Below are positions 1 to 64,000 of a DNA stretch of 64,000 nucleotides, one piece after another. A model generated the notes under the pieces. It was given only the letters and a program-made list of their open reading frames with translations, was not told the DNA's origin and did no database searches. The DNA is taken from positions 1 to 64,000 of the forward strand of contig NZ_MWQY01000012.1 of the NCBI RefSeq assembly GCF_002087085.1. Reading direction: 5' to 3'. Positions within the stretch are counted from its first letter, which is position 1; each line of letters begins with the position of its first letter. The position numbers and the translations under genes were made by a program.

Positions 1-49
1 AATTTATCATAAAAAGGCCCTCTTTTTCATTTTATTTGTGAGAAATGCG

Positions 50-1092
50 GGTTAGGTACCATGTATTTGGTCGTTCCCAAGCTCCGCAAAGGCGGGTATA
101 TACCCTTCTTTGTTACCGAGAAGAAACGGTCCGAACAGGCTCTCTTACAGGTTGTTCAAGAAGCATTCATTAACGGTGTATCTACCAGGAAAATAGATCG
201 CCTGGCGAAGCAGTTAGGAATTGAGAACATCTCAGCCAGCCAAGTCTCAGAGATCAATAAAGGGCTCGATGCACAGGTTGAACAGTTCCGAAATCGTCCC
301 TTGGAAGCAGAATATCCAGTCATATGGGTGGATGCTTTGTACGAGAAGATCCGTGTTGATCGTCGAGTCGTAAACTCCGCTGTAATGGTCGTCTGCGGCC
401 TCTCACGGACCGGAGAGCGCGAAATATTGGCTATCGAGGCCATGGATGCGGAGAACGAAGATAACTACCGCCAGCTGTTCATGAAGCTCAAGGAACGCGG
501 CCTCAAGAATGTGTGGCTTGCTGTTTCTGACGCTCACCAAGGATTAAAGAATGCCATTCGGAAAGAGTTCATTGGCAGCAGCTGGCAACGATGCAAGGTT
601 CACTTCATGAGGGACATCCTCGCCAAGGTTCGAGGAAAAAACAAGTAGTATGTTGCCAGTAAAATAAAGCATATTTGGCTGCAACCAACGCTTGTAGATG
701 CGCGAAAATATGCCAAGGATCTCATGGTAGAACTTGCTGGTAAGCACCCTGAAGCGATGGATATTCTGGATGAGGGCTTAGAGGATTCTCTGCAGTTCTT
801 TGGCTTTGAGAAGATAGATCATCGTAAAGTTGCATCTACTAATATGCTTGAACGCCTGAATAACGAAATCAGGAGGCGATCACGGGTTGTTGGGATCTTT
901 CCCTCGGCTGAGTCGTACATTCGACTAGTGACCTGTTACCTGATTGAATACACCGAAGACTGGACAACAAGCAGATCCTACATTAAAAAGGAAGTACTGG
1001 ATGAGCAGAGAGAGCTCATCCTAGACAAGGCCGCGTAATCCACTTCGGGGGAAGGCTCCTAGGTGAAATTGCGAACTTAATTGGACACTAGC
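50..1092 (+). mobile_element. IS256-family insertion sequence remnant (5'-truncated)
   Basis: Transposase motifs LVVPKLRKG, GVSTRK, WVDALYEK, SDAHQGL, WQRCKVHF, TNMLERLNNEIRRR. A right-end-like sequence TTGCGAACTTAATTGGACACTAGC ends near 1092. The N-terminus and left IR are absent. Confidence 0.85.
61..1038 (+). pseudogene. IS256-family transposase pseudogene
   Basis: ORFs 61..648 and 724..1038 share a frame and are separated only by one in-frame TAG at 646-648; 649-723 is open (YVASKIKHIWLQP...). The N-terminal part is missing. Confidence 0.85.
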
Positions 1093-1193
1093 TTTTGACG
1101 CAGGCTTTCAAAAAGACTGACAATATTGTTTACACAGTCTTCCTGATATGCTTGTATTTCGTATTGAAACTGCTTGGTTTCGGTTCTTGTCAT
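1077..1193 (-). pseudogene. N-terminal fragment of a cassette gene interrupted by IS256, resembling the start of a type III restriction (Res)/helicase subunit
   Basis: Hand translation gives MTRTETKQFQYEIQAYQEDCVNNIVSLFESLRQKL, then the ORF runs into the IS end. The F-x-x-x-Q-x-YQ-x-x-C-V-x-x-I-x-x-L-F pattern recalls Res N-termini. Confidence 0.35.
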
Positions 1194-1318
1194 AAATATC
1201 TACATTCCCTTTGTCTTGTACGAGTCATGGACGCCGAGCATCCAAGACGGGCAAGTTTTTTCTTCTTTTTCTTCGCACATGTATTTTACCAAAATAAATC
1301 TAGCCTCCCAAGCATTTC

Positions 1319-1409
1319 GCACAACGTCCCGGGAATATACGACGTTCGGCGTAAGCCGAATGTGGCGTAGCCCGGAACGAAGTGGAGCGTATATTCCCTG
1401 TTATACGAC
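1319..1409 (-). other. attC-like recombination site (non-canonical)
   Basis: Minus strand: GTCGTATAAC (inverse-core-like), perfect 11-bp IR GGGAATATACG/CGTATATTCCC (1331-1341, 1388-1398), inner hairpin TTCGGC-GTAA-GCCGAA (1345-1360), then GTTGTGC (core-like). It lies just after the cassette ORF stop. Confidence 0.7.
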
Positions 1410-1462
1410 CGCGACAGCGGCAAGCACCTTCAGGTGCGTAGCGTATTTTTTGGGGCATAATA

Positions 1463-1810
1463 CTACTGGAATTTTCCATATGCATTCTTCCAGTTATCTG
1501 CTATTTCAAAAAACTTCTCATATCCATTTTTTTTAATGTAATAAACAGCCTCTTTATATTTCCTGTATTTATAACCGTTTTTTGAGTACCACTCACCAAT
1601 AATATTGCAAGACTCTAACTCAGAACAATCTGCACAGGTGTCTTTTCCTTTATCTCTAAAACAACATAATTTAATTTTACATTTTGCCTTGTTTATATCT
1701 CGTTCACCTGTATCAAAACCAATTTTGCAACCTTTACAAACTCCTTCTAAAAAAGGTTTACATGTCTTGCAATATGCACCGCAGCATCCAGCATAACGAT
1801 TTGGATTCAT
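1463..1810 (-). CDS. Cys-rich DUF3795-like protein (gene cassette)
   Basis: 115 aa with CCGxxCxxC...CxGC...CxIxxCC...CxxC pattern; AT-rich; bounded by att-like sites. Confidence 0.7.
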   Translation of the reverse strand: MNPNRYAGCCGAYCKTCKPFLEGVCKGCKIGFDTGERDINKAKCKIKLCCFRDKGKDTCADCSELESCNIIGEWYSKNGYKYRKYKEAVYYIKKNGYEKFFEIADNWKNAYGKFQ

Positions 1811-1849
1811 TCTACCCCCCTACTTTATTCTTTATGCCCCAAGAAATAT

Positions 1850-1880
1850 GTCGTATAACTCCCCTTACCCGCATTATACA
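1850..1880 (-). other. attI-like site / cassette crossover point, with adjacent -10 box
   Basis: Minus strand reads TATAATGCGGGTAAGGGGA-GTTATACGAC. GTTATACGAC (1859-1850) is the exact reverse complement of the inverse core at the cassette's 3' end (1400-1409). TATAAT at 1878-1873 could drive cassette expression. Confidence 0.55.
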
Positions 1881-1927
1881 ATAAGTTTCCCTTTCTCAGA
1901 AGCGAAACCCGTATTGCCTCGGTTATA

Positions 1928-2749
1928 ATGGCTATGAACAGTACATTTTGTGACTCTTTGTTACAGAAGCTGAGGGAACACCTGCTTATGCGCAATTACT
2001 CTCCCCGCACGATCAAGGCGTATACCCGCTATTGCTCCGAATTCTGCACTTTCTGCCTGGATAATCCGTCCCTTGCGCGGGAGCAGAAGATTATCCGTTT
2101 TCTGAATACATACCCGGATCCCGCAACAAAAGCTGTTGCACGTTCAGCCCTAAAGTACCTGTATGCTAACATCCTTAAACTTCCGGCACCTGTTCTGCTG
2201 ACAAGAACCCGAAAAACCCGGAAACTACCGACTGTTTTAACCCGGGACCAGGTAGCAATGATTTTAAATACAATTCAAAACCCGAAACACCGTGCCATGA
2301 TCGCCATGATGTACGGGTCGGGACTGCGAGTCAGCGAGGTTGTCAAACTTAAAGTAGGAGATGTCAATCTGGCAAGAAACCGCATTCACGTACGTCAATC
2401 AAAAAACCTGAAAGACCGAATTACGGTTTTATCACCCTTATTGACGGATTATCTCAAGCTGATTACAAAAAACCGGCAGCCAAAAGAGTTTCTCTTTCAG
2501 ACCCAATGCAGTAACAGATATTCCGTAAGGACGCTCCAGACAATTTTCAAGCGGGCGCTTTCCAAATCCGGAATTTCCCTTGCGGCGTCCTGCCACAGCC
2601 TGCGACACTCCTTCGCCACAAGCCTGTTGGAAAGCGGTGTAGATATCCGCATTATCCAGGCTCAGCTGGGGCACTCAAACATCAAGACGACAATGCTATA
2701 TACACAGATTACCAGTGTAATAGAGGAATCCCTGTATTCGCCGCTTTAA
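1928..2749 (+). CDS. Integron-integrase-like tyrosine recombinase (lacks the IntI-specific insertion)
   Basis: N-terminal RNYSPRTIKAY, RKLPTVLT, YGSGLRVSE (R), SKNLKDR (K), HSLRHSFAT (HxxR), LGH, TMLY (Y), C-terminal SPL; divergent from the cassette array. Confidence 0.85.
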   Translation: MAMNSTFCDSLLQKLREHLLMRNYSPRTIKAYTRYCSEFCTFCLDNPSLAREQKIIRFLNTYPDPATKAVARSALKYLYANILKLPAPVLLTRTRKTRKLPTVLTRDQVAMILNTIQNPKHRAMIAMMYGSGLRVSEVVKLKVGDVNLARNRIHVRQSKNLKDRITVLSPLLTDYLKLITKNRQPKEFLFQTQCSNRYSVRTLQTIFKRALSKSGISLAASCHSLRHSFATSLLESGVDIRIIQAQLGHSNIKTTMLYTQITSVIEESLYSPL

Positions 2750-2800
2750 CGCATTGCGCAAAAGCTCCTTCTCCTGAATACTTTCTGAATTTCGCATAAG
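2738..2800 (+). repeat. 63-bp direct repeat, copy 1 (overlaps integrase stop)
   Basis: TCGCCGCTTTAACGCATTGCGCAAAAGCT...GAATTTCGCATAAG; 51/63 identical to 3616-3678 by manual alignment. Confidence 0.8.
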
Positions 2801-2876
2801 TGTCTGCAATCCGGCATAATCATCTCAAGCTGTTTTATAGAAATGTTGAGCAAAATATGCCTATAATCCGAATATC

Positions 2877-3587
2877 ATGGAAAAAGAAATACTCATCGTT
2901 AAAAACATAAGCCGCGAAGGTCCGGGTCTCCTGGAAGAGGTAATAAAAGAATGCGGCATTGCATACACGATTATCGACCTCGATCAGGGGCAAAATTTCC
3001 CTCCCGTTGAAAATTTCGGAGCAGTGGTTGTTCTCGGCGGTCCCGACAGTGCCAACGATACAAGTGAAAAGATGAAAAGCGAATTAGCCCGTATCCGCGA
3101 AGCGATTGAATCGAATATTCCATATCTCGGCATTTGTCTCGGCCTTCAGACTCTTGTCAAGGCAGCCGGCGGCACTATCATAATAAGTCCAACCAGGGAA
3201 GTAGGTTTCATTGATCCTGAAGGTAGAAATTTCACGACTGAACTTACTGCCGAGGGTAAAAGGGATCCGCTGTTTGATGGCCTCGACCATTCATTCAAGG
3301 TTTTCCATCTTCACGGTGAAACCGTCGAACTCACAAACGACATGACACTGCTGTCGGTTGGTAAATTCTGCCGTAACCAGGTCGTAAAGGTTGGCAAAAA
3401 TGCCTATGGTATGCAATGCCACTTCGAACTCACGCCGGAAATGATCGAGACCTGGATTAACGAGGACCCGGATCTTCTTTTACTCGACAAAAAGCAGCTT
3501 AAAGAGAACTTTGCGGCAATCCAGGATGACTACAGACGAACAGGACAGACGCTGTTTAATAACTTTTTACAGATAGCAGAGTTTTGA
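2877..3587 (+). CDS. Type 1 glutamine amidotransferase (GuaA-like GATase domain)
   Basis: VVLGGP, LGICLG (catalytic Cys), QCHFE (H-x-E triad). Confidence 0.85.
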   Translation: MEKEILIVKNISREGPGLLEEVIKECGIAYTIIDLDQGQNFPPVENFGAVVVLGGPDSANDTSEKMKSELARIREAIESNIPYLGICLGLQTLVKAAGGTIIISPTREVGFIDPEGRNFTTELTAEGKRDPLFDGLDHSFKVFHLHGETVELTNDMTLLSVGKFCRNQVVKVGKNAYGMQCHFELTPEMIETWINEDPDLLLLDKKQLKENFAAIQDDYRRTGQTLFNNFLQIAEF

Positions 3588-3615
3588 GATCTACGCTTTC
3601 AGTCGCATCGCACCC

Positions 3616-3678
3616 TCGCCGCATTAACGCATTGCGCATAAGCTTCTTTGCCGGATAGTTTTCCGAATTTTGCATAAG
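3616..3678 (+). repeat. 63-bp direct repeat, copy 2
   Basis: TCGCCGCATTAACGCATTGCGCATAAGCT...GAATTTTGCATAAG. Confidence 0.8.
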
Positions 3679-3772
3679 CACCAGCTTTCTATATGCATTC
3701 AAAGACATTTTCGTAGCGCTTCAGGGGAAAACACTGTTTCTGACAGTATTTTTCCGTTAAACTCCACGGTGT

Positions 3773-4849
3773 ATGACCGGATACATCTGGCAGGTGGAAA
3801 AAACGCAGAATCCCCGCTTTCCCTACCGGATTTCGATCCTTGAAGATGCACGCACTGTCCTCGCCCTGCGCGTTCAGGACAAGTGGCCGGGACAGAAGGG
3901 AAACATCTTCTGTATCCGGGAATACGGTGCACCCGACGACGGCGAGAATCTGGAACAGATCGAATCGGTCCCCATAGCCTTTCTGCGCAGGCAGGGAAAG
4001 CGGGTGGAGATTGTCCTCGACCGCCACAACCGCAAGCGCTGCGATTTTCTGTTCCTTAAAAAAGTATCCCCCTCCGGGGAAGCCCAGGAGCAGATCTTTT
4101 TCCGGACCCAGACGGGCCTGCGTTCCCACCGCAGTAAGGGCAGCCCTCTTTTGTACGGTTCGGAAAAACTCGAGATTGTTATCGACAGTTCAGAGCGCTA
4201 TCCCTGGCGCTTTCCGTCTGCAAACCTTGGCCGAAGCAGGCTTCCCGCAGGGGATTACGCCCTGGTGTGGGAAAACCGCTATATCGCTGTGGTCGAACGC
4301 AAGACCTTCGAGAATCTGCTTCACGACCTTTACGAAATCAGGATACTCCACCAGAAGCTGTCGGAGCTCTCATCCTTTCCCAATCCTGCGGTTGTAATTG
4401 AGGCCCAGTATGGGGATTATTCCGATACGGCCAGAATTGGAGACAGCTTATCAGCTCCCCACATTAACCGGCTGATCGGGGAGATTTCCGCCCTGCACCC
4501 GGGGGTTCAGCTTATTTTCGCCGGCAACCGCAAGCTCGCGAATGCCTGGACAAGCCGCTTTTTCGCAGCGGTCCGCAGACGCATAGCCGATTCCGGGCAG
4601 AACTCTGACGAAGCGGCGCAACGTCCGCCCACCTTTCTCAGTACTCCGGTCAGGCAGGACCTGGAAATTCGGAAAAAAATCCTGGAAGAGTACGCTCTGC
4701 GACCGGATGGTTTCAGCATGAAGGAACTCAAGGCAGATCTGGGTACTGCAGACACCGCACCCTTACGCAGAATAATCCAACAGCTTAAACGGGAAGAAAA
4801 AATACACTCCAGCGGAAAGGCAAGCGCCACCCGATGGCATATCTTATAG
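3773..4849 (+). CDS. ERCC4/XPF-family nuclease domain protein with probable C-terminal winged helix
   Basis: IVIDSSE...LPAGDY...VVERKT matches the GDXnERKX motif; C-terminal FSMKELKADLG...LKREEKIHSSG...TRW looks like a wHTH. Confidence 0.75.
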   Translation: MTGYIWQVEKTQNPRFPYRISILEDARTVLALRVQDKWPGQKGNIFCIREYGAPDDGENLEQIESVPIAFLRRQGKRVEIVLDRHNRKRCDFLFLKKVSPSGEAQEQIFFRTQTGLRSHRSKGSPLLYGSEKLEIVIDSSERYPWRFPSANLGRSRLPAGDYALVWENRYIAVVERKTFENLLHDLYEIRILHQKLSELSSFPNPAVVIEAQYGDYSDTARIGDSLSAPHINRLIGEISALHPGVQLIFAGNRKLANAWTSRFFAAVRRRIADSGQNSDEAAQRPPTFLSTPVRQDLEIRKKILEEYALRPDGFSMKELKADLGTADTAPLRRIIQQLKREEKIHSSGKASATRWHIL

Positions 4850-4881
4850 GCGAGGGGATCAGTCGGACTGCAGATTGGCCC

Positions 4882-6276
4882 TTAAACACCTGAATTTACC
4901 TTGTTCCGACCTTCATGTTTTGCCCTGTACATTGCCTGATCCGCCCGGGAAAGGGCCGTGGTAAAATCTTCGTTGTCCCGCATCTCAACCACCCCGATTG
5001 TAACGGTGACAGAGCTTTCCTGCTCAATCCTGGCCCTGATTCTCTCGCTTATATCCAGAGCCCTCTGCATACCTGTGTGGACGACAAGAACAAACTCATC
5101 GCCGCCCCAGCGTACAATAAAGTCTTCATCCCGGATCTGGTTCTTGGCGAGACGGGAGACTTCCTTCAAAATAAAGTCTCCAGCCAGGTGGCCAAGATTG
5201 TCGTTCACCTCTTTAAAATGGTCGATATCCAGAGTCATCAGTGATATTTGACGCTGGTTGCGGTTACTTCTGCCGAAATACTCCTCCAGAAAATGCCGGT
5301 TATAGCTTTCCGTCAGGGAATCGGTATAACCCTTGATCGATAATTTCCTGCCAGCCCGGGAAACCAGAATATGATTGAGTGCCACAAGCAGCAGAGAAAA
5401 CACCATTCCCGCCGCAAAGGTTATAATACTCTGGCGCTGAAGGTCCTTATATGAATCTGTAATGTCGTGCTCGATAATAAGGTAGCGTTCTATTTCAGGG
5501 ATAAAACGGATATACAGCATCAGGGTAGATCCACCCTTCTCGGCCAGATAATGGGACCCATCGCCAAGGCTTTCTGCGGGGCCGTCAAGATTATATTCAT
5601 CAAAAAATGAGCGTCCCCGGTAATCAAGGGGAAGTCTCAGTTCCCCGTCCGGTTCAGCAAAAAGCATCCTGGTTTTTCTCTTTTCGCCTGCAATGTTCAG
5701 CGAAAAGCTGTCCAGGGAAATCCCGGTCCCGATAATTCCCGAAAGCTCCCCGGAGTCGCTTACAATCTTGCTGTCGAAAAAAAAGGAATAGAGTTCCACG
5801 GAGTTATCCGGATCATACAGACTGAATCGGTCCGTCTCAGGAGCGTCAAGAAAATCCTGCACCCAGCTGTCCCGGTCAGAGGAATAATCCAGCTCAAGGA
5901 TGTGACCGAAGGAATCGTAATACGTATCCGTTTCAAGAAAAACCAGACCCACGTTCTTGGCCCCGAGTTCGATCCTTTTCCTCCGTACAAAATCAAGAAT
6001 TCTGTCGGCATCCTCTCTGCCGTTCACACGGAACCGGGAAAGATCGACGGAATCGGCGATAAGGCGGTTTGCCAGGGAATATTTTTCTTTTACTCCATTA
6101 ATTTTTCCCACAACAGTATCGGCACAGGCGGGCAGGACCGATCCGGTAAGGTTTGCACTGAATACCCTCCGGGACATTCTGAAGTGGACGTAATTAATTA
6201 TAAAAAAACCGAAAAAAAAGATTATTGCCGAGAGTAAAATGATACGGTTTCGTTTATTTGCCTTTACATGCTGCAT
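4882..6276 (-). CDS. Membrane-bound sensor diguanylate cyclase
   Basis: Two TM segments flank a Cache-like periplasmic region; DIDHFKEVND...RWGGDEF...ADQAMYRAK. Confidence 0.9.
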   Translation of the reverse strand: MQHVKANKRNRIILLSAIIFFFGFFIINYVHFRMSRRVFSANLTGSVLPACADTVVGKINGVKEKYSLANRLIADSVDLSRFRVNGREDADRILDFVRRKRIELGAKNVGLVFLETDTYYDSFGHILELDYSSDRDSWVQDFLDAPETDRFSLYDPDNSVELYSFFFDSKIVSDSGELSGIIGTGISLDSFSLNIAGEKRKTRMLFAEPDGELRLPLDYRGRSFFDEYNLDGPAESLGDGSHYLAEKGGSTLMLYIRFIPEIERYLIIEHDITDSYKDLQRQSIITFAAGMVFSLLLVALNHILVSRAGRKLSIKGYTDSLTESYNRHFLEEYFGRSNRNQRQISLMTLDIDHFKEVNDNLGHLAGDFILKEVSRLAKNQIRDEDFIVRWGGDEFVLVVHTGMQRALDISERIRARIEQESSVTVTIGVVEMRDNEDFTTALSRADQAMYRAKHEGRNKVNSGV

Positions 6277-6306
6277 GTGTATTCAGGATCTCCGCCTCAG
6301 ATTAGA

Positions 6307-7098
6307 TCAGGACAGCAGCACCTCGTCATTCTCAAATTCCTTCTTCCTGATGGCATGAAACTTGTCCACAAGCTTTTCCACCGTCATATCCTGCTTTTCC
6401 CTGCCTTCGATGTCCAGGATTATTTCTCCTGCGTCCATCATCAGAAGCCGGTTTCCGTAGGCGATGGCGTTGGCCATGTTGTGGGTAATCATGATGGCGG
6501 TAAGCCTGTACTCTTCAATAAAGCGCTTGGTGAGTTCCAGGACCTTGGCGGCGTTCCTGGGGTCCAGGGCTGCAGTGTGTTCGTCCAGCAAAATCAGCGC
6601 CGGCCTTGACAGGACCATCATCAGCAGGGTAAGGGCCTGCCTCTGACCGCCGGAGAGCAGGTTTACGTTGTTCTTCAGCCGGGATTCAAGCCCCATATCC
6701 AGCACCTCGAGCTCCTTTCTGAACCTCTCCCTGAGCCGGCTGTTCAGGCTTATTCCGAGACCTTTGAAGCCCTTTTTGTGGCTGATGGTCATGTTGTCTT
6801 CCAGGCTCATGTTTCCCGCGGTTCCTAAAAGAGGATTCTGAAAAATGCGTCCGATATATTTGGCCCGTTTGTACTCGGGGGTTCTGGTAATATCCGCATC
6901 GTTGACGAAAATCTTCCCCTCCGTGGGAGCGTAGGTGCCGGCAATCAGATTGAAGAGAGTCGATTTACCCGCACCGTTGGAACCGATCACGGTAATAAAA
7001 TCCCCTTCTTTTACATTGAGGTTCACATTATGAATCGCCCTGGTTTCGTTGACAGTCCCTTCGTTGAATACCTTGGATACCTGTTCAAGCCTGATCAT
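6307..7098 (-). CDS. ABC transporter ATP-binding protein
   Basis: GSNGAGKS, LSGGQRQ, LLDEHTAALD. Confidence 0.9.
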   Translation of the reverse strand: MIRLEQVSKVFNEGTVNETRAIHNVNLNVKEGDFITVIGSNGAGKSTLFNLIAGTYAPTEGKIFVNDADITRTPEYKRAKYIGRIFQNPLLGTAGNMSLEDNMTISHKKGFKGLGISLNSRLRERFRKELEVLDMGLESRLKNNVNLLSGGQRQALTLLMMVLSRPALILLDEHTAALDPRNAAKVLELTKRFIEEYRLTAIMITHNMANAIAYGNRLLMMDAGEIILDIEGREKQDMTVEKLVDKFHAIRKKEFENDEVLLS

Positions 7099-7994
7099 AC
7101 CGCTGCCTGCCTTGTTCGTTTTCCGGATCTTATCTTTGTCATGATCAGGGACAGAATTATCAGAAGGCCGGTTATCAGTTTAAGATCATTGGGGGTCATT
7201 TTGATGATGTAGCCGTAGTATCGCCCCAGAAACATGATTCCCTTGAACACCACCGAGCCGATTACCACCCGCAGCAGCAGGGGCCATATTTTATTCGAAC
7301 GGATAAAAAACTCCCCGATCATCACCGAGGCAAGGCCTGTTACCACGATTCCCTGACCCAGGTTGGCGTCTGCAAATCCCTGGTACTGGGCAGCCAGGGC
7401 TCCGGCTATGCCCACAAGACCGTTGGAGAGGCCCACACCGATTATCTTCATAAGTTCCGGGTTCACTCCCTGGGAAATAACCATCTGCTGGTTGTTTCCC
7501 ATGGCCCCCAGGGTAAGCCCCAGGTCGGTATGAAAAAAGAGGTCCAAGACAAGGATAATACCCCCCACAACGAACAGCAGAAAAAGGAGTACTCCGTATT
7601 CCGCAGGGATTCCAAGTCCCTCGCTCAAATCCTGGATAGCGCTGAAGGCGGTGGTCACCTGCAGAAGGGGCAGGTTGGCCCGGTTTCCCAGTACCCTGAT
7701 ATTCACGGAGTAGAGCATGGTCATGGTCAGGATTCCCGCCAGGAGATTCGGTACCTTCAGCTTGTTGTGGATAAGGGCGGTGACGATTCCCGCCAGGATT
7801 CCCCCCAGAAGGGCCAGCAGTATCGCGATCAGCACCGGTAGCCCGGCGGTAATGGCGGACGCCGCAATGGCCGCTCCAAAGGGAAAACTCCCGTCCACCG
7901 TCAGGTCCGGAAAATCAAGAATCCTGAAGGTAATAAATACCCCCAGGGCCAGTATGCCGTAAATCAATCCTTCGTGGAGAATACCTTCAATCAC
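7095..7994 (-). CDS. ABC transporter permease (putative aromatic amino acid uptake)
   Basis: Hydrophobic; FRILDFPDLTVDGSF motif. Confidence 0.85.
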   Translation of the reverse strand: MIEGILHEGLIYGILALGVFITFRILDFPDLTVDGSFPFGAAIAASAITAGLPVLIAILLALLGGILAGIVTALIHNKLKVPNLLAGILTMTMLYSVNIRVLGNRANLPLLQVTTAFSAIQDLSEGLGIPAEYGVLLFLLFVVGGIILVLDLFFHTDLGLTLGAMGNNQQMVISQGVNPELMKIIGVGLSNGLVGIAGALAAQYQGFADANLGQGIVVTGLASVMIGEFFIRSNKIWPLLLRVVIGSVVFKGIMFLGRYYGYIIKMTPNDLKLITGLLIILSLIMTKIRSGKRTRQAAV

Positions 7995-8045
7995 CTGTGT
8001 ATGCCTTCCTGTTCAATCATCCAGAGTATCTTCGCTGCAGGATAC

Positions 8046-8072
8046 AAAAGGTCCGCCGAAAGCGGACCTTTT
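8046..8072. terminator. Intrinsic terminator-like hairpin
   Basis: AAAAGGTCCGC-CGAAA-GCGGACCTTTT between the substrate-binding gene and the permease. Confidence 0.65.
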
Positions 8073-8131
8073 AATTATATCAGAGTATCTTTGATTAAAA
8101 ACCCTTTGAGGGGCTTAATTTTACCCCTGTT

Positions 8132-9133
8132 TCAGCGGCTTCGGGCTTCACCGTTTTCGATGATTACCGAGGCCCGGTCAATAATATCGGCAGGTACGGT
8201 AACGCCGATCTTCTTTGCCACATCCAGATTCAGGATCAGCTGATCCAGGTCTCCGGGATCCGACATGAACTGCGTGGGAATATTTGAAGGGTCTTCTCCC
8301 TCCAGAACTCTGGCTATCAGTCGGCCGGTTGCCCGTCCATGCCTGTAGTAATCGAATCCCAGGGCGGCGAAAACCTCATAATCAACTGCCGAAGTCGGGT
8401 CAGCTGACATAACGGGAATGTTCTTATCCAGAGCCGTCTGCACAACCGACTGCAGGGCGGAAAAGACGGTATTGTCGGTGCTCACATATATGGCATCGAC
8501 CCGGTTCAGGATGGCCTGGGTCGCCTGCTTTACTTCCGAGGAGTTGGTCACCGTGGATTCCACAAACTCTATACCCATGTCGGCGCACACATCCCTGGCG
8601 ATTCCCGCCAGCACAACGGCATTGGCTTCTCCGGTGGAGTAGACATGGCCGAGGCGCTCTACCTTCATAAGCCGGGTCAGCAGTTCGATCTGCTCCCGTA
8701 CCGGAGTCATGTCGGAGTAGCCGGTAATGTTGTCTCCGCCCTCATTCAGGGAGGTAACCAGCCCGGCACCCACGGGATCTGTCACCGCCGAGTAGATTAC
8801 CGGAAAATCGGTAATCGTCGATGCCAGGGCCTGGCTTGTGGGGGTCGCTATACCGACAGCGATATCCACTTTGTCGTTCTTGAACTTTATCGCGATTTGT
8901 TTTGCCGTGTTGGGGTCTCCATTGGCATTCTGCAGATCATAGCGGATGTCCGGGTAACCCAGCTCCGCCAGTTCGTCCTGAATTCCCTTCTCGATGGAAT
9001 CCAGAGCCGGATGGCTGACAATCTTCGAGATTCCGATGCTGATAGCGCCGTCATCGGCCTGTTCGGCACTGCCTTCGGCGAACAGACAGACTGCCGTCAA
9101 AGCCGCAAGCAGAATGCAGGTAATCTTTTTCAT
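8132..9133 (-). CDS. ABC transporter substrate-binding protein
   Basis: Signal peptide MKKITCILLAAL after GGAG RBS; IVSHPALD, AVTDPVGAGLV motifs. Confidence 0.85.
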   Translation of the reverse strand: MKKITCILLAALTAVCLFAEGSAEQADDGAISIGISKIVSHPALDSIEKGIQDELAELGYPDIRYDLQNANGDPNTAKQIAIKFKNDKVDIAVGIATPTSQALASTITDFPVIYSAVTDPVGAGLVTSLNEGGDNITGYSDMTPVREQIELLTRLMKVERLGHVYSTGEANAVVLAGIARDVCADMGIEFVESTVTNSSEVKQATQAILNRVDAIYVSTDNTVFSALQSVVQTALDKNIPVMSADPTSAVDYEVFAALGFDYYRHGRATGRLIARVLEGEDPSNIPTQFMSDPGDLDQLILNLDVAKKIGVTVPADIIDRASVIIENGEARSR

Positions 9134-9270
9134 AGTATTCTCCTGTTCCGGTTTTTCCTGTTCTAATGTTACTTTACATAGAAACACATTTACAATACGG
9201 CACAATCTGCCCTTCCGTCAAGTGCTTTCAGCTGGACTTTTCCCTTTTCCCGGGCTACTTTTCATATACC

Positions 9271-10074
9271 ATGACAATTTCACCAAAAGAACGTTCATTA
9301 AACAGAAAAATTCTCAAGCGACTCAAAGCCTATCCCCACAGCCTGGCGGAAATTCTGCTGGAAGACCCGGAGGTCCGGGCCATGCAGGAGTACGCCAATA
9401 CGGTATCGATAAAACGCCTCGGCTTCAACGATCACGGCCCGGTACACATGCGGGTAGTACTGATGAACGCCATTACCATGATGGAACTTCTGCGCGATGC
9501 GGGAATACCCACAAGTCTTGAGACCGAGGAGACCGGCGATTTTAACGACAGCCTGAGCGCCGTAATGCTGGCCTCCTTTCTGCACGACCTGGGCATGAGT
9601 ATCGGCCGGCAGGACCACGAGCTGCACAGCACCTACCTGGCCTATCCCATAATCGACCGCCTCCTGAAGGAGGTCTACCCCGATGATCTGCAGAAGCGGG
9701 TGGCCCTCCGATCCCTGGCAATCGAGGGCATCGTCGGGCACATGGCCCACCACACCATCCATTCCCTGGAGGCGGGGGTCATCCTGGTTGCCGACGGCTG
9801 CGATATGGAGCGGGGCAGGGCAAGGATACCCATGTTTCTGAACACCTCCCCCAAGGTGGGGGATATTCACAAATACTCCGCCAATTCAATTGAAAAGGTG
9901 ACCATCGAGGCCGGGAAGGAACTTCCCGTCAGGATTCAGGTGGACATGTCCACGGAGGTGGGATTCTTTCAGGTTGAGGAGGTGCTCCTGACCAAGATCG
10001 CCAGGAGCACCATGAAACCCTATATAGAACTCTTTGCCGGGGTAATCGGCGGAGAGCTTAAACGCTACCTTTAG
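9271..10074 (+). CDS. HD-domain phosphohydrolase
   Basis: NDHGPVH, LHDLG, ADGCD motifs. Confidence 0.8.
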
Positions 10075-11849
10075 AGCTCTTCATCGGGCAGTTCCACCCG
10101 GATGTGGAGCTCCTCCAGCTGTTTCTCCGAGACTTCCCGGGGGGAACCCATCATCGGTTCCTGGGCCTTCTGGTTCATCGGAAAAGCCACGATCTCCCGC
10201 AGGTTCTCAACATTCGCCAGCAGCATTATGATACGGTCCAGCCCGGGGGCGATTCCCCCGTGGGGGGGTGCACCGTAACGGAAGGCGTTGATCATCCCCG
10301 CAAACTGGGAGTCAACCTCTTCCCGGGTGTAGCCTCCGATCTCGAAGGCCCGGTACATCACTTCGGGCTGATGGTTCCTGATTGCTCCTGAAGAGAGCTC
10401 CTCTCCGTTGCAGACCAGGTCGTACTGGAAGGCCAGGACCTCCAGGGGATCCTTTTCGTTCAGCGCCTCGAGGCCTCCCTGGGGCATGGAAAAGGGATTG
10501 TGGCTGAACTCGATTTTCCCGGTGTGTTCGTCCCGCTCGTACATGGGGTAATCGACGATCCAGCAGAAGCGGAAGCTGTTCTTTTCAAGCAGGTCCAGGT
10601 CCCTGCCCAGTTTGTTGCGTACCTGTCCGGCGATGGCGGCGGCGCTTCTGCTCTGGTCGCAGACAAAGAAAACCACGTCCCCGTCGCTCACGTCGCAGGC
10701 ATCGGCAATGGCCTTTATCCTCTCCTCGGAGAGAAACTTGGCGATGGGGCTCTTGACCTCACCGTCGGTCCAGGTAATATAGGCCAGTCCCTTGGAACCT
10801 ACGGACTGGGCATACTCGATGAGTTTGTCAAAGAAGGAGCGGGGCTGCCCGGCAATACCCTTGACCGGCAGAGCCCGTACCACCGCACCGGAGGCGATAG
10901 CCCCGGCGAAAGCCTTGAAATCCGAGCCCTTGAAGGCTTCGGTCACATCCCGGATAACGATGGGGTTCCGCAGGTCCGGTTTGTCCGAACCGTACTTCAG
11001 CATTGCTTCGGCGTAGGGAATCCTCTCAAAAGGCGCGGACGAGATTTTCCAGTCCGAGAACTCGCTGAAAAGCCCGGTCATCAGCTCTTCGATTACGGCA
11101 AAGACCTCATCCTGTTCGACAAAGGACATCTCCATGTCGATCTGATAGAACTCTCCGGGGCTGCGATTGGCCCGGGCGTCCTCGTCGCGAAAGCAGGGGG
11201 CTATCTGAAAGTAGCGGTCAAAACCGGCCACCATCATAAGCTGCTTGTACTGCTGCGGCGCCTGGGGCAGGGCATAGAACTGACCGGGATGCAGCCGGGA
11301 AGGAACCAGGAAGTCCCGGGCGCCTTCGGGGCTGGAAGCGGTCAGAATCGGCGTCTGGAACTCGGTAAACCTGAGGGCCTCCATGCGGCGTCGTACCGAA
11401 GAGATAACCTTTGAACGCATCAGGATGTTCCTGTGGATAGTCTCCCGCCGCAGATCCAGGTAGCGGTAGGTCAGACGCAGCTCCTCGGGCTCCTTGTCTT
11501 CGGGGAAAACCTGGAAGGGCAGGGGACTGCACTTTCCCAGAATCTCGTAGTTCTTTATCTCTACCTCGATCTCTCCGGTCTCGATCTTCGGATTCACCGT
11601 TTCCGGGTCCCGGCGCTTGACCGTTCCCGTCACACGGATGCAGTTTTCCTTCTGCAGATGGGCGACTTCGTATTTGAAACCCGATTCGGGGTAGCTGACC
11701 AGCTGGGTAATCCCGTAATTGTCCCGCAGGTCGATAAAGAGGACTCCCCCATGGTCCCGATGGTTATTAATCCACCCGGAAAGGGTCACCTCCTGCCCGA
11801 CATGGGACTCCCGTAATTCATTCAAGCGGTGAGTGCGGTACATACTCAT
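10071..11849 (-). CDS. aspS: Aspartate--tRNA ligase (probably non-discriminating)
   Basis: [33 protein letters not shown]; directly downstream of gatCAB. Confidence 0.95.
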
Positions 11850-11942
11850 GTTTTACCCCGTTGTAGTGTGAAAAAACTGGAAAAAGTTTCCTGATATTAT
11901 CAGATTTAAAACTATCGTTGCAATAAAGCCTCAAGACCCTTT

Positions 11943-13367
11943 TTAAAGACCGAAGCGGTCGCGGATCAGGGCCTGCACCGCCTGGGGGTCCGCCTTGCCG
12001 CCTGAAGCACGCATGATCTGACCCACAAAAAAGCCGATGGGCTTCATGTCGCCGTTTTTCAGCTGCTCCACCGCCTGGGGGTTTTCCGCGGCAATTTTGT
12101 CCACAAGGGCCGCAAGCTCCTCGGAATTGTCCTCCTGCTCGAGGCCACGCTCGGCGACGATGCTCTCAGGGTCCCGGTCCTCTTCCAGCACCGCCTCCAG
12201 AACCTCCCGTGCCCCGTTGCGGTTGATCCGGTTCTCATCCACAAGGCGGATAAGCGTCGCAAGGCGTTCGGGACTCAGGCTGCTCGAGGCGATCTCCTCC
12301 TCCCGCCTCTTCAGGTATTTCTGCACGTCTCCGGTAATCCAGGCGGCGGCGTTCTGAGGCTCCGATCCCAGGGCGACAACGGCTTCAAAATAATCAGCCG
12401 TGCTTTTTTCCTCCGTCAGGAGTTCAGCCTGAACCGCCTTGAGCCCCAGTTCCTCGACAAAGCGGGTCCGCCGCGCCAGGGGCAGTTCAGTCATGGCCCC
12501 GTCCACCCGGGACAGAAAAGCCTCGTCCGGCCGGAAAGGGGGCAGGTCGGGTTCGGGAAAATAACGGTAATCGTGGGCGCTCTCCTTGGACCGCATGGAT
12601 TCGGTCCTGGCCGACGCTTCGTCCCAGAGACGGGTCTCCTGTACGACCTTCTCGCCTCGTTCAAGGAGTTTCTTCTGTCGGCGGATCTCGTGATTCAGCG
12701 CCAGGCGCAGGAACTTCGAGGAGTTGACGTTCTTGATCTCCGTTTTGGTCCCCAGTCCCTTTCCCGTCAGGTTCACGGAGATGTTTCCGTCGCAGCGCAG
12801 GGAACCTTCTTCCATGTTGCCGTCGCAGACCCCCAGGTAGCGTACCAGGCTGCGGAACTGCTGCAGAAAGGCTTCGGCATCCTCTCCGGTCGTCAGGTCC
12901 GGTTCGGTAACGATTTCCAGCAGGGCGGTTCCGGCGCGGTTGTAATCCAGGAGGCTCCCTGAAGCGGAGTGGATCATCTTGCCGGCATCCTCTTCCAGGT
13001 GAATGTCGTGTATCCTGACCCGTTTTACCTGGCCTTCCACATCGATATCGAACCAGCCGCCGGTCCCCACGGGGGAATGGAACTGGGATATCTGGTAGTT
13101 CTTTGTCATGTCGGGGTAAAAGTAGTTCTTTCGGTCGAAGATTGCAGATTCTGCCGGTGTGCAGTTCAGGGCCTTCCCCACCAGATAGGACATGAACATG
13201 GCCTCTTCGTTCAGGGCCGGCAGAACCCCGGGGTAGCCCATACAGACGGGACAGACATTGGTGTTCGGTTCGTCTCCAAAACGGGAGGCGCAATCGCAAA
13301 AAACCTTGCTTGCAGTAAGCAGATGTATATGAATCTCAAGACCGATAAAGGATTGATACTTGCTCAT
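11943..13367 (-). CDS. gatB: Asp/Glu-tRNA amidotransferase subunit B
   Basis: IGLEIH, FDRKNYFYPD, LEEDAGK, RSKESAHDYRYFPEPDL. Confidence 0.95.
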   Translation of the reverse strand: MSKYQSFIGLEIHIHLLTASKVFCDCASRFGDEPNTNVCPVCMGYPGVLPALNEEAMFMSYLVGKALNCTPAESAIFDRKNYFYPDMTKNYQISQFHSPVGTGGWFDIDVEGQVKRVRIHDIHLEEDAGKMIHSASGSLLDYNRAGTALLEIVTEPDLTTGEDAEAFLQQFRSLVRYLGVCDGNMEEGSLRCDGNISVNLTGKGLGTKTEIKNVNSSKFLRLALNHEIRRQKKLLERGEKVVQETRLWDEASARTESMRSKESAHDYRYFPEPDLPPFRPDEAFLSRVDGAMTELPLARRTRFVEELGLKAVQAELLTEEKSTADYFEAVVALGSEPQNAAAWITGDVQKYLKRREEEIASSSLSPERLATLIRLVDENRINRNGAREVLEAVLEEDRDPESIVAERGLEQEDNSEELAALVDKIAAENPQAVEQLKNGDMKPIGFFVGQIMRASGGKADPQAVQALIRDRFGL

Positions 13368-14752
13368 GAGGGCTCCTTGAATCCCGGGCAGCGCGCCGGT
13401 TCATACACGGAAAGGAACTCCCGGGCGGCGGAAAAGAGCCGTTCTTCGCAGAAGGCCGGGGCGAGAAGCTGCATGCCCACCGGAACATTACCGTCCATCC
13501 CGGCCGGAATACTGAGCCCGGGAATCCCCGCCAGGTTGGCCGCGGCGGTAAACTTGTCCGCCAGTTTCTGCTGGAAGGCATCCATTCCCGACTCACCGTG
13601 GGGAAAAGCGGCCACCGGAAAGGTGGGCATAAGGAGCATCTCCGCTCCCTGGAAAACTTTGGAAAACTCGTCGCCTATCAATGTACGGATCCGCTGGGCC
13701 CGGCCGTAGTACTGGTCCTGAAAACCCGAACGAAGCACATAGGTTCCCAGGAGTATCCTGAGCTTGACCTCGTGTCCGAACCCCTCGCTCCGGGTGTTTC
13801 GCACCATATCGGCGTGGTCCTCCCCTTCTGCCCGGTAGCCGTAGCGTATACCGGTGTAGCGGGCCAGGTTCGCCGAGGCTTCGGCGGTGGCGATGGTATA
13901 GTAGGCGGGGACCACGTAGTCCAGGGTCTTCAGCCTGACCGGGACAATCTCCCAGCCGATCTCCCTGAATCCTTCCAGGGATTTGCGATAAACCGCATCC
14001 ACTCCGGGACTCAGGTCCGAAAGATCCTCCAGAACTGCAATTCGGCGGGATGAAGATTCCCCCGACCGGTCCTCCCAGGGAACGCTGGTCTGATCTTTGG
14101 GGTCCTCCCCTTTTATCGAGTCAAAAACCTGGCGGCAGGTATCTACGTCTCCGGCCAGGATCCCGATGCTCTCCAGGGAGGATGCATAGGCCACAAGGCC
14201 GTAGCGGGAAACCGCACCGTAGGTGGGTTTGAGTCCGTAGACCCCGCAGAAGGAGGCGGGCTGCCGCACCGATCCGCCGGTGTCGCTGCCCAGGGCAAAG
14301 GGCACCAGCCCAGCGGCCACCGCCGCAGCCGAACCACCGGAGGAGCCGCCGGGAACCCTCGCCGGGTCCCAGGGATTGGAACTTGCCCCGTGTACTGAGT
14401 TCTCGCAGGAGGAACCCATGCCGAACTCATCCAGGTTGCACTTTCCGTAGACCCGGGCGCCGGTGGCTTCCAGCCGTTCCACCGCGGTGGCGGTATATGG
14501 CGAGATAAACCCCTCCAGTATCTTTGACCCGCAGCTCAAACCGAGGCCTTTAACAGCGATATTGTCCTTGACCCCGTAGGGAACCCCCGCCAGGGCCCCC
14601 TCCCCGTTTCCGGGCCGGGGATCTATCTGAACAAAGGAATTGATCTTCTTTTCCCATTCGTCAACGTAGCTTCGGTGAGCCGCTGCCCGGCGGGGATCGT
14701 CCAGCATGCCGCGCCAGGAAGCCGGTATTGCGTTTGTTCGTGTGTTTTTCAT
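13364..14752 (-). CDS. gatA: Asp/Glu-tRNA amidotransferase subunit A
   Basis: Amidase signature GGSSGGS...GSDTGGSVRQPA. Confidence 0.95.
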   Translation of the reverse strand: MKNTRTNAIPASWRGMLDDPRRAAAHRSYVDEWEKKINSFVQIDPRPGNGEGALAGVPYGVKDNIAVKGLGLSCGSKILEGFISPYTATAVERLEATGARVYGKCNLDEFGMGSSCENSVHGASSNPWDPARVPGGSSGGSAAAVAAGLVPFALGSDTGGSVRQPASFCGVYGLKPTYGAVSRYGLVAYASSLESIGILAGDVDTCRQVFDSIKGEDPKDQTSVPWEDRSGESSSRRIAVLEDLSDLSPGVDAVYRKSLEGFREIGWEIVPVRLKTLDYVVPAYYTIATAEASANLARYTGIRYGYRAEGEDHADMVRNTRSEGFGHEVKLRILLGTYVLRSGFQDQYYGRAQRIRTLIGDEFSKVFQGAEMLLMPTFPVAAFPHGESGMDAFQQKLADKFTAAANLAGIPGLSIPAGMDGNVPVGMQLLAPAFCEERLFSAAREFLSVYEPARCPGFKEPS

Positions 14753-14767
14753 ACCCTGATCCCGTCC

Positions 14768-15049
14768 TTATCCGAGGACCTTGGGAATCCGGAAGAAACG
14801 TTCCTGCCGGTCCGGACTGTTGGACAGGATCCCTTCCGAGAGGTCCCCGGTTCGAGCCTGATCCGGACGGGTCCGGTTGCCCCGGAGTCCCACGTGGGTG
14901 GTAGCTTCAATACCTTCCACGTCGATGCCCTTCATCAATTCAAAATATTCCAGAATGCGGCCGACCTCATCCTCGAAGGCTGCCCGTTCATCCCCGGACA
15001 GATTCAGGTTTGCCAGTTCGGCGGTAACGTCGAGTTCTTTTTCTTCCAT
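14768..15049 (-). CDS. gatC: Asp/Glu-tRNA amidotransferase subunit C
   Basis: Small protein ending FFRIPKVL upstream of gatA; the start could instead be the GTG at 15061. Confidence 0.85.
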   Translation of the reverse strand: MEEKELDVTAELANLNLSGDERAAFEDEVGRILEYFELMKGIDVEGIEATTHVGLRGNRTRPDQARTGDLSEGILSNSPDRQERFFRIPKVLG

Positions 15050-15307
15050 GATTGGAGCCACTCTACCGGAGTATTCTTCCCTCTGTCAATACAAGAAGCT
15101 AACTGTTTACACGACAACGGATTAAATAGTTTTCGCCGCCCATCGAAACTCTCTCCCGGTGGTCCGACCGATTTGACTTTTTATCCGCAATACTGTATTC
15201 TTAAAACTTATCCTGCAACATAACCTTTTATCGACTATAAAAATACACAGAACGGTTTTAGTGTATTATAATTGTCGTGTATACCCCGATACGGGTAAGG
15301 AGTATTC

Positions 15308-16732
15308 GTGGTCAAGACGGGCTTTCCCACTATTCACTTCTATGACCAAGATTTTGTAGATCTTTACGATCGGACCTGGGCCTGGCTCGAAGACTTCTGG
15401 GCCAGGGGGACGAAAAAAAACGGCCTTGAATCACGCTTTTTCTGTTATCCCTCCAGTGAGACGGTAAACCAGTTCGACGCCTGCCTCTCCACCTTCTTTC
15501 TGGTCTACAGCAACAAGGTGTACCCGGCGTCTCCCTCGCTGGATAACTTCTATGCCAAGCAGGAGGAATCCGGAGCCATCCGCGGGGAATACAATATCGC
15601 CAGCGGTAAAGCGGTTCTCACAGACGAGAACCCCGAAGGTGCCGCTCCGCCCCTTTTTTCCTACGCCGAGTACAACCTCTATCATAAAGAGGGAAACAAG
15701 AAGCGCCTGAAAGAGGTCATGCCGATCCTGGAAAAGTACTTCGACTGGCTGGAGACAACCTTCAAGGACGATACAGGGATGTACAGCGTACCCTTCGCGG
15801 CCCTCTACATGCCCAACGCTCCCCGGACACAGGCCAAATACCCGGTGGATTTCAATACCCAGCAGGCCATCAACGCCCTCTATATGTCCGCCATCGGAGA
15901 CGTATTGAACGACAAGGAGATGAGCTTCAAATACAAGAGGCACTATTTCTCCCTGAAAACCCGCATAAACTCCCAGATGTGGGACAGCGAAACCGGCTTC
16001 TATCATGATCTGGACGAGAACCAGCAGCGCCTTCCCCAGAAGACCATCGCCGGATTCTGGCCCCTCCTGGCGGAGATTCCCAACGAAGACCGGGCCAACA
16101 GCATGATAGACCACCTGAAGAATCCCAGTACCTTCGGCCTGGAAAACCCCTTTCCGACCCTTTCGGCGGATGATCCCGATTTCTCCGAGGAGGGTGAGGG
16201 CTGCCGCGGATCGGTGGTGCCGGCTTTTACCTTTATGGTCGTCAAAGGACTGGAAAAATTCGCCCGCTACGAGCTGGCCCGGGAATGCGCCATCCGTCAC
16301 CTCTACTATATGCTGGACACCCTGCATCCCGAAGGCAAGGAGAAGGGCAACATCTACGAGGCCTATGCACCCCGGCGGGACGGACCGGCCAAATGGACAG
16401 GGAACCCCGACTACCCCCGGCCGCTCTACCTGGCGTATGCCGCCCTCTCGGCAGTGACCCTGATGATCGAAAACATCATCGGTCTGTACATAAGCCTGCC
16501 CCGCAAGACCGTGGACTGGATAATCCCGACCCTGGAGATCATGGGTATAGAGGGACTCTCCCTGAAGCGGAACATGATCACCATCCTCAGCAACAAGAGC
16601 GGACGGGGCTGGGAAATCAGGCTGGAATCGGAAAAGCTCTACTACTTTACCATTAATATCCTGAGCGAGCGCAAAAAGAAGACCCTGCCCATCCCCTCGG
16701 GCAAGTGCTCCATGCTGATCGATAAGCTGTAG
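15308..16732 (+). CDS. Glycoside hydrolase of the (alpha/alpha)6 GH63/MGH1/trehalase-like group
   Basis: PPLF, MWDSETGFYHD, GFWPLLA, FPTLSADDPDF motifs. Confidence 0.65.
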   Translation: MVKTGFPTIHFYDQDFVDLYDRTWAWLEDFWARGTKKNGLESRFFCYPSSETVNQFDACLSTFFLVYSNKVYPASPSLDNFYAKQEESGAIRGEYNIASGKAVLTDENPEGAAPPLFSYAEYNLYHKEGNKKRLKEVMPILEKYFDWLETTFKDDTGMYSVPFAALYMPNAPRTQAKYPVDFNTQQAINALYMSAIGDVLNDKEMSFKYKRHYFSLKTRINSQMWDSETGFYHDLDENQQRLPQKTIAGFWPLLAEIPNEDRANSMIDHLKNPSTFGLENPFPTLSADDPDFSEEGEGCRGSVVPAFTFMVVKGLEKFARYELARECAIRHLYYMLDTLHPEGKEKGNIYEAYAPRRDGPAKWTGNPDYPRPLYLAYAALSAVTLMIENIIGLYISLPRKTVDWIIPTLEIMGIEGLSLKRNMITILSNKSGRGWEIRLESEKLYYFTINILSERKKKTLPIPSGKCSMLIDKL

Positions 16733-16744
16733 GGGTAAAAGGGC

Positions 16745-17518
16745 ATGAGTTTTTTCGGCAAGTTCATCGGCGGAACCATCGGCTTTCTGATGGGCGGCCC
16801 CCTGGGGGCGATTGCGGGAGTGGCCTTTGCCCACGTTCTGCAGCAGTCCCAGGATGCGGACCGGATCTCCGGGTCCTCCTACTTCCGCAACTACAACCGC
16901 CGCATGAACACCACCGAACACTCCCACATGACCTTCTTTGTGGGAGCCTTCTCCCTGCTGGCCAAACTGGCCAATGTGGACGGAGAGCTGACCCGCAACG
17001 AAGAGGCGACCATCCGGCGTTTCATGATCGAAGAGCTCAGGCTCGATCCCACCTCCCAGTACACCGCCCTCAGGATATTCGACGCAGCCCTCAGCACCGA
17101 TCAGGACTACGGCGACATCGCCCGCCAGTTTTACCGGGAGTTCCGTAACCGTCCCCAGATCCTGGAGCTGATGATCGACATCCTCTTCCGTGTGGCCATA
17201 GCCGACGGGGGTGTGAACAAAGCCGAGGGAAGCATGATCCTGAACATCGCCAGGATCTTCAACTTTCAGCAGTACCAGTACGACCGGATCAAGGAACGCT
17301 ACGTCGCGAACACCAACAAGTACTACGCCATCCTGAACTGCCGCCCGGAAGACAACGACGAGACCATAAAAAAGTCCTACCGCAAGCTGGTCCGGGAAAA
17401 CCACCCCGACGCCATCGCCGCCAAGGGACTTCCGGACGAATTCCAGAAGGTCGCGGCTGACAAGTTTCGCCAGATCCAGGACGCCTACGAGCATATCCGC
17501 AAGGAGCGCGGATTCTAG
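16745..17518 (+). CDS. djlA: Co-chaperone DjlA
   Basis: N-terminal GKFIGGTIGFLMGGPLGA TM segment, TerB-like middle, C-terminal J domain with HPD. Confidence 0.85.
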   Translation: MSFFGKFIGGTIGFLMGGPLGAIAGVAFAHVLQQSQDADRISGSSYFRNYNRRMNTTEHSHMTFFVGAFSLLAKLANVDGELTRNEEATIRRFMIEELRLDPTSQYTALRIFDAALSTDQDYGDIARQFYREFRNRPQILELMIDILFRVAIADGGVNKAEGSMILNIARIFNFQQYQYDRIKERYVANTNKYYAILNCRPEDNDETIKKSYRKLVRENHPDAIAAKGLPDEFQKVAADKFRQIQDAYEHIRKERGF

Positions 17519-17524
17519 TACAGC

Positions 17525-18280
17525 ATGATCCGGCTGCGCTTTTACGAGGAGCTGAACGACTTTCTCGACCCGGAACGCCGCAAGTGCAGCTTCTCGATTC
17601 CCTTCAATTTTACCAGGAGCGTAAAGGACCTCATTGAATCCCTGGGAGTCCCCCACGTGGAGGTCGATCTTATCCTGGTCAACGGGGAATCCGTGGGCTT
17701 CGACTACCTGGTACAGGACGGCGACCTGATCAGTGTTTACCCCGTCTTCGAAGGCCTGGATATCTCCGAGGTTACCCGGCTGCGGCCTCAGCCCCTGCGG
17801 GAGTCCCGCTTTATAGCCGACGTGCATCTAAAAACCCTGGTGCGAAAACTCAGGATGCTGGGTTTCGATACCCTCTACGATCCCTCCTGGGACGATCCGG
17901 AGCTGGCGGCGGTCTCCAACAGGGAGGAGCGGATACTCCTTACCCGGGACCGGGGATTATTGAAGCGCAGTATAGTACGCCGCGGACTCTATATCCGGTC
18001 CCACCGTCCCGATGAACAGCTTCGGGAGGTGATTCGTCGCCTGGATCTTTCAAAAAGCGCCCGGCCCCTCAGCCGCTGCATACGCTGCAACGGGCCTCTG
18101 GAACGCATCGGTCTGCAGAAAGCCCTGGACGAGAACAGCGACGGGGCTCCAATCCCCCGGGATGTTCAGGAGGAGCAGAAGGAGATATCCCGCTGTACCC
18201 GCTGCGGAAAGTTCTACTGGCGGGGCAGTCACTACGACAGGATGATTGCCCAGATAAGAAGTATCCTATTTTCTGCTTGA
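17525..18280 (+). CDS. Mut7-C ubiquitin-like/RNase domain protein
   Basis: RFYEELNDFL...SVKDLIESLGVPH; FIADVHL...LRMLGFD...RILLTRDR; CxxC...CxxC...YWRGSH. Confidence 0.85.
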   Translation: MIRLRFYEELNDFLDPERRKCSFSIPFNFTRSVKDLIESLGVPHVEVDLILVNGESVGFDYLVQDGDLISVYPVFEGLDISEVTRLRPQPLRESRFIADVHLKTLVRKLRMLGFDTLYDPSWDDPELAAVSNREERILLTRDRGLLKRSIVRRGLYIRSHRPDEQLREVIRRLDLSKSARPLSRCIRCNGPLERIGLQKALDENSDGAPIPRDVQEEQKEISRCTRCGKFYWRGSHYDRMIAQIRSILFSA

Positions 18281-18321
18281 GTGCCGGCATCGGCCATGGT
18301 AGTATCTGACAGAGGAAAAAA

Positions 18322-19128
18322 ATGGTCAAAACAGACGAACACCCGTACTTGATGGAACACAGCGGAGAAGGTGAACGGCTGGTCCGGAAAACCCGGGCCG
18401 AAAGGGTCATACAGCAGGCTCGCTGGGCGGGATTGAAACCTGGAATGCGGGTGCTGGATGTTGGCTGCGGTGCAGGCTTCACCACCTCCCTGCTGGCGGA
18501 AATCTCAGGCAGCGCCGAGGGACTCGATCTCTCCCTGGAGCGTATAGAGAGCGCCAGAAAAAGTTATCCGGAACTCAGCTTTCATCAGCGGGACATCTAC
18601 CAGTCCCTGGAGGGACTTGGTCCCTATGATTTTATCTGGATCCGCTTTTTTCTTGAGTACCACCGCCGCTCCTCCGCGGAAATCATACAGCGAATCTCCG
18701 GGCTCCTTGCAGAGAGGGGGATTCTCTGTGTCGCGGAGCTTGACCATCACAGCCTGAACCATTATCCCATGGACGAGCGGATGCAGCGGACCCTCAGCGG
18801 GCTTTCCGAGTATCTGCAGAAGCATGCCGACTGGGACCCCTATGCAGGACGCAAGCTCTATACACACTTCTATGATGCGGGATTTGAGAATATTGAACTG
18901 CGTTTTGACGCCCATCACCTGATCTACGGAAAAATGGAGAGTGTCCAGGAAAGCGACTGGCTCACCAAGCTGAATGTGGCGGCACGGAAATGCGGATATC
19001 CCTTTGATGAATACGAGGGGGGATTTGACGAGTTTCTTGTGGATGCAGAGAACCTTCTCGTAAACCCGAGACGCTTTACCTATACACCGATAATCATCTG
19101 CCGGGGAATCAGGCCAGACGCTCGATAA
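18322..19128 (+). CDS. Class I SAM-dependent methyltransferase
   Basis: VLDVGCGAG motif I. Confidence 0.85.
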   Translation: MVKTDEHPYLMEHSGEGERLVRKTRAERVIQQARWAGLKPGMRVLDVGCGAGFTTSLLAEISGSAEGLDLSLERIESARKSYPELSFHQRDIYQSLEGLGPYDFIWIRFFLEYHRRSSAEIIQRISGLLAERGILCVAELDHHSLNHYPMDERMQRTLSGLSEYLQKHADWDPYAGRKLYTHFYDAGFENIELRFDAHHLIYGKMESVQESDWLTKLNVAARKCGYPFDEYEGGFDEFLVDAENLLVNPRRFTYTPIIICRGIRPDAR

Positions 19129-21061
19129 AGTCCGGAACGTGCTGGACCAGATCATTTTTCTGCAGGTATAGAAAGAAGGCAATAATCACCCGTCTGTCCA
19201 GATGATGGTCCGCCTCACGCATCAGCAGCTCCAGGGCATCGTCAGCCAGCATCGGCTGCCGGTAGTGGCGCTGTGAGGTAATGGCATCGTAAAAATCCGC
19301 AACCGCTATTATCCGCGCCCCCAGGGGGATTTCGTTTCCCTTGAGACCGTTGGGGTAGCCCTTGCCGTCCAGCCGTTCATGGTGTGACGAGGCAATTTTG
19401 GGGACCTGGGTATAAATACCATCAAAGGCAATCTGGCTCAGGATGGCATGGGTCTTGGCGGCATGGGTCTTGATTTCCGCATACTCCACCGGGCTCAGTT
19501 CCCCCTGTTTTTTCAGGATGGAATCGGGAACGCCTATCTTGCCGTAATCATGCAGCAGGGCGGCTATACGGATCATCTCCTGAAAATCCTTGCTCAGTCC
19601 CAGCTCCCGGCTTATACCCAGGGCATATTCGGTAACCTTTTCCGAATGGCCTGCGGTAAGATTGTCCCGGGCGTCGATGCTGGTTGCAAGCACCTTGATG
19701 ATGGATTTGAACTGCTCCTCCCGGCTCTCTATCAACCGGGCATTCTTGATGCTCATTCCGATGACCGAGGCTATTCCCCTCAGCATATTCAGGTCGCTGC
19801 TTAAAAGGGGCTGTTTGCTCTGCACATTGTCCACGGCCAGGATCCCCAGGGACTCCTCCTCACAGACGATGGGACAGCAGATAAAGGAACGGGTTCCGGT
19901 ACTGCGGGCAAATGCGAGGCTCCTGGCGGAGAGGTCTTTTTCAATCTCGTTGAGATCGTTCACCAGAAAGGAACGCCGCTCCCGGTAACTCAGAACAAAA
20001 ACACCCCGGGAACCCTTTTTGTCCAGGTGAAACATCGTGTCTTTCAAAAGGGCCAGGTGTTCCCGGCTGTAGCCGAATCCGGCGCGGAACTCGAGGCGGG
20101 AGCCGTCTTCATTGGACAGCATTATCACGCCCCGGTCGTAATTCAGAAGCTTTTCGAAGATCTGGGCGACATTACTCAGCACCTCGTCAATGTTCGTGTA
20201 CTTGCTGATTGCCTCGCCCACCTCGTGGGAAACCGTGGTGTTGTTATAGTTTATCCTGGTCTGCAGTGCCAGCTCCTCCGTGGACTGCCTCAGCTCGTCC
20301 AGGGTCTTCATCATGTGATGGTTCTCCCGGTTTTTCGCCAGAAAGCTCAACAGAAGGTTCGAGGACAGAAGACTGAGGGAAAAAATCAGCCAGTTCGAAA
20401 AAGAGAGCAGGGGAAGACTTCCCGCACCAAGAAGGATTGCCGCTGCGGCGAAGCTGTTCCGCAACATTCTCAAAGGAACCAGGGAGTTCGCCTCCCAGCG
20501 AATCAGATACCTGCAGCTCTTGTCGCCCCGGAAGATGCACTCCCGGTGATCGATCTTCGGCAGATGATGCGTAAAAGCCAGCGCAATGGACTCGATTATT
20601 CCCGTCCTGTTTTCGCACTGATAGGGCTTTTCCATCACTCCGGGCAGCGGAGTCACTACTATTTCTACAGAATTGGAATCGATCTTGCGGACCTTGAACG
20701 TTGAGGAGCGTGTAATCAGGGCCGAGGAGCGGTCCAGCATGGCGTAGGCCTGCTGGGGACCAAGAAATCCGAGCATGTAACGGCGGATCATCGATTTGGT
20801 CTCGACGGCTGTGGCAAAACGCCCGGCCTCCCGGGCTATGGTAAGATTCCTGGTAAGCTGGACGGTTTTTTCATAGAAACGGTCAATCTGACTCTGGGTA
20901 AACCAGTGTCCGTCGTCGTTGACTTCGTAGGACTTCATTCCGGCGTAGTCCAGGATACGGCCAATACTTACATCGGGATACCGCTTTTCAAGAAAACGTA
21001 TCCATACCTGTATGTTACGGCTGTTATACAATCTGCTTATGCTATCCGGGCCGTCGTCCAT
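19109..21061 (-). CDS. HD-GYP phosphodiesterase with V4R-like N-terminus, 2 TM segments and GAF domain
   Basis: HDYGKIG, HHERLDGKGYP; GAF-like SFICCPI...LGILAVD; N-terminal CENRTG...HRECIFRGDKSCRY. Confidence 0.85.
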   Translation of the reverse strand: MDDGPDSISRLYNSRNIQVWIRFLEKRYPDVSIGRILDYAGMKSYEVNDDGHWFTQSQIDRFYEKTVQLTRNLTIAREAGRFATAVETKSMIRRYMLGFLGPQQAYAMLDRSSALITRSSTFKVRKIDSNSVEIVVTPLPGVMEKPYQCENRTGIIESIALAFTHHLPKIDHRECIFRGDKSCRYLIRWEANSLVPLRMLRNSFAAAAILLGAGSLPLLSFSNWLIFSLSLLSSNLLLSFLAKNRENHHMMKTLDELRQSTEELALQTRINYNNTTVSHEVGEAISKYTNIDEVLSNVAQIFEKLLNYDRGVIMLSNEDGSRLEFRAGFGYSREHLALLKDTMFHLDKKGSRGVFVLSYRERRSFLVNDLNEIEKDLSARSLAFARSTGTRSFICCPIVCEEESLGILAVDNVQSKQPLLSSDLNMLRGIASVIGMSIKNARLIESREEQFKSIIKVLATSIDARDNLTAGHSEKVTEYALGISRELGLSKDFQEMIRIAALLHDYGKIGVPDSILKKQGELSPVEYAEIKTHAAKTHAILSQIAFDGIYTQVPKIASSHHERLDGKGYPNGLKGNEIPLGARIIAVADFYDAITSQRHYRQPMLADDALELLMREADHHLDRRVIIAFFLYLQKNDLVQHVPDFIERLA

Positions 21062-21075
21062 TGACCGCACATCCT

Positions 21076-23160
21076 TCAGGGCTTGACTGTTCGCAGGATA
21101 GATTGAATATGCTCAAAGTACTTATCGCCGATCATCGTGTCCATGACCCAGGCGACGTAAATCTTTTCATATTCTACCCCGACTTTATCGGCAGATTCCC
21201 GCGGAAAAACAAGTACCGGCGATAAACTATTTACACCTTCCCGGCATAAACTCGTAAAAGCGCGGGATAATATTTCCTTAGAGATCAACTCAGGTTTAAG
21301 TAAAAACAAAGTTGTGGAGTTTGTCAACTCTGAAAGATTAATACCCGTATCCGATCGGTTTACAATGAAGATTGCCGTCAGCCGCCCGTTGTGCTTCAGG
21401 GCCCGTACCTGTATATCCCTGAGGATTCCCAGCTCCCTGTAAGCCTCCCGCACTTCCCTATTGGAGATCTCAAGATCCGCAAAGGGCGGCAGATGCATGG
21501 CGTTCAGGAGCAGCCCTCCGGAGACCTCTTCGTAAAAACAGTTCAGCCGGATATAGTCGTCTTCCTTCGCCTCCTCGAGACTCCAGAGAGGATCTTCCCG
21601 CAGATCCGTATTTTCGGACCGTAAAGAGCAGTAGGCGACTTCATCATCGGAACAGATCTTTCTGTCCTTGGCGTAATCAACGAGTCCGCCGAATATCCGA
21701 TTGGGAAAGTGGTTTTCCCGCCGGAAATAGCACATCATGTAATCCAGGTTCATCCGGCCAAAGCGGCAACTGTCATTCACATAGCTTCCGACCTGGTGCA
21801 GAACACTGATTCCGGCGTTTCTGCCCCTCATACCCGCCGAAGCATGGTGATGAAGCAGCCAGGTCCGCTCGTAAAATCGGACCATCGACAGATGGCCCAG
21901 AATATCGTCATCCTTCTGGTAGATAAAATGACGGGCCACGTTATTACGCTGGGTGTAGAGTTTTTCAAAGGAGGCACGGATCTCCTCCTTCTGACGCTGC
22001 AGCAGGGTATATTTTTCCGGATAGATAAACCCGGATTCGAAAAAGAAGCGCCACAGACGTTCCAGATCCACCTTCTTGCAGAGGCTTGCATAAATGTCGA
22101 AGGACTGATGCACCAGGGACAGCAGTACCAGGTGATCCTGGGGATCGATGTCCAGGATGCAGAGACCGTAGCGTACGGATCCTTCCGTACTGTCAGGGGT
22201 ATGGTGGATTACCTGGGCCTTAACTTTCAGGTCGGCGTAATCGGGAAAAAAGAGTTCAACCCGGGGAATGATCAGTCCCGCCGGCAGACGGCAGGTACCT
22301 TTTTCATCGAGAAAGGAGAAGCCCGATCCCGAGAGGTCGCCGATGCGCCGTTCAATGGTCCTCCCCGACAAGGGATGCCGGAAACTCACCCGGGGGCTCA
22401 TCTCCAGACTTTTCCGGCTGCTGCGGAACTGGCGGGAGCGGTAACGCCGCACGGAGGTGGCTCCGATCCCCAGGCTGAAGCATCTGTCGCTCCGGGAGGA
22501 AAAAGCGCTGTCCACCCGGCATATCTCGGAATAGACGGGTTCTTCGCTGTTGCTGAGGGTCACATGAACCGGATAATCCCCTTCAATCCAGCGAATCCCC
22601 GCAGAATCCCTCAGGCGCACCATCAGGGTGGATTCGGAAAAGCTGACCAGCTCGCCCGAGGCGGCTATACCGCTCTGGGAAACCGTGCAGGTGATATCCC
22701 TGGCAGTCTCGCTTATCTCCGGATCAACCTCAAAAATCCTGGCCTGCTTCGGCAGGATAAAGGTCAGCCCCTCGGGGCCCATCTGATAGTCCTCCGGTTC
22801 GATAACGATGAGCTGCTGGTCCTCCAGGTTTATTCTGATGCTGTCCAGCTGGTATCCTGAAGGAACGGTGCCTTCGGGGCCCGCCTTTTCTGCCCAGACA
22901 AAATCGCAGCGCTCGCTGCTGCACGGCTGTGGATGAGCCATTACGCTGCGGGTGTGGGCAAATTCGCTGCTGCAGAAGAGAAGTTCCACCGGAATCGAAC
23001 TGAAATTCAGGTGATTGAGCTTGTTTATCAGGAATTTTTGGTTCAGAGTGTGCACATTTTTCGGAGGAGTATCGGATGAAGACCTGGCAAAGCCCTTGTC
23101 TTCCTCTGAACGAGAATCCTGCGGTATTTCTTCCGCTATTTCATTCATCTGTTCTATCAC
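21076..23160 (-). CDS. PilZ-domain protein with uncharacterised C-terminal (possibly GNAT-like) domain
   Basis: RSSR...DLSGSG (RxxxR/DxSxxG-like); C-terminal LWRFFFESGFIYPEKY...WLLHHHA...YFRRENHFP region. Confidence 0.6.
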   Translation of the reverse strand: MIEQMNEIAEEIPQDSRSEEDKGFARSSSDTPPKNVHTLNQKFLINKLNHLNFSSIPVELLFCSSEFAHTRSVMAHPQPCSSERCDFVWAEKAGPEGTVPSGYQLDSIRINLEDQQLIVIEPEDYQMGPEGLTFILPKQARIFEVDPEISETARDITCTVSQSGIAASGELVSFSESTLMVRLRDSAGIRWIEGDYPVHVTLSNSEEPVYSEICRVDSAFSSRSDRCFSLGIGATSVRRYRSRQFRSSRKSLEMSPRVSFRHPLSGRTIERRIGDLSGSGFSFLDEKGTCRLPAGLIIPRVELFFPDYADLKVKAQVIHHTPDSTEGSVRYGLCILDIDPQDHLVLLSLVHQSFDIYASLCKKVDLERLWRFFFESGFIYPEKYTLLQRQKEEIRASFEKLYTQRNNVARHFIYQKDDDILGHLSMVRFYERTWLLHHHASAGMRGRNAGISVLHQVGSYVNDSCRFGRMNLDYMMCYFRRENHFPNRIFGGLVDYAKDRKICSDDEVAYCSLRSENTDLREDPLWSLEEAKEDDYIRLNCFYEEVSGGLLLNAMHLPPFADLEISNREVREAYRELGILRDIQVRALKHNGRLTAIFIVNRSDTGINLSELTNSTTLFLLKPELISKEILSRAFTSLCREGVNSLSPVLVFPRESADKVGVEYEKIYVAWVMDTMIGDKYFEHIQSILRTVKP

Positions 23161-23234
23161 TAAACTCCACCAACTTTTGGCTTTTCTATTATATCGGAAA
23201 AAACTGCTTCGTGGTGAATAGTATAGGGGAGAAT

Positions 23235-23822
23235 CTACATTTTTGTGCGGCCCTTGAGGGACCGGGCCAGGGTAAGGCGGTCAGCGTATTCCAGATCACC
23301 CCCCACCGGCAACCCGGAGGCAAGCCTTGAAACGGTCAACCCCATATCTTTTACAAGACTCACCAGATACAGGGCAGTGGTATCGCCCTCCACGGAAGGA
23401 TTGGTGGCGATTATTACCTCGTTGATGCCCCCCGCCTTCAGCCGTCTGAGCAGGGAGTCGATATTCAGTTCCGCCGGACCGATTCCGTCGATGGGAGAGA
23501 GTGCTCCGCCGAGGATATGATACCTGCCCTCGTATTCCCCGGTAGATTCTATTATGCCCACATCCTGGGACTGCTCCACAACGCAGAGGATCCGGGAATC
23601 CCGGCGGGTATCGCTGCAGTAGTCACAGGGATCTGCCTCGGTATAGATTCCACAGACCGAGCAGTGACGTATCCTGGCCTTCAGGGTACCGATCTGCTCT
23701 GAAAGAGCCCGCAGGTACTCATCGTCGCTCTGAAGCAGGAAATAGGCCATTCTGGTGGCGCTCTTTTTTCCTACCCCGGGAAAACGCGACAGGCTCCGGA
23801 TCAGCTGGTCCAGTACGGTCAT
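23235..23822 (-). CDS. recR: Recombination mediator RecR
   Basis: PGVGKKSA, C4 zinc finger, Toprim ATNPSVEGDTTA, GLPVGGDLEY. Confidence 0.95.
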   Translation of the reverse strand: MTVLDQLIRSLSRFPGVGKKSATRMAYFLLQSDDEYLRALSEQIGTLKARIRHCSVCGIYTEADPCDYCSDTRRDSRILCVVEQSQDVGIIESTGEYEGRYHILGGALSPIDGIGPAELNIDSLLRRLKAGGINEVIIATNPSVEGDTTALYLVSLVKDMGLTVSRLASGLPVGGDLEYADRLTLARSLKGRTKM

Positions 23823-24140
23823 CTACATGCCCATAAAGCCCGGAGGAATCGGCATGCCGCCGGTCATTGAGGAAACCTCCTGCTGGATGGCCTCCTTGAT
23901 CTTTGCCATGGCGTCACTCAGGGCCGCACGGACCAGATCCTCGAGCATGCCGACATCCTCGGGATCCACCGCCTCCGGTTCTATATGTACCCCGGTTACC
24001 ATCATCTGACCGTTCATGCTGACCCGGACCATTTCGCCCCCGGCGGTGCCGGTGACGTTTATCTCTGCCAGTTTTCCCTGCATCTCCTGCATACCGCTCT
24101 GCAGTGACTGGAGGTTTTTCAACATTTCAAAGGGGTTCAT
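23823..24140 (-). CDS. ebfC: YbaB/EbfC nucleoid-associated protein
   Basis: GTAGGEMVRV...MLEDLVRAA; dnaX-ybaB-recR order. Confidence 0.9.
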   Translation of the reverse strand: MNPFEMLKNLQSLQSGMQEMQGKLAEINVTGTAGGEMVRVSMNGQMMVTGVHIEPEAVDPEDVGMLEDLVRAALSDAMAKIKEAIQQEVSSMTGGMPIPPGFMGM

Positions 24141-25675
24141 CGTGACTCTCCTCGCACTATCTCCCCCCGGAAGACCTTCTGTACCAGGGCAACCTGGTCA
24201 TCCTCTTCCCGGGGTTCTTCATAATCGGTATCACTGTTTTCCTGTATATGCACTATTTCAAGCCTGGCCTGAAGTCCGGAGATTTCGTTGAAGACCTGGA
24301 TTACCTCGGCGCTCTCCCGGCGCAGGAGATTTTCGGAGAAGGAATCTGAAAAAGAGAGACGCAGGACATCTCCCTCCAGGACCCAGGAAACCGCCTTTTC
24401 AAGGGCCGCCGAAAGGGTCAGTTTTTTTTTTCTCATGGTCTCCATGACCTGTTCGCGGAAGGCATCGTTTTGCGGTACCGCTTCGGAAGCCTTCCCACCC
24501 ATACCATCGGAGCCTTCGGATCCCATGGAACCGGAGACCAGTTCCCCCCGCAGGGTATGGATCTGGTCGAGAATCTCCCGGGAATTGAGGTAGCCCTTCA
24601 AGTCGCTGAGCCGGGAAAGAAGCAGTTCAAGCTCGAAGCGCTGATTAAGGGAGTAGCGGACATTCCTGTAGAGTTCAAGAATCAGTCTGAGGGCATGTTC
24701 AAGCTGGCTTCGGGAAAAACCCTCCCGCACGGCGGTTGAAAATCTGTCGGCCGCATAACCGAGAATCGTCTCCCTGTGTATCCCGCTGTTGATAAACAGA
24801 ATAATCCGGAAAAACTCTGCCAGGTCCATGATGAGCTGTTCGACCGCGACCCCGTTCATCAGGATCTCGTCGCTCTTTTCCAGCACCCTGGTTGCATTGC
24901 CCGCCGCCATGGCTTCCGCCAGTTCATTCAGATCATCAAGACCCACAAGGCCGAGTTTTTCCCGGATCTTTTCCAGGGTGATGTGCCCGCCGGAAAAGGA
25001 GACAACCTGGTCGAAGAGGGTATAGGCGTCCCTGAGACTCCCGGTGGCCTCCTTGGCTATCCAGAACAGGGCATCCTCATCAGCCTTGACGCCGATTTCG
25101 CCGGTAACCATCTCGAGGCGTTCCTTGATGACCTCCACGTTCACCAGGCGAAAATTGAACTGCTGGCAGCGGGAGCGGATGGTCGCCGGGACCTTGTGGA
25201 TCTCCGTGGTGGCGAAAACGAATACGATATAGGGGGGAGGTTCCTCGATGGTCTTCAGCAGGGCGTTAAAGGCACTGTTGGAGAGCATATGGACCTCGTC
25301 GATTATATAGACCTTGTAGCGGGAGGAGTTGGGGGCAAAAAGCACCTCATCCTTTATTTCCCGTACATCGTTGACAGAGGTGTTGCTTGCGCCGTCTATT
25401 TCGATTACATCCAGGGAGTTGCCCCTGCTTATTTCGAGGCAGTTGGAGCAGACATTACAGGGAGTTTCCGTGGGGCCGTTCTGGCAATTCAGGGATTTGG
25501 CAAGGATACGTGCCGCAGAAGTTTTTCCAACCCCCCGGGGACCGGAAAAAAGATAGGCGTGGGCAATGCGCCCTGCCTGAACAGAACTCTTCAGGGTCGA
25601 GACAACGAAATCCTGACCGGCCAGGTCATCAAAAGATTGTGGCCGTTTTTTCGTCGCCGTTACCTCGAAATTCAT
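24137..25675 (-). CDS. dnaX: DNA polymerase III subunit gamma/tau
   Basis: HAYLFSGPRGVGKT, EIDGASN, IIDEVHML, TIRSRC. Confidence 0.95.
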   Translation of the reverse strand: MNFEVTATKKRPQSFDDLAGQDFVVSTLKSSVQAGRIAHAYLFSGPRGVGKTSAARILAKSLNCQNGPTETPCNVCSNCLEISRGNSLDVIEIDGASNTSVNDVREIKDEVLFAPNSSRYKVYIIDEVHMLSNSAFNALLKTIEEPPPYIVFVFATTEIHKVPATIRSRCQQFNFRLVNVEVIKERLEMVTGEIGVKADEDALFWIAKEATGSLRDAYTLFDQVVSFSGGHITLEKIREKLGLVGLDDLNELAEAMAAGNATRVLEKSDEILMNGVAVEQLIMDLAEFFRIILFINSGIHRETILGYAADRFSTAVREGFSRSQLEHALRLILELYRNVRYSLNQRFELELLLSRLSDLKGYLNSREILDQIHTLRGELVSGSMGSEGSDGMGGKASEAVPQNDAFREQVMETMRKKKLTLSAALEKAVSWVLEGDVLRLSFSDSFSENLLRRESAEVIQVFNEISGLQARLEIVHIQENSDTDYEEPREEDDQVALVQKVFRGEIVRGESR

Positions 25676-25707
25676 TCGCTCCCTACCATTTCTGCTGAAG
25701 AAAAGAA

Positions 25708-25832
25708 CCCCTCAAGCTCCAGCCAAGTGAGCTGCGGCTCACCGATCAGTCGCTTACCGCTGCTACCTTCCGGTCCTGACGGGGTTGGGCGATAACCGGT
25801 AGCACAGTACCTGGCTATCAACGCCTGAGGGG
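25708..25832 (-). ncRNA. ffs: Signal recognition particle (4.5S) RNA
   Basis: Minus strand has the helix-8 motif CCGTCAGGACCGGAAGGTAGCAGCGG; ends CCCCTCA.../...TGAGGGG pair; upstream of dnaX. Confidence 0.9.
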
Positions 25833-25837
25833 AAATA

Positions 25838-25925
25838 CGGAGAGAGAGGGATTCGAACCCTCGGAACCCGGTTAGAGTTCACACGCTTTCCAAGCGTGCA
25901 CCTTCGACCACTCGGTCATCTCTCC
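25838..25925 (-). tRNA. tRNA-Ser(GGA)
   Basis: Anticodon arm CACGC-TTGGAAA-GCGTG, long variable arm, GGTTCGAATCC. Confidence 0.95.
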
Positions 25926-25985
25926 AAAACTGTAATACTTTTACCAGAGAGTGCGGAGGAACACCGGAGTATTCCCTCTCCCGTA

Positions 25986-26160
25986 CGGAGAGAGAGGGAT
26001 TCGCCTTCCACTGTTCGACTTCGTGTCTCACAGCTCCAGGCCGCCGCGCTCGCTGGCGCCCGGCATCCTGCCGGGCTTCCGGCCCTCATCGGGCCGCGCT
26101 CTGGCCTGGTCGGAAGCTACGCTTCCTGCTCGGCCATGCGACCTGCTATTTTCGAATCCC
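25986..26160 (-). repeat. tRNA-linked structured repeat, copy 1
   Basis: A duplicated tRNA-Ser 3' end with a multi-hairpin insert between GGGATTCG and CGAATCCC; homologous to 26501-26635. Confidence 0.7.
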
Positions 26161-26176
26161 CTGTTCTCTTTCCTCT

Positions 26177-26264
26177 CGGAGAGAGAGGGATTCGAACCCT
26201 CGGTACCGACTAGCGGTACAACGGCTTTCGAGGCCGCCCGATTCAACCACTCTCGCATCTCTCC
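26177..26264 (-). tRNA. tRNA-Ser(CGA)
   Basis: Anticodon arm GCGGC-CTCGAAA-GCCGT. Confidence 0.95.
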
Positions 26265-26272
26265 AGAAATAG

Positions 26273-26346
26273 CGTACCCAAGAGGACTCGAACCTCTGAC
26301 CTTTAGGTCCGCAACCTAACGCTCTATCCAACTGAGCTATGGGTAC
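26273..26346 (-). tRNA. tRNA-Arg(GCG)
   Basis: GTACCCATAGCTCAGTTGGATAGAGCG TTAGG-TTGCGGA-CCTAA ... GGTTCGAGTCC. Confidence 0.93.
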
Positions 26347-26353
26347 AAATAAG

Positions 26354-26440
26354 CGGAGAGGGAGGGATTCGAACCCTCGGTGCAGTTACCCACACAACTC
26401 CTTAGCAGGGAGCCCGATTCAACCACTCTCGCACCTCTCC
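26354..26440 (-). tRNA. tRNA-Ser(GCT)
   Basis: Anticodon arm GCTCC-CTGCTAA-GGAGT. Confidence 0.95.
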
Positions 26441-26500
26441 AACTACATACACGATAATAAAGGACGCATCCTGCAGGGCGCTGCCGCGCTCCGCCGTCTA

Positions 26501-26635
26501 AAGATGGTGGGATTCCCTTCGCTGCTCGACATCGTCTCTCGCAGCTCCAGTCCGCCGTATTTGCTGATGGCCGGCGTCCTGTCGGCCTTCAGCGCCTCAT
26601 CGGCGCGTGCTCATTACGGATCGAATCCCGCCTCT
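26501..26635 (-). repeat. tRNA-linked structured repeat, copy 2
   Basis: GGTGGGATTC ... GAATCCCGCC encloses hairpins homologous to copy 1. Confidence 0.7.
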
Positions 26636-26666
26636 CGTTACGCCCAGGACCTGAGTCCTTAGCTAT

Positions 26667-26751
26667 CGGAGAAGGTGGGATTCGAACCCACGGAGCCTCT
26701 CGGCTCAACGGTTTTCAAGACCGCCTCCTTCGACCACTCGGACACCTCTCC
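26667..26751 (-). tRNA. tRNA-Ser(TGA)
   Basis: Anticodon arm GCGGT-CTTGAAA-ACCGT. Confidence 0.95.
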
Positions 26752-26796
26752 AGTCTATCGATCGGGTTCACACTATAGATGTTGACGGATTCTTTG

Positions 26797-27666
26797 TCAA
26801 TCAGGGGAGACAATTTCGAGGATTCTGTCCAGGTCATCCAGGGAGAAATAAGAGATCTCTATGCGCCCTTTTTTTGCCGAGCCCTTCACCGAAACCTTGG
26901 TTCCGAAAAGGTCAATCAGGCGCTCCTCAATCTTCGACAGTTCCGGGTCCTGGCGCTTCATGGATGCATGCTTCTCGGTCGATCCCGAGGCCCTGCCGCC
27001 CCGGTTCAGTTCTCCCGCCTGGGCTTCCGCTTCCCGTACACTCAGGCCATCCTTCAGAATGCGGTTGAAGAGTATCATCTGGTCCGCAGGATTCAGGACC
27101 GACAGAAGTGCCCGGGCATGTCCCGCGGTCATATCTCCTGAAACCAGGGCCTCCTGCATCGGTTCCGGCATTTTGAGCAGGCGCAGGCTGTTGGCAACAG
27201 TCGATCGGTTCTTGCCGACCTTCTGGGCCAGTTCTTCCTGGCTCAATCCGGCCTCTTCCATAAGCTGACGGTATCCGTTGGCCTCTTCGATGGGATTCAA
27301 ATCTTCCCGCTGGATATTCTCTATAAGAGCGATTTCCAGCTTCTCTTCTTCGGTGAAGGACCTGACCAGAACGGGAACTTCAGCCAGGTGGGCCATCTGG
27401 GCCGCCCTGAAGCGTCGCTCCCCAGCAACGATGCGGTACCCGGATCCGTACTCTTCGACAATAATTGGCTGGATAATGCCCTGCTCCCGCACCGAGTCAG
27501 CCAGTTCCTTAAGGCGTTCTTCGTTGAAAGCCTTACGCGGTTGGTCAGGATTAGGATAAATCTTGTTTAAGGGAACATAACGCTCCGTGGATTTTGTTGT
27601 CTCTTCGCTCTCTGTAGAAGACTGCAACAATGCCTCTATGCCTTTGCCCAAGGCGCGTTTAGACAC
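26797..27666 (-). CDS. parB: Chromosome partitioning protein ParB/Spo0J
   Basis: ALGKG, NPDQPRK, GERRFRA, IENIQREDL, HTH. Confidence 0.95.
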   Translation of the reverse strand: MSKRALGKGIEALLQSSTESEETTKSTERYVPLNKIYPNPDQPRKAFNEERLKELADSVREQGIIQPIIVEEYGSGYRIVAGERRFRAAQMAHLAEVPVLVRSFTEEEKLEIALIENIQREDLNPIEEANGYRQLMEEAGLSQEELAQKVGKNRSTVANSLRLLKMPEPMQEALVSGDMTAGHARALLSVLNPADQMILFNRILKDGLSVREAEAQAGELNRGGRASGSTEKHASMKRQDPELSKIEERLIDLFGTKVSVKGSAKKGRIEISYFSLDDLDRILEIVSPD

Positions 27667-28414
27667 GTTTGATTACCTCTTCCGCCAACTCCTTGTAACT
27701 CCGGGCGCCGGAACAGGAGGCGTTATATTGATTGATCGGAACCCCGTGAGAAGGGGCTTCGGAAAGTCGAATGTTTCGCGGAATTATCGTTCTGAATACC
27801 TTGTCCTTGAAATAATTCGTAACCTCCTGAACCACCTCGTTAGCCAGCTTGGTACGGGAGTCGTACATGGTAAAAACAATACCTGCTATGGAAAGTTCGG
27901 GATTCAGATTCTTCTGTACCCGCTGAATAGTCTGAAGCAGCAGGGTTAAACCCTCAAGGGCAAAATATTCACACTGCAGGGGTACAAGTACATAGTCCGC
28001 GGCAACCAGTCCGTTTACCGTCAGGAGCCCGAGGGAAGGCGGACAGTCGATCAGGATATAGTCCCATTCCTCGTGAATGCTATTGAGAACTTTTTTCAAA
28101 AAGAACTCCCGTTCCTTTTCCTCAATCAGCTCCACATTGGCACCGGTCAAATCGATATTAGAAGGAACAACGAAGAGGTTCTTGACCGTTGTCTCCTGGA
28201 TTACTTCCTTTATGGGAATACCCTTGGTAACGACATCGTAAATGCTGTCCTCTTCCACATGGGCCCCTACACTGGAGGAAAGGTTCCCCTGGGGATCAAA
28301 ATCTACCAGCAGAACCCGTTTGCCAGCCTCTGCAAGATATGCTCCGAGATTCGCGGTTGTGGTGGTCTTGCCGACGCCACCTTTCTGATTTGCAAAAACG
28401 ATTACCTTTCCCAT
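27659..28414 (-). CDS. parA: Chromosome partitioning ATPase ParA/Soj
   Basis: NQKGGVGKTT, DFDPQGN, IDCPPSLG. Confidence 0.95.
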   Translation of the reverse strand: MGKVIVFANQKGGVGKTTTTANLGAYLAEAGKRVLLVDFDPQGNLSSSVGAHVEEDSIYDVVTKGIPIKEVIQETTVKNLFVVPSNIDLTGANVELIEEKEREFFLKKVLNSIHEEWDYILIDCPPSLGLLTVNGLVAADYVLVPLQCEYFALEGLTLLLQTIQRVQKNLNPELSIAGIVFTMYDSRTKLANEVVQEVTNYFKDKVFRTIIPRNIRLSEAPSHGVPINQYNASCSGARSYKELAEEVIKRV

Positions 28415-28530
28415 AGCGCGAGCACATTATATCGTAAAGAGTTAACCGTGTCATTTCTTTATCGCACTCTTGACCAAAAAAAGTCCCTTCTATAGCTTAT
28501 TTAAGTATATTAATCGCGAGGAGAATATAA

Positions 28531-28752
28531 ATGCGCGAAGAGGTTATAAAGGCCATACAGGACGTACGTCCCTCTCTTCAGGCTGACGGCGGCGACATCG
28601 AGTTTGTTGACGTTTCCGACAGCGGAGAAGTTACGGTCAGACTGATGGGTGCGTGTAACGGATGCCCAATGGCACAGATGACCCTGAAGCAGGGTGTAGA
28701 ACAGTACCTGAAAGAAAAAGTACCAGGCGTAGTATCTGTTGATTCAGTATAA
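28531..28752 (+). CDS. NifU-like (Nfu) Fe-S carrier domain protein
   Basis: VRPSLQADGGD...GACNGCP...TLKQGVE. Confidence 0.9.
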   Translation: MREEVIKAIQDVRPSLQADGGDIEFVDVSDSGEVTVRLMGACNGCPMAQMTLKQGVEQYLKEKVPGVVSVDSV

Positions 28753-28896
28753 AGAAGTACATGATATATGCCCTTCCTTACGGGTAACGGGAGGAAGGGT
28801 AAATATCTATCTAAAAAATTCAATAAAATCTCTCTATATGCCGTTAATATCTTTGAGAGTGTTGCTTTCCACTATATCACACAATAAGATGGTCAA

Positions 28897-29961
28897 ATGC
28901 AACAGGTGAAAGATAAAGAACGAACCAGAATAGAAAAACTGATCAGAAGCATCCCCAAAACTGAGATCCATCTCCACCTGGAAGGTCTGGTGAGTGTGGA
29001 TACATTATGGTATTTGATCAATCATAACAAACTTGAATTTGATGGGATTAATACCCGTCAGGACCTGGAACGACAGTTCAATTTCAATAATCTGGACGAG
29101 TTCATCTGGTTTTTTATCAATGTTCTTCAGAATACCTTTAAAACCTCGGAAGATCTCAAGTGTCTGATAAGCGACGCAAAATCATATCTGTCGCGAAACA
29201 ATATTGTCTATGCAGAGATATTCTTTGCCCCGTCTAAATTTCTCCAGAACGGTCTTGATTTCGGGGAGATGATGGGAATTCTCCATGAAGGCGCTCAAAA
29301 AATAAAGTTGGAAGACAATATCGAGATCAAGTTCATCATTGATGTATCCCGAACTTATGGCGTAGAGAATGCTGAACAGAATCTTGCCCTGATCCTTGAG
29401 AATTTTAATGATTCGATAATTGGAATTGGGTTGGGAGGCTCTGAAAGCCAGGGACCCGCAGAACAGTTTGCCACAGTATTTGAAAAAGCCAGAAAAAAGG
29501 GGCTCAAGGTTGTTGCCCATGCAGGGGAAGATGTCGATGCGAGCTCTATCTGGAACAGCCTGAAGAGATTAAAGGCCCAGCGTATAGGCCACGGGATAAG
29601 TGCAAAAGACGACCCCAAACTGATTGAATACCTCAGAAAAACCTGGATTCCCCTCGAGATCTGCCCTACCAGCAACGTATTCACCAGGAAATATGTTCAA
29701 CGTCTTCAAGACCACCCGATTCGCCTGTTTTTCGACAGCGGAGTTAACGTTACTCTCAACACGGATGATCCGACACTTTTTAATATTGAACTGGTTGAGG
29801 AATACTATAACCTGTACCACTACCTGGATTTTACCCTTGAAGAGCTGTTTCAGATAATGAAGAACACCCTCTTTGCGACCTTCCTGCCTGATGAAAAAAA
29901 GGAAGCCCTGTGGGAAAAAACCGCAACTGCTATTAAACGCTCAGGATATCTGGCGCCGTAA
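28897..29961 (+). CDS. add: Adenosine deaminase
   Basis: PKTEIHLHLEG, HAGE, RIGHG, CPTSN, NTDDP. Confidence 0.9.
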   Translation: MQQVKDKERTRIEKLIRSIPKTEIHLHLEGLVSVDTLWYLINHNKLEFDGINTRQDLERQFNFNNLDEFIWFFINVLQNTFKTSEDLKCLISDAKSYLSRNNIVYAEIFFAPSKFLQNGLDFGEMMGILHEGAQKIKLEDNIEIKFIIDVSRTYGVENAEQNLALILENFNDSIIGIGLGGSESQGPAEQFATVFEKARKKGLKVVAHAGEDVDASSIWNSLKRLKAQRIGHGISAKDDPKLIEYLRKTWIPLEICPTSNVFTRKYVQRLQDHPIRLFFDSGVNVTLNTDDPTLFNIELVEEYYNLYHYLDFTLEELFQIMKNTLFATFLPDEKKEALWEKTATAIKRSGYLAP

Positions 29962-29985
29962 TCCCCCGGAAACCTCTTAACAGTA

Positions 29986-30001
29986 TGTTTCACGTGAAAC
30001 C
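29986..30001. other. parS centromere site (15/16)
   Basis: TGTTTCACGTGAAACC, about 1.6 kb from parA. Confidence 0.85.
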
Positions 30002-30035
30002 TGCATTGTAGGATTTCTTTTCCGATTGCATCAGC

Positions 30036-30390
30036 TATACAGTCCATTTCTTTTCGAACGCTAAATATCCGCGCAGAGTGCGCAGAGGTACGCGATAACA
30101 TTACCCTTTTCCCTATCCTCTGCGGCCTCAGCGTGGTTTTTCTTATTCATTCACACATACCATGAATATACAGTCCATCTCTGTTCACACCCACAACATC
30201 CGGGCAGAGTACGCAGAGAGTTTTTGAACGATATTGCTCTCTTCCAGTCTCAGCGGCCTTTGCGTGGTTTTTCTTATTCATATACACATACCATGAGCAT
30301 ACAGTCCATTTCTGTCCAAATAAACAATGTGCGCGCAGAGTACGCAGAGGTCTGCACCGAAGAGCTTTCCTTTCCTCTACAGCCATTGCC
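30036..30390 (+). repeat. Tandem ~131-bp hairpin repeats, left block (3 units, last partial)
   Basis: YATACAGTCCAT at 30036, 30167, 30298; left arms at 30069, 30200, 30331. Confidence 0.9.
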
Positions 30391-30533
30391 TGCACCTCAA
30401 CTTACCAGTATCAAATATTTATAAAGCCATATCTGAGATTAACGGTAATAACAGTTTCAAATAAAGACGATGTTTATTCCAGGAATACTGCCATTCATGA
30501 AGCAATATCAGTTTGTCCTGGTTATATACAGTT

Positions 30534-30962
30534 ATGGAAGAACACAGCAAAATACCAATAATTGATCTTTCCCGCGGATACCAGCGACGGGAAGATATTT
30601 TAACGGAAAAAGTAATCGGAATAGCAATGAAGATCCACAGTTTCTTTGGGCCTGGACTTCTGGAATCATGTTACGAAGGTGCCCTCTGTTACGAACTGCT
30701 TCAGGAAGGCATCTCCTTTGAGCGTCAAAAAGAGATCTTCTGCGTATATAGAGGCGTAGATCTTGGAATAGCATACCGCGCCGACATCATTCTGGAAAAC
30801 CGGGTGGTAATTGAACTGAAAAGCTGTGAGCGGAACCATCCTGTTTTTTGCCGCCAGTTGCTGTCATATCTGAAACTGGCAAATATATCCGTTGGGCTGC
30901 TGATAAATTTTAATGTCCCGCGGTTAGTTGATGGCATTCAGAGAATCGTAAATAATTATTGA
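30534..30962 (+). CDS. GxxExxY protein (PD-(D/E)XK-like nuclease)
   Basis: GPGLLESCY, YRADIILENRVVIELKS, QLLSYL, GLLINF. Confidence 0.9.
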   Translation: MEEHSKIPIIDLSRGYQRREDILTEKVIGIAMKIHSFFGPGLLESCYEGALCYELLQEGISFERQKEIFCVYRGVDLGIAYRADIILENRVVIELKSCERNHPVFCRQLLSYLKLANISVGLLINFNVPRLVDGIQRIVNNY

Positions 30963-30974
30963 GTCAAAAGACAC

Positions 30975-31560
30975 GATTCAAACGACCAATATCCGTACAG
31001 TTACGCGGGGGTTTATACGATATTACCCTCTTCCGGTATCAGCGACCTCGGCATGGTTTCTTCATCGTTCACACATACCAGGTTCAAACAGCCTGTTTCT
31101 GTCCAATCGACAATGTCCGCGCAGAGTGCGCCGAGAACATTTTAGGGTATTGCTCTCTTATTTCCTCTGCGACATCAGCGTGGTTTTTATCGTTCACCCA
31201 TACCAGGATCAAACAGCCTGTTTCTGTCCAAACGACACTTACACCGCGTAGAGTACGCAGAGGTACGCGATGACATTAACCTTTTCCCTAGCCTCTGCGT
31301 CCTCAGCGTGGTTTCTTTATCGTTCACACATACCAGATTCAAACAACCTGTTTCTGTCCAAACGACAATGTCACCGCGTAGAGTACGCAGAGGTACGCGA
31401 TGAAATTACCCTTCTCCCTAGCCTCTGCGGCCTCAACATGGTTTTTCCTTATCGTTTCCACATACCATGGTCGAACAGGCTTTTCTGCACACACGCCCGA
31501 TATCCGCGCAGATTACCCAGAGGTGTACGCGTTGACGCGACCCTTTTCCTTCCCTCTCTT
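30975..31560 (+). repeat. Tandem ~124-132-bp hairpin repeats, right block (5 units)
   Basis: Left arms at 30993, 31117, 31244, 31374, 31504; CATACCA at 31074, 31199, 31329, 31461. Confidence 0.9.
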
Positions 31561-31568
31561 CTTCGCAT

Positions 31569-31600
31569 AAAAAAAGCCCCCCTGTGCGGGAGGCTCTTTT
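31569..31600 (-). terminator. Intrinsic terminator of gyrA
   Basis: AAAAAAAGCCCCCC-TGTGC-GGGAGGCTCTTTT just past the gyrA stop. Confidence 0.7.
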
Positions 31601-31616
31601 TGTTTCACGTGAAACA
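31601..31616. other. parS centromere site (perfect)
   Basis: TGTTTCACGTGAAACA abutting the gyrA stop codon. Confidence 0.92.
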
Positions 31617-34079
31617 TTACTCTTTTTCGGTTTCCGGCTCTTTCTCTTCTTCGTCTTCCTTAACTACCCTGGCCATTCCAATTACAACATCCGGAGGTGT
31701 AATATTGACGATTCGTACCCCAAAGGCCGCTTTTCCCATAACAGAAACATCAGTGGATCGAATTTTTATCGTGTTTCCCTGGGAAGTTATGCATACAATC
31801 TCATCTTCTTCTCTCAGAGATGATACACCCACGACTTCTCCGGTCTTCTCTGATATTTTGTAGGCGATCTGACCGCGGGTTGCCCGTCCGTGGGGATTGA
31901 AATTATCGTAATCGATACGCTTCCCATAACCGTATTCCGAAAGAAGCATCATCTTCTCTTCAGAATGAACGCATAAAACACCTGCAAGTTCATCCTCTTT
32001 CTGCAGTTTTATTCCCTGCACTCCCCGGGACGCCCTTCCCATGGCTCTCACAGCCTCTTCATGAAAGCGCAATGCCATACCATGCTTCGAGACCATCACC
32101 AGATCATTATCTCCTCCGGTGAGCTGTGCACTGATTAACCGATCCCCGGAATCCAGGTTAATAGCCCGGATACCGCGGGTACGGGCGTTGGAAAAGTCGC
32201 TGATTTTTACCTTCTTAACCACGCCCCTGCTGGTTCCCATAAACAGGTACCCTTTCTGTTCAAAATCAGTTATCGAAACAACTGCAGTGATCTCTTCGTC
32301 AGCGGATATCTGCAGCAGAGCTCGGATATTCGTTCCCCTGGCATGACGGGACCCTTCGGGTATCTCATGTACCTTAAGCCAGTAGGCTTTACCTTCACTG
32401 GTGATAAACAGGATATAATCATGGGTAGAGGCAATAAACAGGTTCTCGATAAAGTCCTCATCACGAAGATTTGCGGACATCGATCCCTTGCCGCCACGGC
32501 CCTGATTCTTGTAGGCACTAACCGGAACACGTTTTATCATGCCCCGATTCGTAGTCAAAACCACCATGTCCTCTTTCTTGATCAGGTCTTCAATATTGAT
32601 CTCTTCGACCTCGTCAATAAGGATCTCTGTTCGCCGGTCGTCCCCGAATTTCTCCGCGATTTCCAGGGTTTCCTCTTTAACAACATTCAGGATCTTTTTC
32701 GGATCAGACAGGAGATCCTTGAAATAGGCTATCTGGGCCCGTACCTCATTCAATTCGTCTATGATTTTCTGGGTTTCAAGGCTGGTCAGCTTCTGGAGGC
32801 GCATATCAAGAATCGCCTGGGCCTGCTTTTCTGAAAGCTCAAAAGCCTTCATCAGGTTTTCCCGTGCGGTATCGACATTGCGGGAAGATTTAATAATCTG
32901 GATAACCTCGTCTATATTGTCCAGAGCAATCTTCAATCCGATCAGGATATGTTCCCGCTCCTCCGCCCTGCGCAGGTCATATCTCGTTCTGCGGGTAACA
33001 ACCTCTTCCCGGTGCTCGACAAAATAGACAACAGCATCTTTCAGGGTAAGTACCTGTGGTCTTCCCTTTACAAGAGCCAGGTTGTTGACATTAAAATTCT
33101 GCTGCAGTGCCGTATGGGTAAAGAGCTGATTCAGAATGATCTTTGGAATCGCACCTTTTTTCAGTTCGATCACCATACGCATTCCGTTCCGGTCAGATTC
33201 ATCCCGCAGATCAGATATACCGTCGATCTTGCGGTCCCGGGTCAGCTCTGCGATCCGGATAAGAAGATTTGCCTTGTTAACCGCATAGGGCAGCTCGGTT
33301 ACGATTATTCGCTCCCTGCCGTTCTTCATCTGTTCAAGCACAAAGCGCGCCCGAACAACGATTTTTCCTTTCCCGGTCTTGCAGGCTTTCTTTATTCCCC
33401 GTCGGCCGAAGATGATTCCACCGGTGGGAAAATCAGGTCCCTTAATGTACTGCATCAGCTCATCGATGGTAATTTCCGGATTCTCGATGTAGGCTGCTAT
33501 CCCTTTACAGATTTCATTCAGGTTGTGAGGAGGAATATTGGTGGCCATACCCACGGCGATTCCGCTTGCTCCGTTTGCCAGCATGTAGGGAAAGGCCGCA
33601 GGCAGTACCAGCGGTTCATCCATGGAATCGTCATAGTTGGGACCAAAATCGACGGTTTCCTTCTTGATATCCCGAACCATCTCTTCTGCAACACGCTGCA
33701 ACCGAGATTCGGTGTATCGCATTGCCGCCGGGGGATCCCCGTCGATAGAACCAAAGTTGCCCTGTCCGTTGACCACCGGGTAGCGCATGGAAAAATCCTG
33801 GGCCAATCGAACCAGGGCATCATATACCGAGGCATCACCATGGGGATGAAATTTACCCAGAACATCCCCGACAATACGCGCACACTTCTTGGGCGGCCGG
33901 TCATAGCGGAGTCCCATCTCGCTCATACCGTAGAGAATCCGGCGGTGAACCGGCTTCAACCCGTCCCGTACATCAGGAAGAGCCCGGCTTACGATGACCG
34001 ACATGGCATAGTTTAAATAGGATTCCTTAATTTCATCCTCAATGGCTATGGGTATAGTTTTCCCGACAGTCTCTTCCAT
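31617..34079 (-). CDS. gyrA: DNA gyrase subunit A
   Basis: [28 protein letters not shown], GyrA-box-like QGRGGKG. Confidence 0.97.
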
Positions 34080-34100
34080 CTGGATCTCCTTAGTTAACTG

Positions 34101-36017
<1,917 letters not shown>

Positions 36018-36151
36018 CTATGCGGAATGAGGGATGCCAAAGTATACCTGCGAAGAAAAAAAAAGTAAAGTAAATGGAATCTTGCAATCTGCCGGACCAT
36101 AAGATACACTGATCTTTACCTGTTTTTGACCGCCGCGTCTTCAGTAAAAGA

Positions 36152-36171
36152 TGTTAACAAGTTGTGGATAA
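36152..36171. promoter_or_regulatory. Tandem DnaA boxes upstream of dnaA
   Basis: TGTTAACAA-GT-TGTGGATAA, with a perfect box at 36163-36171, in an AT-rich intergenic region. Confidence 0.75.
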
Positions 36172-36408
36172 TGGCATTTTTAAGGCAGATGTAGACGATA
36201 GTTTTTTATAAATGGAGATTTCGGAAAAAATATTGCTTCATTTTTGTTAAGATGTATTTTGTAAATATTTGTATAGCAAATAATTATGAATTCATCCTTT
36301 TTTCCGGTTCTTCCTGTCTATATTTATGAACTTTTATATGGTAAAAATATTTCATGCGTAATATGTGGATATGTTGTTAATATATTGGGAATATACGGAG
36401 ATAAAGAT

Positions 36409-37860
36409 ATGAACAGCGTCGACTGGGACTATAGTCTGTTCTGGAAAGAGGCTTTGCAGCAGCTACGTCATGATCTCTCTGAACAGGAGTTCATGATGTG
36501 GTTCAAGAATTTACGATACGAGTCCTCCAGACAGGATTCAATCATACTCGCCGTTCCTTCTGTCTTTTACCGGGATCAGGTAAAACAGCGCTACCAGCGT
36601 ATAATCGAATCAAAATTGCAGGAACTGAGCGGAAGTCCCATCGGTATTGATTATGTAATACAGGCTATGGAAAGTGCTGTTCCCACCGACAACAACGGGA
36701 ACAACGGCAACATAAAAGAAATAAGAACAGAAGAAGTCTCCAGAGCGGTTCAGCCCAACGCTGCCCCGCCAATCCAGACCAGAGCCTCCGTGGCTGCAGA
36801 AAGAACCCTGCCCCGGCAGAAGCACCCCCATCTGCGGGGAGATTACACTTTCGAAAACTTCGTCATTGGAGAGAACAACTCCTTTGCCGCCAATGCGGCC
36901 ATTGCAATTGCCAAGAATCCCGGTACCTCCTACAACCCCTGTCTGATCTACGGCGGAGTCGGTCTTGGCAAGACGCATCTTGTCCAGTCCATTGGAAATG
37001 CTGCTCATATGAACTTTGACGCCTTCAAGGTGGTCTATGTCACCTCCGAAACCTTTACCAACGAGTTCATCCAGGCCATCAAGGATGGTAAGAACGCCCA
37101 GTTCAAAAGCCGCTATCGAAACGTTGACCTGCTGCTGATCGACGACATCCAGTTTCTCCAGGGAAAGGACCAGACCCAGGAGGAGCTCTTCCACACCTTT
37201 AACGCCCTCTACGACGCCAACAAGCAGATGGTCTTTACCTGCGATCGTCCGGTATCGGAACTGAAAAACCTTACCGCCCGTTTGCAGAGCAGGTTCGAGC
37301 GGGGTCTGAATGTAGACCTTCAGCCTCCCAACTTCGAAACACGCTACGCCATTCTGAAGCGAAAGATAGAAGAAAAAGGGGTGGATATATCCGACGAGGT
37401 AATTACCCTCATCTGCAATCGGATTACCACGAATGTCCGTGATCTCGAGGCGGCCCTCACCAAACTGATCGCCTATGCGGATCTCCTGAATAAGCGGGTT
37501 ACCCTGGAGATTGCCGAACAGCAGTTGAAGGATGTTTTTAACAACACCCGAACGGGAAATATCTCCATCGATGTAATACAGAAGGTCGTGGCGGATCACT
37601 ACAGTCTTTCTCATAACGACATGCGGGGAAAAAAGCGTACCAAAGCCATCGCCTTCCCCCGGCAGATTGCCATGTACATCGTCAGGGAGATTACCGAATA
37701 CTCCACCACCGAGGTAGGACTCGCCTTCGGAGGACGAGACCATACTACGGTCATGCACGCCTGCCAGCGGGTGGAGAGTCGCATGAAGACCGATTCTGCT
37801 CTGGAACCGACAATTCAGCAGCTGATCAGGTCAATAAAAGAGTATGGAACAAACTCTTAG
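36409..37860 (+). CDS. dnaA: Chromosomal replication initiator DnaA
   Basis: YTFENFV, YGGVGLGKTH, LLIDDIQF, GGRDHTTVMHA; GGAG RBS before ATG 36409. Confidence 0.97.
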   Translation: MNSVDWDYSLFWKEALQQLRHDLSEQEFMMWFKNLRYESSRQDSIILAVPSVFYRDQVKQRYQRIIESKLQELSGSPIGIDYVIQAMESAVPTDNNGNNGNIKEIRTEEVSRAVQPNAAPPIQTRASVAAERTLPRQKHPHLRGDYTFENFVIGENNSFAANAAIAIAKNPGTSYNPCLIYGGVGLGKTHLVQSIGNAAHMNFDAFKVVYVTSETFTNEFIQAIKDGKNAQFKSRYRNVDLLLIDDIQFLQGKDQTQEELFHTFNALYDANKQMVFTCDRPVSELKNLTARLQSRFERGLNVDLQPPNFETRYAILKRKIEEKGVDISDEVITLICNRITTNVRDLEAALTKLIAYADLLNKRVTLEIAEQQLKDVFNNTRTGNISIDVIQKVVADHYSLSHNDMRGKKRTKAIAFPRQIAMYIVREITEYSTTEVGLAFGGRDHTTVMHACQRVESRMKTDSALEPTIQQLIRSIKEYGTNS

Positions 37861-38068
37861 AAACATGGTAATACTATGGGGATAACATCAGAAAGCCAAA
37901 GTTTCCGGGGATACTGTGTATGAATTGTGGAATCAGGATGCCTGTTTATTCAGATACCAAAGGCTTGTCAAAACAGGATTTATACGGCTTTTCCACAAAC
38001 TCACAGGCCCTACTACTATTACTGCTATATTTATTAAAAAATAAGATAATACAAGGAGACATGAAAAT
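37861..38068. other. oriC unwinding region (DnaA boxes + DnaA-trios)
   Basis: TTTTCCACA-AACTCACA-GGCCC-TACTACTATTACTGCTATA at 37989-38029 followed by an AT-rich tract; further degenerate boxes nearby. Confidence 0.8.
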
Positions 38069-39172
38069 ATGAAATTTACCTGCGATAAAGCGAGTATTCT
38101 TCGGGAAGTTTCCGTTGCCCAGGAGATCATCTCATCTCGAAACGCCCTCTCCATACTATCCAACGTCCTGATCGAAGTCGCGGATAACACCCTAACCCTG
38201 AAAGCTACGGATCTGAAGGTCGGCTTTGAGACGCAGGTTCCTGTAGAGGTCGCGGTCCCCGGCAGTACCACGATCTACTGTGACAAATTCCTTGGAATTC
38301 TCCGCAGTCTGCCCGACGGTGAGATTGAGTTCGAACAGCAGGATAATCGGCTTATTATCCGGCCTCTCTTTAAAAAGATTGATTTTCAGCTCAAGAGCAT
38401 CACCTCGGACAAATATCCGGAGATTCAGGATGTCTCTCAGGACGCCTATTTTCAGGTCCCTCAGAACGACCTGATCGAGATGATCAATCAGACCATCTTT
38501 GCCATCTCCGACGACGAGACCCGTTTCTTCATGAACGGGGTCTATTTCGAAAAGAGCGATTCCTCCCTTGTAATGGTCGCCACCGACGGAAGGAGGCTGT
38601 CCTACATCATGAAAGAGGTCGACGGCAGTATCCCTGATTTCAACGGCGTGATTATTCCGCCGAAGATCCTCAACCTGGTACGGAAACTGGCTTCCGGCCA
38701 GGGAAGCATCAGCATCGCCGTTACGGACAAGAATATCTTTATGCAGTTTGACAACCAGAAGGTTTCGTCCAACCTTATCGAAGGGCAGTTTCCCAATTAC
38801 AGGCGGGTTATTCCCGATTCTCAGGAGTATCGCATCGTAATCAACCGGAATGAGCTGATGGACGCCCTCCGGCGCGTATCGCTGCTGGTGGAACAGAAAT
38901 CACGACGGGTCTACCTGACCCTGAATGAGAACAGCCTGGTGCTGAACTCCGAAGAGAGCGAAATCGGTGTTGCCAGGGAAGAGATCACCTGTGAATATTC
39001 AGGTCCGGAGGCTACTATTGCTCTGAACTACCTGTATCTTACGGATCCCCTCAAGGTGATCGACAACGAAGAAATTGCCATTGAGTATACCGAAGCAAAC
39101 AAGGCCATATCCATTATGTCGATTCCTGCGGGGGACTACTTCCATATTGTAATGCCCATGCAGCTTGACTGA
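38069..39172 (+). CDS. dnaN: DNA polymerase III beta clamp
   Basis: ATDLKV, VATDGRRL, LIEGQFPNY, IVMPMQL. Confidence 0.95.
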   Translation: MKFTCDKASILREVSVAQEIISSRNALSILSNVLIEVADNTLTLKATDLKVGFETQVPVEVAVPGSTTIYCDKFLGILRSLPDGEIEFEQQDNRLIIRPLFKKIDFQLKSITSDKYPEIQDVSQDAYFQVPQNDLIEMINQTIFAISDDETRFFMNGVYFEKSDSSLVMVATDGRRLSYIMKEVDGSIPDFNGVIIPPKILNLVRKLASGQGSISIAVTDKNIFMQFDNQKVSSNLIEGQFPNYRRVIPDSQEYRIVINRNELMDALRRVSLLVEQKSRRVYLTLNENSLVLNSEESEIGVAREEITCEYSGPEATIALNYLYLTDPLKVIDNEEIAIEYTEANKAISIMSIPAGDYFHIVMPMQLD

Positions 39173-40251
39173 TGGGTTTCCGTCGCGTCGCCGTCTACGG
39201 ATATCGTAATCTTCAGGATGCGGCTGTTGACACCGGGGCGGAGGAAATTTTTCTTGTCGGGGAAAACGGCCAGGGAAAGACAAACTTTCTCGAGGCCGTT
39301 TATTTTCTCTCCTTTGGAAGTTCCTTCCGTTCAGCGGCGGATTTCCTGGTTCCCCGGGATGATGGAAAGGAATTTTCCGTCCGGGGAATCTTCCAGGACA
39401 GTGAACGGGAGATCGATATCGCCCTAAAATATCAGGGCAGAAAAAAAGAGATCCGCCTGGACGGTAAACAGATCAGGGACCGGAAGGAACTGGTATCCAA
39501 CGTACCCTGTATTGTATTTACCCACGGGGATATCGATTTTGTCGCCGGCCGTCCGGAGCGGCGGCGCTGGTTTATCAATCAGATCATGAGTCTTTTCAAT
39601 CCCCTCTTCATCGATCTTTTGCGCAGTTATAACCGTCTGATAAAACAGAAGAATCAGGTTCTCAAGGAGGGACCGGCATCACTGCTGGACAGCTATGATC
39701 TGCAGATAGCCCGGGCGGGCCTCGAGATTCAGCGCCGACGCCGGGAGACCATTCAGGATTTTAATCGTACCTTCAGTCGTCTCTTCGGGGAAATTTCAAG
39801 ATTTTCCGGAGAACTGACGATTGAATATCGTCCGTCCTGGAAGGCAGCAGAGGATGAGGAGCATGTTGTACGTCTCCTCGCATCTCAGCGGGGTCGCGAC
39901 CTTGACCAGGGCATGTGCACCAGCGGCCCCCACCGTGACCGAATTCGCTTTGTCCACCAGGGCAACGACTACGTTCAGACCGCCTCCACCGGGCAGCTGA
40001 GGCTGATTTCTCTTGTACTCCGGGTTGCTCAGAGCATCTTTTTTTCCGAAAAAACCCGCAAAAAGCCGGTTCTTCTTCTGGACGATGTACTCCTTGAGCT
40101 GGATCTTGAACGGCGAAAACGCTTTCTTGCCTCCCTGCCCGCGTATGAACAGGCTTTTTTTACCTTCCTTCCGGATGAACCCTACCGGGAATACCGCAAA
40201 CCCGGGACCCTGATTTTACAGGTAAAATCTGGTATACTGACGCCCGTATGA
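39172..40251 (+). CDS. recF: DNA replication/repair protein RecF
   Basis: YRNL, GENGQGKTNFLEA, GPHRD, LLLDDV. Confidence 0.93.
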   Translation: MGFRRVAVYGYRNLQDAAVDTGAEEIFLVGENGQGKTNFLEAVYFLSFGSSFRSAADFLVPRDDGKEFSVRGIFQDSEREIDIALKYQGRKKEIRLDGKQIRDRKELVSNVPCIVFTHGDIDFVAGRPERRRWFINQIMSLFNPLFIDLLRSYNRLIKQKNQVLKEGPASLLDSYDLQIARAGLEIQRRRRETIQDFNRTFSRLFGEISRFSGELTIEYRPSWKAAEDEEHVVRLLASQRGRDLDQGMCTSGPHRDRIRFVHQGNDYVQTASTGQLRLISLVLRVAQSIFFSEKTRKKPVLLLDDVLLELDLERRKRFLASLPAYEQAFFTFLPDEPYREYRKPGTLILQVKSGILTPV

Positions 40252-40703
40252 AACGGGCCCGGGAACTTGTAGAACAGCTTTTCCAGAACATAAATCATGA
40301 GGATCTGAAGATCTACGGACGAATCTTCTCATCCTGGACAGACCTTGCGGGAACCGATCTTGCGGCCCATTCAAGAATCCTCGAAATCGACCGGGGTATC
40401 GTCTTTGTCGGGGTCGATCACCCGGGCTGGATGCAGATGATCAGCATGCGCAAGGCACGTATCCTGTCGGGCATAAAAAAGCAGTATCCTTCCCTGGAGA
40501 TCCGGGATCTGCGTTTTCTTCTGATCGACGGAGTACCCGAAGAGGAGCTTCAGAAACGTTTCGGTGCTGTGCAGCCGGAAAAAACTGAAGCCGCACAACA
40601 GGAAACGGACAGTAGCGAAGGAGCTCAGGAAGCGAAACCGCCGGAAGACTTCAAAAAAAAGCTTGAGAAACTGGGTAAATCCATCGAAAAGAAGTGGAAA
40701 TAG
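40248..40703 (+). CDS. dciA: DciA/DUF721 family protein
   Basis: WTDLAGTDLAAHSR...VDHPGWMQ; located after recF. Confidence 0.75.
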   Translation: MKRARELVEQLFQNINHEDLKIYGRIFSSWTDLAGTDLAAHSRILEIDRGIVFVGVDHPGWMQMISMRKARILSGIKKQYPSLEIRDLRFLLIDGVPEEELQKRFGAVQPEKTEAAQQETDSSEGAQEAKPPEDFKKKLEKLGKSIEKKWK

Positions 40704-40721
40704 GGGGGCGCGAATGAAGCA

Positions 40722-40973
40722 TGCGGAACGGACGAAACCGCCTGCACTCGGGATAACGTTTCAGCGGCTTCGCCCGTTCCGCACTTCGTTGCTGGTGGAT
40801 GTTTTATGCAGCATACCCCTAAAAAAATGCTAAAAAGGTGCCGTGGTTCCGTCAGAAGATCACCTATGAAAGCAGGGGAGCTAAACGGCGGATAGATTCT
40901 GATCAGAGAAAACGGCAAAGACCGCGAAACGTTCTCCTGAGTGAAGCGGTCTTTAGTTGTTTTCTCTGATCAG
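40722..40973. repeat. Pair of inverted REP-like hairpins with shared loop motif
   Basis: Hairpins 40722-40783 and 40899-40973; loops CACTCGGGATAACGTTTC (+) and CACTCAGGAGAACGTTTC (-). Confidence 0.6.
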
Positions 40974-41094
40974 CGACTTTGAAGGCTGAGCACTCCATTG
41001 ACGGAGACAGGATGAATTCGTATACTACGGCACCTGAATTATCATGTCATCATAATGCGCTTGAAATGCGCGAGAAGATAGAAGGAGATTCCTG

Positions 41095-41250
41095 ATGAAG
41101 AGAACGTACCAGCCGAGCAAGGTTAAGCGGAACAGAAAATTCGGTTTCCGTGCCCGCATGAAGACTGTCGGCGGCAGACTCGTCCTTGCCCGGCGCCGGC
41201 GAAAGGGACGGAAAAAACTCTCCGTCGCCGATGAGAAAAAGCCCTACTAG
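41095..41250 (+). CDS. rpmH: 50S ribosomal protein L34
   Basis: Hand translation [51 protein letters not shown]; below the ORF-track size cutoff. Confidence 0.97.
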
Positions 41251-41584
41251 TTTATCCAGAGACGAACGCCTTCGGCGACGGGGGGATATCACATCCCTTT
41301 TCGCCGCCGGAAAATCCGTTTCCGGAGGAGCATTACGGTTGGTATACCGTTCCAATGGTTCAGATACCAGCCGTCTGCTTGTAACCCTGCGTAGAAAATT
41401 CGGAACAGCAGTAGAACGGAACAGAGCGCGGCGCCTGGTTAAAGAGGCGTACCGGATTCAGAAAAGCAATATTCGATCCGGCTACGACATCGGTTTTGTA
41501 GTGTATCAAAAGAGCATGAGTTATACCGAAACAGCGGAAGCTATGCTGAGTTTGCTTAAACGGGCAGGACTATATGAAAATTAG
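41231..41584 (+). CDS. rnpA: Ribonuclease P protein component
   Basis: [18 protein letters not shown] (RNR motif). Confidence 0.9.
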
Positions 41585-41801
41585 GGATATTTTCAGTTTT
41601 CCCCTTATCCTCCTGGTCAGGCTGTACCGTTTTGCTATATCTCCCCTCTTACCTCCATCGTGTCGCTTTTATCCAACCTGCTCCGCCTACACCCTTGAGG
41701 CACTGCAAAAACACGGCCCCGTCAAGGGTCTCGGGTTGTCGGTACGCCGTATTCTGCGGTGTCACCCCTTTAATCCCGGCGGACACGATCCTGTTCCCTA
41801 A
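41574..41801 (+). CDS. yidD: Membrane protein insertion efficiency factor
   Basis: [18 protein letters not shown]...[14 protein letters not shown]. Confidence 0.95.
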
Positions 41802-41807
41802 GGAGTA

Positions 41808-43550
41808 ATGATGGACAAAAATACCCTGCTGGCGGTGGTCCTTTCGGTAATCGTGATTACCATTGGATTTTCCGTACAGTCAACCTTTTTTCCTCCTGAG
41901 CCGCCCCGGCCTCAGCAGGATCAGACCGCCGTTGTACCCGCGGAAAGCGCTGACGAGGAGACCGCACCGGAAACTGCGGTAACCGGGGTCAGGCAGGTTG
42001 CCAATATAAAACGGGTTGATTCGGCAACAGTCAAAGAAGAAACTGTACTTATTGAAACCAACATCTTTCAGGCGACCTTCTCGAACCGTGGAGGCGTTCT
42101 CACATCCCTGAAGCTGAAGGAGCATGAAGACAACGGTAAGCCACTGGAGATGATCTACACCGGAGAGAGCAACGAAACGGCTTTCAACCTTCACTTCGGC
42201 GGACCGGACCGGGAAGCGGTGAATGATCTTTTCCGTGTAGTGCGTCTGGACGGATCCTCCGTCCGCTTCGAAGGGGATTTTACCTACCGGGACGACAATG
42301 GAAACAACGTACCCTTTACTCTGCAGAAAACCTACACCTTCAAACCTGACGACTACCTCTTTGAGCTGGATATAAGCATTATCAACAGTATCAATGATAT
42401 ACCCAGGCTGGAGAACGATGGATTCGCCTATACCCTGAGTTACGGACCCCAGATCGGTCCGGAATTCAGTTCCCTGGGAGGCCGGCAGGAGTACCGCAGG
42501 TTTTATCAGTATGACGGCAGCAAACGCCATACCGTCAAGATAGACAAGGATACCCAATACTCCACCACCAATGAACGCTACGTCTGGGCGGCGATAGCGG
42601 GTAAGTATTTTACGGTAATCGCTGTTCCCGGGGCTGCTTCCTACTCCACTACCTATTCGTCCAGACCGATTCCGGGACTCGAGGATACGGCGAAAATCCA
42701 TTTTTCCCGCCCCGTTATCAAGAGTTCCAGAAATACCGATACCTTCCGCTTCTACTTCGGGCCCAAAACCGCCAGGATCCTGGAAAAATATAACGAAGCC
42801 GAAAAGAACGGTTTCAACATGCAGGACCTCGATCTGGACGAGGTCATTGATCAGGGCCGGATCCTCGGCTGGCTGGAGAACATTCTCAAGTTTATCCTGC
42901 TTACCTTCTACAAGGTTATTCCCAACTACGGTGTGGCCATCATCCTGCTGACGATTTTCATCAAGATCGTACTCTTTCCCTTTACTCACAAGAGCTACGA
43001 GTCTACCAGCAAGATGCAGTCCATAGGGCCCAAGATCAACGAGCTCAGGGAAAAGTACAAGGACAATCCCAACAAGATGAACGCCGAAATGGCCGCCATG
43101 TACAAACGGGAAGGTATCAATCCCATGGGAGGCTGTCTGCCCATCCTGTTCCAGATGCCCATCTTCATTGCCCTGTACGGTCTTCTGAACAAGCACTTCG
43201 ATCTTCGGGGGGCGGTCTTTATTGAAGGCTGGATTACCGACCTGTCCAGTCCGGAGACGATCTTTACCCTGCCTTTTACCATCCCGATTCTGGGCTGGAG
43301 CGAGATCCACCTTCTGCCGTTCCTCTTTGTCGGGACCCAGCTCTGGTCTTCGAAGCAGATGAGCGCAGGAAGCATGGCGTCGAACAACCAGATGAAGATG
43401 ATGACCTATCTTATGCCCATCATGTTCTTCTTTATCCTGTACGATATGCCGTCGGGACTGCTGCTTTACTGGACGGTCACCAACCTCCTGACCACGGTAC
43501 AGCAGTTGTTTATTACGCGACACCAGAAAACACATCCGAAAGGGGCCTGA
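41808..43550 (+). CDS. yidC: Membrane protein insertase YidC
   Basis: NYGVAIILLT, NPMGGCLP, WITDLS, PSGLLLYW. Confidence 0.95.
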   Translation: MMDKNTLLAVVLSVIVITIGFSVQSTFFPPEPPRPQQDQTAVVPAESADEETAPETAVTGVRQVANIKRVDSATVKEETVLIETNIFQATFSNRGGVLTSLKLKEHEDNGKPLEMIYTGESNETAFNLHFGGPDREAVNDLFRVVRLDGSSVRFEGDFTYRDDNGNNVPFTLQKTYTFKPDDYLFELDISIINSINDIPRLENDGFAYTLSYGPQIGPEFSSLGGRQEYRRFYQYDGSKRHTVKIDKDTQYSTTNERYVWAAIAGKYFTVIAVPGAASYSTTYSSRPIPGLEDTAKIHFSRPVIKSSRNTDTFRFYFGPKTARILEKYNEAEKNGFNMQDLDLDEVIDQGRILGWLENILKFILLTFYKVIPNYGVAIILLTIFIKIVLFPFTHKSYESTSKMQSIGPKINELREKYKDNPNKMNAEMAAMYKREGINPMGGCLPILFQMPIFIALYGLLNKHFDLRGAVFIEGWITDLSSPETIFTLPFTIPILGWSEIHLLPFLFVGTQLWSSKQMSAGSMASNNQMKMMTYLMPIMFFFILYDMPSGLLLYWTVTNLLTTVQQLFITRHQKTHPKGA

Positions 43551-43573
43551 AAAGGGGCCAGCAGGAGATTGAT

Positions 43574-44224
43574 ATGATAAAAGAATTCGAGGGAAAAAGT
43601 GAGCAGGAGGCGATAGATAAAGCCATCGCCGATCTGAACCTCGACCGGGAGGAGTTCGATGTGGAAATCGTCGAGTCCTCCCGACGGAGCCTGTTCCGAA
43701 AAGGTCCGGTAAAAATCCGGGTCCATATTACCGAAGAAGATGAAGAGGACGACGAAACTGTCCAGCTGCCCGCGGAGGGACAGGAAGAAGAACTGATCTC
43801 GTTTCTGGAAACCCTGATGTCAAAGATGGGTTTTCCCGGGACCGTTACGGTTGCCGGACGGGAAGCCCGAAAAACAATTGTCCGCATAGATTCCGATCAT
43901 TCGGGAATCCTTATAGGACGTAAGGGAAAAAATCTTGATGCACTGCAGGTCCTGGTGAATGTTTTTGCCGGGAAGCTGGGGTTTCCCAACCGGGTTGTGG
44001 TGGATACCGAAAACTACCGCAGCCGCAGGGAGGAGAACCTGGTGCGTATGGCCAGAAAAACCGCTGATCAGGTCCGGCGCAGCAGGGACAGCCGCCTGCT
44101 GGAACCCATGAATCCCTTTGAACGGAGGATTATCCATACCACGCTGAATGGTCTGGAGGATATCGAAACAAAAAGCGAGGGAGAGGGGCTCTTCAAGCAG
44201 GTGCGTATTATCTACCGTGGATAA
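43574..44224 (+). CDS. jag: RNA-binding protein Jag/EloR/KhpB
   Basis: KH LIGRKGKNLDALQ, R3H ERRIIH. Confidence 0.92.
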   Translation: MIKEFEGKSEQEAIDKAIADLNLDREEFDVEIVESSRRSLFRKGPVKIRVHITEEDEEDDETVQLPAEGQEEELISFLETLMSKMGFPGTVTVAGREARKTIVRIDSDHSGILIGRKGKNLDALQVLVNVFAGKLGFPNRVVVDTENYRSRREENLVRMARKTADQVRRSRDSRLLEPMNPFERRIIHTTLNGLEDIETKSEGEGLFKQVRIIYRG

Positions 44225-44401
44225 TGGAAAACTGTTAACAAGTTGTGGATAAATTTTTTTCCGAGAATTGGATACCGGAATAAAGTCATAGCAGAAAGCG
44301 GATTACCGGAAAAAACTCCGGAAATCCGCTTTTTTTCTTACCGGATTTATAGTAAATAATAGAAGCACCTTCTGCTTTCGTTTTTAACTTCCTGTGGATA
44401 A
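44216..44401. promoter_or_regulatory. DnaA-box cluster downstream of jag
   Basis: CGTGGATAA 44216-44224, TGTTAACAAGTTGTGGATAA 44233-44252, TGTGGATAA 44393-44401. Confidence 0.65.
44295..44337 (+). terminator. Intrinsic terminator after jag
   Basis: AAAGCGGATT.CCGG...CCGG.AATCCGCTTTTTTT. Confidence 0.7.
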
Positions 44402-44466
44402 GGTGTTAGCAAAAACCGAAAAAAGAGTAGTCAATAACGTGTGCCCCTGGGTACATTGGAGGAAAC

Positions 44467-45903
44467 ATGGAATACATGATCAAGGATATAGGCCTTGCTG
44501 AATGGGGCCGAAAAGAGATCGAGATAGCAGAAAAAGAGATGCCCGGCCTGATGGCCATACGTCAGAAATATTCATCGTCAAAGCCCCTGAAAGGGGTAAA
44601 GATTACCGGGTCGCTGCACATGACCGTCCAGACCGCGGTGCTGATCGAGACCCTGGTCAGCCTGGGGGCCCGGGTCCGCTGGGCAAGCTGCAATATCTTT
44701 TCCACCCAGGACCATGCCGCAGCAGCGGTGGTTGTCGGGCGCCCCGAGGCCGGTGGAAGCGCTAAAAAACCGGCGGGAGTTCCGGTTTTCGCCTGGAAGG
44801 GGGAAACCCTGGAGGAGTACTGGGACTGCACCTACAGGGCCTTGAGTTTCGGGGACGGTTCGGGTCCCAATCTTATTGTAGATGACGGCGGGGATGCGAC
44901 CCTGCTGGTCCATAAGGGATTTGAACTGGAAGAAAGCAGCTCCTGGACAGAGGAACCTGCGGCAAGCCGCGAAGAGGGGGTTGTAAAGAAGCTCCTGAAG
45001 CGAATCGAGGCCGAACGGCCGGGATGGTGGAAGACCGTCGTGCCGGAGTTGAAGGGAGTGTCTGAAGAGACCACCACCGGGGTTCATCGGCTCTATCAGC
45101 GAAAAGAGGAAGGTACCCTGCTTTTCCCGGCCATCAATGTCAACGATTCGGTTACCAAGAGCAAGTTCGACAACCTCTATGGCTGCCGGGAGTCCCTGGC
45201 GGACGGCATCAAGCGGGCCACCGATGTTATGGTGGCGGGCAAGGTTGTGGTTGTCTGCGGATACGGCGATGTCGGCAAGGGCTGCGCCCAGTCCATGCGG
45301 GGCTTCGGCGCCCGGGTCATCGTCACCGAGGTTGATCCCATCTGCGCCCTGCAGGCTGCCATGGAGGGATTTCAGGTAACTACCGTGGAGGAGACCCTCG
45401 GCGAGGCGGACATCTACGTTACCGCCACGGGGAACCGGGACATCATTACCACCGAGCACATGGCTCGTATGAAGGACCAGGCGATTATCTGCAACATCGG
45501 CCACTTTGACAACGAGATCCAGGTGGACAAGCTGAACAGCCTGCCGGGGGTCGAGAAGATTACCATCAAACCCCAGGTAGACAAGTACCTGTACCCCGAC
45601 GGGCACGCCATCTTTCTGCTCGCCGAAGGACGCCTGGTGAACCTGGGCTGTGCCACCGGACATCCGAGTTTCGTCATGTCCAACTCCTTCTCCAATCAGA
45701 CCCTGGCACAGCTGGACCTCTGGGAGCATCGGAACGAGTATGACAAGGATGTGTACCGGCTGCCCAAGCGCCTGGACGAGGAGGTCGCCCGGCTTCATCT
45801 TGATAAAATCGGCGTAAAGCTCACGAAGATGAGCCCGGAACAGGCTGAGTATATCGGGGTAAAACCGGAAGGGCCCTTTAAACCGGAGCACTACCGCTAT
45901 TAG
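44467..45903 (+). CDS. ahcY: Adenosylhomocysteinase
   Basis: [42 protein letters not shown]. Confidence 0.97.
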
Positions 45904-46019
45904 TATGTACGGCGGTTGCTGATATTGTAAGTTCGCTGCCCCCTTACCGGAGTTTCCTTTGCTTGCTTGATTTCTCCGGAAGGGGCGTATTGCCTGCTTA
46001 AAAAATCTAAGGAGTTTCT

Positions 46020-47192
46020 ATGAAGCAACGAAACTATCTGTTCACCTCTGAAAGCGTATCGGAAGGTCACCCGGACAAGCTGGCTGACCAGGTCTCCGAT
46101 GCTGTCCTCGACGCCTGTCTGGCGGGAGACCCGGAATCCCGGGTGGCCTGCGAAACCTTTACCACCACCGGTATGGTACTCGTCGGCGGGGAGATCACAA
46201 CCAACACTTACGTGGATATCCAGGAGATCGCCCGGGGGGTCGCCAAATCCATCGGCTATGACAAGCCGGAGTACGGCCTTGATTTCGAGTCCATGGCGGT
46301 TATGAGCACCATTCACAGCCAGAGTCCCGATATAAGCCAGGGAGTATCCGGGCACGGCCTCAAGGAGTATGAAGGCAAGCAGGGCGCCGGCGACCAGGGC
46401 ATGATGTTCGGTTTTGCCTGCAGGGAGAACGACGAACTCATGCCCGCTCCCATTACCCTGGCCCACAAGCTGCTGATGCATGCGGCCAAAGTGCGGAAAA
46501 CCGGCAAAATCACCTGGCTGCGGCCGGACTCCAAGAGCCAGGTTACCGTGGAATACGAAGGACATACCCCCAAACGGATCGACACCGTCGTTGTGAGTCA
46601 TCAGCATGACGAAGGCATCGGTTACGAGGAGCTGAAGGCCGAGATTATCGCCAAGATCATCAAACCGGTGCTTGAGCCCACGGGACTCCTTGCGGAAAAT
46701 ACCCGCTATTTTATCAATCCCACCGGCCGCTTTGTTATCGGCGGACCTCACGGGGATTCTGGGCTCACCGGACGCAAGATAATCGTCGACACCTACGGCG
46801 GCATGGGTCGTCACGGTGGCGGTGCCTTCTCGGGCAAGGATCCGAGCAAGGTGGACCGCTCGGCAGCTTATATGGCCCGCTACGCGGCCAAGAACATTGT
46901 CGCCGCCGGGCTCTGCGAGCGCTGCGAACTGCAGCTCTCCTACGCCATCGGGGTGCCCGAGCCGGTGAGCATAATGGTGGAGGCTTTCGGTACTGAGAAT
47001 GTGGCCATCGAAAGGATAGAGAAGGCGGCACGGGAGGTGTTCGATTTCAGTCCCTCGGGGATTATCCGGACCCTGGACCTGATGCGGCCCATTTACCAGG
47101 AGACCGCAGCCTACGGCCACTTCGGCCGGGACAGCTTTTCCTGGGAAAAGACCGACAGGGTGGATGACCTGAAAACAGCCTGCGGCGTTTAG
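46020..47192 (+). CDS. metK: S-adenosylmethionine synthetase
   Basis: [28 protein letters not shown]. Confidence 0.97.
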
Positions 47193-47216
47193 ATCAGTTA
47201 CTCAGTAATAAATTCG

Positions 47217-47246
47217 ACCCCGTCCGGGAATGGGCGGGGTTTTTTT
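47217..47246 (+). terminator. Intrinsic terminator after metK
   Basis: ACCCCGTCC-GGGAAT-GGGCGGGGTTTTTTT. Confidence 0.75.
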
Positions 47247-47248
47247 AT

Positions 47249-48244
47249 TCAGCCGGAGACTTTCCACTCCCCGGCCTCGAGCCCCTGCCTGACGGCTTCA
47301 AACTCCCGGGGACTGAACTGGGCTCCTTTTATCTGGACGATTTTTCCGGCGAGCCATGAAGCGCAGAGACCTGCTTCCCTCGGCCCCAGTCCCTGAATAA
47401 GACCGTAGAGAAATCCCGCGGCATACATATCCCCGGCGCCGGTGGAGTCGAGCGCGGTGGCGGGAAAAATGGGAATACTGTATTCAGCGCCGTTTGAATA
47501 CACAACGGAGCCGTGGCGTCCGTTTTTAATAACCCCGGTATCGCAGCGTTTTTTCAGCGCCGCCAGGCAGCCCTCCATGGAGTCGGATCCGAAAAGGATT
47601 CCCGCCTCCTCGCGGTTTGCGAAAAGGATATCCACATGGGAGTCCAGGAGCTGCAGAAACTCGAGCCTGTTGCGGTTTACCGCAAAGGGGTCCGCCGCGT
47701 CAAAGACGATTTTTGTGCCTGCGTTACGACAGGCCCCCAGGGCCGCCAGGATGGCCGCTTTCTGGGCGTCCGTATCCCACATGTAGCCGGTAAAGTAGAA
47801 GTAGTCGGCGTTTCGAACCAGGTCCAGGTCAAGATCGTCCAGACTGAACTCCCGGTTCGCTCCCAGAAAGGTGTTCATGGTACGTTCCGTATCCGGGGTT
47901 ATCAGGATTATACTGGAACCGGTGGCCTCCTGACCCCGGGCCAGGGTGGAAGCGGAAGAGAAACTGGCAAGCTGCCGGATATATTCATCCCCTTCCTTGT
48001 CGGGGCCCACCTTTCCGCCGAGGACAGCGTCGATCCCCAGGGATGCCAGGGCTATTATGGTGTTGGGGCAGGAACCGCCGCAGCGGTATTCCACCGGTAG
48101 TCCTGCGCAGTGAGTGAGGATCCGTGACCGTTCGCTGCTGTCCACAAGGTGCATGGTCCCCTTGGAAAGCCCCAGGGCACTGATGTCTTCTTCGCTGACC
48201 TGGATCAGAATGTCTATCAGGGGATTGCCAATTCCGTATACCAT
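47249..48244 (-). CDS. PfkB-family kinase, adenosine kinase-like
   Basis: GIGNPLID, GGSCPNT, ERTMNTFLGA, DSTGAGD. Confidence 0.85.
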   Translation of the reverse strand: MVYGIGNPLIDILIQVSEEDISALGLSKGTMHLVDSSERSRILTHCAGLPVEYRCGGSCPNTIIALASLGIDAVLGGKVGPDKEGDEYIRQLASFSSASTLARGQEATGSSIILITPDTERTMNTFLGANREFSLDDLDLDLVRNADYFYFTGYMWDTDAQKAAILAALGACRNAGTKIVFDAADPFAVNRNRLEFLQLLDSHVDILFANREEAGILFGSDSMEGCLAALKKRCDTGVIKNGRHGSVVYSNGAEYSIPIFPATALDSTGAGDMYAAGFLYGLIQGLGPREAGLCASWLAGKIVQIKGAQFSPREFEAVRQGLEAGEWKVSG

Positions 48245-48433
48245 CCGGCTGCTCCATTGAATATTATTCAGACTGATTCACAGTATACGGATTCCCGGGA
48301 TTTCTGAGAAGCCAAAGAGGTCTGATATCTCCTCATAGCCCATTAATAATCCTGTGGAAGCGGCTGAAAATAATCGGAGGATTCCGGGTGATTGATCAGC
48401 ATAGATCTTGAATAATCAGGCCAGTGTGATATT

Positions 48434-48454
48434 ATTGTTCGTAGTTTGAACAAT
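48434..48454. promoter_or_regulatory. Palindromic candidate operator
   Basis: ATTGTTC-N7-GAACAAT next to a -10-like TGATAT, upstream of a wHTH regulator. Confidence 0.4.
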
Positions 48455-48625
48455 CCCTGAATTGTTTGCCAACAATATACTCACCGAATTATATCGGCAG
48501 TCTGTTTCGGCGGCGTCGACGGTATCGGCGGGGCGCAGCTACTCGGTTTACATGGGGGCACGACATTTTTCGTCCGGTGCCATCAGGTGAACTGTGTGCC
48601 CGGTGCGGCAAGTTTGAAAATAACA

Positions 48626-49144
48626 GTGAACCACGAAGACAAAGAACTGGAAATCCTGGAAAACATCTATCACTCCTCCTCATCCGTACGCCAGCGGGAC
48701 CTGGCGGAGATTGTCGGGCTCTCCCTGGGCATGACCAACGCGATTCTCAAGCGGCTTGTCAAGAAAGGCCTGCTGACGGTCAGAAAGGTCAATAACAGGA
48801 ATATCCGCTATGCTGTTTCCCCCGCCGGTGTGGAGGCCATTACCCGCAAAAGCTATCGCTACTTCAAGCGGACCATAAAAAACGTGGTCTTTTACAAGGA
48901 GTCCATCGAACGGCTTGTACAGGAAGGGAAAGAGAGCGGTTACGACGGCATCTTCCTCAAAGGCAGGAGTGATCTGGACTTCATTGTCGAGCACAGCTGT
49001 ATCTCCAACGGTCTCGACTACGTGCGGGACCCTGACAGCTACGTCGGCAGACTCTTCACCATCTACGCAGAAAGCTACATCCCGGACTCCGAAACCCGGG
49101 AACAGGGAGCCTCCTTCCTGCAGGAGCTGTTTGTAACACCCTAG
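48626..49144 (+). CDS. MarR-like winged-HTH regulator (EPS-associated type)
   Basis: QRDLAEIVGLSLGMTNAILKRLVKKG...YAVSPAG. Confidence 0.8.
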   Translation: MNHEDKELEILENIYHSSSSVRQRDLAEIVGLSLGMTNAILKRLVKKGLLTVRKVNNRNIRYAVSPAGVEAITRKSYRYFKRTIKNVVFYKESIERLVQEGKESGYDGIFLKGRSDLDFIVEHSCISNGLDYVRDPDSYVGRLFTIYAESYIPDSETREQGASFLQELFVTP

Positions 49145-49150
49145 GGTTTT

Positions 49151-49624
49151 GGAACAAGGATGTACAGGATAAGAAGGATATGAAGAAAAACACTCGTGAA
49201 AAAGTCTATGGAAACAGATCAGATTACAGAACTAATTATTGGTGCATCCTTTGAGGTAATGAACGAGCTTGGCGCCGGTTTTCTTGAGAAAGTATATGAA
49301 AATGCGCTGCTGGCTGAATTAAAAGAACACAGTATTTTCGCTGAACAGCAGAAAGAAATCTGTGTCTGGTACAAGAATAATAGAGTTGGTACATATCTTG
49401 CCGATCTTGTGGTTGAAAACTCTGTTATTGTTGAGTTAAAGGCTGTTAACAAGCTTGATGCAGTTCACTCTGCACAGCTTATCAACTACCTGCGGGCGTC
49501 TGATTTTGAAACAGGATTGCTGATTAATTTTGGAAATCCAAGGGTTGAAATTAAACGTCTGTTTAACAAGATTTCTTCGAGAGAATAAAGGATTTTATCT
49601 TGTTATCCTCCCCATCTTTGTTTC
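49151..49624. repeat. Imperfect inverted repeats flanking the second GxxExxY gene
   Basis: Left GGAACAAGGATGTACAGGATAAGAAGGAT (49151-49179); right ATCTTGTTATCCTCCCCATCTTTGTTTC (49597-49624). Confidence 0.65.
49208..49588 (+). CDS. GxxExxY protein (PD-(D/E)XK-like nuclease)
   Basis: GAGFLEKVY, YLADLVVENSVIVELKA, QLINYL, GLLINFG; AT-richer than its neighbours. Confidence 0.9.
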   Translation: METDQITELIIGASFEVMNELGAGFLEKVYENALLAELKEHSIFAEQQKEICVWYKNNRVGTYLADLVVENSVIVELKAVNKLDAVHSAQLINYLRASDFETGLLINFGNPRVEIKRLFNKISSRE

Positions 49625-49651
49625 AATATTTCTCGATTTCAAGGAGTTCCC

Positions 49652-50530
49652 GTGTCGCTTCCAGGTAATCAGCGTGTTAATCATCCGAGCATCAGCTTCG
49701 AGTTTTTCCCCCCAAAGACGGAGAAGGGTTTCGCTGCCTTAAAAAGGCGCATCGTCGATGATTTTGTTCCCTTGAAGCCCTCCTACGTTTCCATTACCTA
49801 CGGGGCCGGCGGCTCCACCCGGGAGCTTACCCGGGAGACAACCCTTGCAATTAACACAGAAACCCGGCTCCCGGTGGTATCCCACCTTACCTGCGTGGGG
49901 TCCTCTCGGAACGATATCGCCCAGGTTCTGGATGAGTACCAGGAGGCGGGTATCAGCAATATCCTGGCCCTGCGGGGGGATCCACCAAAGGGAAGCGATG
50001 AAAAGACCGGGGACTTTGCCTGGGCCGCGGAACTGGTGGCCTTCGTAAAGAAGGGCTGGCCCGGAATGAACATCGGGGTGGCGGGATTCCCCGAAGGTCA
50101 TCCGGCTACACCCAATCGCCTTGTGGAAATGGATCACCTGAAAGCCAAGGTCGATGCCGGAGCGGATTATATCTGTACCCAGCTCTTCTTTGATAACCGG
50201 GATTTTTTCGATTTTACCGAACGCTGCCGCATTGCGGGCATCAATGTGCCGGTTATCGCGGGAATCATGCCTGTGGTAAGCCGGGCAAACCTGCAGCGAA
50301 TGGCGGAACTCTCCCCGGGCACCCGCTTTCCCGCAGGCCTTTTAAAGAGCATTGCCAGGACCCGCAGCGACGAACAGGTGGAACGGGTGGGCATACACTG
50401 GGCCACCCAGCAGGTCATGGAGCTTCTGGCTGCGGATGTTGCTGGAATTCACCTCTACACCCTGAACCAGTCCCGGGCGGTCCTTGATATCTATCGTGCC
50501 CTGGGAATCGAAGATTCACGGCAGCTGTAA
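49652..50530 (+). CDS. metF: 5,10-methylenetetrahydrofolate reductase
   Basis: SFEFFPPK, TYGAGG, HLTC, LALRGDPP, TQLFFD. Confidence 0.93.
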   Translation: MSLPGNQRVNHPSISFEFFPPKTEKGFAALKRRIVDDFVPLKPSYVSITYGAGGSTRELTRETTLAINTETRLPVVSHLTCVGSSRNDIAQVLDEYQEAGISNILALRGDPPKGSDEKTGDFAWAAELVAFVKKGWPGMNIGVAGFPEGHPATPNRLVEMDHLKAKVDAGADYICTQLFFDNRDFFDFTERCRIAGINVPVIAGIMPVVSRANLQRMAELSPGTRFPAGLLKSIARTRSDEQVERVGIHWATQQVMELLAADVAGIHLYTLNQSRAVLDIYRALGIEDSRQL

Positions 50531-50565
50531 AAGCAGAAAGCAAACGCAAATAAGGAATATAGTCT

Positions 50566-51897
50566 ATGGCGGTAAATGTCTGTGTTGTGGGAACCGGGTA
50601 CGTAGGATTAATCGCGGCCCTGGGTCTCGCCGATTTCGGCAACAGCGTTGTGGGCGTCGATGTGGACGCCAAAAAGATCGAGTCCCTGAACAAGGGTATT
50701 CCCACCATCTACGAACCGGGCTGTGAGGAGTACCTGCGCCGGAATCTGGAATCCGGACGTCTGCAGTTTTCCACCGATATCGGCGCCTCCATAGCGCGGG
50801 CCGATGTTGTCTTCATCGCCGTGGGAACCCCTCCGAAGGAGGACGGCAGCGCGGATCTGCAATACGTCGAGATGGTCGCCCGCTCGGTGGCGGAGAACCT
50901 GGACGGCTACACCGTGGTCGTGACCAAGTCTACCGTACCGGTAGGGACCAACCGCTGGGTTGCAGAACGCATCAAGGCCTTCAACCCCAAAGCGAAGGAG
51001 GGGGAAAATTACGATGTGGTCTCCAATCCGGAGTTCCTGCGGGAAGGCAAAGCGGTACAGGACTTCTTCCATCCCGACAGGATCGTCATCGGTACCGGGT
51101 CTCCGAAAGCCCGGGAGGTCATGGAGGAGCTCTACCGGGCCCTCTACCTGATCCAGACCCCCTTCGTCTGGTGTTCCCTGGAGACCGCGGAGCTTATAAA
51201 ATACGCTGCCAACGCCTTCCTGGCGGTTAAGATCACCTTTATCAACCAGATGGCCAACCTGGCCGAAGCGGTGAATGGAGACATCCACCAGATTGCCAAG
51301 GCCATGGGCATGGACGGACGCATAAGTCCGAAATTCCTGCATCCCGGACCCGGTTACGGCGGAAGCTGCTTTCCCAAGGACACCAGGGCCATTGTTTCCA
51401 CCGGAGAGCAGCACGGTGTGGATATGAGCCTGATCAAGTCCGCGGTGGAGGCCAACGATGCCCAGAAGGAGCGGATGGTCGCGAAGCTGGAGGCCATGTT
51501 CGAAACGGCCGGCACCCCGGGCCTTGCGGACAAGACCGTTGCGGTGCTGGGGCTGGCCTTCAAGGCTGAGACCGACGATATTCGTGAAACCCCGGCCCTG
51601 AACATGGTGGGAAGACTCCTTGAAAAAGGAACCAGGGTACAGGCCCACGATCCCAAGGCGATGGATAATTTCTCCCGGGAGTTCGACGAGGTTCTCTACT
51701 GCGCTTCCGAGTTCGATGCCGCCAAAGGGGCGGACGCCCTTGTCATAATGACGGAGTGGAACATCTACCGCAACATCGATACCGACCGGCTCAGGAAGCT
51801 GATGAGGGGACGCATAATCCTGGATACCCGCAATGTACTGGATGCAGAACGGGTCAAGGAGGCGGGCTTCCTCTACCAGGGAGTCGGCCGGGGATGA
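50566..51897 (+). CDS. ugd: UDP-glucose 6-dehydrogenase
   Basis: GTGYVG, KSTVPVG, NPEFLREG, GYGGSCFPKD. Confidence 0.92.
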   Translation: MAVNVCVVGTGYVGLIAALGLADFGNSVVGVDVDAKKIESLNKGIPTIYEPGCEEYLRRNLESGRLQFSTDIGASIARADVVFIAVGTPPKEDGSADLQYVEMVARSVAENLDGYTVVVTKSTVPVGTNRWVAERIKAFNPKAKEGENYDVVSNPEFLREGKAVQDFFHPDRIVIGTGSPKAREVMEELYRALYLIQTPFVWCSLETAELIKYAANAFLAVKITFINQMANLAEAVNGDIHQIAKAMGMDGRISPKFLHPGPGYGGSCFPKDTRAIVSTGEQHGVDMSLIKSAVEANDAQKERMVAKLEAMFETAGTPGLADKTVAVLGLAFKAETDDIRETPALNMVGRLLEKGTRVQAHDPKAMDNFSREFDEVLYCASEFDAAKGADALVIMTEWNIYRNIDTDRLRKLMRGRIILDTRNVLDAERVKEAGFLYQGVGRG

Positions 51898-52889
51898 TTA
51901 TAAAGACGGTCTCCTACCCCCGGGCTGCGCTTATAGGGAATCCTTCCGACGGATACTACGGCAAAACCATTGCCTTTACCTTTGCCGACTTCCAGGCAGA
52001 CATCACCCTCTACCAGAGTCCGGAACTGGAGATCCTTCCCGGCCGGAGGGACACCACCAAGTTTGCCGGCCTGAAGGATCTGGCGGAGGATGTGGCCCAT
52101 TACGGATACTACGGCGGAGTACGCCTCCTCAAAGCGACCATAAAACGCTTTTACGACTACTGCACCGAACAGGGGATCGATCTTGATGAGCGGAATTTTA
52201 CCATTCGCTATCACTCTTCCATTCCCCTTCATCTTGGACTTGCGGGTTCCTCTGCGATAATCACCGCCTGCATGCGGGCCCTGATGAACTATTATTCCGT
52301 TTCCATTCCCGATCATACCCTTCCGAATCTTGTCCTGTCGGTGGAACGGCAGGAACTGGGCATAGGCGGCGGGCTGCAGGACCGGGTTGCCCAGGCCTAT
52401 CAGGGAATTGTCTACATGGATTTTGACCGGGGGCTGATGGAGAGCAGGGGCTACGGAGGCTATGAACGCCTGGAACCGGGAAAAATGCCCAGGCTTTTTA
52501 TCGCCTACAAGCCTGAACTCAGCGAAGGAAGCGAAGTGGTCCACAATGATCTGCGCTACCGCTTCGACAACGGAGAGGAAAAGGTCCTGAAGGCCATGGT
52601 ACAGTTCGGCGAATACGCCCGGCAGGTACGGGAGATGTTCATCAGCGGAGATTATTCCGATCTCGGCAGGATCATGAACGCCAACTTCGATCTGCGCCGC
52701 AGTATCTGCGCCATAAGCAGGGAGAACGAGGCCATGGTGGAGGCCGCCAGAAGCACCGGTGCCTCGGCAAAGTTTACCGGCTCCGGAGGAGCGATTATCG
52801 GAACCTATGCCGATGAGGCCCAGTATACGGCGGTAAAAGAGGCCATGCGCGCAATCGGGGCAATCGCCATAAAACCGGAAATCCGCTAA
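51894..52889 (+). CDS. GHMP kinase, glucuronokinase-like
   Basis: RAALIGNPSDGYYG, IPLHLGLAGSSA, GLQDRVAQ, KFTGSGGA; ATGA overlap with ugd. Confidence 0.75.
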   Translation: MIIKTVSYPRAALIGNPSDGYYGKTIAFTFADFQADITLYQSPELEILPGRRDTTKFAGLKDLAEDVAHYGYYGGVRLLKATIKRFYDYCTEQGIDLDERNFTIRYHSSIPLHLGLAGSSAIITACMRALMNYYSVSIPDHTLPNLVLSVERQELGIGGGLQDRVAQAYQGIVYMDFDRGLMESRGYGGYERLEPGKMPRLFIAYKPELSEGSEVVHNDLRYRFDNGEEKVLKAMVQFGEYARQVREMFISGDYSDLGRIMNANFDLRRSICAISRENEAMVEAARSTGASAKFTGSGGAIIGTYADEAQYTAVKEAMRAIGAIAIKPEIR

Positions 52890-52906
52890 GCAGGAGTTGG
52901 ACGGCC

Positions 52907-53776
52907 ATGGTCAGAAAAGCAGTTATTCCCGCGGCGGGCTACGGAACCCGCTTTTTGCCGGCGACAAAATCGCAGCCCAAGGAGATGCTCCCGGTTGTCG
53001 ATACCCCCACCATCCAGTATGTGGTCAACGAAGCGGTGGAATCGGGAATCAAGGATATCCTCCTGATAATCGGCCGGGGAAAACGGGCCATCGAGGAGCA
53101 TTTTGCCCGGAACTATGAGCTCGAAGAGCTTCTGAAGGCCAAGGGTAAGGAAGAGGAACTCAGGCTGATCCAGGCTGTACCCGGGGACGTGAACATCCAT
53201 TTTGTCTGGCAGCATGAACAGAACGGACTGGGAGACGCCATACGCTATGCCCGGGACCACGTGGGAAACGAGCCCTTTGCGGTACTGCTGGGGGATACTG
53301 TCCTCGAGAGCAGCGAGGAGCGCCCGGTAACCCGGCAGCTGATGGATGTCTACAATCGCTATGAGGAACTTGTCGTCGCCCTGGAGGAGGTTCCGAGGGA
53401 GCGGGTCAGCAGGTACGGCGTAATCGACGGAAAGGAGATCGGCTCAGGAGTCTATCTGGTGGAAGACATGGTGGAAAAACCCTCTCCCGCCGAAACTCCG
53501 TCAAATCTGGTGATAGCCAGCCGCTATATACTGCCGCCGGAAATTTTCCGGGCCCTTGAGAATACGAAACCCGGAAAGGGCGGCGAGATCCAGCTGACCG
53601 ACGCCATGCGTATTCTGCTCGCCGACCGGGCCATGTACGGCTATCGCTTCAAGGGCCGGCGTCATGATCTGGGGGACAAGCTGGAGTTTCTCAAGACCAG
53701 CATTCTCTATGCCCTCAAGCGGGAGGATATGCGGGATCCCCTTCTTGCATGGATGAGGGATCTTGTGCAAAATTGA
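52907..53776 (+). CDS. galU: UTP--glucose-1-phosphate uridylyltransferase
   Basis: KAVIPAAGYGTRFLPATK, VEKP, GEIQLTDA. Confidence 0.92.
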   Translation: MVRKAVIPAAGYGTRFLPATKSQPKEMLPVVDTPTIQYVVNEAVESGIKDILLIIGRGKRAIEEHFARNYELEELLKAKGKEEELRLIQAVPGDVNIHFVWQHEQNGLGDAIRYARDHVGNEPFAVLLGDTVLESSEERPVTRQLMDVYNRYEELVVALEEVPRERVSRYGVIDGKEIGSGVYLVEDMVEKPSPAETPSNLVIASRYILPPEIFRALENTKPGKGGEIQLTDAMRILLADRAMYGYRFKGRRHDLGDKLEFLKTSILYALKREDMRDPLLAWMRDLVQN

Positions 53777-53794
53777 TTACAGGTAAATAATTAT

Positions 53795-53943
53795 GGGTAC
53801 CTCTAAAAACTACTCTTTTCCCCATATCCTGTGTCGTCAAGATCTCCCGCGGTCCTCAACTCTTGTTACCACAAGAGTCTGCGGGCGCTACAAAATCTTT
53901 CCTCCTTGACTATGGTAAAAATACCACGTTTTTAGAGATGCCC
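53795..53943. mobile_element. MITE-like element (149 bp)
   Basis: Terminal IR GGGTACCTCTAAAAAC / GTTTTTAGAGATGCCC (13/16), internal hairpin ACTCTTGT..ACAAGAGT, TA-rich flanks, no ORF. Confidence 0.7.
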
Positions 53944-53965
53944 TATAGTAAAAAAGGTGGCAAGC

Positions 53966-54832
53966 ATGAAAGCGATTATACTCTCCGGCGGGACGGCAAC
54001 CCGGCTGTTTCCGTCGACCCTAGCAATCTCCAAGCAGATTCTGCCGGTCTACGACAAACCCATGATCTATTACCCCCTGTCGACGCTGATGCTGGCAGGT
54101 ATCCGGGAGGTACTGATCATCTCCACTCCCCGGGACATTGGCCCCTTTGAAGAGCTGCTGGGAGACGGGAAAGCCCTGGGGATGTCCTTCTCCTACGCGG
54201 TGCAGGAGAAACCCCGGGGGCTGGCGGACGCATTTATCGTGGGTCAGGATTTTATCGGCGGCGACCGGGTCGCCATGATCCTTGGAGACAACATGTTCTA
54301 CGGTCAGGGATTCAGCGCCATGCTTAAAAAAGCCGCAGAGCGCGAGGAGGGGGCCACGATCTTCGGCTACCCGGTAAAGGACCCCCGGGCCTACGGCGTG
54401 GTGGAGTTCGACACAGAGGGCAATGTGCTCTCCATTGAGGAGAAACCAGAGCAGCCGAAATCCCGCTATGCCGTTCCGGGCCTCTATTTTTACGACAATG
54501 ACGTGGTGGAAATCGCGAAGAAAACGCAACCCTCCGCCCGGGGGGAGATCGAGATCACCAGCGTGAATAACGAATACCTGCGGCGGGGAAAACTGAAGGT
54601 GGAACTTTTCGGACGCGGTTTTGCCTGGCTCGATACCGGGAACCCCGCGGACCTTCTGAACGCGGCCAACTTTATCGAGACCGTGCAGACCCGGCAGGGT
54701 ATGTACGTTGCCTGCATCGAGGAGATCGCCTTTAACAACGGCTGGATAGATAAAGAAGGCCTCCTCAAACAGGCTGAAGCCCTGGGCAAAACCGACTATG
54801 CCGGATATCTGCGTTCCCTTGTCCGGGAGTGA
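53966..54832 (+). CDS. rfbA: Glucose-1-phosphate thymidylyltransferase
   Basis: [36 protein letters not shown]. Confidence 0.95.
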
Positions 54833-54838
54833 CACTGT

Positions 54839-55378
54839 ATGCCCTTCAGTTTTTTTTCCGGAGAGCTTCCCGGACTTATAATAATAGAACCCCGGGTTTT
54901 CCCGGATGACCGGGGCTTTTTTCTGGAAACCTTCAAGGAGTCTGATTTTACCCCGGCAGGGATTTCCGGCCCCTTTGTTCAGGACAACCACTCCCGCTCA
55001 TCCCGCGGTGTCCTGAGGGGTCTTCATTTTCAGAAAGAACCCCACGCCCAGGGGAAACTTGTGCGGGTAAGCCGCGGCGTGGCCTGGGATGTTGCGGTGG
55101 ATTTGCGAAATAGCTCCCCTGCGTATGGAAAGTGGACTGCCCTGGAGCTCTCGGAAGATAATCAGCGCATGGTCTATATTCCCCCCGGTTTCGCCCACGG
55201 TTTTCTTGCCCTGGAGGACGATACCGAGCTTCAGTACAAATGCACCGCCGAATACAAGGGCGACGCCGATGCCGGCGTCCGCTGGGACGATCCGGATATC
55301 GCGATAGACTGGCCCTTTACCGACGTAATCGTGTCTGAAAAGGACATGAGCCTGCCGTATCTGAAGGACCTTGCGTGA
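54839..55378 (+). CDS. rfbC: dTDP-4-dehydrorhamnose 3,5-epimerase
   Basis: DDRGFF, QDNHS, RGLHFQ, GFAHGF. Confidence 0.95.
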   Translation: MPFSFFSGELPGLIIIEPRVFPDDRGFFLETFKESDFTPAGISGPFVQDNHSRSSRGVLRGLHFQKEPHAQGKLVRVSRGVAWDVAVDLRNSSPAYGKWTALELSEDNQRMVYIPPGFAHGFLALEDDTELQYKCTAEYKGDADAGVRWDDPDIAIDWPFTDVIVSEKDMSLPYLKDLA

Positions 55379-56253
55379 TCTGGATAATCGGCAACCAGGG
55401 TATGCTGGGAAAGGAGCTCTCCCGCTATTTTGATGAAGCCGGCCTTCCACACGTCGGGAGTGACCGGGAGGTCAGCATTCTCGAACCATCAGCCCTGCGG
55501 AACTTTACGAAGAAGCATAGACCTGACTGGATCGTCAACTGCTCGGCCTATACCGCGGTGGACAAGGCGGAGGAGGAAGAGTCTTCAGCCTTCGCGCTGA
55601 ACCGGGACGGCCCTGCATATATTGCCGAAGCTGCCGCAGATCATAACATCCCGCTTATCCACATATCCACAGACTACGTTTTTGACGGCAGCTCTGCCGA
55701 ACCCCTGGCTGAAGACGCTGCCACAGGTCCGCAGAGCGTCTACGGAAGAAGCAAGCTGGCGGGAGAAGAGGCGGTCCGGAAGATAACGGAACGGCACTTT
55801 ATTATCCGCACCGCCTGGCTCTACGGGGAATTCGGCAGTAACTTTGTCTACACCATGCTGAAACTGATGGAGAGTCGGGACAGCATCAAGGTGGTGAATG
55901 ATCAGAAAGGCTCTCCCACCTGGGCGCGGGAACTCGCCCTGCTTATCTCTGTAATTATCGGCTCAGGAAGTACAGCATATGGCACCTACCACTTTTCCGG
56001 CGAGGGAGAGTGCAGCTGGTACGGCTTTGCCCGGGAGATTTACCGCCTGGGCAGGGAAAAAGGTGTACTTACCTCGGAATGCGAAATAAACCCCTGCCCG
56101 TCTTCGGAGTTTCCCACTCCCGCCAGACGGCCCCGCTATTCCCTGCTTTGCAAGGAGAAAGTCAAGCGAGAATTTGGCCTTGAGATACCGGACTGGAAAG
56201 ACTCATTGGCCGAGTTCTTTTCCTCTGCGGATATTCCGCTGAATGCGGTATGA
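55375..56253 (+). CDS. rfbD: dTDP-4-dehydrorhamnose reductase
   Basis: GNQGMLG, AYTAVDKAE, STDYVFDG, YGRSK. Confidence 0.95.
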   Translation: MIWIIGNQGMLGKELSRYFDEAGLPHVGSDREVSILEPSALRNFTKKHRPDWIVNCSAYTAVDKAEEEESSAFALNRDGPAYIAEAAADHNIPLIHISTDYVFDGSSAEPLAEDAATGPQSVYGRSKLAGEEAVRKITERHFIIRTAWLYGEFGSNFVYTMLKLMESRDSIKVVNDQKGSPTWARELALLISVIIGSGSTAYGTYHFSGEGECSWYGFAREIYRLGREKGVLTSECEINPCPSSEFPTPARRPRYSLLCKEKVKREFGLEIPDWKDSLAEFFSSADIPLNAV

Positions 56254-56311
56254 AAAGCAGAGATCTAAGGATGGATACAATCGAAGATTCCATATGGGGA
56301 GTAAAAATAGT

Positions 56312-57379
56312 ATGAGATCATTGAAAAGTGTACTGGTTACCGGCGGGGCGGGTTTTATCGGGGTCAATTTTATCCGCTATCTCTTTGAGAAGGCTGGTTT
56401 TACCGGCAGACTCGTTAATCTTGACATGCTGACCTACGCGGGAAACCCTGCGAGTCTTGCGGATTTCGAAGAGAAGTATCCTGAACGCTACATTTTTGTC
56501 CGGGGCGACATCCGGGATCGAAAGACGGTGGAGCGGATTTTTACCGAGCATGCAATTGATACGGTGGTCCACTTTGCCGCCGAAAGCCACGTGGACCGCT
56601 CGATCCTGGGTCCTGAGGCCTTCATAAGCACTAACGTTATGGGTACCTTTACCCTGCTGGAGGCTGCCCGGAACTCCTGGAACGGCAGCCATGAGGTGCT
56701 GTTCCATCACGTCAGCACCGATGAGGTCTACGGCTCTCTGGGAGAGGAAGGCTACTTTACCGAGACTACCCCCTACGACCCCCGGAGTCCCTATTCGGCG
56801 AGCAAGGCGGGGAGCGATCATCTCGTGCAGGCCTATCATCATACCTACGGACTGCCGGTAACCCTGTCAAACTGTTCCAATAATTACGGACCCTACCAGT
56901 TTCCGGAGAAACTGATTCCCCTGATGATCATGAACATGCTGGAAGGAAAAGCCCTGCCGGTGTACGGGGACGGAAAAAACATCCGGGACTGGCTCTATGT
57001 GGAAGACCATGCCTCGGCTGTCTGGCAGGTCATCCGGGATGCCCCTGCGGGAGAGAGCTACAACGTGGGGGGCGAGAACGAGTGGGAAAACATTACCCTT
57101 CTTAATCGCCTGATAGAAATAGTGGCGGCAAAAAGCGGAAAAGACCCGGAAAGAATCCGGCAGACCATTACCTATGTAAAAGACCGGCCCGGCCACGACC
57201 GCCGCTACGCCATTGATTGCGAAAAAATCAAGCGGGACCTGGGCTGGAAACAGTCGGTCAGCTTTGAAGAGGGATTGTCCCGTACTGTCGACTGGTATTT
57301 GAACAATCCGGAATGGACCGAATCCATACGAAGCGGCGAGTACCAGGACTGGATAGCAAAGAATTACGGCAGCCGTTAG
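56312..57379 (+). CDS. rfbB: dTDP-glucose 4,6-dehydratase
   Basis: VTGGAGFIG, HFAAESHVDRS, STDEVYG, YSASK, DRPGHDRRY. Confidence 0.95.
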   Translation: MRSLKSVLVTGGAGFIGVNFIRYLFEKAGFTGRLVNLDMLTYAGNPASLADFEEKYPERYIFVRGDIRDRKTVERIFTEHAIDTVVHFAAESHVDRSILGPEAFISTNVMGTFTLLEAARNSWNGSHEVLFHHVSTDEVYGSLGEEGYFTETTPYDPRSPYSASKAGSDHLVQAYHHTYGLPVTLSNCSNNYGPYQFPEKLIPLMIMNMLEGKALPVYGDGKNIRDWLYVEDHASAVWQVIRDAPAGESYNVGGENEWENITLLNRLIEIVAAKSGKDPERIRQTITYVKDRPGHDRRYAIDCEKIKRDLGWKQSVSFEEGLSRTVDWYLNNPEWTESIRSGEYQDWIAKNYGSR

Positions 57380-57386
57380 AATAAGC

Positions 57387-58022
57387 ATGCGATTTATCGG
57401 AATTTTTCTTCTCTTCTCATGTCTGGTGTTTACTGCCTCCGCGGAGGACGATCAGCTTGATCTCATTCTTTCGAATATCAGCGGCGAATCAGGCGTTCTG
57501 CGTCCGCTTGATCTTGAAATTCTTACCAGGATGCTGGAATATGCCGATAAACAGGGAAAGACGATTTTTGAGCTTCTGAATGAATCGTTCCTCTATCTGC
57601 AGGACCGGGGTCTTCGGATCCGACTGGACGGTGATGATCTGCGGGACCTTAACAGCCGCTTTGAGCTTGGGGGAAGGCGGGTAAATACGCTGCTGCCGGT
57701 GGAGAAGATCGATCATATCGAGATAGGGTCTGTTCTTCAGAAAAATCAGGCGGCCATGGAGGTTTTTCTCTTTGAAAAACACTCCGATTTTCTTGAGCTG
57801 GGGGATTTTTACCTTTCCGAGCACTTCGGTTTTACGGGCCTTGAAGAAGGCTGGTACCGCGGAGGCTTCGGCGTCAAGGTCAGGTACCTGTTCATGTCCC
57901 TGGAGCTCGAGGCACTGAACCTCTACGAAGAACGGAAGATCGCCATCTGGGTACAGGGATTTCCCCGGCCCAAACGCTGGCGGATAGATCCCATCAGGGA
58001 ACGGAGAGATTTTTCTGAGTAA
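57387..58022 (+). CDS. Hypothetical exported protein
   Basis: Signal peptide-like N-terminus; fits the operon. Confidence 0.65.
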   Translation: MRFIGIFLLFSCLVFTASAEDDQLDLILSNISGESGVLRPLDLEILTRMLEYADKQGKTIFELLNESFLYLQDRGLRIRLDGDDLRDLNSRFELGGRRVNTLLPVEKIDHIEIGSVLQKNQAAMEVFLFEKHSDFLELGDFYLSEHFGFTGLEEGWYRGGFGVKVRYLFMSLELEALNLYEERKIAIWVQGFPRPKRWRIDPIRERRDFSE

Positions 58023-58043
58023 GTATAATCAAAAGGACATTCA

Positions 58044-59537
58044 ATGCTCTTTTCTCTAGCCTTCCGCAATGTGATACGCAATATAAGGCGCCTGGGACCG
58101 ATGATCTTCAGTCTGGTCCTTATTTTCTGCCTGCTGGTTATCGGAAACGCGGTACTCAACACAACGGTGGAATCCCTGTATCGGGTCTATGCCCGGAACA
58201 TTACGGGGGATTTTACCGTTGGTCCCGTGGCGGAGGACAACTTTACCGTCTTCGGCTCCGACCAGCTCCTGGTGGGACAGTACCTTATTCCCCCGACGCT
58301 GATCGATTTTCCCGAAATGCAGGAACTCGTCGCCTCCTGGCCGGAAATCAGGGCCACCGCCGGCTTGATAACTTCCGGAGCACGGATACAGTTTGAGGGC
58401 AGTTCCCAGGATTCCACCGTTTTCGGGGTTGATTTTACCGATTACCCTGAGCTTGTACCCGGCCTGCGTCTGGAGGAGGGATCCTTTCCCGAAGCGGGCA
58501 AACCGGGTATCGTGCTGCAGAAACAGAGCGCCCTCGGCAGAATGGAAGAGATCGTCGGTAAAAGCGTTCTTCTGGCCTCCGGGCTGGGAAGGAGCTTTAC
58601 CCTGCGGGAGGTCCCCGTTACCGGGCTCATGAGCTACCCCGTGCGGGACTCCATGCTGGACAGCGTGGTCCTGGTGGATTCCAATACCGCCCGGGCCCTG
58701 AACGGATACCTCTACAGCTCCGTGGATACGGAGGATTTTTCCCGGGAGGATCAGTCGGCCCTGGCCTCCGACCTCGACAGCCTTTTCGGCGGGGGCGGCG
58801 ATGACGCCTTTTTTGGAGAGCAGACGGAAAGCCCGGTCGATGAAGGGGATTCCGGGGCCATCGATCCCGCGGCTCTGCTGGCCGGTGATGCCGCTGAACA
58901 GCCGGAGACTTCAGTGCCTGTCGATATTCCCGGCGTATCGGAGTCAAAAGACGACGGAGCCTGGAACTTTCTGCTTGTCTCTCTGTATAAGCCCGGAGAT
59001 GCAAAAGCGGTAATGTCCCGGCTGAGCGGCGAGGGATTCAACCCGGACAGGGGATATCTGGTACGGGACTGGAGCAAAAGCGTCGGCGGAACCGCCCTGC
59101 TGGCTCAGTTTCTCCAGCTCATGCTGAATATAGGCCTCATGTTCGTCTCCCTGGGGGCGGTAATCATTACCACCAACGCCCTGTTGCTTTCGGTGCTGGA
59201 ACGGACCGGAGAAATCGGCACCCTGCGGGCCATGGGAGCCAGCCGGCCGCGTATATCCGTGATGATCTTTATCGAGACCCTGGTGGTTGTTTTCGGGAGC
59301 GCCCTGGTCGGCATAGCCCTGGGACGAATAGCTGTCGAACTGCTGAATGCCCTGGGGATCGTGGTGGACAATCCCTATATCCGGATACTCTTCGGCGGAG
59401 ATCCTGTCCGCGGCAATGTTACCCCGGGTCTCGTGGGCGGTCACCTGTTCGTTGCCCTGGTCCTGACCCTGCTGTCGATGATCTATCCTCTGAAACGTGC
59501 CCTGAGCATAGATCCGGTGGAGGCGATGTCGAAATGA
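58044..59537 (+). CDS. FtsX/LolE-like ABC permease
   Basis: LAFRNV..., ERTGEIGTLRAMG, C-terminal PVEAM. Confidence 0.85.
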   Translation: MLFSLAFRNVIRNIRRLGPMIFSLVLIFCLLVIGNAVLNTTVESLYRVYARNITGDFTVGPVAEDNFTVFGSDQLLVGQYLIPPTLIDFPEMQELVASWPEIRATAGLITSGARIQFEGSSQDSTVFGVDFTDYPELVPGLRLEEGSFPEAGKPGIVLQKQSALGRMEEIVGKSVLLASGLGRSFTLREVPVTGLMSYPVRDSMLDSVVLVDSNTARALNGYLYSSVDTEDFSREDQSALASDLDSLFGGGGDDAFFGEQTESPVDEGDSGAIDPAALLAGDAAEQPETSVPVDIPGVSESKDDGAWNFLLVSLYKPGDAKAVMSRLSGEGFNPDRGYLVRDWSKSVGGTALLAQFLQLMLNIGLMFVSLGAVIITTNALLLSVLERTGEIGTLRAMGASRPRISVMIFIETLVVVFGSALVGIALGRIAVELLNALGIVVDNPYIRILFGGDPVRGNVTPGLVGGHLFVALVLTLLSMIYPLKRALSIDPVEAMSK

Positions 59538-60841
59538 AGGGACTTATTTTTGCCGCCTGGCGTAATTTTACCCGTAATCTCAAACGCTACCGGGTCCTGC
59601 TGATCGCGCTGGTTCTGATTACCGCTGTTCTGCTTGTTTTAATGGGTGTGGTACTGGGCCTGAGGGACGGACTCTACCAGAAGGCCAGCCGCTATTTTTC
59701 CGGCAACATCGTTGTGCTGGGCTACATCGGCGACGGGGATTCGGTTATCGAAGAGCCTGAAAAGGTGGTGGAAGCGGTCCATGCCCTCGAGGAGCGGGGC
59801 TTTTCCCTTAAGACCTACTCCCGGCGAAGCAGTTATTATGACAGGAAGAACATAGAACTTTTCTTTTCCGGGTACTATATTAATCAGCGTCGTATGGTTG
59901 GTGTTGAGTGGGAACTTGAAGCGCCTGTTCTCAGGGGATTTGACTTTTTCTCCGGCGGTGTACCTGCCGTTGAAGATGAGTCGGCGATACTGATATCCAC
60001 CGCCACTGCGGAGAAGCTGAACATCGACGTGGGTGACGAGCTGCTGGTTTCCATAGAGAGCGACCGGGGCCGGACCAACACGGCGGAACTGATTGTCTCC
60101 GGAATCTTTTCAGAATCCTCCTTTTTCGGCTACCAGATATATGTGCACCGAAAGACCCTTAACCGACTTCGGGAGGTTCCGGCGGACGAGATAAACGAGA
60201 TCGGGGTCTATCTTGAAGATCCCCTCAGGACCGAGGATTCCGCAGCCCGGGCCCTTGTGGGGGAGCTTGAAAAATCCCTCCCCACCTTCGGGGTAATAAA
60301 AACCCGGGATGAATACAGCGATCAGTCCCGTAAGGATCACGGTCAGAGAAGCTACGGCGTTGTGAGCGTCGGGGCTCAGCTTGCGGAGATCGATGACCTT
60401 CTGAACGCCATGACCATGATCGCCGGTCTTGTCATTCTCATGTTTTTATGTATTGTTGTGGTGGGGGTGGGAAACACCTTTTCCATGATTGTCTGGGAAC
60501 GGACCAGGGAAATCGGAACCCTGCGGGCCCTGGGAATGCAGCGTGAGCGGGCTGTGCTGACCTTTCTTGCGGAAGCGGGTTTTCTGGGACTTGGCAGCGT
60601 CCTGCTCGGTCTTCTTCTGGGGACCGCCGTACTTGAGCTTGTGCATCAGGTCTTGCGATTTCCTGCAAATCTTGTAACTACCCTTTTTCTCACCCGGGGA
60701 CGGCTGGAATGGCTGATGCCTCCCTGGGCGGTGGCGTCGATTTCCCTGCTCGTTATCGGGGCCTGTGTTCTCGGAAGCCTGCGGGCGGCCCTGAAGGCAG
60801 GTCAGATGAGCCCCGTCGAAGCCCTGAGTCACCAGAAATAG
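59534..60841 (+). CDS. FtsX/LolE-like ABC permease
   Basis: AWRNF..., ERTREIGTLRALG, PVEAL. Confidence 0.85.
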   Translation: MKGLIFAAWRNFTRNLKRYRVLLIALVLITAVLLVLMGVVLGLRDGLYQKASRYFSGNIVVLGYIGDGDSVIEEPEKVVEAVHALEERGFSLKTYSRRSSYYDRKNIELFFSGYYINQRRMVGVEWELEAPVLRGFDFFSGGVPAVEDESAILISTATAEKLNIDVGDELLVSIESDRGRTNTAELIVSGIFSESSFFGYQIYVHRKTLNRLREVPADEINEIGVYLEDPLRTEDSAARALVGELEKSLPTFGVIKTRDEYSDQSRKDHGQRSYGVVSVGAQLAEIDDLLNAMTMIAGLVILMFLCIVVVGVGNTFSMIVWERTREIGTLRALGMQRERAVLTFLAEAGFLGLGSVLLGLLLGTAVLELVHQVLRFPANLVTTLFLTRGRLEWLMPPWAVASISLLVIGACVLGSLRAALKAGQMSPVEALSHQK

Positions 60842-60861
60842 CAGCAGAATGGAGTACTTGT

Positions 60862-61665
60862 ATGAGTATAATGAATAGAAACAGAATCGGATTAATCCTG
60901 GTAGCGGGCATATTCTTTCTCGGAGGAGCTTTCCAGGTCTTTGGAAACTCCTTCAGCCTGGAAGAGAGCCGCCGGATCCTCAGCATGGTGGACGCCCTTG
61001 TCAGCTACGAGGAGTACGATTTTTCCGGAGAATACACGATCATCGACGATAAACCCGGCCAGGGGACAAGCCGCACAAAAACGACGATTTTCAGGCGTGA
61101 CCGGCAGAATACCTACACCATCATCGTAATGGAACCGGACAGCGACAAGGGAAAGGGCTACCTCCGGCAGGGCGACATGCTCTGGCTCTACGACCCGGTT
61201 CCCCGCAGGTTTACCGTAACCAGCGCAAGGGACCGGTTTCAGAACAGCAACGCCCGGAATTCGGACTTTACCAAATCAACCCTTGCACAGGACTACCGTA
61301 TTATCGCCCACAGTACCGAGAAACTCGGTGCCTACCATACGGATGTGTACGACCTTGAAGCCCTGACGGATGAAGTGAGCTACCCGAAGATGAAGATCTG
61401 GATTGACCAGGACAATCTTGTACGGAAGACGGAAGACTACAGCCTTTCCGGCCGGCACATGCGGACCACCGCCATTCTGGATTATACCCGCATACGGGAC
61501 AGATATGTTCCCGTCCGTATCGTAATTCAGGATGAGCTGCGGGGACGGGAGGTCAACGGGCAGTTCAAGAATTACCGGACCCTTATCTCCGTGGCGAAAC
61601 CTTCCTTCCAGGAGCTTCCTGATATGGTCTTTACCAAGGCCTACATCGAACGGGTCAGTAACTGA
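60862..61665 (+). CDS. Outer-membrane lipoprotein-sorting (LolA-like) protein
   Basis: Signal peptide; PDSDKGKGYL...LWLYDP...NSDF; C-terminal LPDMVFTKAY. Confidence 0.75.
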   Translation: MSIMNRNRIGLILVAGIFFLGGAFQVFGNSFSLEESRRILSMVDALVSYEEYDFSGEYTIIDDKPGQGTSRTKTTIFRRDRQNTYTIIVMEPDSDKGKGYLRQGDMLWLYDPVPRRFTVTSARDRFQNSNARNSDFTKSTLAQDYRIIAHSTEKLGAYHTDVYDLEALTDEVSYPKMKIWIDQDNLVRKTEDYSLSGRHMRTTAILDYTRIRDRYVPVRIVIQDELRGREVNGQFKNYRTLISVAKPSFQELPDMVFTKAYIERVSN

Positions 61666-61668
61666 TCC

Positions 61669-62970
61669 GTGGGACGGCGCATTGTAACCTTAGGCCTTAT
61701 TGTTGTTGGAGTCTGTTTTTTTTCCGCCCCCCTCCTGTATTCCCAGCAGAATGACCAGGAGCAGGAGAGCGTAAATATCGATGACCTCTTCGATATGGAC
61801 CCCGAAGAGGTGTGGGACCCTGACGAGAATGCCCCAAAAGAGGAAGAGCCGGCAGGGATAGACCTTGAAGAGCTGACCACCGCTCCTCCGGATATACGGG
61901 GAGTCGTCAATGCCGGTGTCGGTCTCGGTATAGGACTGATCGAATGGCCCGGGAGCAATGAGGCCGACGGTCGGAGTACCCAGGAACTGACCCGCTTTTC
62001 CGGATTTTATTCCACAACCTCGGCCATAACCGTGGATGCCAGGCCGGAACCTCATCTAAGGTTTCACGGCAGCCTGGAAACCTCCCTTGATGCCGATACC
62101 CTGGAGTTCAAGAATCCCTATATCAGCGAACTGTTTATTGATTATACCCTGAACAATACCTTTTTCTTCCGGGTCGGAAAGCAGGAGCTTACCTGGGGGC
62201 AGGCCCTTCTGCTGGAGAATCCCGCCGACCTTGTATATCGTCTGGACGAAGGCGTGGGCGTACGGGGATCTGCTCCCGTGGGTCCGGGAACCGCGGAAGC
62301 TGTGGTCTACAGCAAGGCCAGATGGATCAGCGAGGATTTTGACAATACCGATCCCCGGGCCTTCGCGTACGCCGGTCAGTGGGCCATGAGCAGAGGTTCG
62401 TTTTTTCTGGGTTTCTCCGGGCATTACAAGATGAAGGATGATGAAGAAGGCGATCTGGCTACTGCGGCCTCCCTCTCTTTCGGTCTTGGACCCTTTGCCG
62501 TGGCCGGCGACTTTGTACAGCACTGGAAAACGCCGGAAGAGCTAGAGCCCGCTGACTGCTGGGATGCTCTGGGACAGATCATCTGGCAGAGTCCGAATCA
62601 GAGCTGGACTATTCTGGGAGAGTACTGGTTCGACTCCGAGATTATTGATTACAGCGGGCATTATGCCGGCCTGGGAATAAAACCGCCGAAGATATTCGGC
62701 AACAAGTGGCAGCCAGGTTTTACCTGGAAGCATGCCTTTCAGGACGAGTCGGGAGAAGTGGTGCTTGCCATGAGCGGAAAAGTCGCCCCCAACCTGCGGC
62801 TGACCCTGGGCGTTCCGGTTATCTACGGAGCGCCGGGTTCGTATTACCGGGAGGAGCTTGTCGAGCAGGTGGAAGAGGACGAGGTCCCCCTGGAATCCGA
62901 TGATGCCCGTATTCCGGTGGATAATGTGGTGAGTTTTCTGATCTCGTTGAGTTTCAGTTATTCATTCTAA
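61669..62970 (+). CDS. Hypothetical exported, possibly outer-membrane beta-barrel protein
   Basis: Signal peptide, RVGKQELTWG, alternating C-terminus ending LSFSYSF. Confidence 0.65.
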   Translation: MGRRIVTLGLIVVGVCFFSAPLLYSQQNDQEQESVNIDDLFDMDPEEVWDPDENAPKEEEPAGIDLEELTTAPPDIRGVVNAGVGLGIGLIEWPGSNEADGRSTQELTRFSGFYSTTSAITVDARPEPHLRFHGSLETSLDADTLEFKNPYISELFIDYTLNNTFFFRVGKQELTWGQALLLENPADLVYRLDEGVGVRGSAPVGPGTAEAVVYSKARWISEDFDNTDPRAFAYAGQWAMSRGSFFLGFSGHYKMKDDEEGDLATAASLSFGLGPFAVAGDFVQHWKTPEELEPADCWDALGQIIWQSPNQSWTILGEYWFDSEIIDYSGHYAGLGIKPPKIFGNKWQPGFTWKHAFQDESGEVVLAMSGKVAPNLRLTLGVPVIYGAPGSYYREELVEQVEEDEVPLESDDARIPVDNVVSFLISLSFSYSF

Positions 62971-62984
62971 AAAGGGTGTAATTC

Positions 62985-63719
62985 ATGAATAATCCCGAGA
63001 ATCAGGTAAAGGAAAAGAGTAAAAACGCAGCCCCGGCCACGGAGCTGAGCAGCGTCTGGAAGATATACCACCTGGGAAAGACCGAGGTTCCCGCCATAAA
63101 GGGGGTGGACCTCAGTATAAAAGAGGGTGATTTTGCAACCATCGCCGGGCCCAGCGGCAGCGGAAAATCGACGCTGCTGAACCTTATCGGCTGCATCGAC
63201 GTACCCAGCCGCGGGGAGGTAAAGGTCGTTGGACACGATACCTCCTCCTTGAGCGACAGCGAGATAACACGGCTCCGTCACAGGGCCATCGGTTTTATTT
63301 TTCAGTCCTTTAACCTGATGCCGGTGCTGAACATCTACGAGAACGTGGAGTTTCCCCTGCTGCTGGGGCCCAAACCCCCGCCCAAAGCGGAACGCCGGGA
63401 ATACGCGGACTACCTTATTGAGCAGGTGGGGCTTACGGAGTGGCGTAAACACCGGCCCAACGAGCTCTCCGGCGGCCAGAGGCAGCGGGTGGCAATCGCC
63501 CGAGCCCTGGTTACAAAACCCTCCATAGTCCTGGCGGATGAACCCACGGCAAACCTGGATTCGAAGACCGGTACAGCCATTATCGAGCTTATGAAAAGCA
63601 TAAACGCCGAGCTGTCCACAACCTTCATATTCTCGACCCACGACCCTACAATCGTGGATATAGCAGACCATGTCATACGCCTGCACGACGGCGAGGTTAC
63701 CGAAGAACTGCGGCGGTAA
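62985..63719 (+). CDS. ABC transporter ATP-binding protein (LolD-like)
   Basis: [24 protein letters not shown]. Confidence 0.9.
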
Positions 63720-63867
63720 GCGGAGTTTTATTGCCGAGGCGCTGAGGGTGCGGAGAGGAAACTACTGGGGCTATTTAGTAGTTCTCTCGGAATAAATTCA
63801 GGTATATTTGAAATCAGGAAATGATTCTTCGGGTTGTATAAGGAATGAACAATTCGAGGAGTTTTAG

Positions 63868-64000
63868 GTGGGAGATCCGGCAATGACCATTGGTCCTGAA
63901 GAACTGCAGAAAATCGGCGATTATGTGCGGCTGCATCTGGCTGAATGGATGGGGAACGTCCGCAGCGAACGGGACACTGGCCTTATGGAACGGTCGATCA
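63868..64000 (+). CDS. Partial hypothetical CDS running off the window
   Basis: GAGGAG RBS, then GTG...MTIGPEELQKIGDYVRLHLAEW, open to the window end. Confidence 0.45.
   Translation, partial: MGDPAMTIGPEELQKIGDYVRLHLAEWMGNVRSERDTGLMERSI

Follow-up and report, generated by a model that had tools for sequence, protein, structure and literature searches.

A chromosomal cassette array headed by a tyrosine recombinase without the IntI-specific insert: a probable integron-like platform

Background

Can gene cassettes be collected by a tyrosine recombinase in which the domain that defines integron integrases is absent? The question is raised by the left end of a stretch of 64,000 nucleotides (NCBI RefSeq assembly GCF_002087085.1, contig NZ_MWQY01000012.1, positions 1 to 64,000; hereafter the window), where a recombinase gene stands divergent from a short open reading frame (ORF) that is bordered by complementary sequences. 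The original prediction, made from the letters of the window, saw in this arrangement a non-canonical class of integron. The additional domain of integron integrases, around 35 residues near patch III with the I2 helix, is reportedly, going by the title of a paper from 2001, necessary for integrase activity. These enzymes are also defined by this domain, and detection software relies on it (Cury et al. 2016; IntegronFinder 2.0). Cury et al. 2016 further describe CALINs, i.e., clusters of attC sites without an integron-integrase, and report that insert-less recombinases near attC sites were examined and concluded not to be IntI; a tree of 21 such insert-less neighbours, contained in the supplements, may bear on the novelty of the case treated here. 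A full-text literature search, in which subscription journals were largely outside, yielded no paper in which integron arrays are described as run by an integrase that lacks this domain.

Recombinase gene

The gene at 1928..2749 (plus strand) encodes an insert-less tyrosine recombinase of IntI/XerA-like type with a length of 273 amino acids, which contains the sequence KDRITVLSPLLTDYLKLITKNRQPKEFLF, terminates with the residues SPL, and is proposed here as the cassette integrase. The domains Phage_integrase (PF00589, E 7e-41) and Phage_int_SAM_4 are found in it by Pfam search. Concerning more specific profiles, it reaches 198.6 bits in two stretches against TIGR02249 (cut-off 265) and 192.2 bits against the XerA profile NF040815 (cut-off 220), such that it lies below both cut-offs and, as had been predicted, escapes the standard integron-integrase profile. 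The best solved relative by sequence is VchIntIA (PDB 2a3v), with which the alignment falls into two stretches (residues 12-177 of the recombinase correspond to 6-178 of 2a3v, and 201-272 to 245-316); between them, 23 residues of the recombinase are situated where 2a3v has 66, i.e., around 43 are missing. In one multiple alignment (A1), 27+14 columns are absent in all eight short rows and present in all four canonical rows, and in a further one (A3) the segment is absent in 5/5 short rows and present in 3/3 canonical rows, including IntI1. The catalytic residues R134, K159/K162, H223, R226, H249, and Y258 are invariant both in A1 (12 rows) and in A3 (8 rows). An AlphaFold model of the protein (pLDDT 88.9) finds its top fold matches in 2a3v and then in XerA 5hxy. 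Judged from these alignments, the enzyme is closest to integron integrases, minus about 41-43 residues that correspond to the IntI-specific insert, and the absence of the IntI signature segment claimed in the original prediction is thereby corroborated.

The placement in a phylogeny, for which the prediction had also called, was obtained from a quick ML tree of 53 rows with two Xer outgroups: 12 canonical IntIs, IntI1 among them, form one clade (SH-aLRT 99), and the recombinase falls outside it into a separate clade of 18 rows (SH-aLRT 99). Many of its closest relatives in the databases (38-46% identity) are unnamed or are annotated as XerD or as 'site-specific tyrosine recombinase/integron integrase'; in the genome of the window, separate XerC/D-like genes are situated on another contig (C6). 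The gene is under purifying selection, as dN/dS amounts to 0.137 (in the pair with an ortholog of 87% identity), 0.085, and 0.084 in the three ortholog pairs with computable dS.

Attachment site and variable junction

At a distance of 69 bp upstream of the recombinase start, six genomes of the genus share a conserved site of the form TGTAYAATGCGGATAAG.GTAG|TTA. In the window, the core of this putative attI (1859..1880, minus strand) has the sequence TGTATAATGCGGGTAAGGGGAG, and the crossover G|TT follows the G at 1859. A block consisting of TGTAYAAT, 12 nt, and AG|(T/A)T lies at equal distance from the start codon in 6/6 orthologous loci. The box TATAAT (1873-1880), 14 nt before the crossover, is likewise present in all six, in two of them as TACAAT. 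A scan with the sigma-70 consensus called no promoter at attI; the conserved box may be a cassette promoter.

To the left of G|TT, each of the six genomes has a different sequence, and the divergence is immediate. Homology to the orthologous locus L002 begins, according to blastn, at window position 1853, and contigs of two metagenome runs (X1 and X3) match the window up to 1859 and then differ. The first cassette of a further locus (L062) is the second cassette of L002, the difference being an extra element of around 160 nt without ORF, which in L002 is inserted exactly at attI. Invariant cassette content across strains had been named as an outcome that would speak against the original prediction; among orthologs as well as contigs, the change in content was found to set in exactly at G|TT.

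Cassettes in the window

The first cassette (1325..1858, minus strand; 534 nt), delimited by the complementarity described below and by metagenome contigs, begins with TTATACGAC and extends through the ORF at 1463..1810 and an attC to the G at 1325. The ORF (minus strand, divergent from the recombinase gene) encodes a Cys-rich product of 115 amino acids with a weak similarity to DUF3795 (E 0.02, 15.8 bits, below the cut-off); a clearer DUF3795 cassette (E 1.5e-6) is found in the array of L002. On the minus strand, positions 1859-1850 read GTTATACGAC and positions 1409-1400 read the exact complement of this, GTCGTATAAC, and the start of the cassette is complementary to its own R'' at seven of eight variable positions. 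Further inside, an inner arm at 1444..1460 pairs with 1832-1848 (17 nt, 94% complementary). Inner and outer arms together amount to a complementarity of around 28 bp between the cassette start and the region before R'', interrupted by an insert of 34 nt, and a similar repeat of 25 nt surrounds a cassette ORF in L002 (1408-1432 and 1796-1772). All sequence features on which the original prediction relied are present in the window, including the hairpin end G|TTGTGC at 1325-1319, and the complementarity of core and inverse core within the cassette is not only real but, with the inner arms, longer than had been noted.

The second cassette (1087..1324, minus strand), recognized from the sequence and from contigs, is a cut stub, which begins with TTGTGCGAAATG at 1324 and contains an ATG at 1193 followed by around 35 codons; the stub has no Pfam match, and a promoter scan indicates a promoter-like site at 1311-1283. 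Searches of the own genome by blastn with the attC, the cassette, and the flanks from the window found no second copy. BLAST is not suited to a site family of such diversity, and a covariance model (see below) located one more site, on contig C16.

The attC family

The attC of the first cassette (1315..1410, minus strand) comprises R'' at 1409-1400, an unpaired A at 1399, L'' at 1398-1388, and then a conserved core with an inner hairpin; on the other side, L' (1341-1331) is followed by the unpaired GGGAC at 1330-1326, the G at 1325, and the TTGTGC of the next cassette. It belongs to a bulged type, which consists of TAAC-A, a covarying stem of 11 bp, the conserved core, and the return stem, which is followed by an unpaired GGAAC and by G|TT. 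The extra bases thus lie on the L'-R' arm, which, as compared by eye, is unlike the canonical attCs residing in the same genomes. Folded as single-stranded DNA, the attC of the window is modestly stable (-22.4 kcal/mol, z -2.2 against shuffles).

Among 15 sites of this type, both partners vary in 7 of the 11 pairs of the L stem. In a count of 21 pairs, this holds for 11, with 87.9% of cells paired as compared to 72.2% in shuffles (0/500 shuffles as high), and pairing drops to 20-47% if the partner is slid by 1-3 columns. Since the first site finder demanded stem pairing, such that its 235/242 paired cells result partly from construction, the weight rests on the covariation counts and not on the pairing rate.

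From the same number of bulged sites, 15 with the window's own included, the covariance model R1 was built, to which the attC of the first cassette therefore scores 90.1 bits (E 5e-21) as a training sequence. The site is, however, no match by chance: in the 30 sources searched, R1 has 43 matches, 28 of them outside the training set, and all of them lie next to short recombinases, on the strand of the array. A class 1 integron reaches 6.5 bits at best (E 3.9), and a scan of positions 1..4000 with Rfam gave nothing beyond a chance match to a snoRNA (E 0.19). The recurrence of att-like sites between co-oriented ORFs in relatives, which had been proposed as a check, is hence observed.

Cassette rule and mobility

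The complementarity between the start of a cassette and its own R'' was counted in six orthologous arrays, on sites detected by script. Of the 23 cognate pairs, 14 match at >=6 of 8 variable positions, as opposed to 27/506 non-cognate pairs, so that the relation noted for the one cassette of the window is general across arrays. For the 9/23 cognate pairs that do not conform, missed intermediate sites are probably the cause.

Data on mobility are comparative and stem from contigs of four public metagenome runs (X1-X4). X3 holds 1691..1859 with 0 mismatches and continues with a different attC 3' end (...CTCGCGGAAC), and X1 holds 1331..1859 with 1 mismatch, followed by other DNA, such that the first cassette is present in both runs at 99-100% identity. 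Contigs of X1, X3, and X4 break at 1323-1327, where the crossover is predicted, and in X3 as well as X4 the DNA of the second cassette stands behind attC ends other than that of the window, with the match covering 1208/1235..1327 and the sequence differing from there. By this comparison, the cassettes appear to move independently of each other. Neither a circle junction nor an empty attI is among the joints of the four runs, which, being contigs, would not be expected to show them. As a separate and unrelated observation, X2 shows a skip of 138 nt at 2151-2290, within the recombinase gene, with 29 other letters instead.

As the repeats at 1400-1409/1850-1859 and 1444-1460/1832-1848 bracket an ORF beside the gene of a tyrosine recombinase, the inverted repeat of around 28 bp might also be taken for the border of an invertible segment, i.e., of a phase-variation switch. 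This reading is barely credible and was rejected: the repeat is accounted for by the cassette rule, across many cassettes of unrelated contents; in relatives, the segment is replaced and not inverted; and the opposite orientation occurs in no contig of the four runs, which can, however, miss rare forms.

Canonical integron in the same genomes

A canonical IntI with an array of its own (C34:2826..4070; TIGR02249 393.7 bits) is found elsewhere in the genome of the window, which is that of a spirochaete, and a canonical IntI is present in 6/6 genomes of the genus. It might be this enzyme that moves the cassettes in trans, in which case the short recombinase would be a conserved neighbour that has a different job, or none, and the array would amount to a CALIN. 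According to Cury et al. 2016, 29/50 of the insert-less recombinases found near attC sites came from genomes that encode an IntI elsewhere, and such enzymes are judged to be non-IntI. One toxin-antitoxin (TA) cassette common to a short-type array and a canonical array points in the same direction, and isolation of the two systems is accordingly incomplete.

On the whole, though, action in trans is improbable. R1 has 0 matches in the five canonical arrays (L060, L061, L066, L067, and L068), and genome-wide none of its 62 matches in five genomes (G002-G006) lies inside a canonical array. Conversely, blastn with the canonical attC family of around 170 nt gives 3, 16, 9, and 20 rows for the four canonical arrays compared, as opposed to 0 for five loci of the short type; a generic palindrome finder, which missed the canonical attCs owing to their interrupted stems, was left out of this comparison. 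To judge from these counts, the two attC families are kept apart within the same genomes. In the shared TA cassette, the bulged attC is split and has no role as a boundary, whereas the canonical attCs form the boundaries. Furthermore, a canonical IntI above the TIGR02249 cut-off is found in 0/5 further R1-positive spirochaete genomes, and in two of these five an insert-less recombinase adjoins the R1 sites (7 in G098 and 4 in G155). The position of the variable/conserved junction, 69 bp from the start of the short gene in 6/6 loci, and the purifying selection on this gene likewise argue against a mere neighbour. The reading of the short recombinase as the cassette integrase is also supported by the same architecture and cassette rule, which are found beside its relatives in loci of Flavobacterium, Flavobacteriales, Bacteroidota, and Peribacteria.

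Insertion sequences and state of the array

In the window, the array is a stump, consisting of one cassette and a second one cut short by a dead element of the IS256 family. The pseudogene of its transposase and the right end of the element (61..1086, plus strand) are recognized by matches to Transposase_mut and NF033543; the ORF is left in two pieces (61..648 and 724..1038) with an in-frame stop between them, and the N-terminal 70 codons are found at the end of contig C10 (locus L001 from 17736). The two flanks of the element are unrelated, and, by reading, there is no target duplication. Positions 1..55 constitute the right end of another insertion sequence (IS), a multi-copy element of 1.68 kb (contig C51) inserted in the IS256-family gene. 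This end of the window overlaps exactly, over 55 nt, with ends of contigs C16, C22, C30, and C51, and the multi-copy element accounts for the contig break at this point. Two expectations of the original prediction are not borne out here: in this genome, the array does not extend further to the left of the window, being cut at around 1086 by a pseudogene that is itself split by another IS, and the minus-strand ATG at position 10, taken for the start of a cassette gene, lies within the terminal 55 bases of the multi-copy IS. The end of C10, where a run of low-GC minus-strand ORFs is situated (L001 14300-17640), was considered as a possible continuation and rejected, as neither attC type is found there.

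With only two R1 sites in the genome of the window, compared to 22 and 27 in two others of the genus (G003 and G004), the platform may be inactive here. The system might even be real in the genus and a dead remnant in this genome, with the integrase lacking partners and the single cassette fixed. The double interruption of the array would fit such a history, as would the second R1 site, an orphan that lies at the end of C16 and adjoins another copy of the multi-copy IS. This is nevertheless unlikely: the gene is undamaged and encodes all catalytic residues, and its dN/dS remains at the value given above for the 87%-identical ortholog; nothing more than attI and a complete attC is needed for capture or excision, and both are intact; and the assembly comprises 79 contigs, such that pieces may be unassembled.

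Proposed mechanism and significance

Taken together, the missing insert, the cassette rule, the content varying from G|TT, and the recurrent sites support a non-canonical integron class as originally predicted, and the locus probably forms the head of an integron-like platform that is sedentary in the chromosome and is run by an insert-less integrase. The 273 amino acid enzyme would bind attI and a folded attC, either as hairpin or as cruciform, and would exchange strands at G|TT. The complementarity of around 10 nt between the start of each cassette and the R'' of its own attC represents the footprint of circle excision and re-insertion at this point. In classical IntI, the I2 helix grips extrahelical bases. 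As the present enzyme is without this helix, polarity would probably be set by reading the GGAAC bulge and the CACCCAAATTGG core, both of which are conserved. The TATAAT box before the crossover may drive expression of the cassettes. In the genome of the window, IS insertions have cut the array down to its present extent, while the integrase gene is intact.

It is possible, although we regard it with some doubt, that insert-less recombinases and the bulged attC constitute a second, ancient and widespread integron lineage (Spirochaetota, Bacteroidota, CPR), such that cassette capture at hairpin sites would work without the I2 domain and might be older than it; in the present genus, two orthogonal systems per cell would then trade cassettes via nested dual sites, with a canonical attC in the loop of a bulged attC.

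If a conserved and selected enzyme without the domain heads true arrays, integron censuses would miss a whole class, and some arrays scored as integrase-less may in fact have an integrase. Recognition of single-stranded or cruciform sites would then be achievable in another way, without the extra domain. Two integrases and two attC families per genome, with no mixing of the families detected, offer a natural test of site specificity; specificity swaps and structures from this genus could show what replaces the I2 helix, and an orthogonal pair of cassette recombinases would be a useful tool.

Comparison with known systems

The organization of the locus is similar to that of sedentary chromosomal integrons such as the Vibrio cholerae IntIA/VCR system: the integrase gene and the array of co-oriented cassettes are arranged divergently, attI is situated beside the gene, and the crossover is G|TT. 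Equally to these, each cassette possesses an imperfect palindrome as its site, whose R'' pairs with the first bases of the same cassette, the contents are toxin-antitoxin pairs, acetyltransferases, and small ORFs of unknown function, and the position is conserved within the genus. By sequence and by fold, VchIntIA (2a3v) is also the best match of the enzyme among solved structures.

Despite this general similarity, there are differences: the enzyme is without the segment of around 41-43 residues, lies below the cut-off of TIGR02249, and falls outside the clade of IntI1 and the spirochaete IntIs. Concerning the sites, the bulged type exhibits an asymmetric loop of 1 nt versus 5 nt as well as the conserved GGAAC and core, unlike the canonical attC. 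Under a definition by intI_Cterm, these arrays would count as integrase-less and hence resemble CALINs, provided that a generic attC model detects them, whereas, in contrast to CALINs, they are headed by a specific conserved recombinase and an attI. With XerA and other Xer recombinases (NF040815; PDB 4a8e, 5hxy), the enzyme shares the length class, the absence of the insert, and a strong similarity in sequence and fold; however, it scores below the XerA cut-off (192.2 bits against 220), and in 6/6 genomes the gene heads a cassette array rather than being situated at a single dif-type site.

Organization of the locus

The source genome (G000; 4.2 Mb in 79 contigs, with the window forming the first 64 kb of contig C4) retains an intact integrase gene, an attI site, one cassette and the stub of a second from an integron-like platform; the nearest named relatives of the window proteins belong to Marispirochaeta. 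All features described in the original prediction are present within 1087-2749: the recombinase gene (1928..2749, plus strand) and, on the minus strand, the attI core (1859..1880), cassette 1 (1325..1858) and the stub of cassette 2 (1087..1324). These observations are confirmed and the integron-like reading built on them is supported; only the guess that more cassettes lie left of the window had to be corrected. The end of an IS of 1.68 kb occupies positions 1-55 and also terminates contigs C16, C22, C30 and C51. This IS interrupts an IS256-family transposase gene, whose first 70 codons are situated at the end of contig C10 and whose remainder, with an in-frame stop, occupies 61..1038; the right end of the IS256-family element is at about 1086.

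Left of the IS elements, the end of C10 carries a DUF1330-like gene fragment, which adjoins the IS256-family left end, and a low-GC (34-42%) run of minus-strand ORFs with short spacers (alpha/beta hydrolase-like, glyoxalase-like, GNAT-like, DinB-like), which extends over 14300-17640 of locus L001; neither of the two attC types was found in this run. Some 270 nt separate an orphan attC of the bulged type described below (G000:C16:57085-57184, minus strand, 44 bits) from a further copy of the C51-type IS at a contig end; this attC may have been displaced from the array. Right of the recombinase, the class-I glutamine amidotransferase gene (2877-3587) is missing from the closest genome (locus L002) and the ERCC4-domain gene beside it (3773-4849) is partly deleted there, such that the right flank is variable, too.

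Recombinase

The recombinase exhibits an integrase catalytic domain and a SAM-like N-domain (Pfam). Among curated families, it best matches the integron integrase TIGR02249, in two stretches (198.6 bits vs. a cut-off of 265), followed by XerA (NF040815; 192.2 bits vs. 220). Among solved structures, the Vibrio integron integrase 2a3v is the best match, with residues 12-177 aligned to 6-178 and 201-272 to 245-316; within the gap, the recombinase possesses 23 residues, the Vibrio enzyme 66. Blocks of 27 and 14 columns are found in all four canonical IntIs but in none of eight short proteins (alignment A1), and the insert is likewise missing from the short proteins in comparison to IntI1 of a class 1 integron (alignment A3). 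The absence of the IntI signature insertion is borne out; the catalytic residues are invariant across both alignments. A confident AlphaFold model (pLDDT 88.9) has 2a3v and then XerA as best fold matches.

One ortholog exists in each of the seven genomes of the order covered by the analysis, and nearly all of the best 120 of 4307 database relatives are 262-285 residues long. With dN/dS values of 0.137 and 0.085 against orthologs of 87% and 81% identity, respectively, the gene is no decaying copy. A quick maximum likelihood tree (53 rows, 270 columns, two Xer outgroups) unites 12 canonical IntIs, IntI1 included, in a single clade (SH-aLRT 99) and the short proteins of the genus in another (99), nested in an 18-row short clade (99); the tree supports these clades and gives no branching order for the IntI clade and the short groups with respect to the outgroups. 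Given the separate short and IntI clades, the short enzyme did not arise by recent deletion from its co-resident canonical IntI.

Attachment site and cassette content

Upstream of the start codon, the minus strand of all six genus loci carries TGTAYAAT, 12 nt, AG and then TT or AT. Past the attI G, their sequences are unrelated; in blastn against L002, homology begins at window position 1853, with nothing further left. The first cassette of locus L062 is the second of L002, where an additional ORF-less element of about 160 nt is situated exactly between the attI G and the shared cassette. Arrays adjoining the orthologs extend over at least 15 kb and contain co-oriented toxin-antitoxin pairs, acetyltransferases and small unknown ORFs.

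The ORF-less element occurs in three minus-strand copies in L002 (~4885-5040, 1185-1345 and 100-255), one at attI and two directly after an attC G. It scores weakly (18.8-21.3 bits) with R1, a covariance model built from 15 bulged attC sites. It begins with G|AT(A/C)AAC and ends with ...AACCGCCGCCC G, and the copies vary in their first bases and in their GTT(T/G)ATC in a compensatory manner.

Bulged attC sites

A site-finding script yielded 23 sites in six arrays. On the array strand, their consensus starts with around seven variable bases, TAAC, an unpaired A and an 11-nt stem arm, followed by a conserved core, C(A/G)CC(C/A)AAATTGG, with a small inner hairpin; on the 3' side, AAC(T/G)TC leads into the return arm and then an unpaired pentamer, GGAAC (G18/A4, G15/A6, A16/G5, A22, C22 in 22 distinct sites). 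After the pentamer, G is found in 22 of the 22 sites, T in 20, T in 22 and A in 19. Since the finder required stem pairing, the rate of pairing is not independent evidence, unlike the kind of variation in the stems. Given 15 short sites aligned with MAFFT, RNAalifold recovered the 11-bp stem unaided, with both sides changed in seven pairs. In a three-helix structure, 87.9% of cells are paired vs. 72.2% for shuffles, none of 500 of which came as high, and 20-47% for slid controls; double changes occur in 11 of 21 pairs.

The cassette chain rule was assessed by setting the 11 nt up to and including the R'' AAC against G and the 10 nt that follow the nearest upstream crossover, which leaves eight variable positions. 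At least six of these match in 14 of 23 cognate vs. 27 of 506 non-cognate pairs. A score of 6 or 7 is reached by five of the six cassettes adjoining attI, the window cassette scoring 7. The nine failing cognate pairs are mostly long spans (up to 4.4 kb), which probably harbour a putative missed site.

Relation to canonical integrons

A canonical integron encoded in the same genome might be held responsible for the array, as canonical IntI and short enzyme coexist in all six genus genomes, at loci far apart. In G000, the canonical integrase (C34:2826..4070; 414 aa with an N-terminal extension, 393.7 bits) adjoins a minus-strand array (locus L060, C34:1-4070), and this array is spread over further contig ends (starts of C9, C41, C46 and C58, end of C75). 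The canonical attCs of G000 are conserved, around 170 nt long, end in TATAAC-CAGCAATTGGAGC ... GCTCAATTGGAT-GTTAT and lack a pentamer bulge. The two site families, however, are kept apart: blastn with the canonical attC gave 3, 16, 9 and 20 rows in four canonical arrays but none in five short-type loci, whereas R1 gave 43 matches (E <=0.1; 15 being training sequences) in 30 sources (415 kb), every one of them on the array strand next to short recombinases, with no match in L060, L061 and L066-L068 (canonical arrays with adjoining DNA). Genome-wide, none of 62 R1 sites in the five other genus genomes (G002-G006) is inside a canonical array. Some form clusters apart from the main platform (G003:C1:591907-602966; G004:C5:28145-37567, C4:42213-44107 and C3:597-13873), the last of them some 7 kb away from another short-type recombinase (C3:21035-21562). 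Applied to a class 1 integron carrying five cassettes, R1 scored no more than 6.5 bits.

Among 151 sampled Spirochaetota genomes, R1 matches occur in 37 (30 of 88 genera). In five of these, picked for multiple hits (G098, G155, G030, G038 and G140), no protein exceeded the TIGR02249 cut-off; divergent recombinases, both without the insert (A3), are situated beside seven R1 sites in G098 (single contig, 98% complete) and four in G155 (99% complete), which again speaks against dependence on a canonical integrase. G030 holds a recombinase only as a 112-aa fragment. Sites of the same build obeying the chain rule were also found, via the window protein, in Flavobacterium (L003; two R1 hits), Flavobacteriales (L008; one), Bacteroidota (L012; one) and Peribacteria (L005; three). 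The relatives in L003, L008 and Bergeyella (L004) are around 580-590 aa long, their C-terminal ~280 residues matching the window enzyme; the arrays of L003 and L008 are downstream of the recombinase gene on the same strand.

Cassettes in other surroundings

Contigs of four public metagenome runs (X1-X4) were compared with window 1087-2800. One in X3 carries 1691..1859 without mismatch and then, on the array strand, another attC 3' end (...AACTTCGGGTACTCGCGGAAC) before the G; in X1, 1331..1859 (one mismatch) is followed by other DNA of like build, and 1323..1360 by different DNA. Cassette-2 DNA (1208 or 1235 to 1327) stands behind yet other attC ends in X3 and X4. In these contigs, then, each cassette has other neighbours and is broken at the predicted points; no circle was observed, nor would contigs be expected to show one.

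The short-type array of G003 and the canonical array of G005 share a BrnT/BrnA-like toxin-antitoxin cassette: the G003 version (L063 6365-7097; 6200-7250 compared) has 90% identity to both G005 copies (L068 13350-14650 and 17345-18083). The L068 version is circularly permuted: it consists of the 3' half of a bulged attC, G|TTATTGG, the body, CCAATAAC and the corresponding 5' half. These halves pair perfectly with each other, with a canonical attC situated between them, at the would-be inner-hairpin loop. The permuted arrangement implies a circular form and looks like what would be expected if a circular bulged-type cassette with a second, canonical attC had been captured by the canonical system, suggesting one route of traffic between the two systems.

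Comparison with described integrons

Cury et al. (2016) report 50 recombinases without the insert in the vicinity of attC sites, of which 29 come from genomes encoding IntI elsewhere, and conclude that such recombinases are not IntI. The extra domain defines IntI in IntegronFinder 2.0 and in Ghaly et al. (2021), who also modelled a 'Spirochaetes' attC type, and it is specific to the single-strand pathway according to Escudero et al. (2016). Full-text searches turned up no account of integron integrases without the insert, and the platform is supported as an integron variant without prior description in the literature searched.

The R boxes of classical integron sites comprise 7 bp, whereas complementarity in the window cassette and in one cassette of L002 is longer, reaching 25-28 bp.

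Follow-up and report, generated by a model that had tools for sequence, protein, structure and literature searches.

A GxxExxY gene of nuclease fold within a tandem hairpin array between add and gyrA: a possible counterpart of REP/RAYT systems

The GxxExxY proteins are a very common family listed without function (the available part of PMC3424549 gives PF13366 as 'Unknown', with multiple transfers). In the stretch of DNA analysed here, a window of 64,000 nucleotides (positions 1 to 64,000 of contig NZ_MWQY01000012.1), an intact gene of this family is surrounded by eight repeat units of about 130 bp that all lie in one orientation. What, if anything, does the protein have to do with the repeats around it? 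A first-pass annotation of the window likened the pair to the REP repeats and their RAYT enzymes, and the resemblance is the starting point of what follows.

The eight units, three before the gene and five after it, were all found where the first-pass annotation had placed them, each left arm beginning at the first coordinate given for its unit in Table 1. The periods are 131 and 131 to the left of the gene and 124, 127, 130 and 130 to its right, and TRF, run independently, calls the downstream part of the array at 31042-31487 (period 130, 3.5 copies, 79% matches). A whole unit comprises a 20-nt left arm, a loop, a right arm and a linker of ~60 nt, and five of the eight units are whole, with units 3, 4 and 8 partial. 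Ungapped complementarity between the arms of units 1 to 8 is 16, 14, 12, 6, 13, 16, 15 and 7 of 20, so the inverted repeat of about 16/20 ascribed to intact units describes units 1, 6 and, nearly, 7. That the units next to the gene are the most degenerate is right as far as units 3 and 4 are concerned; the terminal unit 8 is just as degenerate, because its right arm is missing. The loops, described earlier as semi-variable and of about 28 nt, are indeed 27-28 nt long but are diverged copies of one sequence, those of units 1, 6 and 7 being homologous at 89-93%, and comparison with the rest of the genome gave nothing past chance matches of 13-17 nt. Since the loops are homologous and have no genomic target, the array is a tandem amplification rather than a spacer array. 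A CRISPR or guide-RNA array, which would have unique spacers, is ruled out.

Table 1. Features of the add-gyrA interval, in positions of the 64,000-nucleotide window
Feature	Position	Strand	Remarks
add, adenosine deaminase gene, left neighbour	28897..29961	+	TIGR01430 262 bits against a cut-off of 216; syntenic in five genus relatives
parS-like palindrome, left border	29986..30001	.	parA/parB-like ORFs (by appearance) 1.6-3 kb leftward
Unit 1 hairpin	30069..30136	+	Left arm 30069-30088, 28-nt loop, right arm 30117-30136, then linker; 16/20
Unit 2 hairpin	30200..30267	+	14/20 complementary
Unit 3	30331..30393	+	Left arm intact, right arm decayed (13/20 to consensus), linker gone
5' region of the GxxExxY gene	30495..30533	+	Kept in sister species G002 (local alignment)
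GxxExxY gene, 142 aa	30534..30962	+	PD-(D/E)XK fold (predicted)
Unit 4	30993..31056	+	Left arm decayed, with a 1-nt gap; right arm 31037-31056
Unit 5 hairpin	31117..31183	+	13/20 complementary
Unit 6 hairpin	31244..31311	+	16/20 complementary
Unit 7 hairpin	31374..31441	+	15/20 complementary; 90% identity with unit 6
Unit 8	31504..31553	+	Left arm and loop only, without right arm; ends before terminator
Intrinsic-terminator-like hairpin behind gyrA	31569..31600	-	Kept in relatives
parS-like palindrome, right border	31601..31616	.	Second of two such sites in the genome
gyrA-like gene, right neighbour, convergent with add	31617..34079	-	Name from sequence appearance and the first-pass annotation

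The protein belongs to the family to which it was first assigned, scoring far above the cut-offs of both TIGR04256 (E 1.8e-37, 128 bits against 35) and PF13366 (E 1.6e-35, 122 against 22). ATG 30534 is the probable start codon of the gene, in agreement with its orthologue in the sister species. Across 72 aligned homologues, the GxxExxY motif (G41-E44-Y47) is invariant, as are the remaining residues of the set E44, D84, E94 and K96, with Q108 and Y112 nearly so. A search of PDB sequences with the protein gave no match. The structural work rests on an alignment-based model (pLDDT 90.8; prediction from the single sequence reached pLDDT 46 only), which has a PD-(D/E)XK fold. The predicted fold and the presence of the catalytic D and E-x-K residues point to membership of the PD-(D/E)XK nucleases. 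Foldseek returned Cas4 SSO0001 as the top match (E 1e-3), and VIA-align matched several restriction-like nucleases at Z 7.7-8.2 (rmsd 3-4 Å over 94-119 residues); such matches to a model establish the fold and not the function. The core fold, the D...ExK motif and what we take to be a QxxxY-like motif are all shared with the Cas4/RecB-family and Hjc-like nucleases, which differ in that the invariant columns of the GxxExxY alignment contain no Fe-S cysteine set and the gene has no CRISPR context. For these nucleases (PDB 4ic1, 4r5q, 1gef) the Z scores of 6-8 likewise speak of fold only. No evidential weight was given to the lack of HUH folds in the fold lists, and a homodimer prediction score of 0.00 was counted neither way. 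The stretch directly before the gene, 30495-30533, is a possible promoter of a leaderless message, judging by its conservation in the sister species; no sigma-70 consensus was called in it. A 14-nt word at 30443-30456 recurs at the start region of GxxExxY genes of other clades in two relatives (L106 in G001, L107 in G005) and has two exact sites in the whole genome; it is a possible promoter element.

Five relatives of the same genus (G001-G005) were compared at the add-gyrA site. An orthologue occupies the identical site in the sister species G002, two of the six genus genomes thus having the gene there. The two proteins are identical at 118 of 142 residues, the first 18 being unconstrained, and over the core pN is 0.059 and pS 0.80 (synonymous change is saturated), against 0.080 and 0.78 for add. 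Among 50,697 phage records there was no match, and among 72,556 plasmid records there were 8. These comparisons show the gene to be static at its site and under purifying selection; together with the lack of any empty add-gyrA site among the strains and relatives, they run counter to the suggestion that the gene is mobile at present. G004 carries near-identical units at the site and has 15 arm matches, and the search for a gene of this clade in it came up empty, but a 100-N gap covers the expected place of the gene and for that reason G004 is not counted as an empty site. G003 has a different arm word and no GxxExxY gene at this site, and G001 and G005 have neither the gene nor this array, with no match to the arm pattern. 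The repeats of G002 are homologous to those of the array, with the left arm mostly lost. A right arm lies 26 nt past the stop codon, the canonical position, and is preceded by sequence resembling the 3' half of the loop, so that the gene was probably once inside a loop.

Whilst the gene has stayed in place, the array has not. Four of 24 listed sequencing runs were examined, three DNA-like (X1, X5 and X8) and one of RNA (X17). All three DNA-like runs cover the gene. X5 and X1 step back 259 nt upstream of it, equivalent to two units more. A further 154 nt are skipped in X1, X5 skips 263 nt downstream and X8 skips 128 nt. The runs consist of contigs in which repeats may be misassembled, but the extra units do carry differences of their own. 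Between strains, then, whole units of the array are gained and lost around a fixed gene, as the suspicion of copy-number variation had anticipated, and what the locus adds is the contrast of a conserved gene that stays put with an array that moves. With its head-to-tail inverted-repeat units and a length that differs between strains, the array is BIME-2-like. The RNA run (a single run, again of contigs) covers add and gyrA and not 29969-31666, which says nothing on whether the array is silent.

Across the genome, the arm motif of the array matches 72 times, in 16 clusters, where a third-order Markov control predicts ~3. Ten of these clusters hold at least two arms, and nine of the ten are without a GxxExxY gene: no gene or remnant was seen within 1.5 kb of the nine, and a profile search at ten other arm sites turned up no decayed GxxExxY gene (best E 4.6). 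The arms are therefore a dispersed family, and an array needs no adjacent gene. One gene-less tandem array, at about 136900-137750 of contig C12, has about six units with a ~151-bp period; its arm word is that of the add-gyrA array and its loop and linker are different. The genome also contains ten GxxExxY matches. The nine others adjoin or sit inside inverted periodic arms built on at least five other words (CAGGAT-, CACRGAA-, CACTGAT/CGCAGAT- and CACGAC-like among them), two of the nine being on contigs too short for their arms to be judged. One is in the window itself: at 49223-49561, a gene of another clade lies inside a hairpin with CAGGAT-type arms, ahead of a metF-like ORF. The matching site is occupied in all five genus relatives, and the counterpart in G004 has a TAG stop.

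Does the association extend beyond this genome? The close homologues used here are the best 80 of at least 552 confirmed homologues, from which 79 genes were extracted. Arms of the CRCNGAG type lie within 300 bp of 63 of these 79 genes, in many phyla, compared with eight of 53 genes of this genome's phylum that were gathered by family only. Periodic arms of any kind occur in 75 of 97 near flanks and in eight of 97 flanks at 1.1-1.4 kb, bearing out the enrichment that had been predicted around GxxExxY genes. Of 72 homologues, 34 have a left arm before the gene and a right arm after it, both within 200 bp (15 of the 72 have neither by the strict pattern), and these show the anatomy of what we take to be the ancestral form, a cassette of ~460 bp that runs left arm, GxxExxY gene, right arm. 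Only one other locus among the 72 has as many as eight strict arms, so the long array is the rarer form. Each cassette arm is an array of 8-10-nt words, the two arms being inverted relative to each other. Partner arms share 22.8 of 32 positions, against 15.5 across cassettes (39 loci), and have a sharp outer edge; an arm's own partner is strictly its best match in only 13 of the 39. The mean longest direct repeat flanking 38 cassettes is 1.3 nt, against 1.1 nt for mismatched pairs, giving no sign of target-site duplication with cassette ends placed automatically, some of them out of register.

Arm type also follows protein clade, as had been proposed. The statistics overstate the association, since arm types were set by eye on these flanks, the 79 genes were picked by likeness to the query and kin are non-independent. 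In a tree built from 132 proteins, of which 102 carry an arm-type label and the 30 unlabelled ones are excluded from the count, the label changes 17 times, against a mean of 30.4 and a minimum of 26 in 500 shuffles. All 71 genes labelled CRCNGAG, that of the window included, fall in one clade of 90 tips (support 0.74), with none among the other 42 tips. The search of relatives, likewise suggested at the outset, covered 121 genomes of the phylum, of which we call arm-rich those with at least ten arm matches above a reversed-pattern control. Arm-rich genomes number 15 of 27 with the GxxExxY family over the cut-off and one of 94 without it. The contrast recurs at closer range, with 317 arms against 0-3 in ten others within one family (f35), and 12 and 37 against 2 and 0 within one genus (g43). 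A gene of the cognate clade was seen in ten of the 16 arm-rich genomes and was not among the genes checked in the other six (G040, G087, G106, G107, G112 and G139), the arm matches of G139 being mostly background. Taken as a whole, the family has a patchy distribution over the phyla.

These features invite comparison with REP, REPIN and BIME-2 repeats and the RAYT enzymes. The available parts of the literature describe rayt genes between inverted REPs, with BIME-2 on both sides of the E. coli rayt (PMC2817692), co-evolution of REP and RAYT and length differences between strains (PMC2817692), tandem REPINs, there noted without a mechanism (PMC3337134), and a RAYT that is inherited vertically at a single site and rarely found on plasmids (bioRxiv 10.1101/2021.07.10.451892). 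Each has a likeness here: a small gene between inverted cognate repeats or surrounded by hairpin units in tandem, repeats that co-evolve with the protein, repeat abundance that tracks gene presence (with exceptions, and among non-independent kin), a gene vertical at one site and rare on plasmids, and an array whose length depends on the strain. The differences are equally clear. RAYT is an HUH/tyrosine Y1 transposase, whereas the protein here is a PF13366 member with a PD-(D/E)XK model; REP units are short palindromes with a GTAG-type tag, whereas the arms here are purine-rich periodic words of 8-10 nt. Identity with RAYT is ruled out by enzyme type and by the non-palindromic repeat unit. Also unlike RAYT, the whole GxxExxY gene sits in the hairpin loop in many homologues, several clades, each with its own word, share one genome, and the gene in the window evolves as slowly as its neighbours, RAYTs being faster according to the available part of the reports. 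Insertion sequences likewise carry a gene between terminal inverted repeats and have gene-less MITE derivatives with the same ends. The GxxExxY cassettes resemble them in having matched inverted ends and gene-less derivatives that share those ends, and differ in showing no target-site duplication and in encoding a nuclease-fold protein of 120-140 aa without a transposase domain. On its sequence features, with neither such a duplication nor a strand-transfer domain, the system is not a conventional transposase.

We put the chance at about even that the locus is an analogue of REP/BIME and RAYT in which an unrelated nuclease nicks its cognate arms and so turns over the units. The partnership of gene and repeats, as first proposed, is supported by all the genomic comparisons suggested with it; the gene-less arrays of the same arm in this genome weigh against the nicking. 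On the nicking reading, a gene-plus-hairpin system of wide occurrence would have settled at this chromosomal site, with arm pairs that lack the gene constituting a dispersed hairpin population. The homology of the units and the gain and loss of whole units between strains show that one hairpin with its neighbouring DNA was amplified head to tail into the BIME-2-like array around the gene. The protein would bind the words of its cognate arm and nick the hairpin or cruciform once extruded; in repairing the nicks, the host would duplicate, delete and occasionally disperse units, and such turnover would sustain the arm population in genomes that have the gene.

Unit-step changes in copy number are, however, also expected from slippage or unequal recombination without a nuclease, and a less probable but substantial explanation builds on this: the arms may be the passive termini of a once-mobile cassette, its gene domesticated for a host job (DNA repair or defence, for example) and its array growing and shrinking through slippage in replication or unequal recombination, without the protein acting on it. 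Decay has struck the arms closest to the gene, a counterpoint to the nuclease reading, even though the gene is as conserved as add, and in the sister species the left arms are largely gone. Tandem arrays exist without a gene on C12 and elsewhere, and unit likeness is higher within the species (up to 0.87-0.90) than between it and G002 (0.35-0.60). The add-gyrA interval carries CAGGAT-type right arms in G003 (L014) and, in G005, a GGTGGTTGAGC-like repeat together with several parS-like sites (L015; the interval of G001 is L016), and these unrelated repeats make it look like a repeat-tolerant hotspot. What passive ends leave unexplained is that arm abundance tracks gene presence genome-wide and that cassette arms keep matching each other and track protein clade.

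An improbable reading moves the system to RNA, the arms pairing in a transcript to form a long stem around the ORF (compare ORF-bearing intervening sequences) or ~130-nt RNAs, with the protein cutting the RNA or being controlled by it. A G-T/G-U pair that is invariant across all eight aligned units favours folding of the + strand, though it fits single-stranded DNA equally well; right arms finish in a U-rich run, and 29 of 58 homologous genes are co-oriented with both neighbours. Folding exceeds that of dinucleotide shuffles in two of the eight units (unit 1, z -4.2; unit 6, z -2.8, with parameters for single-stranded DNA), whereas the other six fold no better than shuffles with the same parameters (z -1.6 to +0.8), and compensatory change in the stem is nearly absent (one of 14 pairs). 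Rfam gave only sub-threshold, terminator-like matches on the array and none in seven related loci, and unit number and linker length vary between strains and species. With homologous loops that lack a genomic target, weak folding and no Rfam family at threshold, the small-RNA partner offered as an alternative in the first-pass annotation is not supported. In a comparison with the RNA arrays of type III toxin-antitoxin systems, there was again no Rfam match, and units occur before the gene as well as after it.

Two sites that we take to be parS-like from the ParB/parS consensus, the only ones in the 4.2-Mb assembly at no more than one mismatch, bound the interval, in what looks like the origin region, with parA/B-, gyrB- and dnaA-like ORFs by appearance. 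It is nonetheless very improbable that the array serves that region (in parS spacing, gyrase or ParB loading, or add-gyrA termination) with the gene a bystander, for all that it lies exactly between the two sites and that gyrase binds BIME-2 arrays (available part of PMC2817692): G001, G003 and G005 retain parS-like sites and the terminator with other such repeats or none, and in other phyla the arms accompany GxxExxY genes whose surroundings are unrelated.

In the literature searched, in which subscription journals are mostly missing and supplements are not covered, no description of the GxxExxY-hairpin pairing was found; the available part of bioRxiv 2021.01.26.428298 makes incidental mention only. 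The pairing is apparently an undescribed variant of the repeat-plus-enzyme theme. If GxxExxY proteins do act on their cognate hairpins, REP/RAYT would not be unique and a second enzyme class would maintain repeat populations, in phyla without described REPs, with a bearing on the origin and persistence of bacterial repeat arrays. A more doubtful extension of the preferred nicking model is that GxxExxY proteins are sequence-specific hairpin nucleases running a second, independently evolved class of repeat replicator in many phyla, each clade reading its own periodic word; nicking of an empty hairpin would both multiply the hairpin and allow copying of the gene into the loop via the arms, a form of homing without transposase. 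The locus offers a test case, since the enzyme is conserved, the 20-bp arm is defined, non-cognate words in the same genome can act as controls and strains differ by whole units, and a nuclease-fold family of 140 aa with clade-specific DNA words could serve as a tool.

Several further arrangements were seen. In two GxxExxY clades of the genus, the 60-110 nt before the gene include a hairpin leader, GTCAAG...CTTGAC, that is conserved and lies ahead of a strong ribosome-binding site, separate from the periodic arms (L003, L004, L005, L008, L009, L112, L113, L115, L118, L119, L121, L122, L124, L126, L129, L131 and L153); it had no Rfam match in the four loci tried and is a candidate structured leader or element end. 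One-sided arm arrays, with every arm on one strand, no partner arm and a position mostly directly after a stop codon, occur in this genome at C8 41300-48700, C65 82200-93900, C4 103650-104100 and C22 1100-1300, their orientation relative to local GC skew being mixed. At C75 150725-154072 (L002), a GxxExxY gene is accompanied by 137-bp tandem hairpin units with the CACRGAA word, in surroundings that look like a type I restriction-modification operon. Hybrid ends, in which a CGCAGAG-type arm is fused to a CAGGAT-type arm, are found at C3 141270-141400 of this genome and in the sister species (L179, G002:C1:1191300-1196300), where five such repeats lie between short ORFs.

Follow-up and report, generated by a model that had tools for sequence, protein, structure and literature searches.

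A GxxExxY gene enclosed by inverted AGGAT-word arms, and the co-segregation of repeat word and protein lineage across phyla

We analyzed the first 64,000 nucleotides of contig NZ_MWQY01000012.1 (assembly GCF_002087085.1), a stretch referred to below as the window. A small AT-rich gene of the GxxExxY family lies there between a MarR/wHTH regulator gene and metF, enclosed by a pair of inverted arms (Table 1); its GC content is 38%, and those of the regulator and metF are 54% and 57%, respectively. The left arm starts 7 bp past the regulator stop codon, with AGGAT starting at 49157, 49166, and 49175, a 9-bp spacing. The ATC units of the right arm start at 49597, 49605, and 49614 in the assembly (spacings of 8 and 9); close strains have an extra C behind 49598, present in 4/4 DNA runs and one RNA run, that makes these spacings 9 and 9. 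The gene has a GTG start in the window and an ATG start in close strains, with an alternative ATG at 49208. The METD start at 49208-49219 resembles a fourth, decayed arm unit, and at loci L004, L007, L009, L014, and L018, the last arm unit apparently provides the start codon along with the initial, MNTD-like residues. Scans of the region for promoters and terminators gave chance-level signals only.

Table 1. Positions in the window of the cassette, its neighbors, and related sites
Feature	Position	Strand	Remarks
MarR/wHTH regulator	48587..49144	+	Upstream context; profile matches
Left arm	49151..49179	+	11-nt head unit and two 9-nt units, every unit ending in AGGAT
GxxExxY / PDDEXK_3 gene	49196..49588	+	130 aa; profile matches, ORF
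Right arm	49597..49624	-	Inverted copy of left arm; 28.5 bits with arm matrix
AAGGAG Shine-Dalgarno-like site of metF	49641..49646	+	Beyond the cassette; kept in alleles with or without it
metF (methylenetetrahydrofolate reductase)	49652..50530	+	Downstream context; profile matches
First GxxExxY paralogue	30513..30962	+	40% identical to the 49196 protein; relatives carry GAG words
Empty metK-like/pfkB junction	47193..47248		Gene site of G001/G005, right after terminator-like hairpin

The best complementary stretch pairs 49149-49176 with 49599-49626 (28 nt, 79%). The arm pair reached a best ungapped score of 16, which none of 1000 dinucleotide shuffles of the 100-nt flanks attained (their highest score was 14), while under the stricter mismatch penalty of our locus survey it fell below the score-14 threshold; the pair is genuine but imperfect. 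With an arm matrix, the left arm scored 38.9 bits, and it is kept at the orthologous loci of two relatives, G004 and G002. In the predicted RNA fold of 49140-49660 the arms pair with each other (z -2.28), and 0/100 shuffles were equally good. A preliminary description of the sequence had reported the triple AGGAT, the reverse-complementary right flank, and the AT-rich gene between regulator and metF in the loop of one large hairpin; these observations were confirmed.

Pairing in this fold favors an RNA-level role, in which the arms of the operon transcript would form a stem comparable to that of rRNA intervening sequences and would either be processed out or regulate the gene and metF. RNA-library contigs (X16 and X17) cross each arm, at shallow depth and with DNA carry-over possible, and the cassette may be co-transcribed. 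However, across the 123 arm pairs of a survey that left out the window's own pair as below threshold, sense-strand G.U mismatches (108) matched A.C mismatches (109) in number. This lack of a strand bias suggests that the arms are more likely double-stranded DNA sites than a selected RNA stem. In addition, arms often occur singly or as direct repeats, Rfam gave no family match for the cassette, and no joint skipping it was present in four RNA runs (low depth, contigs only). These results speak against an RNA stem, though not decisively, and we consider it highly improbable.

The protein product matched only two profiles, TIGR04256 GxxExxY (146.4 bits; cut-off 35) and PF13366 PDDEXK_3 (144.3 bits; cut-off 22), making it a full member of the family. 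Among 80 sequences, G28, E31, and Y34 of the GxxExxY motif were invariant, as were the predicted catalytic residues E31, D70, and E80, with K82 conserved in at least 90%; all are present in the window protein. A structure model of the 130-aa single-domain protein (pLDDT 93) matched PD-(D/E)XK nucleases, including Cas4 SSO0001 (4ic1; Foldseek E 1.6e-4, VIA Z 8.0), the BpuSI nuclease domain (3s1s; Z 8.1), Hjc resolvase (1gef; Z 6.6), and lambda exonuclease. The small nucleases 4ic1, 3s1s, and 1gef have the fold and the catalytic motif in common with the protein, but their identity to it is only ~20% and none stands above the rest; the best fold match had a Z of 8.2, and transposases were absent among the top matches. 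A sequence search of the PDB returned two chance-level matches only and no solved relative, and we detected no strand-transfer domain in the 130 aa. Based on the alpha/beta core of the model and the E...D...ExK residues, we predict that the product is a PD-(D/E)XK nuclease.

We searched 31 genomes with metF and found the regulator-metF order in eight of them, G000 (the window's genome) to G007, with the exceptions given below. The cassette was present in G000, G004, and G002, limited by the regulator stop on one side and the metF AAGGAG on the other. Insert-free junctions, which the preliminary description had suggested looking for, turned up in G001, G005, and G006, where the junction is short and arm-free (~30 bp in G001 and G005); a junction keeping arm sequence without the gene turned up in G003, where ~80 bp contain a recognizable right arm and a decayed left side. 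No target duplication was visible at the cassette, although the empty alleles compared are only distantly related (65-66% identity in the regulator). None of four DNA and four RNA contig sets contained a joint skipping the cassette, so a close empty allele was not found. Among the matches listed, the named locus closest to the cassette belongs to the genome of an uncultured member of the Spirochaetaceae, and its genes are in the same order.

The cassette gene of G004 has an in-frame stop (TAG), and in runs X5 and X7 the ends of a 149-bp MITE-like family are apparently inserted in the gene at 49228-49233; the gene is thus dispensable. One 149-bp copy of this MITE-like family, whose inverted ends are of the GGGCACCTCTAAAAAC type, lies at 53795-53943 of the window, and many more are present across the genome. 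The relative in run X7 (~88% alike) has a CACAGAG-type arm (a loose end) after the regulator, so different repeats have reused this junction. At the G007 junction (L085) there is an unrelated 1-kb insert with two small ORFs; the insert ends in a ~70-bp direct repeat of the regulator 3' end and so resembles the product of an integration event.

Genes of the 49196 protein lineage, with the same AGGAT arms, were found at two further sites in the genus. In G001 and G005, gene and arms lie between the terminator-like hairpin of a gene that we take to be metK-like and the pfkB stop, a junction that is empty and arm-free in G000, G002, G003, and G004. In G003, the gene lies inside long one-directional AGGAT-word arrays, 3' of a 398-aa gene; downstream of the G000 orthologue of the 398-aa gene, a solo right arm remains (C8:48684). 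The G003 arrays (L192 and L278; G003:C101 about 5400-6600) contain dozens of one-directional AGGAT units on both gene sides, and the orthologous site in G000 (C8:48440-48630) has a CGCAGAG word expansion instead.

Each of the six genus genomes (G000-G005) has one gene of this lineage, compared to up to 18 matches per genome for the GxxExxY family overall. The six proteins group together (SH-aLRT 94 in a quick tree of 188/196 rows left after removal of short cores and duplicates; bootstrap 78 in a 10-row tree), and the gene tree repeats both well-supported host splits, (G000,G004),G002 and G001,G005, with G003 unplaced in gene and host trees alike. The gene is under purifying selection (dN/dS about 0.09-0.12), and its synonymous divergence (dS 0.37 against 0.51-0.55 for neighbors, and 0.77 against 0.87-1.54) was not lower than shared descent with those neighbors predicts, suggesting that it diverged along with them. 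We consider it most likely that the gene descends from the genus ancestor, has been maintained by selection, and relocated at least twice with its arms; an ancestral multi-copy state with differential loss is a possible alternative for the three sites.

A ~475-bp minimal mobile unit, as proposed in the preliminary description, agrees with these data in that the site changes within the genus. As an autonomous transposon, the arm-gene-arm unit would move whole and the gene-less hairpins would be its MITE-like derivatives, which also fits the clean limits from a stop codon to the next Shine-Dalgarno-like site or stop. In further support, an inverted pair scoring at least 14 surrounds the gene in 60/75, 58/78, and 5/38 loci, compared to 1/191 shuffled. 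However, a single gene of the lineage per genus genome, a gene tree that follows the host, synonymous divergence as expected from vertical descent, and the lack of a visible target duplication argue against such a unit, as does the far greater abundance of arms without a gene. Furthermore, the protein has no strand-transfer domain, only 8/72,556 plasmid records match the family, and 50,697 phage records gave no match to the 49196 protein. We find an autonomous transposon quite improbable.

The different junctions could also be accounted for by homing, in which hairpins that have the enzyme's own word but no gene would be cut by it, and repair from a filled copy, through arm homology, would put the gene in the loop. 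Of the three gene sites, two have gene-less AGGAT arms in a sister species (the degenerate pair at the regulator-metF junction of G003, and C8:48684 of G000), and no target duplication is visible. Remnant arms are explained equally well by gene loss, however, and the third site is arm-free in all four genomes where it is empty. Because each genome has about two dozen arm sites and only one of them contains the gene, we judge homing to be unlikely.

The first GxxExxY paralogue of the window, which had been described as another gene between inverted repeats, turned out to lie within a tandem array of ~120-bp CGCAGAG hairpins (window about 30070-31520), with no single enclosing inverted pair. The array is next to genes that are presumably gyrA-like and deaminase-like. 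Other GxxExxY matches in the same genome were 40-45% identical, and near-identical recent copies were absent. In G000 (C36, C40, and C23) and at genus loci L195-L214, other GxxExxY lineages are found without clear word arms at the gene, and these have a conserved GTCAAGG...CCTTGAC-type hairpin before the ribosome-binding site.

To compare repeat words between the two lineages, we used the best 78 of at least 569 candidate loci for the 49196 gene and the best 80 for the first paralogue, with one duplicate left in each set. The word classifier allowed lags of 8-10 bp, as a 9-bp lag alone left 70/78 loci unlabelled. Among the best 78 relatives of the 49196 gene, 66 had GAT words (61 CRCNGAT at period 10, 3 AGGAT/CAGGAT at period 9, and 2 others) and none had GAG, while among the best 80 relatives of the first paralogue, 70 had GAG words, at periods of 9 (39), 8 (27), or 10 (4), and one had GAT. 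The preliminary description was thus correct that the paralogues have distinct repeat words, but the 9-bp architecture that it had assigned to both gave way to period 10 in most GAT loci and to three periods in the GAG class.

The word signal was local, with labels in the near flanks of 65/75 relatives of the 49196 gene and 70/75 of the paralogue, compared to 3/63 and 0/41 in distal windows. These distal windows replaced a gene-interior control that gave matches in 9/78 and 32/80, probably from arms read into the aligned or extended frame. On the quick tree, 15 word labels required 39 changes, compared to a shuffled mean of 108.7. No word label was assigned at 17/38 genus and own-genome loci, and several paralogue lineages may lack such arms. 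Word and protein lineage co-segregate across phyla, which supports the protein-repeat co-evolution proposed earlier, although co-segregation is also expected from plain gene-flank linkage, and both locus sets, chosen by protein similarity, amount to two clades and not to many independent contrasts.

Positions 32, 36, and 97 of the protein are nearly fixed per word class: K, N, N for GAT; S, A, S for GAG at period 9; and S, E, T for GAG at period 8. Because the same positions double as clade markers, we put forward K32, N36, and N97 as candidate word-reading residues only. A comparison of two independent 9-bp CAGGAT groups (6 and 2 sequences) gave no convincing convergent residues.

The flank word also predicted the dispersed repeat family in 5/5 outside genomes, which were chosen by flank type. 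Two genomes with CAGGAT-9 flanks had 40 and 118 such doublets, compared to 2 and 11 CRCRGAT-10 doublets, and three genomes with CRCRGAT-10 flanks had 61, 71, and 149 such doublets, compared to 0 CAGGAT-9 in each. A GxxExxY match was present in 41/151 genomes of the class. Counted by hand for two patterns, at least three GAT-10 or GAG-9 doublets were present in 10/41 gene-positive genomes compared to 1/110 gene-negative genomes (Fisher p 8e-6, with kin not independent); 31/41 gene-positive genomes had fewer than three matches of these patterns, and a gene-negative genome that is 88% complete (G052) had four GAT-10 matches.

Solo AGGAT arms, for which a genome search had been suggested, proved to be numerous in the window's own genome. 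Triple A[AG]GAT at period 9 occurred 13 times, compared to 0-2 at other periods from 6 to 16, and the arm matrix gave 26 matches of at least 20 bits, compared to 0 in the reversed genome; the matrix was seeded with 10 own-genome arms and is circular for those 10. Of the 26 matches, just one pair encloses a GxxExxY gene and two (C13 and C75) resemble chance coding matches. Fifteen lie outside greedily called ORFs, which leave 9.4% of the genome uncovered, and some of the remaining arms are directly past real stop codons but within antisense ORFs. The arms are purine-rich tandem-word runs, not palindromes, and take the form of short hairpins, singles, or direct repeats, in many cases nested with arms that have a different word. 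At L254-L262 and in G000 (C4:64.2-64.7 kb and 85.7-87.3 kb), arms of two to three word families are nested within shared junctions, and they separate small cassettes of toxin-antitoxin-like type, which are not the same in close species.

Across the class, the three-unit AGGAT pattern was found in 6/6 genus genomes and 2/145 others. In G103, a genome without a GxxExxY match, the four pattern matches resemble coding tripeptide repeats and not arms. Within the genus, G001 and G005, with an intact gene, had 0 arm matches by one pattern and 2 and 3 by the other, two of which flank the gene in each, while G004, with a broken gene, had 14; this distribution argues against a simple rule by which the gene makes the arms. 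In G002, 13/15 AGGAT arm matches fall within ~450 kb of the 5-Mb genome (C1 796-1239 kb), around the gene at 1175 kb, a clustering that could stem from local spread or from plasticity of the region.

Arms also coincide with synteny breaks between G000 and G004/G002, and they bound other cargo, namely an AAA_14/DUF4143 ATPase, a DUF6036 nucleotidyltransferase, DUF4160/DUF2442, and PIN + HicB-like pairs. Such shared use favors a passive partner, with host recombination or an unlinked enzyme spreading the arms and the GxxExxY gene being one cargo among others; the gene would use the arms only as its own operator or would have a host role (repair or defense), and its link to one word would be due to descent. 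The scarcity of arms in G001 and G005 and purifying selection on a gene at a fixed site point the same way, as does the reading of paired word arms in Geobacter as IHF/HU-type sites (PMC2700814). However, the other cargo occurs at single sites, whereas GxxExxY genes are word-armed at most loci in many phyla; moreover, the genome-wide arm type equals the gene flank type in all five outside genomes, and the catalytic residues are conserved. We consider a passive role unlikely.

The explanation that we favor, at about even confidence for and against, is that the nuclease is a sequence-specific partner of the adjacent AGGAT arms and drives the copying of gene-less arms via host repair. In the scheme that we infer, the predicted nuclease would bind tandem words on DNA, possibly reading them through positions 32, 36, and 97, and putative cutting at the words would lead host repair to place copies of the gene-less arms and hairpins at other intergenic positions. 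The gene itself would be moved only rarely by such repair-driven copying, and cargo between arms would be gained or lost by arm-to-arm recombination. A broader version, which we offer tentatively and hold to be possible but doubtful, is that GxxExxY proteins are the engines of undescribed, cross-phylum intragenomic replicators, in which a 130-aa hydrolytic nuclease would read its own 8-10-bp word (positions 32, 36, and 97), cut, spread hairpins, relocate, and shuffle arm-bounded cassettes without a classical transposase. The repeat link gives this large family of unknown function a concrete candidate substrate and recognition code, and since close species differ at arm sites in synteny and in the gain or loss of cassettes, the arms could be a source of genome plasticity.

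The cassette belongs to a widespread gene-plus-repeat family that we did not find described as such. The GxxExxY family itself (TIGR04256 / PF13366), of which the 49196 protein is a full member, has been reported as being of unknown function with multiple transfers, in an account whose accessible text leaves repeats unmentioned (PMC3424549); elsewhere, the literature available to us contains an incidental mention beside a reverse transcriptase. A literature search, which extended to few subscription papers, returned no paper linking the family to repeats. In Geobacter, paired opposite-strand sites with three tandem repeats each (consensus TCTCCGTS[Y]) and variable spacing were read as possible IHF/HU-type regulator sites (PMC2700814). 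By our comparison, the reverse complement of this consensus fits the GAG word class of first-paralogue relatives; it is a different word from AGGAT, and the text at hand links no nuclease gene to the sites (PMC2700814). A link between repeats and GxxExxY proteins would explain these intergenic word-hairpins, noticed in Geobacter but assigned to IHF/HU.

MITEs and insertion sequences have terminal inverted ends, an intergenic position, and gene-less derivatives in common with the AGGAT cassette, judging from the portion of PMC3184786 available. In contrast to them, the cassette has no DDE, HUH, or serine transposase and no target duplication visible against the distant empty alleles, and its arms are periodic, with singles and nested arms common (PMC3184786). 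The GGGNATC repeats of Xanthomonas and Nostoc, which have a 7-bp G-quadruplex-forming word, likewise consist of short tandem words in intergenic DNA, frequently close to the stop codons of aligned genes; their abstract names no partner gene (PMC4692102).

The closest parallel in way of life is the REPIN-RAYT system, in which RAYT is a small, conserved, vertically inherited gene with cognate inverted repeats and is rare on plasmids, according to the portion of that report at hand (bioRxiv 10.1101/2021.07.10.451892). Flanks of cognate repeats, gene-less intergenic hairpins, and a repeat family of its own for each protein group are features of both (bioRxiv 10.1101/2021.07.10.451892), and the 49196 lineage is also single-copy, vertical, conserved, and rare on plasmids. 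As far as the accessible text goes, RAYTs are HUH/Y1 tyrosine transposases that act with short palindromic REPs and stay in one extragenic space, whereas the cassette has a predicted PD-(D/E)XK nuclease and tandem 8-10-bp words, and its gene, although fixed in place in G000, G002, and G004, changed junction within a genus. Because enzyme class and arm structure differ, the cassette is not a member of the REPIN-RAYT system. By analogy, the scheme that we favor would resemble a RAYT/REPIN pair in which a hydrolytic nuclease replaces the HUH tyrosine transposase, and if the enzyme does spread the arms, the GxxExxY cassette would have arrived independently at the RAYT/REPIN way of life, as a second solution.
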